37,178 nucleotides of DNA from Thraustochytrium aureum (lineage: Eukaryota), in NCBI GenBank assembly GCA_012862495.1, contig BLSG01000329.1, forward strand, positions 170,495 to 207,672, read 5' to 3'. The notes beneath the pieces were generated by a model. The model made no database searches. It saw only the letters and a program-made list of their open reading frames with translations, and had not been told where the DNA came from. The position numbers and the translations under genes are program-made. Below, in pieces: positions 1 through 37,178 of the stretch (positions are counted from its first letter, which is position 1; each line of letters opens with the position of its first letter).

Positions 1-124
1 TGGCAGTCCCGAAACGCCGCAGCCGAAAACTAGCAACCCCAATCCCCGTCACCGCCCCCGCCCCAGCCCCCTGCGCGTCAACAGCGCAGCACACGCCGCT
101 CTCTCAACCCTCACCCAGCGCCAA

Positions 125-1603
125 ATGCGCTTTTCATCGCCCTCGCTAGGGGCCGTGGCAGCCATTGCCATTGGTTTTTCACTGACTCGTCCGTCAGCCG
201 CTGAACTCTCTGGAGCCAACCGCGACCTGGTATGGAGCGACGAGTTCGACGGCCCAAGCATCGACCAATCCAAGTGGGGCTTCGACGTGTGGGGCGCGTT
301 CAAGTACAACGAAGAGCTTCAAGAATACACGGCTTCGCCACAAAACGCAGTCGTGCAAGGCGGCAACCTGGTCATCCGCGCAGTGCAAAGCGCAGGCGGC
401 AAGGTCACTTCGGCGCGACTGACAACTCGAGGCAAACTTGACTTTCGCTACGGCTACGTCGAGGTTCGCGCCGCTCTGCCCTCGTTCGAGGGGGCATGGC
501 CCGCGATCTGGATGCTGCCCACCCAGCGCAAGTTTGGCGGCTGGCCCAGGAGTGGCGAAGTCGACATCATGGAGCACGTCTCTTGCCAGCCGGGGCACGT
601 GCATAGCTCCATCCACACGGAGTCCTTTAACCACATGCTCGGCACGCAACGCTCCGGCTCTGCCAATCTGCACGCTCTTGGCGAGAAGGAGACCGATTTT
701 CACATCTACAAGCTCGAGTGGACGCCGACCATGCTGATTGCCGGTGTGGACGACCGCTCTATGTTTGCGTATCCAAGTGACGGCCGCAAAGACTCTGCGA
801 CCTGGCCTTTCGACGAAACGTTTCACCTAATCCTCAACGTTGCCGTTGGCGGGACCTGGGGCGGGTACTGCTTGGGGGGGCGCCGGCCGCAGTTTCCAGA
901 CGACGGGGTGTCCAACGTCATGCGCATCGACTACGTGCGAGTCTACTCGCCGTACGCTTCGCAGTCGTGCGGGTCGGGGGCCGCTTGTGCGGCGCCCTTT
1001 CCCCGGCACCCCGAATGCGCAGCCCGCATGGCCTGGCTCGGCGAGAATTGGGACACGATTAGTGCGGAGGCCACCGCGGCGTACAAGCAGCGAGGTGTCG
1101 ACGGCTCGGTCTGCAGCTTTCAGGCCATGCTCTCGCGCTTTGAATGGGACCGCCAATTGCATGCCTACTGCCCAGACCCGTGCGCCAGCTCGCCTGAAGC
1201 GCAGGCCCCGTCCGCTTCTGCGACCCCGGAGCCGACCATCAACCCAGGTCGTTCCCAAGCACCAACACGGGCTCCGTCGCAGAGCCCCCCCTCGCTTTCG
1301 CGCATTGGCTGCTTTCTCCGCCCAAAGCGCTTGCGCGTTCGCAACTTCAAGAAAACGTTGACCCCAAGCGTGTGCCACGCCTGGTGCGCTGGAGAGCGTG
1401 TCGACGACAACGACCCCCATCAGGCGAAAGTTCGCTTTGGCGTCACTCGCCGCAGTTTCTGTACGTGCATCGCGGAGGGCGCGATGGGACGCTGGAAAGC
1501 CGCCTCGAGCAAACTTTGCAACAAACCGTGCTCGGGGGACCCTGAGCAAACGTGCGGAGGCCAAAGGGGAGTACACGTGTGGGAGGACGTTGCCGACCCT
1601 TAA
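125..1603 (+). CDS. Secreted GH16 beta-1,3-glucanase (laminarinase-like) with Cys-rich module, Pro/Ser/Thr linker and C-terminal WSC domain
   Basis: 492-aa intronless ORF. Hydrophobic N-terminal signal; LVWSDEFDG, WPAIWMLP, catalytic WPRSGEVDIMEH (ExDxxE) and FHLILNVAVGG motifs. The C-terminus IGCF...C...C...C.C...CNKPCSGDPEQTCGG has the WSC pattern. Confidence 0.93.
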   Translation: MRFSSPSLGAVAAIAIGFSLTRPSAAELSGANRDLVWSDEFDGPSIDQSKWGFDVWGAFKYNEELQEYTASPQNAVVQGGNLVIRAVQSAGGKVTSARLTTRGKLDFRYGYVEVRAALPSFEGAWPAIWMLPTQRKFGGWPRSGEVDIMEHVSCQPGHVHSSIHTESFNHMLGTQRSGSANLHALGEKETDFHIYKLEWTPTMLIAGVDDRSMFAYPSDGRKDSATWPFDETFHLILNVAVGGTWGGYCLGGRRPQFPDDGVSNVMRIDYVRVYSPYASQSCGSGAACAAPFPRHPECAARMAWLGENWDTISAEATAAYKQRGVDGSVCSFQAMLSRFEWDRQLHAYCPDPCASSPEAQAPSASATPEPTINPGRSQAPTRAPSQSPPSLSRIGCFLRPKRLRVRNFKKTLTPSVCHAWCAGERVDDNDPHQAKVRFGVTRRSFCTCIAEGAMGRWKAASSKLCNKPCSGDPEQTCGGQRGVHVWEDVADP

Positions 1604-1690
1604 CCCTTGCTTGCTCCTCCGAGCAAAACTCGTCCTGGCCGGCCACCAATCATTTTTTTATAAATACCACCGCGCCTTTCCGGCGCTCTG

Positions 1691-3332
1691 CTACTCGGCC
1701 TGGGTCATGCTTGCCGCGAGGTGGTCGTCCGCCTTCGAAACAAACAAGGAAAGAATCCGCGCCGCGTCGAGCATCTCAGAAAGCACGCAAAACTCGTTCA
1801 CCGCGTGGTACGCTTCGCTCCGTCCAAACCCCGTGATCAAAAGGTTAAAGCCAGCCTCCTGCATCTGATAGACAAGCGGCAGCGACCCATTGACAGAGTA
1901 CGGGCGAACGCTCCCGCGGATGGACTTGAACGACTCGCACAGGCCCAAAAAGTACGGCGAGTCGATGTTGCAGGCGATCCCCGACATGCCCTCGATATCG
2001 GCGTTGCCCCACTCGAGCTCCAGCTTGCCTACCAGGCCCTCTTTGGGCAGCTCGTACTTTGACACGGGGCCGCGGTTCTCCAGCCCAGCAAATTTCGTCT
2101 TGTTCAGCTCGTCAACCTTGGCCTCGAGCCACTTGGCGACCGTGGCACACGAGTAGAACGGGGTGAGCCGGACGTCCCCGGAAACGGTGGCGGTAAGCGG
2201 GATCTGGTTCAGCCCGCCCTTGGAGCACTTCATCTGCGTCGGCTTGATCGTGCTGCACGTCGTGAACTTGTACCGCTCCTCCTCGATGTGGGCGGGGAAT
2301 TTGTTGTAGAACGCGGTCTGGATCTCTTTCAGAGCCTCGTTGACCAGCTCGATCGGGTTGATTGCGAGGTGCGGCAAACCCGAGTGGAACCGCTTCCCCG
2401 TCGCGGTGAGGTGCCACTGCAGAGCCCCCGCGGTCCCCATCTAGAATTGTGGCCGCAGCAGTTCAGCCCGAGCGGGTTCGTTAGCGCGCTCCTCCCACAA
2501 CCGCATCCGCGGGCAGATCCCGGCAGGTCGCGCGAGCGTCGCTCCGTCCAGTCAAACTTACGCAGGGTTCCGAGTCGCTCGCGTCGATCCACAAGCAGAC
2601 GCCGTTCTTGAGCTGCTCCAGGTGCCCGGCTTTCTCCAGCCCGTCTATCCCCGTGAGCGGCTTGTCTGTGGCCTCCTCGCTTGCGATGAAAACGCCAACG
2701 ACGTTCGCGGTCAGCTCGGGCTTCTTCAGGGCCAGCTGCTCGAAGAACAGGGTCACCAAGGCAATGTGGCCCAAACAGTCCGTGGTGCCGCGTCCGTACA
2801 GCTTGTCCCCGTCGCGCTGCAGCGTAAACGGGTCCCGCTCCCAGTTCTCGGGCTGCGCCGGGACAACGTCAAGATGTGACCCAATAAGGCTCACGGTTGG
2901 GCAGTCGGGGCCGGCCCCGGCATAGCGGATGATGACGTTGCTGCGGCCCTCCACGAAACTAAACGTCTCAATCTCCAGGGGTCCGCCGCTCGAGGTCGAA
3001 AACGGTTCGAGAATCTCCATCACATGCGCTACTGCCAGGTCCTCGCGTGGGACCAGCTCGGGTGGAAAGTTCTGCAGGCGCTCAGACTCGCCGATGAGCT
3101 TGCCGAGCAAGGTCAGGTACGCTTCCTCGTCGATTTCAATTCCCAGTTTATCCGGGTTCCCCATCGCCGGAAACAGGTCAAGCGTGGCTTTCGAGCCCGC
3201 AGGCCCGCTGCCGACCTCTGCTTTGCCGTCACTCTGCGGCGCAGCTGCGCTCGCCTTCTTGTGCGTGGCGCCGCTTTTGTCGTTGCCGCGCTTGGCAGCC
3301 GCCTTTGACCCGCCCTTGAATAGCTTGAACAT
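1691..3332 (-). CDS. argE: Acetylornithine deacetylase, M20 peptidase family (plant/protist ArgE-like); exons 3332-2562 and 2440-1691
   Basis: Motifs GSHLDVVPA, LYGRGTTDCLGH, FIASEE, GKRFHSG, NQIP and YHAVNEFC. Intron 2441-2561 (GTAAGT...GCTAAC...TAG) joins DSEPC to MGTAG in frame. The first ATG (MFKLFK) is at 3332. Confidence 0.9.
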
Positions 3333-3777
3333 CGCTGCTCTTTGTGCGTCCAAAAACGCCCCGACGACGACCTGCAGGCGCTGCTGGCTGGTTGGCTGGC
3401 TTGCTGGCTGGCTCGCTGCTGGAGAATGCCGATGCGGTGGTGGTGACGGTCCAGCGATCGGGGTCTGCCGGTGCTCGAATCATGATGGAGCAAATCACAA
3501 AAAACACCCCCAGAACCTCTGCGAAATTTGTGACCGGTTGAATTGGGTTTTGAACAACAACAAAAACGATGAAGGAGTGAACGAACAGTGTTGCCGGTGA
3601 TGGATGACTAGAGTACCTTAGGGTACTTACTGGCTGCTGCGCGCCAGCGTCGAGGCGGTGCGGTTGGCCACGATGAGCTTGGCCAACTCGCTGGCACTGG
3701 CATGCAAGGATGACGAGAATGCGTCGAGGAAGATCCATTTTGACCGCGCCTTCCATCCACGGCGCCGGAGCGTTCCA

Positions 3778-6700
3778 CTACGTGGAGACGCACACGTCGA
3801 ACGACGTGACTCGGCCGTTGGAGCAGCCGACGACGAGGCCGCCCTGCGGCCCGACGAGGTTTGCGAGCGCTGTTGCGCTCGTGCCAGGAAAAACCATGCT
3901 CGACACCAACTTGCCCGTCACTGGGTCGAAGACGTCGAGCGTGTTGTCTCGCGAGGCGGAGAGCACGAGCGGGTGGCCCCCTGGCGCGCGAATGACGCAG
4001 AGCGCGCTGCGCGCTGCGAGCTGCGCAAAGGTGTCGAGCGCAAAGAGCAGCACGCACCTGTCAGGGTCCCACACCCGCACCTTGTCGTATCGTGCCGTGG
4101 ACACCAGCAGCGCCACGCTGGGGCCCTCCACAGGCCGGACCCCGTCTACGCATGTGCTGTGGCCCTCGAGCACGCCTCTGCACGATCCAAGGGCCAAATC
4201 CCAGACCCGGATCGTTTTGTCGTCCGAGGCCGAGGCAGCGAGGCACATGCCTTGCGCACTGCCCAAGGTGCAAATGTCGTTCACCTTGAGCGAGTGGCCC
4301 TCCAGCGTGAAAAGCAGCTTGAAGGCCATGATGTCAAACACGCGAACGGAGCAGTCCGAGTCGGGACCCTGTTTGCCAGAGGCCGAGAGAGCCAGCAAGC
4401 TGGCTTCAGAGGCTCCAGAGATGCCTTTCTGCGCCTCGATCGACGTGATACAGCGAACCGGGTCCGAGTGCCCACGCAAGACCCCCCTCCTCTCGCGCTG
4501 AGCGACGTCAAACACGACAATGTCGTTCTCGCTTCCGTACAAGATCATCCCGTGCTGTTGCAGGCAGTGAATGCCGCCAGCCTGTCCCCCAAAGTCCCGC
4601 AACGTCAAAAGGTGGCAGCGCTTGTCCATGTCAAACAGGCCGATCGTCTCATCCCGGCCACCGGTGACAACGACGTGCCGACTTGAGCCAATTCGCAGCG
4701 AATTGATCGAGTTGATGCCGAGCGTGTGGCACTCGAGCGTACAGAAAGGCGTCCCCGTGACCGCGTCCCAGACCTTTACGGTGGTGTCTTCGCTTCCAGA
4801 AGCAATGAGCTGCTGCCCAGTCGAGGTCTCGGCCCCGCAAACGGCAGTCACCTTGCGGAGGTGCGACTTGACCCCGCTCACCTCTGGGGGCGTGCCCTTG
4901 GCCTCGTCCGCGACGCCCTGGGGCTTCTCAGTTTCGCCAACCCCAACTTCCCAGAGCTTGATATCGTTGTCGCAACCCCCCGAGGCGAGGAGATGCCTCC
5001 CGTCGTTCGTGTGCAGCGAGCACAAGGCGTGAATGCTGTTGGAGTGCCCAGTCAGAGTAATCAAGTCGCGCCCGGCCCGCGGCTCGTGGACCTTGATCGT
5101 GTTGTCGGCTGACCCGCTTGCAATCAGCGCGCGCCCGTCGGAGAGCCGCAAGCAGCACACGGACGACACCGACCCGTCGTGGTCGAGGCTGCGAACCTCT
5201 TCAAAGGAGGCAAGGTCCCAGAGCTTGAGCTTCTTGTCAAACCCGCCCGATGCAAGGAGCCGCGTTCCGTTGTCAAGTGTCGCCCCCGCAATCGCGTAAA
5301 TCGCCCCTTCGTGGGCCGCGGCCAGGACCCGCAAGCTTTGAAATCCGGCCTGAGCGTCGTACAGCGCAATGCTCCGATCGTCCGAGGCGGAGGCCACAAG
5401 CTCCTTTCCGCCCTTCATCTCAATGGCGCAGACTGCGTTGACCGGCTCAAAGTGGGCCGTCAGCGTGGCCTCCAGCTTGCCAGTCTCCGCTTGCCACACT
5501 TTGCAAGTCGCGTCGCTGGACGCAGTCACAAAGTAGACCTCGTTGCCCGACGGCCCGCCGCGCACTGAGCAGACGGCGTTCACCGAAGCAATGTGGCCCT
5601 CTTGGCCCGCGCCGCCGCCCAGCGCCCCGCTGAGCAGGCGGACCCTCTGCCACTTGTCGACAGAGTAAAAGTGCACGCTCGCGTCCACGAGCGACACGGC
5701 GAGCGTGGAAGGCTTGCCTGGCACTCGGGCAGTGCACAACGCCGTCACGATGCATGGAAAGTGCAAGGTCTTCTCTAGCCTCCCAGTGTCGACGTCCCAG
5801 ACCTTGACGTACTGGTCCTTTGACGCGGAAACAAGCAGCCGGTGCCCGTTCTTGCCCTCCAGGGAGCAAACAGACTCGACGGCGTCAGTGTGGCCTTTGA
5901 TCGTCGTCACCAGCGGCGAGTTGGCTGCGTTGAGAANNNNNNNNNNNNNNNNNNNNNNNNNNNNNNNNNNNNNNNNNNNNNNNNNNNNNNNNNNNNNNNN
6001 NNNNNNNNNNNNNNNNNNNNNNNNNNNNNNNNNNNNNNNNNNNNNNNNNNNNNNNNNNNNNNNNNNNNNNNNNNNNNNNNNNNNNNNNNNNNNNNNNNNN
6101 NNNNNNNNNNNNNNNNNNNNNNNNNNNNNNNNNNNNNNNNNNNNNNNNNNNNNNNNNNNNNNNNNNNNNNNNNNNNNNNNNNNNNNNNNNNNNNNNNNNN
6201 NNNNNNNNNNNNNNNNNNNNNNNNNNNNNNNNNNNNNNNNNNNNNNNNNNNNNNNNNNNNNNNNNNNNNNNNNNNNNNNNNNNNNNNNNNNNNNNNNNNN
6301 NNNNNNNNNNNNNNNNNNNNNNNNNNNNNNNNNNNNNNNNNNNNNNNNNNNNNCTTGAGCCATTTCTCCAAACGCCCTTCACCTCGTCAGCCTTCAAGGA
6401 GCAAACCTGCACGGTCTCGGCGTATTGCTTGTCTTGCACCGCGCTTGCATAGAGGCACGGAAGCGTCGACACGATTAGCGTGACGTGGGGAGGCAGGTTG
6501 TCCGCGTGCGGGAGCCAGCTCAGGTTGTCAGAGTCCACGAGCTGCTCCAGCGAGTCCAGGACGACGTAGAGCGGCTGCGCCGCAGTGGCCATTGGGAGAT
6601 ACTTGTTCTGAAAGAGCGTCACCAGCTTGTGAAAGTCGTCCGGGAGCTCGTGGGACTCGTTTTCCTCGTACACGCGGCCGATCTGGGCGCAGATGCTGTG

Positions 6701-8377
6701 CAACAGCATAAACGTGTCTTTGCTCGCCATCGTGGTCCCCAAGAAGCGGAGGACTACCACTGCTGTCTTCTCGAGGCCAGTGAGCGCCACTTTCGACAGG
6801 AGGGAGGTTTTCCCGGAGCCAGACGAGCCCTGGATGACCAGGCTGTTGTGCTTGGCTGCCGCGGTCTTGCAACCGTCGACGAGGGCCTCGCGTCCAATAA
6901 ACTCTCGGATCTTGGCTAGCGCGAAACGCAGGTGCTCCTGCGCCTCGTCAAAGACGTTGTCTGGTTCAAAGCTCTTGACTTTGTTGATCGAGCCCTCCGC
7001 GACCCTCGTCCACTGCGTCAGCACGTCGCGGAGGTATTTGGCATGCTCGGCGTGCTCGCGAGGGTCCAGACCGCCTTCCTTCCAGGGAACCGCGTACGTG
7101 AGGACCTCGCCGGACTGCGCCGCACGTTCAGTGATCTCGCCCTTGAGAGCCTTCAGCCGCTTGGCGGCGTCTGCGTCGCCCACATCCGCAAACCGCTTGT
7201 CCGGGACTTCGCCGCCGCCCTCCACAACCAGGTCGCGAACAATGAGCAGCGTCTCGTTCGTCCCGTTAAACCCGCGGTGCATCTCGTCTTCGGTCACAGA
7301 CTGCACAAAAGGGAGGTCCACCCTGCTCTTCGCGAGCTTGGGGTCTTCCTTGGCTAGTTTAACAGCAGCTTTGCGCAACATGGCTTGCATCGGCTCGAAG
7401 CACTCGGACCACCACTGCTTGGCACACCGGTTGAACACGTTGGGGTTGTACTGCGGTATGACCTCCTTGACAGGGCGCAGAATGTACTTTGGAGGAACCT
7501 GGTTTTTGTCGACGCGAAACCAGGTCTCGAAAAGCGGCTTCTGGGCCGGGGGGACATGGTTCATGAGAGATTCGAACAGCGCGGATTCAATTTCCGCAGG
7601 AAATGGTCGATATCCCTGCAGGCGAACAGAGTCACGCGGGAAGCGGCCCTCGGTGCGTCAGCGAGAGAGTTTGGTTTGCGACAGTGGCGGACTCGGAACG
7701 TACGTATTTATTCCCCAGGATCCCGACAAATTGAAGGCCGGCGCTCTCCTCTGTGCACCTGCGCAGTTCGTTCATGCACACAATAGACGTCTGGTGCGAC
7801 TGGCTCAGGCCGTCGTTGATTCCCCATCGCATTTCCGACAGGCAAAATTCCAGATTGCGGCTAAAAGAGGCGGGGTCAACGGGGAAAGAAGCGACCGAGG
7901 TTAGCAGCGCGTTTCTCAAACAAAACGCAGAGCGCTGGTTGTCCATTGCGGACTCAGGTCCGAAGCTCCAACTTACAGTCGAGACCGTTTCCGGAGGTAA
8001 GGGACGCAGAACGCAATGAAGGCGTCTCGCTCCCACTTGGTATCTGTAAAGGTCGAGCTCACGAAGAATCGAATCACGTTCTTGCGCCCCGTGACATCCT
8101 CCTTGCTCTTTGGGCGGCCTCGGAGGACGCGCTTCACCTGCTCTGCGTCGCGGACGTGGAGTCGTGGCGTCTTCACGGGCTCCCCGAAGAACCCTTCTTC
8201 GAAGATCTCGTCCAGGCCGTCGTCATTTGCGTTCCAGCCGGCTCCACCAGGGTGCGCTTCCTTGAACGGAAACTTTGTTGCCCGTGGGAAGATAGCATTC
8301 CGCAGCTCCTCGAGCTCGCCCTCCTGGTCAGTCCACGACTGCGCGGCCCCGGGCGAGGCCCCCGAGGCTGCAGTCAT
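3778..8377 (-). CDS. NWD1/TEP1-like STAND NTPase: DUF4062 + NACHT + long WD40 array; exons 8377-7977, 7860-7704 and 7615-(gap)-3778
   Basis: N-terminal RFFVSSTFTDTKWERD, EMRWG and spliced GNKY|GYRPFP (DUF4062-like). P-loop IQGSSGSGKTSLL, LRFLGTT and Walker B VVLDSLEQL. More than 10 WD40 repeats (GH...SAS.D..VKVWD). Introns 7861-7976 (GTAAGT..TAG) and 7616-7703 (GTACGT..CAG) restore the frame. The middle of the gene is interrupted by gap 5937-6353. Confidence 0.85.
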
Positions 8378-8681
8378 CCCCTCGACCGAGCTGCCTTCGC
8401 GTCACCTCCAGCGCCCACGCGTTCGNNNNNNNNNNNNNNNNNNNNNNNNNNNNNNNNNNNNNNNNNNNNNNNNNNNNNNNNNNNNNNNNNNNNNNNNNNN
8501 NNNNNNNNNNNNNNNNNNNNNNNNNNNNNNNNNNNNNNNNNNNNNNNNNNNNNNNNNNNNNNNNNNNNNNNNNNNNNNNNNNNNNNNNNNNNNNNNNNNN
8601 NNNNNNNNNNNNNNNNNNNNNNNNNNNNNNNNNNNNNNNNNNNNNNNNNNNNNNNNNNNNCCTGCGCGCCTCTCGCGCCGA

Positions 8682-8745
8682 CCTGCCTGCCTGCCTGCGT
8701 GCCTGCGTGCCTGCGTGCCTGCGTGCGTGCCTGCCTGCGTGCCTG
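8682..8745. repeat. (GCCT/GCGT)n compound tetranucleotide microsatellite next to an assembly gap
   Basis: cctgcctgcctgcctgcgtgcctgcgtgcctgcgtgcctgcgtgcgtgcctgcctgcgtgcctg is directly visible. Confidence 0.9.
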
Positions 8746-9004
8746 TCCGAGCCTCTGGGCGCCTGCCTGCGGCTCTCGAATGGTGTCTGGATTGATCCTG
8801 ATCCTGCGAGCGAGCAGAAAACACAGGAAAACGAAGGAAAAACCTCGCAGACATCCGTTAGATCCGTTGCGCAGCTGGATTTTCGTGCCGCTTTGGCGCT
8901 GCGTTTTTAATCGGTTTGCGCGCTGCTGTGATGAATTGGACATGCGCACAAGACTGGTGTATGTGCGGCGCTTTGGCTCCTCGAGATGAGGGCAGACCAG
9001 AGAC

Positions 9005-9103
9005 CCAACCAACCAACCAACCAAACCACCGGACGGCGGCGGCGGCGGCGACGACGGCCAGGAGTCGGCGTGCGTGCGTGCGTGCGTGCGTACGTGCGTG
9101 CGT
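9005..9103. repeat. Compound microsatellite (CCAA)n-(GGC)n-(GCGT)n in the 5' flank of the calmodulin-like gene
   Basis: Directly visible: ccaaccaaccaaccaaccaa, ggcggcggcggcggcg, gcgtgcgtgcgtgcgtgcgtgcgt. Confidence 0.9.
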
Positions 9104-9126
9104 TTGAGAGGTTGTTGCTGGGCAGG

Positions 9127-9641
9127 ATGGCGGCGGACCTGACGAAAGAGCAGATTGAGCAGTTTCGGCGCGTCTTTGACACGTTTGATAGGGACAATGG
9201 CGGCACTATTGACAAGGATGAGCTCGGCGCCGCCATGTACAGCTTGGGGAGCAACCCAACGCAGCTCGAGCTGCAGGACATGATCGAAGCCGTCGACGTT
9301 GACGGGTCGGGGACAATCGGTGAGTTGTTGTTGCAAGCACGCGCGATTGTGGTCGCGCCGCTGACGCCGAGGACTGGCCTGCCGCAGACTTCCCCGAGTT
9401 TCTCGAAATGATGGCCAACAAGCTGCAAGACTCAGACACTGCGGATGATGTGGTCGAGGCCTTGTCGCTATTCGACACGCGCAAGACGGGCTCGGTGCCG
9501 GCCTCGGTCCTCCGGCACGCCCTCCTCTCCATCGGCGAAAAGATGACCGAGGCAGAGGTCGACTTTGTCTTCGCTCGTCTGCCCAAGAGCGACCAAGGCA
9601 AGTTTTGCTCTGAGGAAATCGCAAAGATACTTCTGTCTTGA
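9127..9641 (+). CDS. Calmodulin-like protein (148 aa) with degenerate C-lobe EF hands; exons 9127-9319 and 9388-9641
   Basis: [33 protein letters not shown] and [22 protein letters not shown]. Intron 9320-9387 (GTGAGT...GCTGAC...CAG) gives [15 protein letters not shown], which aligns with calmodulin GTIDFPEFLTMMARK. Confidence 0.92.
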
Positions 9642-9806
9642 CTGCCGCTGCCGCGGGAGCCTACGCGACGCCATGGCCTTTGGAATGGCTGGGTTGCGCG
9701 TTGCGCCCCTCGAACAACGGGCAGAGGCGCCCACGCTCACCTCTTCGCACCGCTCGTTCTCCGTAGCATAACAAAATGCGTACTATCTCAGCTACTCTAG
9801 CTAGCT

Positions 9807-12800
9807 CTAGTTCTCAACGTTCTCTATCGAGTGAATCCCGTCCACGACGCGCTGCTGCCAGAGCCCGAGGCGGTCGCCCTTGCCGTCGTCCTGAAACCCC
9901 CGCACCCACGGAAGGCACCTATGCGATAGCAGGATGGCGTGCGACTGCCCGATCGCCGCGTCTTGCACAGCAATTTGGCGGTTCAGAGCCTTGTAAAACT
10001 CGCACAGCGTCTTTCGGAACGCGACAAGCGAGTCTTTGCACTCGGTCCAAACGGTACCCTGCGCTGTGAAGAGGAAATCGTCCTCAAGGTCCCGCGCGGC
10101 CGCTGAGCAGAGTGCCTCGACGCAAGCATCGATATCGTTCGGGTCGGGCACCGGGCAATCCCCGTGGAACCACCGACGCGTCGATTTGTAGACCGCCAGC
10201 TTGCGCCGCAAGGTGTCTGCGCGCAGGGCTGAGTGGGCAACCTCGCGGTATTGAAGGCGGTGAATGTCTTCAAAGAGCCGAAAGCCAAAGTCAGAGAGCT
10301 CTGCGGCCAGGCGCTGTATCGCCAGCCGCTGCTCGTCGTTTTTTCCAAGATCTGCCTTGCCTTTGCGCCGCGTGTCCACGGCCTCCACCATGCTGCGACG
10401 GAAGGTCTTGCGAATAATTGTTCCGTTTTCGTCGCGTTCTTGCTTGTTGCGTTGGCGGCCGAGGAGCTTGACGGCCCCGACGTCTGCGCTCAGGTTGACC
10501 ACAAACTGCTCAAACTCGTCGATTGTTACAAAGCCGTTTCCGTCCTTGTCAACCTCCGCAAAGGCCTGCTTGCCCCTGGCGCCCGAGGTGAGATTGGCGA
10601 GACCGAGCTGCTTGAGACACTTGGCCAGCTCTTTGACGTCGAGGTAGCCAGAGTCGTCCTTGTCAGCCTCGAGAAAAACGCGACGTATCTCGCGCACCTT
10701 GACAGAGTGAGTGATGTCCTCGGTGCAGACAACGTAAAACTCGTCCGAGGCGAGCCTAATGCGCTGCTTGACCCAGAGATGAAACTCCCGCTCTGAGAAG
10801 GCTTGGGCAAGCTCTTGCGGGCGGTCTCGCGAAGGTGCGTCTGGCAGACAGCATTTGTCTGGAAGGTACGACGCCAAAGACCGCCCCAGCCGGAGGCTTC
10901 TCGTTGCCATCGTGTCAAGCTCGAGGGCGAGGCGAAGCTTGTGCGAGGCAAGGCGCTGCGGGTTGGAGAGTGGGTCTTCAACGATGACGTGCTCAAGCCA
11001 GAATATGGGGAGGTGGTAGAGCCGCCCCCCACGCGACGCCGGCCGACACGGGCAAGAGAGTGGCGGAGACCGCGGATTCCGTGGCTCCTCGTGAGGCAAA
11101 AGGCGAAAGCAGTCCAAGCACTGCGCACAGTCCACATAGTCGGCCAGGTGGTCGTGCACGTCGAGCACATCCGCGATCATTCGCGCGCCCAATCGGGTTA
11201 TCTTGTTGTTCCTCAGGTCGAGGCGGCGGATGACGGGAACGCACTTGAGAGCCTTGCAGAGCGCCTCGACCACGCTATCCGTGACCTCGCAGTCAGAGAG
11301 GTCGATTTCGCCAACGTGGAACAAAGGCTGGCTCGACGACACGGTGATCTGCTTGCGCAGCTGTTGAGGCAGCGAGCCCCAGATCTCTAGCTCAATGCAC
11401 TCGCGGCGAAACGCCTCGACAAAATACAAGTACGTGTCCGGGAACACGCGAGCCGTGCCGCGCAGCTTCTTCTTGAAGAGTTTGCGCAACTTGCGCTCCT
11501 TTTCCTCGCGACGCAGCTTGGCGGGCGGCTCCGGAGGGGGCACGGCTGGCGGCGGATCGGTTTCCCTGACGATCGGTCGCGATAAAACCATCCTGCGCAG
11601 CCAGCCGCTATTCCGGGCCTTGACAACCTCGTCAAAGCAAAAGTCTAAAAACTCTTCCTCGCCGATTGTGTTATCGCCGTTCGAGTCGTACTTGTCGATA
11701 ATACTTTTCGCGCGGCGCGCGGAGATTCGCGACCCAAGTTCTCGCATCGCTCTCCTCATCTCGAAGGCATCGATCTCACCAGAGCCATCTTTGTCGAAAA
11801 AGTAAAATACGCGTCTGTACTCGAGCATGATGTTGTCGTCTTCGAGGCGGCGCCCTCGCGCCGCGATGTCGTACTGCAGGTCGATGGGAACGACGTTTCC
11901 AAATCGCACCTCTTGCGACCAGCCGTGCTCCTCCAGCAGATCTCGCCACTGGTCGGCTAGGTTGGCAGCGCGCTCTCGTGCGCGGTCTGCGCTGGTAGCG
12001 CGAAACTTGACTCCCGTGGCCACAACGAACTTACTCAGGGTGGGTCGCTTTTCGAGCTTCGGCACGGTGGTTGCCGCGTACTGCTGCTCGAATTTTCTTT
12101 GAAGCGGCGCGTGCTGCGGGCAACGGCGCCGGGAGACTCAGCACGCTCCGGCTTTGATTCTGGAGGGTAGTAGGGCGTACGTCCGGCATACATGAACGTC
12201 TCCACCGCACTGCCTAGCGCATCGAGGAGAGGCTCAATCGTAGATGTGGAGACAAGGGCCTTTGAGTCCCAAGCCGCTCTCGCGTTCTTGCCTGCGTCCG
12301 TGCCGTCGTTATTCGTGGCCAAAAGCATGTCGTCGACGAGTTTGTCGAGAACTGCGGCTGCTTCGGCCGGTTCTTTGATTTGGACTGGCTTGAGAAGGGG
12401 CCCGGCAGGTTCAGATAGCGCGCTGACAAGGTATTGCTTTTGTTCATCAGGCTCGAAAAAGCGCGGGGCCGTCGCTATCGCAGCCCGGTCAACGCTGGCA
12501 TCGCACTCAACCCAGTACGCTCGTCCACAGCTGGTGACCATCACGAGTTGGGAGCCTCCGCATGAAATCCGAGTCACGTGCTTGCTTTGCAGGACTGCGT
12601 CTGCAGACACCTCAACGGGCCGTGCGCTGTCTCGATCGTTGCGCCGGGAGGCCTCTTCGTATGCTGCCCCTCCAAGGACCAGCACTTCGCCCGCTTCGGA
12701 GAGGACGGCCGTGAAGTGCGCGCCGCAGCCGACCTGTACGAATACCCTACCCTGCAGCGACTCGACTGGCCGCGGTCTGAGCTCGCCTACGCAGTCTTGC

Positions 12801-13795
12801 TTCCGAGACTTGCCGCCGTGGCCAAGCTGGCCGTGCCTGCCGCGACCCCACGTCCAGAGGTCGCCAGCGGCTGTCACTATTGCTGAATGTCGAAGCCCCG
12901 CTGCGAGCGACACGACAGCCTCCTTCCAGAGGTGGCCACTCGCGTTCACAAAGTGCGGCCTCCACTTGCAGTCGCGCGACCCGATGCCCAGCTGGCCGCT
13001 GTCGTTCCGCCCCCAAGTGAGAAGCACCATCGGCGGAGCGTCGGGCTGGCCGGCCCTGTCGCGCACCGCGAGGATCACGTGATTGGCCCCGGCACAGAGG
13101 TTCGCGGCGAGCCACTCAGACGCATCCCCGAGAACGACCTCTTGCGGGCGAGTTGCGCGGAGGTTGCCTTTGCCGTTTCCAAGCTCGCCAAACTCGCCGG
13201 TGCCCCAAGTGAACGCGCGCCCGTCCTCGGAGATAGCCGCAGAAAATCGCTGTCCCCCGGCGAGTTTGACGACTCTCGAGCCGAGCTGGTCGGGGCAAAG
13301 CTCAGCGACAGGGACGGGCTCGCGGACAGACTGGAGGGACCCCAGCCCAAGCTGGCCGTCCGTGCCAAGACCGACAACCAACACTCGGCCGGCGTCGTCC
13401 AGCATCGCCGAATGGTGGTGCCCTGCTGCCACATGAACGATTCGCGCTCGTTTCAGCGAAACCACGGGCGCGAACCTGTGCAATAGCCGCTTGGAGCTCC
13501 AATTCTGCCTGTCAACAAGGCGCTGCTTTTTCGAAATCTGCCTCGCAGCGTGCTTGGCGTCCGCTGCGGACTTCTCCAGCACCTGGGTCTGGCCGAACCT
13601 GTGCAGGTTCGGAATCGCCCTCGTCTTGACCATGTGCTCCATCGTCTCCCGCGCCCAGCCCGTCGCTCCCCGTCCCAACCAAGCCAAGCGCAGCCGCTCG
13701 GCGCCGTTCCACTTCTGCCCCAGCTCCTCCTCTACACGCACAAATCCGTTGCGATCAAAACGAGCATCGAACAAAACGGGGTTCCTTCGCACCGA
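9807..13795 (-). CDS. Probable single gene: RCC1-repeat beta-propeller + EF-hand pair + RI-like LRR + second EF-hand pair; 5' end uncertain; frame break near 12090-12190
   Basis: RCC1 repeats (VAAGHHHS, TWGTGEFGELG, TWGRNDSGQLG, TWGRGRHGQLG, GCGAHFT). EF loops DKDGSGEIDAFE, DSNGDNTIGEEE, DKDDSGYLDVKE and DKDGNGFVTIDE. LRR IDLSDCEVTD..RRLDLRNNKIT. The two ORFs overlap and the downstream one has no ATG at its 5' end. An intron at 12097-12191 (GTATGC..AAG) or one extra A in the A-run would join them. Confidence 0.72.
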
Positions 13796-13816
13796 CTACA
13801 GCAGCGTTCGTGAAAG

Positions 13817-14114
13817 ACGAGCGCGACGCGCCCCGAGGCCTGGCCTCCATGCCAGTTGGCTGCCGGCTGGCAGCGGCAGACTCGGAGATGCCTGTCGAGC
13901 TTGGACGCAACAACACGAGCAAGGAATTCACCCTCAGGCGCGCGCTGTGATGGCCTGGGGTCCACGGCGACGAGCGCGACTCGGTCTCCCAGCTGCCTGG
14001 CAACTCTCCACGCCAGTTGGCAGCCGGCTGGCAGCGGCAGACTCGGAGATGCCTGTCGAGCTTGGACGCAACAAAACAACCATTGAGCTCACCCTCGTCA
14101 GGCGCGCGCTGTGA
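13817..14114. repeat. Imperfect tandem duplication, two units of ~150-160 bp
   Basis: 13851-13913 and 14012-14074 differ at 1 of 63 nt. GACGAGCGCGAC occurs at 13817 and 13969, and CAGGCGCGCGCTGTGA ends at 13950 and 14114. Confidence 0.92.
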
Positions 14115-14601
14115 CCACCGGGCTGCTAGCGAAGTGCCCGCTCGCATTCGATGCCACCACGGAAGCCAGGTCCGCGTCGCTCATCATCCACGTCGCGTCC
14201 TCACGGGCGCCCCGGGGCAGACATGCAGGCATGGCATTCGGTGCGCGCCGTGCGGGCGGGCGATTGAAATGACTGATGATGAACGCCGTGGCGCCGAGAC
14301 GAACAACGCACAGCTCGCGTGTCGACGTGCAACTCGGTGGCGTGCGAGGCGCAGATGTGCGCGCCACCGACGNNNNNNNNNNNNNNNNNNNNNNNNNNNN
14401 NNNNNNNNNNNNNNNNNNNNNNNNNNNNNNNNNNNNNNNNNNNNNNNNNNNNNNNNNNNNNNNNNNNNNNNNNNNNNNNNNNNNNNNNNNNNNNNNNNNN
14501 NNNNNNNNNNNNNNNNNNNNNNNNNNNNNNNNNNNNNNNNNNNNNNNNNNNNNNNNNNNNNNNGTGTCTGTACGCACGGGCAGACGCGTGCTTCGAGTGG
14601 G

Positions 14602-15462
14602 ATGTCAATGTGGGCGGTGGCGCGGTGGGGCGTGGCCCTCGGGCTGGCGACCGTGCTCGCGTGGCGCGGCGTGAAGAAGAAGAGCTTGTCGCAGCGTGGC
14701 GCTGGCGCAGCGTTCGCTGTCGGCGCGCTGTCGCTTGGCGCGCTGCCCCGGTCTGGGGTTGCTCTGCTGGGGTTTTACTATACGGGGTCGAAGTTGACCA
14801 ACGTGGGCGCGAAGAAGAAGGCCGAGGTGGATGCCGACTTTGTGGTTGGCGGCGAGCGGGACGCTGCACAAGTTCTCGCGTGCTCCGGGCTTGCCACGGC
14901 ACTGAGCCTCGCGCACCTCGGACTTGGCCTCGAGGACGGACCCGTTCTCGTGGGAGGGGCGCCGATGCACAGCGCTATCCTGCTGGGCATCGCTGCCCAC
15001 TATGCAACCTGCGCTGCTGACACGTGGGCGAGCGAGCTTGGTGTGCTGGCAGACTCGTGGCCTTGGCTGATTACGGAGCCAAGTCGGCGAGTTCCACCGG
15101 GGACAAACGGCGGCGTTTCGGGCACCGGGCTCGCTGCGTCTGCCGCGGGGGGCGCTTTTATCGGTCTGCTGCTGTGGGTCTGCGGCTTTGCAAGCGGGCC
15201 TGTCAATGCCGACTGGCTCCTGGTGCCTCTTTCTGCGTGTTTTGGCCTGGCCGGCTCGCTCTTGGACTCTTTGCTAGGAGCCACAATGCAGGAGACTTTG
15301 TACGACGTCAAGCTGCAGAGCGTCGTGAGTGAGCCGGGCCCCACGGTCAAGGTGATCTGTGGGCGCCCACTGCTGAACAACCAGCAGGTCAACCTCGTCA
15401 GTGTGGCGCTGATGACCTTTGCAGGCTGCTTGACCGGGCTGGCGCTGGGTTCGGCGCTGTAA
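14602..15462 (+). CDS. TMEM19: TMEM19 / DUF92 integral membrane protein (PGR/VTE6-related family)
   Basis: 286-aa hydrophobic ORF with KKSLSQRGAGAAF, GGERDAAQVLAC, ADTWASELG, VPPGTNGGVSGTG, DSLLGATMQ and LLNNQQVNL motifs. Confidence 0.9.
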   Translation: MSMWAVARWGVALGLATVLAWRGVKKKSLSQRGAGAAFAVGALSLGALPRSGVALLGFYYTGSKLTNVGAKKKAEVDADFVVGGERDAAQVLACSGLATALSLAHLGLGLEDGPVLVGGAPMHSAILLGIAAHYATCAADTWASELGVLADSWPWLITEPSRRVPPGTNGGVSGTGLAASAAGGAFIGLLLWVCGFASGPVNADWLLVPLSACFGLAGSLLDSLLGATMQETLYDVKLQSVVSEPGPTVKVICGRPLLNNQQVNLVSVALMTFAGCLTGLALGSAL

Positions 15463-15662
15463 GCACCTTTCGCCCGCGGCGGGGGCGCCGCGCTCGAGCA
15501 GTCGGAGCAAACTGAAAGTAAGCAGGAGGGTCGGCTTGGGCGCAGAATTCCAGGGTAATGTTCTCCAGCAATGCGAAGGGGTAGGTATTTTCAGTTGTCT
15601 TTGCGTTTCTCAGCTTGCTCGAAGCCCTATTCCCCTCCGCGCTTGGTCACACTAGCCGAGCC

Positions 15663-18607
15663 CTAGCGCGAGGCGGCGCCGCCAAAGCCCGGCGAACTCG
15701 GCCCCCACGCGTAGACCTGCTTATGCTGGAGCTCCTCCAGCTTGCGATGCTCGCTCACCGCATTGTCGACCACCTGGCGAAACAAGTCTGCGCTCAACAC
15801 CGATTTCTTACCCTGCACGCCGCCTCCGGCAGCGTCAGAGGAGGCCGTCGCATCCGCGTTCTTGCCAGAGTGGCCCTCCTCCAGGCTCCCAAATACATGC
15901 GCTTGCACGCTAGTCATGAGCTTGGCAATCTCACGGCCCGAAAACCCGTCGATCCGCAAAGCGGTTTCCTTGAGCATCGCACGCGTCACCTCTGACCGAT
16001 GCGCGCAAGTCTCCACAGATGCGGCGTAGTACTGCTGCACAAGGCGTTCGCGCTCCGCGAGGGACGGAAGGCCGAACTGAACGCTTTCGTCGATGCGGTC
16101 CACGACGGCGCGGTCGAGGTCCCCGGGGCGGTTGGTCGCCAGCACGAGCATGACCCTGGTCGACGCCGTGCCGGTATGGAAGAGGAGCGCCGTCAGCGCA
16201 TTGCGTAGCGCTTCGCTCACGTTGCCACCATCTCGCGACGCCAGGAAGGCGTCAGCCTCGTCAATGAAAAGGAGAACCCCGCGCGGAGTCTTGTTGGCCC
16301 ACGCAAACAAGTTGTGCAGCTCCGTGACCGCCGAGTCCTTGAGCGGGGCGACATCGGCGCCGCTCATGATTGCGTAGTCCAGTTTGCACCACTTGGACAG
16401 GTACCTCGCCACCATGGTCTTCCCCGTTCCCGGTGGGCCGTAAAACAGGATGTGACGCAATGGGGCTGCATTCTCGTGCGCGGCGCGCGTCGCCCGAGCG
16501 ACGCGGTTCAACTGGGCCGCTTTGGAGGGGGTCAGAACGACATCCGACATGAAATGCAGAAAATCTGACTCCGCGCGACGCCGTTGATCCTCTTGCTTGA
16601 CTCGCGCCTCTGCACGCTCAGGGCCGTCGAAGGCAGACGCGACGAGTCTCGCGCACCTGGAACGAACCACGCCAAATAGATCTGCCAAGGCGCGGCCAGG
16701 GCGCGACCCCATCGACGTCTCGCGGACGAGCGAGGGCCGCCCAAGGCGACGCTGCCAGTACGTCCGCCATAGCACCATGGCCTCGCGAGAGGCGTAGATG
16801 CCGAGCGCCAAGAGTACTAGAGTGCCAACCGCGGCCAGGACTGTGGCGGGGCTCCGCGAGAGTAGTTGTACGGCGGCCGTCGCCTCCGCAGCGCCAGCCC
16901 GAATGGCCGCCGCGGTATGCTCGCGCGCTTCCTCGGCCTGCAGACGCGCCATCTCGATGCGCAAATCATGGTTCTCCCGCTCGCGACGGGTCTCCGTTCC
17001 CCTTGCGCCTGCGCAGTCTGCTGGGCAGCTTGCGCCGCGAGCCGCGCTTTCTCTAGTTCGGCAGCCGCAGCCGTATCTTGCAACGCGCGGCGGTTGGAGG
17101 CCTCCTGCTCTGCCTGGCGCGCATCGACCTCTGCCTTGGCACGGAGCACCTCGAGCTCTCGCGCGACGCGGATCTCCTCCTCTCGCCGCACCCTCTCTAT
17201 CGTTGTGTTGTCGAGTTTGGCCTGCTTTGCAGACTCTATTTCAGCTAAAGCGGCGGCTGTCTTGCGCTGCTCATCGCCGCGAGCTCGCTCTGCGTCAATT
17301 TTGGCCCTCTCGAGTTCGACCTGTGCCTCGAGGGCGCGCCGCTTCTCTTGGGTCTCGAGTGCAGCCTGCCGATTGGCCACCTCGTCCACTCGGGCCAGCT
17401 CGGCGCGCAGCTCGGCCAGCTGCGCTTCGCTTGACGCGCCGTGCGTTTCGATCCGCTGTTCTATCACGCTCGCGTTGCGCCGAGCCTCTTGCGCGACCTC
17501 GTCCAGGACAGCAGCAAGGGCCGCGCGCCCCTTGGCCTCCTCGGTGGCCAAACCGGCCATGGCGCTCTCGAGCCTGTCAAGCGCTCGGCGCAGCTCTTCC
17601 AGCTGCGCCGTGTGTTGCGCGAGCGCCTCGGTGGCCGCGGCGATTTCACGCGCTTGGTCTGTGCTGGTTCCGCGGAGGGCTCCGAGGTCCCCGGAGAGCT
17701 GTGCCAGGGTGGCAGCGAACTCGGCCTGTTTGCCGTCGAGGACGCGGGCTTGCTCGGCAAGCACATTTGCGTTCTGCCTCTGCGCGTCGCGGGAGGCTTC
17801 GTCTGCTGCGGCTTGGCTCGCGGCCAGTCTCTCGAGGCCCTTGGCCGCCGCGTCGACGTCGGCGCGAAGCCTGATCGTGTCCGTGGCAATCTCTTTGTGC
17901 GAGACTGCTTGCTGCTTGATCTCGTCGCGGACAATCTCCTCTAAGCGCTCCACCTTCAGTTGCAGGCCATGGGCCTCTTTGCGGGTTTCGAGGGCCTCGC
18001 CCTGGAAGGCATGGAGCGACTGCTCGAGGCGCACGGCCTGCTCGCTTCGCGTGTGCGCCTCTTTCGCGAGCGTCTCGAGTTCGAGCTGTTTGGTCTGGAT
18101 TGAAGTGAGCGCTTCGCTCGCGTGTCGCGCAGAACTGGCCTCCTTTGAGGTCTGGTCAAGGTCGCTGCTGAGTCTCTCGATACGGTCATCCAGGCTGTGA
18201 GCAATGCGGGCGAGTTCTTGCGTCGCGCCGATGTTGGCCATGAACAAGCGCTCACTGTTGAAAACGTGCACTTGCTCAAGGATGAGGGGCTCATCGTCGT
18301 CAGGGCCACCGACCGCCCGCTTCTCAACTACACCGACAGCGGGGGGGAGGACGCTGGCGAGCTCCTGCGCGATGACACCGAGCTGACGCTTCCCGAAGAT
18401 AGGGTTGTAAAACTGCTCGAACAGAAAGTCGAACTCGCGGAGCTGAACGCGTTCGATAGCGTCCAGCAGCTGGCTCGCATTCGCCGCCACCACGTTCTCT
18501 TTGAGGCGAGCATCGCTGAATTCCAAGGATCGCGCAGCGCCTCGTCCGCCCGGCGCGCACGCGAGCCATGTCGCACCAAAAATCCAAGCACGGGCTACGC
18601 CGTGCAT
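15663..18607 (-). CDS. Fusion protein: hydrophobic leader + MYRF-type ICA (peptidase S74) domain + long coiled coil + ATAD3-like N-domain/TM + AAA+ ATPase (~981 aa after fixing a 1-nt frameshift near 16997-17002)
   Basis: N-terminal part: FSDARLKENV...QLGVIAQELASVLPPAV...VFNSERLFMANIGATQEL...LDDRIERL. C-terminal part: RRERENHD, TM segment, LGRPSLVRETS, HILFYGPPGTGKT, DYAIMSGADVAPL, LLFIDEADAFL, ATNRPGDLD..VDRIDE and GFSGREIAKL (ATAD3 signature). The second ORF has no plausible start of its own, and the ATAD3 N-domain spans the junction. Confidence 0.82.
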
Positions 18608-19096
18608 GGCTCTCTGCGAGCCGGCCTTGTCCTCGCGTCAGCTGCGTGCGGGCCACCCACTCGCTCGCTCGCTCGCTGCGCAGGTGGCACTTCGGCCTTC
18701 GCGCCGGTGTGCTCCCGTAAGTCGGCGAAGAAGCGGGTCTGCTGCTGCGCGGCGGATGGGGGCGAGCAAAGGATGTCGGCCGTCGTGTGGGACGCGTCCG
18801 TTGTCGTTCAAAAGACGCAGAGCGAGCAAGGAGGCGTTCGTGCGCAGGTGGAGAACAACTCGCTCGCTGCGCGCCCGGCTGGATCGATTCGGCAGGTTCG
18901 GATCTGCGCCGGGCGCCAGGTGCTGCGCAGCCAGGGCAGGGCGCCGAGGTCAACGGGCCGAGCGGGACGCGCAAGGCGCTGGTGGGTCTGGCCGGTCGCC
19001 GCGGTTGGCCTGCAGTGCGACGTCGCGGAGGCTGCTTGTCGCGCGCTGGCTTGTTGTTGGCTCGTTGCTGCGCTGGAGCGCCCCTTCGTGGAGAAC

Positions 19097-19564
19097 ATGG
19101 TTCTCGGAGCGGCTAAGGGCGGCGACGCGAAGCTCTCGAGCAGGATCCGTGCGACCACACCGTCGACGGACTTTAACGCTGCGTTTCCTACGGCGGCGGT
19201 GGGGGGCCCGGTGGTGCCTGTTGCGCTGCCCCTGATCGATCCAGCGTCCGCGTTGGGCAGCTTGTTCGTTGTTGCGCCGAGCGTGACCGCTCTGGCCTGC
19301 TTTGTTGTGCCAGGGCGCACGATCTTGCAAATCCATCATGCTCGGTCAACGCTCAACTTTAACGTCCTGCCGTTCCTGAGCATGGCTACTCAGTGCGTGG
19401 TCTGGCTGTTGTACGGCGCGATGATTCGAAGCGGGACTGTCATCGCCCCGAACGCGCTCGGGGTCGTTCTTGGGCTCGCCTACACGGTAACGTTCGACAA
19501 GTATGCGCCCCAGTCGATGCGCAAGTCCCTGCAGACGCAGTACATGATAGCTGTTGGCATCCTG
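19097..19564 (+). CDS. SWEET / MtN3-saliva sugar transporter, 5' part (3' part lies in gap 19565-20113)
   Basis: ALACFVVPGRTILQIHHARSTLNFNVLPFLSMATQCVVWLLYG...VIAPNALGVVLGLAY is a typical first MtN3 triple-helix repeat. The reading frame runs into Ns. Confidence 0.88.
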
Positions 19565-20438
19565 NNNNNNNNNNNNNNNNNNNNNNNNNNNNNNNNNNNN
19601 NNNNNNNNNNNNNNNNNNNNNNNNNNNNNNNNNNNNNNNNNNNNNNNNNNNNNNNNNNNNNNNNNNNNNNNNNNNNNNNNNNNNNNNNNNNNNNNNNNNN
19701 NNNNNNNNNNNNNNNNNNNNNNNNNNNNNNNNNNNNNNNNNNNNNNNNNNNNNNNNNNNNNNNNNNNNNNNNNNNNNNNNNNNNNNNNNNNNNNNNNNNN
19801 NNNNNNNNNNNNNNNNNNNNNNNNNNNNNNNNNNNNNNNNNNNNNNNNNNNNNNNNNNNNNNNNNNNNNNNNNNNNNNNNNNNNNNNNNNNNNNNNNNNN
19901 NNNNNNNNNNNNNNNNNNNNNNNNNNNNNNNNNNNNNNNNNNNNNNNNNNNNNNNNNNNNNNNNNNNNNNNNNNNNNNNNNNNNNNNNNNNNNNNNNNNN
20001 NNNNNNNNNNNNNNNNNNNNNNNNNNNNNNNNNNNNNNNNNNNNNNNNNNNNNNNNNNNNNNNNNNNNNNNNNNNNNNNNNNNNNNNNNNNNNNNNNNNN
20101 NNNNNNNNNNNNNCCGTTTTCAGAATGTGGCGCCACTTGCGCCGCCGAGATGGATCGCTCTCTCTTTCAACGGGGCGATTTCGGGTCCTCCACCGCGCTG
20201 CGCAACCAGAGCCAAGTTCAACTGTGCTGTGCAGTGACGCGCTGTGCGGGCACCAGCGTTTCGGCCTGCAGAGTCGGAAGAGTGTCGCTCTGTCTCAAAA
20301 GGACTTTATTTTTTGTGAAGGTCAAGCGGAAACGGAGCTGGCGGCGGGTGGGCCGCGTCCCTTGTTCGGTTGCTCGCGGGGTCCTGCGGCGCCAGCTAAT
20401 GGCGTCCGAAGGCGAGCGCGCAACGGCGGGGGCCGCGC

Positions 20439-30800: not shown

Positions 30801-32321
30801 CACAGCCAGAATGCGTTCGCCGAAACTCACAGAGTCGAATCCTGCTCTGATGGCACTGCCGTTTGGAGGCCGGATGTTGAAGCCGATGGCAGTCACGATT
30901 GAATCGATGAGCAACACGAAATACACGAAGAAAGCGACGAGGTCAGCCTGAGAGTGGTCCTCTAGATCTACAGAGCCTTCGAAAGCCACGTTGATTTGTT
31001 TCTTGACCGCCTCGCGGCAGGCCACGTCGTGCACGAAGAACATTGTGTATGCAGACCAACACACCCCAGCCGTTGTGACACGCTCTTTGCGTTGCTGCGG
31101 AGTTTCCTGGCTGTCTACGATCTGCTCGAACACTCCGCCTCTGCCTGTATTCGCGACGAGGGATGAGATGTTCTTGACGCCAGCGGAGGAGCAGGAACGC
31201 GCTAGAGTCTGAAAAACACCAGTGTTGTCCACGAAGCCGAGTCGCACGGCAAGGATGCTTTCCTCCAAAGTTGTCCCATTCTTCTTCCCCGGTACAAAGC
31301 TTTTGGAGAGCAACTTGCCGTTCTCGTTTCCAAGAATGCTTTCGGACCCTCCGATGACTCCGCCCGAGCCTTGGTTGCCTTGGGTCCCCGGGGTCGGCTC
31401 ATTCTTAAGAAACCAGTTAAAGAATACGCGATCCGAGGATGCCTTGCACTCGTCTACAAAGCTTGACACGAGGACGAACGCGCACCGGTCGGTGAGCCGA
31501 ACGGCTTGTGTGCTGTCAAAAATTTGGCCAGACACGAGGTCGGTGAAAATCGCAAAGGTTTCGTTGACGGCTTCCACGGAGATCGACATGGATTGAGGAT
31601 CCCCGCACGGACCGCACTCTGGCCCTTCTATCGTGCCAAGGAGGCACGCGAGTCCAGGGCCTATCTGAGGCGACGCACCAAACTCTGCCCCGCGCGGCGT
31701 GGCGGGCGAGGGCGGCGGATCAGCCAAGTACTGGGATTGGCGAAATGCGCCGAGCATCTGCGGCAGGATGCTTTGGGCGCAGAAACTTTCGGTCTCGCTC
31801 AGCACGTCGAAGAAGAACGTGGTCACCGAGAGAACGACTGTTTTAGACGTTTGATTCAAGGCGGTCTCCACGGGCGCCAAGGGGCGCTGGGCGCCGTCCT
31901 TCAGTGCCGTCGAGATCTGCAGGAGATCTGCAGAGCTACACATCGCGCACCAAGGCACCGCTCCGACCTGGGTCGACGCGAGGGGCTCCGCGCCGCTCCC
32001 TAAAAACGCACGCGCTTGCAAAAGCGCCCTCAAGAGGGTCATCGAGATCCCCACATCCCCTTCCTCAGATTCGGGCGGGGAAAGAACAGCCCCGAGCCAC
32101 TCGCTTCCATCGCCGGCCTCGATGGCGTTGTCACAGGCCTCGACGCCCGTTGCCACCACCAGCACAATGTACACGAACGAGAAAAGCAGCGTCACCAGCA
32201 CCATGGCCAGCGCACAGTTGAGCGGCCGGCTGCCGACGCCCTCCAGCAGCACGACGGCCGGGTTGTTGGCCCGGACCTTCCAGCCCGTGCTGGCCCATTG
32301 GCTCGTGCCCACCGTGCTCAT
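27900..32321 (-). CDS. Large multi-pass membrane protein with Cys-rich ectodomain, ~7-TM block and C-terminal class 3 lipase domain
   Basis: 1473-aa intronless ORF. Lipase_3 motifs VFVSFRGT..NARTDL, VHRGF, TTGHSLGG, TFGAPRSGN, GDPIPKTP, YIHIGTEV and ADH. Seven hydrophobic segments lie at ~30585-29500. A signal-like MVLVTLLFSFVYIVLVVATGVEA starts at an alternative ATG at 32204. Confidence 0.88.
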   Translation of the reverse strand: MSTVGTSQWASTGWKVRANNPAVVLLEGVGSRPLNCALAMVLVTLLFSFVYIVLVVATGVEACDNAIEAGDGSEWLGAVLSPPESEEGDVGISMTLLRALLQARAFLGSGAEPLASTQVGAVPWCAMCSSADLLQISTALKDGAQRPLAPVETALNQTSKTVVLSVTTFFFDVLSETESFCAQSILPQMLGAFRQSQYLADPPPSPATPRGAEFGASPQIGPGLACLLGTIEGPECGPCGDPQSMSISVEAVNETFAIFTDLVSGQIFDSTQAVRLTDRCAFVLVSSFVDECKASSDRVFFNWFLKNEPTPGTQGNQGSGGVIGGSESILGNENGKLLSKSFVPGKKNGTTLEESILAVRLGFVDNTGVFQTLARSCSSAGVKNISSLVANTGRGGVFEQIVDSQETPQQRKERVTTAGVCWSAYTMFFVHDVACREAVKKQINVAFEGSVDLEDHSQADLVAFFVYFVLLIDSIVTAIGFNIRPPNGSAIRAGFDSVSFGERILAVTAGNSSDPLKVLNASNDEDNFTSLVPPDLDGFNDVYGECFQRLDAAPGELTNLLKFLSNIEECRGPTIQLEAGWIIQFVLFVFMLLVALLHVFWLVRGPRTPYSVALLALVLGNALLCNGAYVISGLSSANATSLMHLMFFNVSSPEVAQSAAVLEKYEAAAQSIGLAAIYIFHVFTMIELGARTEGEHSAEAEPEAAASKRLVENGSAQDHQSGIRTGSKRSVCRFPLSSHSPKSERLAAHFAVAAVWAFLRGFVAQFLLFCTMGFVPFVGWISAVRICLVDGVTPFPRCNSPDVDEMLGALPFGGMVLVTLCDAVMLYLASRETRLCKASLDELSFTSARRRQLLFYLKVLLSELAGVSTFIAAIMYCSMINVILGYNGHIAIAANSTDGGQGVRATYLGVSMMRTGVQYWSFGFFLIIFIASMGWLILLVPAQSSLGRLLLSTVSKEQLVVSFVPTEAHALGSSAAPHLHQQGSSGQGAFHGNAATTKVANAVLFDQQTFCLETQFINMMLTLSSYHVGPGQDGSGFVPPGWRVLGYISNEATDTHAWVVASDTKVFVSFRGTTSARNARTDLTLTLARLRWAGNGDAANYSPENSPVESAPVEQDLSRGPQHSKMLDPDVCTQRANALLVQYSQSVRSPKVHRGFLVAFRSVQDEVLRAVLKVFQDQPSRPRLIVTTGHSLGGGLAYLAGAFLGTAIPKALVQVSTFGAPRSGNFSFRRYVTMHTASCWRAVKRGDPIPKTPPRNPCSGSHGYIHIGTEVLLDLSGDVVVDPTLLEHTLLHRCKRGTLGADHKALTYMTAYLAFALGLQAQSRGAPGCKDEEKDEPSQNFYPKLWPNIRKRINDYVVLTLRSQGATLADLSLLPTSPENAESSAEDGADAETSGSPSSVVFTGARSGKPIDSAARRVAAMIGDFLRLEALADGEFERGNTVSPGQDAALFEAKGSRKQPPSDVVDETALVLE

Positions 32322-32740
32322 CGTTGCCGCTGCTCTGCGCGTCAGGATGCGTTGCTGCTCTGCTCTGCGTGAGACACTGAGACACTGACTGACTGTCGGG
32401 ACTCATGACCGACTCGACCTCCTCATGTCGAGAGTAGGTATGGAGTGAGGAGTCCTGATTGTGCGAGAGAGTGCTGTGCTGAATGAAGTGTAACTGAACT
32501 GACGAGGAGCTCGCAGGCGGATGGGCGGCGGATGGATGATGGATGGGCAGGCCGGCATCACGGCGGCTGGCGGTTGATGGCCCGCATGCAAGGCCGAAAC
32601 AGCCTTCTCGCAGCTGCGCAAGCATAGCGCTCGCTGGCCAGCGCGGCCTCGCGGCGTTGACGCAGTGCGACCTCAGCAAAAGCGTGGAACGTCCTGCCTC
32701 CCTGGGCGCCCACGTGCGCCCAGCTGCCAGGATTCCCTTG

Positions 32741-32780
32741 CGCCGATGTGCGCCGATGTGCGCCGATGTGCGCCGATGTG
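32741..32780. repeat. Minisatellite (CGCCGATGTG)x4
   Basis: Four perfect 10-bp units are directly visible. Confidence 0.95.
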
Positions 32781-33327
32781 CTGTGAGCTGCCAGGGATCG
32801 AACGGCCTGCTTGGGCCAGCCCGGAGGCCTCGATCAAGCGCGGCGCGGAGGGCTTGCCGTCAACTCTTGGCCAGCATGACGCGNNNNNNNNNNNNNNNNN
32901 NNNNNNNNNNNNNNNNNNNNNNNNNNNNNNNNNNNNNNNNNNNNNNNNNNNNNNNNNNNNNNNNNNNNNNNNNNNNNNNNNNNNNNNNNNNNNNNNNNNN
33001 NNNNNNNNNNNNNNNNNNNNNNNNNNNNNNNNNNNNNNNNNNNNNNNNNNNNNNNNNNNNNNNNNNNNNNNNNNNNNNNNNNNNNNNNNNNNNNNNNNNN
33101 NNNNNNNNNNNNNNNNNNNNNNNNNNNNNNNNNNNNNNNNNNNNNNNNNNNNNNNNNNGCTGCTCGACGGCGCCCGCCGCCCTAAAGGCCGAGCCGCCCA
33201 GGCCGGATCGCTGCAGTGGAGCAGGGGTCGCGAGCCTGGTAGACGGCCGCGGGCGACGGGGCCAACCCACCGTGCTCCCAGCGAGCCTGCCGAGCTGTGG
33301 GGCTTGCGGGCGGGCCGCTGCGACGCC

Positions 33328-36154
33328 ATGGCCTCGGGGAGCAGAAGGTCGGGCAGGCCCTTCGACCGCAGTCTTTCGCGGTGGGCCCGTGCCGCGGTTT
33401 GCGCTCTCGCCGCGCTCGGGGCAAGCTGCAGCCTTGCAACAGGGCCCGTGATCGCCTTGAAGTGGAGCGAGGAGGCCTCGCAGTTCTTCTTCGCTGAGGA
33501 GCTGCTCGGATCCACCGGGCAACTCGACGCGGACCTGAGTCGCGCAGGGGAAAGCCAGGTGCTGACGCATTCCTCGCTCGGCAAGGTGTACGAGAAGGGC
33601 AACGCAACGTGCTCGACGCCGCTGAGCGACTGGGTGCAAAAACGAGTCGGTGTGGGCGCGCAGGGAGTGAGCGGGCCAAGACAGTTCAGGTAAGTTGATC
33701 AAGACAGGTGGAGGCGCACATGGCTCTGCAAAGGGCTGACAGAGAGGGTTTGTGCAGCATCACGGTGGAAAGCCTTCATCGCAACGCCCGTTTCCGCGTT
33801 GGCCTCGTCCCGAACGACGACCGCCTGCCTGGAGAGATGTTTTACCGGGAGTGGATGGCGGACTCTGAGGGATGTTGGGTTGTGGCTGGAGTGCCAGACG
33901 ACCTGGCGGACAGGCACGAGGACACACTCTGGGGCGCTTACGGCGTCGGTGCGCTTCCTCCAGCTCGCCGCATCGTAAGTCTTCCTTGCAGCCCAATTCT
34001 CGCCGCACTCGGGGGTGACACGGACACAGCAAAGCACTGACACGGACACCCGGCCGGCCTGGTCGCATGCAGAAGTTGGACGTGGACCTGGACGCAGAGC
34101 TTGTCCGCTTTACATCCACCAAGCGGAAAGCGAACCGGGCCGGCGGAAACGGCGACACGAAGGCAAACGCAGAAGCGCCAGCCGGCGCAGACCCGCGCAA
34201 CGAGGCCGACCAGCACTCGGCAGGGAGCTTTGGTAGCCCGTTCCTTGAGCTCTCGCTGAACGGCTTTGCCACGCTTGTCGCCCAGCCTGACGGCGGGCTG
34301 GACGAGTCGCGGGAGCACACTGCGATCAAACAGACCCTGCTACTGAACGGTGTGCAGTTTGACTTTGAGCTGTCCAACTTTGGCCCAGAGCTGCCGCTCG
34401 GAGCCACCGTCACGGCGCCGCTGGTGCTGGCTTCTCCGATAAACGCGTGCAAGCCCCAGCCCGCGGAGGTCGTGCAGCGGCTCCGCGGGGGGATCATGTT
34501 CGCGCTGAGAGGCGACTGCGACTTTCTCGACAAGGTGATGGTTGCCCAGAACGCCGGTGCGGTGGCCGTTGTGGTTGCCGACTACAAGAACGTAGCGAGT
34601 GCGTCCAAGTCGAGCACGACCAAGCAAGACTTGATCATCATGGACCAATTCGGCCGGGACGAAGAGGCCGCCAAGGTTCTGATCCCGTCCGTGTTTGTTT
34701 CCAACGCAGCGTTCAAGTACCTACAGGAACAGGAGCGAATGGGGCGACGCCTGCAGGTCAAGTTGAATGGCCCCATGTACGCCCCGGCGCATCACGGCGT
34801 GCATTGGAAGACTGTTGGGCTACTTCCTGCGGTGTGGCTCAGTCCAGGCGCCCGTGTTCGCGTCACGCGCGAGGACCCGACGCCGCTTCGGCCCGAAACC
34901 CAGCTGGACCTGGCGTCCGCGGGGCAGTGTCAAGCGGTGCCATTCCTGCCGTTGGCTGCGTCTGAGGCCCGGGCCATTCTGTCGCGCGTCCAGGGCGGCG
35001 AAAAGCATATCGGCGAGAGCGGCCGGCAGGGCTTTCCACTCTCGGTAGCGACCGGAGAAGAGTCAAAGCAGCTCGTCGCAGCCGGCAGAGCCTGCTCTGG
35101 AACTGTTGCAGGAGGCAAGGCATCCGGTACGCCGAGGTTCTCGTGGCTTTCGCCGAATTCGCCGCGCCGCGTTGCCTTGCCTTGGCAGGTGCGAGTTGAG
35201 GAGTCTGCCGCTTTCCCGTGGTTCAACTTCCCCAACGCAGGTCGCGTCGTGTCCAGTCCCTCACCAAGTGTGGAGCTGAAGAACCTGCAGACACCGTTTA
35301 AAGCGGGCTGGGCGCTTGCATCTGCTCCAGAGCTGAGCCGGACATGGGGCGCCCTTGGAGGAGGAGACAGAGCTAGCATCCTGTCGAAGGAGGATTGCGC
35401 CCTTGGGGCTGCAATCGACTTTGTGGATAGCTTGTCTGCGATCAGGCTCTCTTGGCAAGGGGACAGTGCAGCAGGAGCCGCGGCGGCGGGATTCTGCGTT
35501 TTCGCGTACACTCTAGTTGTGCCTGGAACGATGTTGCAGGCAGAGCCGCACGGCCTGTTCAACAGCGCAGTGCGCACTCAACGATTTCTGTACTGGCAGG
35601 TCAGCATTCGCTCGAGCGGGCCAGCAACTATTGCTGGTGTCGTCTCGGTTCCGTTCGGCAAGGATCTTGCAAGGGCTTGGGCTGTGGGCAGCGACGGCGT
35701 CCTGGTGTACGAGGGCAAGCGCGTGACGGTTTCATCGTCCTCGGAAGCAGTGATGAAGTCGCGACGGTGGACGGACGCAATGGGCATCTTGCTCGACCTC
35801 GAGGCCAACGAAGTGACTTTCTTCACTTGCCCAAACAGGTCGCGGTGGCTCACGATGAAGCTCGCGGCGCCAGCGCGATCAGTAGCTCCGGTTCTTGGCA
35901 CTCTGGCCAGCGAGCAGCCCGGGCCTGGGAGGAGCCTGAATGGTGGTGCGTTCGTGTCCGAGAATGGAGGCCATCGACCCCTCGCTGGGGCGCTTGGGTT
36001 TGCGCCTTTTGTCGTGCTAGGGCGTGGCGCCGTGGTGAATGTTAGCGAGCTCTACCCGGCTGGCTATGCCGACCAGGTGAACGAGTTTGTGCAGTCGAGT
36101 ATCAGCAAGATGCGCTGTGTTGAACTCGGCAGCGGGATCAGCGCCTGCACTTGA
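33328..36154 (+). CDS. Probably secreted protein with SPRY-like domain, PA (protease-associated) domain and C-terminal SPRY-like domain; exons 33328-33689, 33758-33974 and 34073-36154
   Basis: Introns 33690-33757 (GTAAGT..GCTGAC..CAG) and 33975-34072 (GTAAGT..CTGAC..CAG) link three ORFs in frame. PA motif NFG...LASPINAC...ALRGDCDFLDKVMVAQNAGAVAVVVAD...IPSVFVS. SPRY-like strands QFSITV...FRVGLV...KLDVDLDAELVRF and YWQVSI...AWAV...MGILLDLEANEVTFF. Confidence 0.75.
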
Positions 36155-36359
36155 AAACCCTCTCATCCATGAACAACAAGTCTATTTCTTTGCTAGCGCT
36201 TACTTACACGTTCGGAAACCGCTTCTCTGTCGATAGACTGGCACGGCACTTACTTGTCTATCTGGCAACTGGCGATTGCCGCCCGCGCTTTGGCAGAGAT
36301 CGACCCGACGCAAAGTCGTTGGAAGGCCGTGAACAGGCTGGCCAGCTCCTGTCGCTGCG

Positions 36360-37178
36360 TTACACATTGGACAAACGATCGTATCGCACTGATTGCTTGC
36401 CAGAGCACAATAGTCGAAAGAAGCACGCCACCCCAATCGACGGGGGCACAAGCAAGATGGAAGCGAAGGAGCGCGATGGGCGCTCTAGCGAAGAATCCGG
36501 ACCGCCCCGCAGCGGGGCGATTGGCGAGCACGTTGGCGCGGCTGTGGCGTCAGCGTGTTCGGGCGCCCGAAGACCATGCGGCGCAGCAGTGAACGGCGGC
36601 GCAGGCGGCTTGACCGTCGCGCCCGACTCGAAGGAGATTGTGTCGGACGACCACACGGTTCGGCCCTTTACGACGTGCCCCGCGTTCGACATGGACCAGT
36701 TTTCGTTTGTTCGCGCGTTGACGATGTGCGACTGCGGCTCGATGAGAGGAGTCGCGCCGCCCACTTGCTTGCCCCAAGCCGCGTCGACTTTGGCTTTTGC
36801 CGCAATGGATAGCAGTTGGCCCCGGCGGCAGCGCCGGCAGCGTGGCTTCGAACGCTGCGATATAGGGCCAAATGTCCCTGTCGCTGACCCCCTCGTCCGT
36901 GCTGAGCTGGATGTCGGCCCCTTTGAGAGCCAAATCGTTGATAGCGTTGCTCTGGCCAGTCCACTTGCCCCCTCCGGACCAGCGTGTCTTTCCGAAGAGC
37001 GCCTCGGTCCGGTTGACGTAGGTCTGGTCCTTCAACCTCCACGTGAACTCCAGGTAGGTCTCGTCGACATGCATGGCGCCGCCGACCTCCCAAGCAAACG
37101 ACTTGGCCTTGTCAAGGCGCACCCACTGCACGTATGGCTGGACGAGGTCTGTGATTAGAAGCGCAAGGCGCACGTTTC
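36360..37178 (-). CDS. 3' part of a single-pass membrane protein, probably a protist M14 zinc carboxypeptidase-like protein (runs off the window; apparent +1 frameshift at 36820-36823)
   Basis: NVRLALLITDLVQPYV, WEVGGAMHVD and, after removing one G, AKVDAAWG..PQSHIVNARTN..W..V.GR.VW.S recall the C-terminal region of stramenopile/alveolate M14-like proteins (from memory; catalytic motifs would lie outside the window). Ends with a hydrophobic segment and YDRL tail. Confidence 0.55.

Follow-up and report, generated by a model that had tools for sequence, protein, structure and literature searches.

ATAD3 has so far been treated as a single-copy mitochondrial protein, and its mechanism is unclear. 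The accessible portions of the PfATAD3 paper and of a phylogeny concerned with steroidogenesis (PMC3790746) describe it as mitochondrial and, outside primates, single; the same portion of the former, which deals with a 663-aa mitochondrial protein, contains neither the word "paralog" nor the words "signal peptide". In human ATAD3A the ATPase is located in the matrix and the N-terminal coiled coil touches the ER, according to the excerpted text of PMC13249166. The ICA (peptidase S74) domain is known from MYRF and from phages. In the available sections of the MYRF papers, replacement of S587/K592 by Ala abolishes cleavage (PMC8326128), trimerisation takes place through the helix after the ICA domain and before cleavage (PMC8326128, PMC3742443), and cleavage frees the whole transcription factor, as it frees the fibre in phages (PMC3742443).

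Here we report that an ICA domain, a helical rod, a transmembrane (TM) helix and an AAA module are fused in one gene of Thraustochytrium aureum. The gene lies in the 37,178-nucleotide stretch of DNA analysed here (the window), and its features are collected in Table 1.

Table 1. Features of the fusion gene, in window positions.
Feature	Residues	Position	Strand	Basis or remark
Whole gene		15663..18607	-	981 aa once the break is read through; no intron seen
One-base frameshift of the assembly		16990..17000	-	not in X1 (DNA) or X3 (RNA) contigs
N-terminal leader	1 to about 23	18539..18607	-	probable signal peptide, inferred
ICA / peptidase S74 domain	31-146	18170..18517	-	Pfam, PDB, model, Foldseek
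Putative dyad serine	S31	18515-18517	-	
Putative dyad lysine	K36	18500-18502	-	
Helical rod	147-587	16848..18169	-	heptad coiled coil to about residue 350, then ATAD3_N-derived helix
N-x-S/T site	467	17201..17209	-	alignment of 10 related proteins
Single TM helix	588-606	16791..16847	-	19-residue hydropathy 2.19
ATAD3 motif LGRPSLVRE after TM		16719-16745	-	
AAA+ core		16071..16451	-	Pfam, homologue alignment, Hondaea homologue model
Walker A		16416-16439	-	
Walker B		16251-16274	-	
Sensor-1		16125-16139	-	
Arginine-finger segment		16086-16100	-	
Helical lid after AAA+ core		to stop at 15663-15665	-	

As assembled, the window holds two overlapping minus-strand open reading frames, 16817-18637 (ICA and rod, with its start ATG at 18607) and 15663-17240 (end of ATAD3_N, TM and AAA). 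This frameshift, and the fact that no single contig spans the whole gene, speak for two separate genes or a pseudogene, joined solely by the reader of the sequence. Four sequencing runs were compared at position 16996, which is covered by X1 and X3 and not by X2 and X4. Contigs of X1 (DNA) and X3, from two separate studies, carry one additional base behind 16996 that yields one 981-aa frame, in each run on one contig at a depth of 3.4-3.8 (below 5). The X1 contig continues for just 14 bases past this point, and the X3 contig (16717-17104) bridges it with more than 100 bases on each side. Elsewhere in the window, a 121-nt GT-AG intron of a different gene is spliced out in X2 and X3, with no joint in X1; X3 therefore derives from spliced RNA, which means that the transcript reads in frame. 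Read through with X placed at the break, the 981-aa protein aligns end to end with five of six homologues (44-48% identity over more than 940 columns), and the best alignment with the sixth is over the C-terminal half. With in-frame DNA and RNA contigs from two studies and homologues that are full-length single chains, the two-gene reading is largely refuted and has next to no probability left; the single reading frame across 16990-17010 claimed in the earlier note on this DNA is borne out. The break near 16996 is probably an assembly error or a strain allele. Programmed -1 frameshifting and a micro-intron at 16996 were considered and discarded, since the bridging contigs carry one base more and no joint is seen. 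The neighbouring genes (DUF92/TMEM19-type, SWEET transporter, RCC1, EF-hand and anamorsin) give no hint of the function of the fusion.

The N-terminal domain is recognised by sequence and by fold, as the earlier note had proposed. Pfam Peptidase_S74 (residues 31-91, E 9e-10) and MYRF_ICA (residues 117-146, E 2e-11) both match above their curated cut-offs, and the best PDB sequence matches of residues 1-169 are the MYRF ICA (7dc3, E 1.2e-8) and a phage tail fibre (8jov, E 2.9e-5). An AlphaFold model of residues 1-536 (63 sequences, mean pLDDT 77) shows a confident ICA, with pLDDT mostly about 90 over residues 41-160, followed by three long helices. Foldseek searches with the ICA model return the MYRF ICA (7dc3) first, at E 5.7e-9, and phage intramolecular chaperones next. 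The ICA of MYRF/MrfA (PF13884 and PF13887; PDB 7DC3) thus shares its fold with the new protein, along with the Ser/Lys(i+5) dyad, the motifs GxIAQE and ExxFMxNxGA, a coiled coil directly after the ICA and membrane anchoring; S31 and K36 align with the MYRF dyad, which is therefore intact here, as previously stated. Unlike MYRF, the fusion has neither an upstream Ndt80 DNA-binding domain, for which Pfam gave no match here, though it does in MYRF-like proteins, and for which the just 30 residues upstream of S31 leave no room, nor a beta-helix. Its ICA is placed at the N-terminal tip and predicted to be luminal, whereas that of MYRF is cytosolic in a type II protein, and the dyad is gone in over half of the fusion family.

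A tree of ICA domains (115 columns, unrooted) sets the family apart from both MYRF-like and virus-like ICAs, with 93/94 on the separation from the former. The domain had been called "MYRF-type": the resemblance stands, but the family is not nested within MYRF-like ICAs. In the ESM Atlas, residues 1-200 lie nearest to clusters of S74 proteins from bacteria and phages (score 0.90), and the chaperones of phage tailspikes and tail fibres (endoNF, 3GW6 and 3GUD; T5 fibre, 4UW8) share the fold (Foldseek E 1e-4 to 6e-3). They differ in that the phage ICA is C-terminal and is discarded after the fibre has folded, whereas the ICA of the fusion is N-terminal and stays on the rod.

About 446 aa lie between the end of the ICA and the TM helix of the window protein. 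Some 400 aa of heptad coiled coil had been described there, of which part holds: heptad periodicity is clear over residues 118-350 (4 and 0 of 200 shuffles equally strong), weak over 357-440 (20 of 200) and absent over 441-585 (191 of 200). The model shows the rod as helical throughout, with the coiled-coil signal limited to part of its length. Downstream, the ATAD3-like TM segment and intact AAA module are as reported before, with Pfam AAA above its curated cut-off (E 1.4e-23) and Walker A, Walker B, sensor-1 and arginine finger all present. The ATAD3-type N-domain can be upheld in a restricted form: Pfam ATAD3_N reaches E 1.7e-15 and 57.5 bits against a cut-off of 25 in the downstream frame alone, but the domain is shortened and lacks its N-terminal segment. 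No ATAD3 entry was found among the best 60 of 262 PDB sequence matches, and a full-length model of the Hondaea homologue (7-sequence alignment, mean pLDDT 59, pTM 0.33) conveys merely the helix-TM-AAA order.

The same architecture, which the earlier note proposed to look for in stramenopiles, recurs across stramenopiles and alveolates. Searching with the ICA part returned seven proteins, all annotated S74 + ATAD3_N + AAA and including Hondaea fermentalgiana GBG25374. When longer proteins were searched with the AAA half, 292 matches were obtained; an iterated ICA profile found the ICA in 100 of the 120 listed among these, and in 12 of 120 listed near-length matches. Named members are Hondaea, Perkinsus olseni, P. 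chesapeaki, Amoebophrya, Noctiluca, Thraustotheca, Aphanomyces and a MAST-4 cluster; apicomplexans and ciliates do not occur among the named matches, which are the minority of all matches. With an Aphanomyces query the ESM Atlas gave a pair of close clusters, one consisting largely of Oomycota (0.98) and the other of Bacillariophyta (0.97); plant and animal ATAD3 clusters scored well below these, at 0.83. An ICA-only profile built from 21 sequences was scored against 1.84 billion representatives: 55 of its top 150 matches also contain the ATAD3 core, and the others are mostly N-terminal fragments or MYRF-like and virus-like proteins. Among the metagenome loci screened, 12 encode the ICA and the ATAD3 core in one open reading frame.

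Within the family the window protein is placed beside Hondaea (SH-aLRT 99), which points to a labyrinthulomycete source. The protein closest to it carries the label Durusdinium trenchii, yet falls inside the labyrinthulomycete clade and not with dinoflagellates, and is probably a co-assembled contaminant. The N-terminal tip varies: some clade members have the leader but no detectable ICA (for example Cafeteria P0120), in P0108 CBM96 and Ig-like domains replace the ICA, and in oomycete members the ICA falls below Pfam detection.

How this family relates to ATAD3 was assessed over the end of ATAD3_N, the TM and the AAA module. A single branch separates 33 leader- or ICA-bearing proteins from 16 canonical ATAD3s, with an SH-aLRT of 93 under LG+G4 and 96 under C20-PMSF, and with 0.75 in a 98-row FastTree; the sequences had been thinned manually and the canonical set picked from the first tree, branch support is SH-aLRT only, and the trees are unrooted and without a non-ATAD3 outgroup. 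The canonical proteins of Pythium (583 aa, an oomycete) and Symbiodinium (atad3-a, a dinoflagellate) lie outside the ICA clade, so that both sides of the tree include oomycete and dinoflagellate proteins, but from different species. In these unrooted trees the window protein belongs to a separate branch and does not come out as an orthologue of canonical mitochondrial ATAD3, and the fusion clade is likely an ancient stramenopile-alveolate paralogue of ATAD3.

With canonical ATAD3 (human ATAD3A, plant, and Plasmodium PF3D7_0707400; PF12037 and PF00004) the fusion shares the C-terminal three quarters of ATAD3_N, the TM, the LGxPxLVRE motif, a GGDVAP-type loop, the ATPase motifs and a helical rod and ATPase on opposite sides of a membrane. 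It differs in that the first ~50-60 positions of ATAD3_N have given way to a signal-peptide-like leader and an ICA, in a rod that can reach twice the length, and in its more hydrophobic TM. The FDPxxLERAAKA motif occurs in 0 of 82 clade members versus 12 of 21 canonical proteins, and Pfam ATAD3_N matches start at profile position 36-68 (102 in one) in near-complete clade members versus 14 in canonical Pythium. Because this motif is lost and the matches start ~50-60 positions later, the ICA has replaced the N-terminal segment of ATAD3. Median TM hydropathy is 1.91 in the clade (n=79) against 1.44 in canonical proteins (n=21; p=3e-9, uncorrected for kinship). Other properties are retained, namely the ATPase motifs (66-82 of 82 members of the clade), the basic stretch that follows the TM (mean net charge +4.8 versus +3.5 in canonical proteins) and the TM-to-Walker A distance (106 versus 107).

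These properties bear on the compartment in which the protein resides. In the alveolate subclade a near-invariant NWLxxCxxCxDQ peptide follows a variable hydrophobic leader, usually of 14-43 aa. All 38 alveolate-clade proteins with enough leader have a small residue (A/V/T/G/S/I) at -3 before NWLxxCxxC, and 37 of them have G, A, T or S at -1, with Q in the remaining one; small residues at -3 and -1 are the pattern of signal peptidase. Hydrophobic leaders were found in 37 of 40 Met-started fusions. The leader of the window protein is weak (best 11-residue hydropathy 1.46) and clearer in its homologues, and a crude N-terminal hydrophobicity cut-off is also passed by 51 of 63 plant canonical ATAD3s, though by 0 of 6 in the tree-thinned set. 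In 10 related proteins the column at residue 467 has Asn within N-x-S/T in 7 of 7, while the middle and third residues vary; six other conserved Asn columns form no sequon, and two columns after the TM have four sequons each. A bulk sequon test does not discriminate, plant canonical ATAD3s being enriched too, and with the TM relocated it gives p=1.7e-5 in one of three clade subsets and 0.2 and 0.57 in the others.

Since a more hydrophobic TM is also expected for ER insertion, the leader, the lost N-terminal segment of ATAD3, the hydrophobic TM and the spread across SAR together favour the ER and secretory pathway over mitochondria, and we consider secretory targeting of the family probable on these sequence features. 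None of these four features figured in the earlier note.

A reading close to the earlier idea of a tether at a contact site takes the fusion for another mitochondrial ATAD3, or for a rivet between ER and mitochondria. The AAA module would then be in the matrix, with the rod reaching the ER or another organelle and the leader as an anchor; the signal after the TM would drive matrix import, and in lineages that keep the dyad self-cleavage would free the leader anchor. The retained basic segment, the LGxPxLVRE motif and the unchanged TM-to-Walker A distance are compatible with mitochondrial import, and the topology of human ATAD3A (accessible text of PMC13249166) offers a precedent. The cleavable-signal geometry in 38/38 alveolate-clade proteins, the conserved sequon in the rod, the higher TM hydropathy and the loss of the canonical N-terminal segment point the other way, and we regard a mitochondrial location as unlikely.

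The ICA dyad was scored in 113 ICA-bearing proteins, of which 11 are cut at the site, leaving 102. Ser+Lys is present in 44, Gly+Lys in 29, Ala+Lys in 8, Cys+Lys in 1 and other pairs in 20; oomycete members have neither Ser nor Lys and keep the remainder of the domain. Self-processing had been put forward as the point of the protein. If cleavage were an essential regulatory step as in MYRF, it would free or activate an N-terminal piece or switch the machine on, and the alignment of S31/K36 with the dyad studied in MYRF (accessible part of PMC8326128), the persistence of Lys where Ser has become Gly or Ala (37 proteins), and the dyad in 8 of the 9 labyrinthulomycete-clade proteins with sequence at this position, where the ninth has Cys, are all consistent with such a role. 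However, Ser+Lys is missing in 58/102 proteins, including all oomycete members; S-D-x3-K was not seen in 42 of the 55 fusions of the wider search, some of which are N-terminally cut; and only ~5-25 residues would separate the signal peptide from the cut site, a stretch that holds neither a beta-helix stalk nor a domain for cargo. This makes an essential cleavage step very unlikely, and the earlier claim is not sustained. What is conserved family-wide is the ICA fold together with the helix that emerges from it. Because the dyad is found in fewer than half of the proteins and there is little upstream to release, the ICA more likely serves, by analogy, to seed a trimer of the rod than to act as an indispensable self-cleaving switch. 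The trimeric stalk that was envisaged before on an AAA ring would be plausible.

We suggest, with a probability of roughly one half, that the fusion is a type-I membrane protein of the ER or secretory pathway in which a luminal trimeric rod would act as a fixed-length spacer or tether and the ATPase ring would be cytosolic. The leader may be a signal peptide that is cleaved as the chain enters the ER, which would leave ICA and rod in the lumen. By analogy with MYRF and tailspikes the ICA would seed a trimeric rod, and by analogy with other AAA+ proteins the AAA module could form a hexameric ring on the cytosolic side, either with two trimeric stalks per ring or with trimers linking rings. The ring would then work the rod as a spacer or tether. 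In the lineage of the window protein, where the dyad is intact, it probably removes a few residues from the N-terminus after the trimer has folded, which may be viewed as a by-product or folding checkpoint and not as the function. The job would mirror, in another compartment, that of ATAD3, in which a helical rod bridges two membranes with the ATPase on the far side. SUN proteins and Climp63 are luminal coiled-coil spacers with a long coiled coil on a single TM, and SUN rods are trimeric; they carry no AAA module, unlike the fusion, and the likeness implies no sequence relation.

Rod length, from the end of the ICA to the TM, follows lineage: ~190-204 aa in oomycete and related members, ~267-279 aa in dinoflagellates and ~339-454 aa in the labyrinthulomycete clade. 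At a helix rise of 0.15 nm per residue, these would correspond to rods of up to about 30, 40 and 65 nm if fully extended. The same topology, with the same targeting evidence, could also belong to a cargo or quality-control machine, whose luminal trimer would bind or chaperone a secreted fibre, such as flagellar hairs or extrusome or scale proteins, while the AAA ring would remodel, perhaps by pulling on, membrane proteins. Phage ICA domains do chaperone trimeric fibres (available text of PMC3742443), the tip of alveolate members bears an invariant CxxC, and extracellular-type modules take the place of the ICA in some members, such as P0108. In known cases, however, the ICA acts in cis on upstream sequence, and rod lengths fixed by lineage are more in keeping with a ruler than with a machine that handles cargo, so that we think a cargo role doubtful, if possible. 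Returning to the spacer or tether, one may speculate tentatively that a duplicated mitochondrial ATAD3 of the stramenopile-alveolate ancestor was rerouted to the ER through a signal peptide and a phage-derived trimerisation chaperone, giving a trimer-on-hexamer motor that acts as a lineage-specific luminal ruler and sets the width of, or rivets, a SAR-specific compartment.

Present in diatoms, oomycetes, labyrinthulomycetes, dinoflagellates and Perkinsus and apparently relocated to the secretory system, a conserved second branch of ATAD3 would mean that the rod-TM-AAA module can function away from mitochondria, and would be a natural experiment on the role of ATAD3. The ICA fold would also gain a third role, in which it is kept at the tip of a membrane motor to seed a trimer and of which nature would offer both cleaving and non-cleaving versions. 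Thraustochytrids, diatoms and Perkinsus are transformable, and the fusion can be tested there.

Literature searches, with subscription journals and bioRxiv supplements outside their scope, returned no paper combining ATAD3 with peptidase S74, and the domain accessions were not found in the available content of four supplements of an Aurantiochytrium proteome paper (PMC12221091). Within the literature searched, the architecture is thus undescribed, as the earlier note had supposed, and the proteins are a conserved subfamily, predicted to work like an ICA-seeded trimer, that is neither MYRF nor canonical ATAD3. Each half was known before, and automatic annotations already contain the domain string under generic names; databases label members "ATAD3" or "26S proteasome subunit".

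Here, we identified a CxxC-containing stretch of 15 residues that hardly varies at the N-terminus of proteins in the alveolate subclade of ICA-bearing ATAD3 paralogues (P0015-P0090; P-numbers denote homologous proteins from sequence searches), lying after the predicted signal-peptide site and before the catalytic Ser of the ICA domain. The peptide is retained also in proteins in which Gly or Ala replaces this Ser, which suggests a structural or binding tip. The same Ser position is occupied by Cys in P0002 (CAK9100531; database label Durusdinium trenchii), which clusters with the window protein and its Hondaea relative, apart from dinoflagellates.

Five proteins of 1180-1443 aa, P0120 (Cafeteria), P0088, P0094, P0109 and P0108, fall inside the wider clade of these ATAD3 paralogues and have no detectable ICA domain; leaders are present in most of them, and in P0108 the ICA is replaced by CBM96 and bacterial Ig-like domains. 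P0297 and P0298 have a predicted signal peptide followed by two ICA domains, the first degenerate and of the main gene's family type, the second a Pfam S74 match, and no AAA module was detected in either protein. In P0383, a Gti1/Pac2 DNA-binding domain is followed by a fused ICA domain, a layout resembling that of MYRF but with a different DNA-binding fold.

Elsewhere in the window, the NACHT/STAND and WD40 region looks like a single NLR-like protein.

Other features of the window
Feature	Position	Strand	Remarks
GT-AG intron, peptidase M20 gene	2441-2561	-	121 nt; removed in spliced-RNA runs X2 and X3
NACHT/STAND NTPase, then many WD40 repeats	3778-7657	-	interrupted by N gap at 5937-6353
1500-aa ORF	27900-32402	-	several hydrophobic segments; C-terminal Lipase_3 domain
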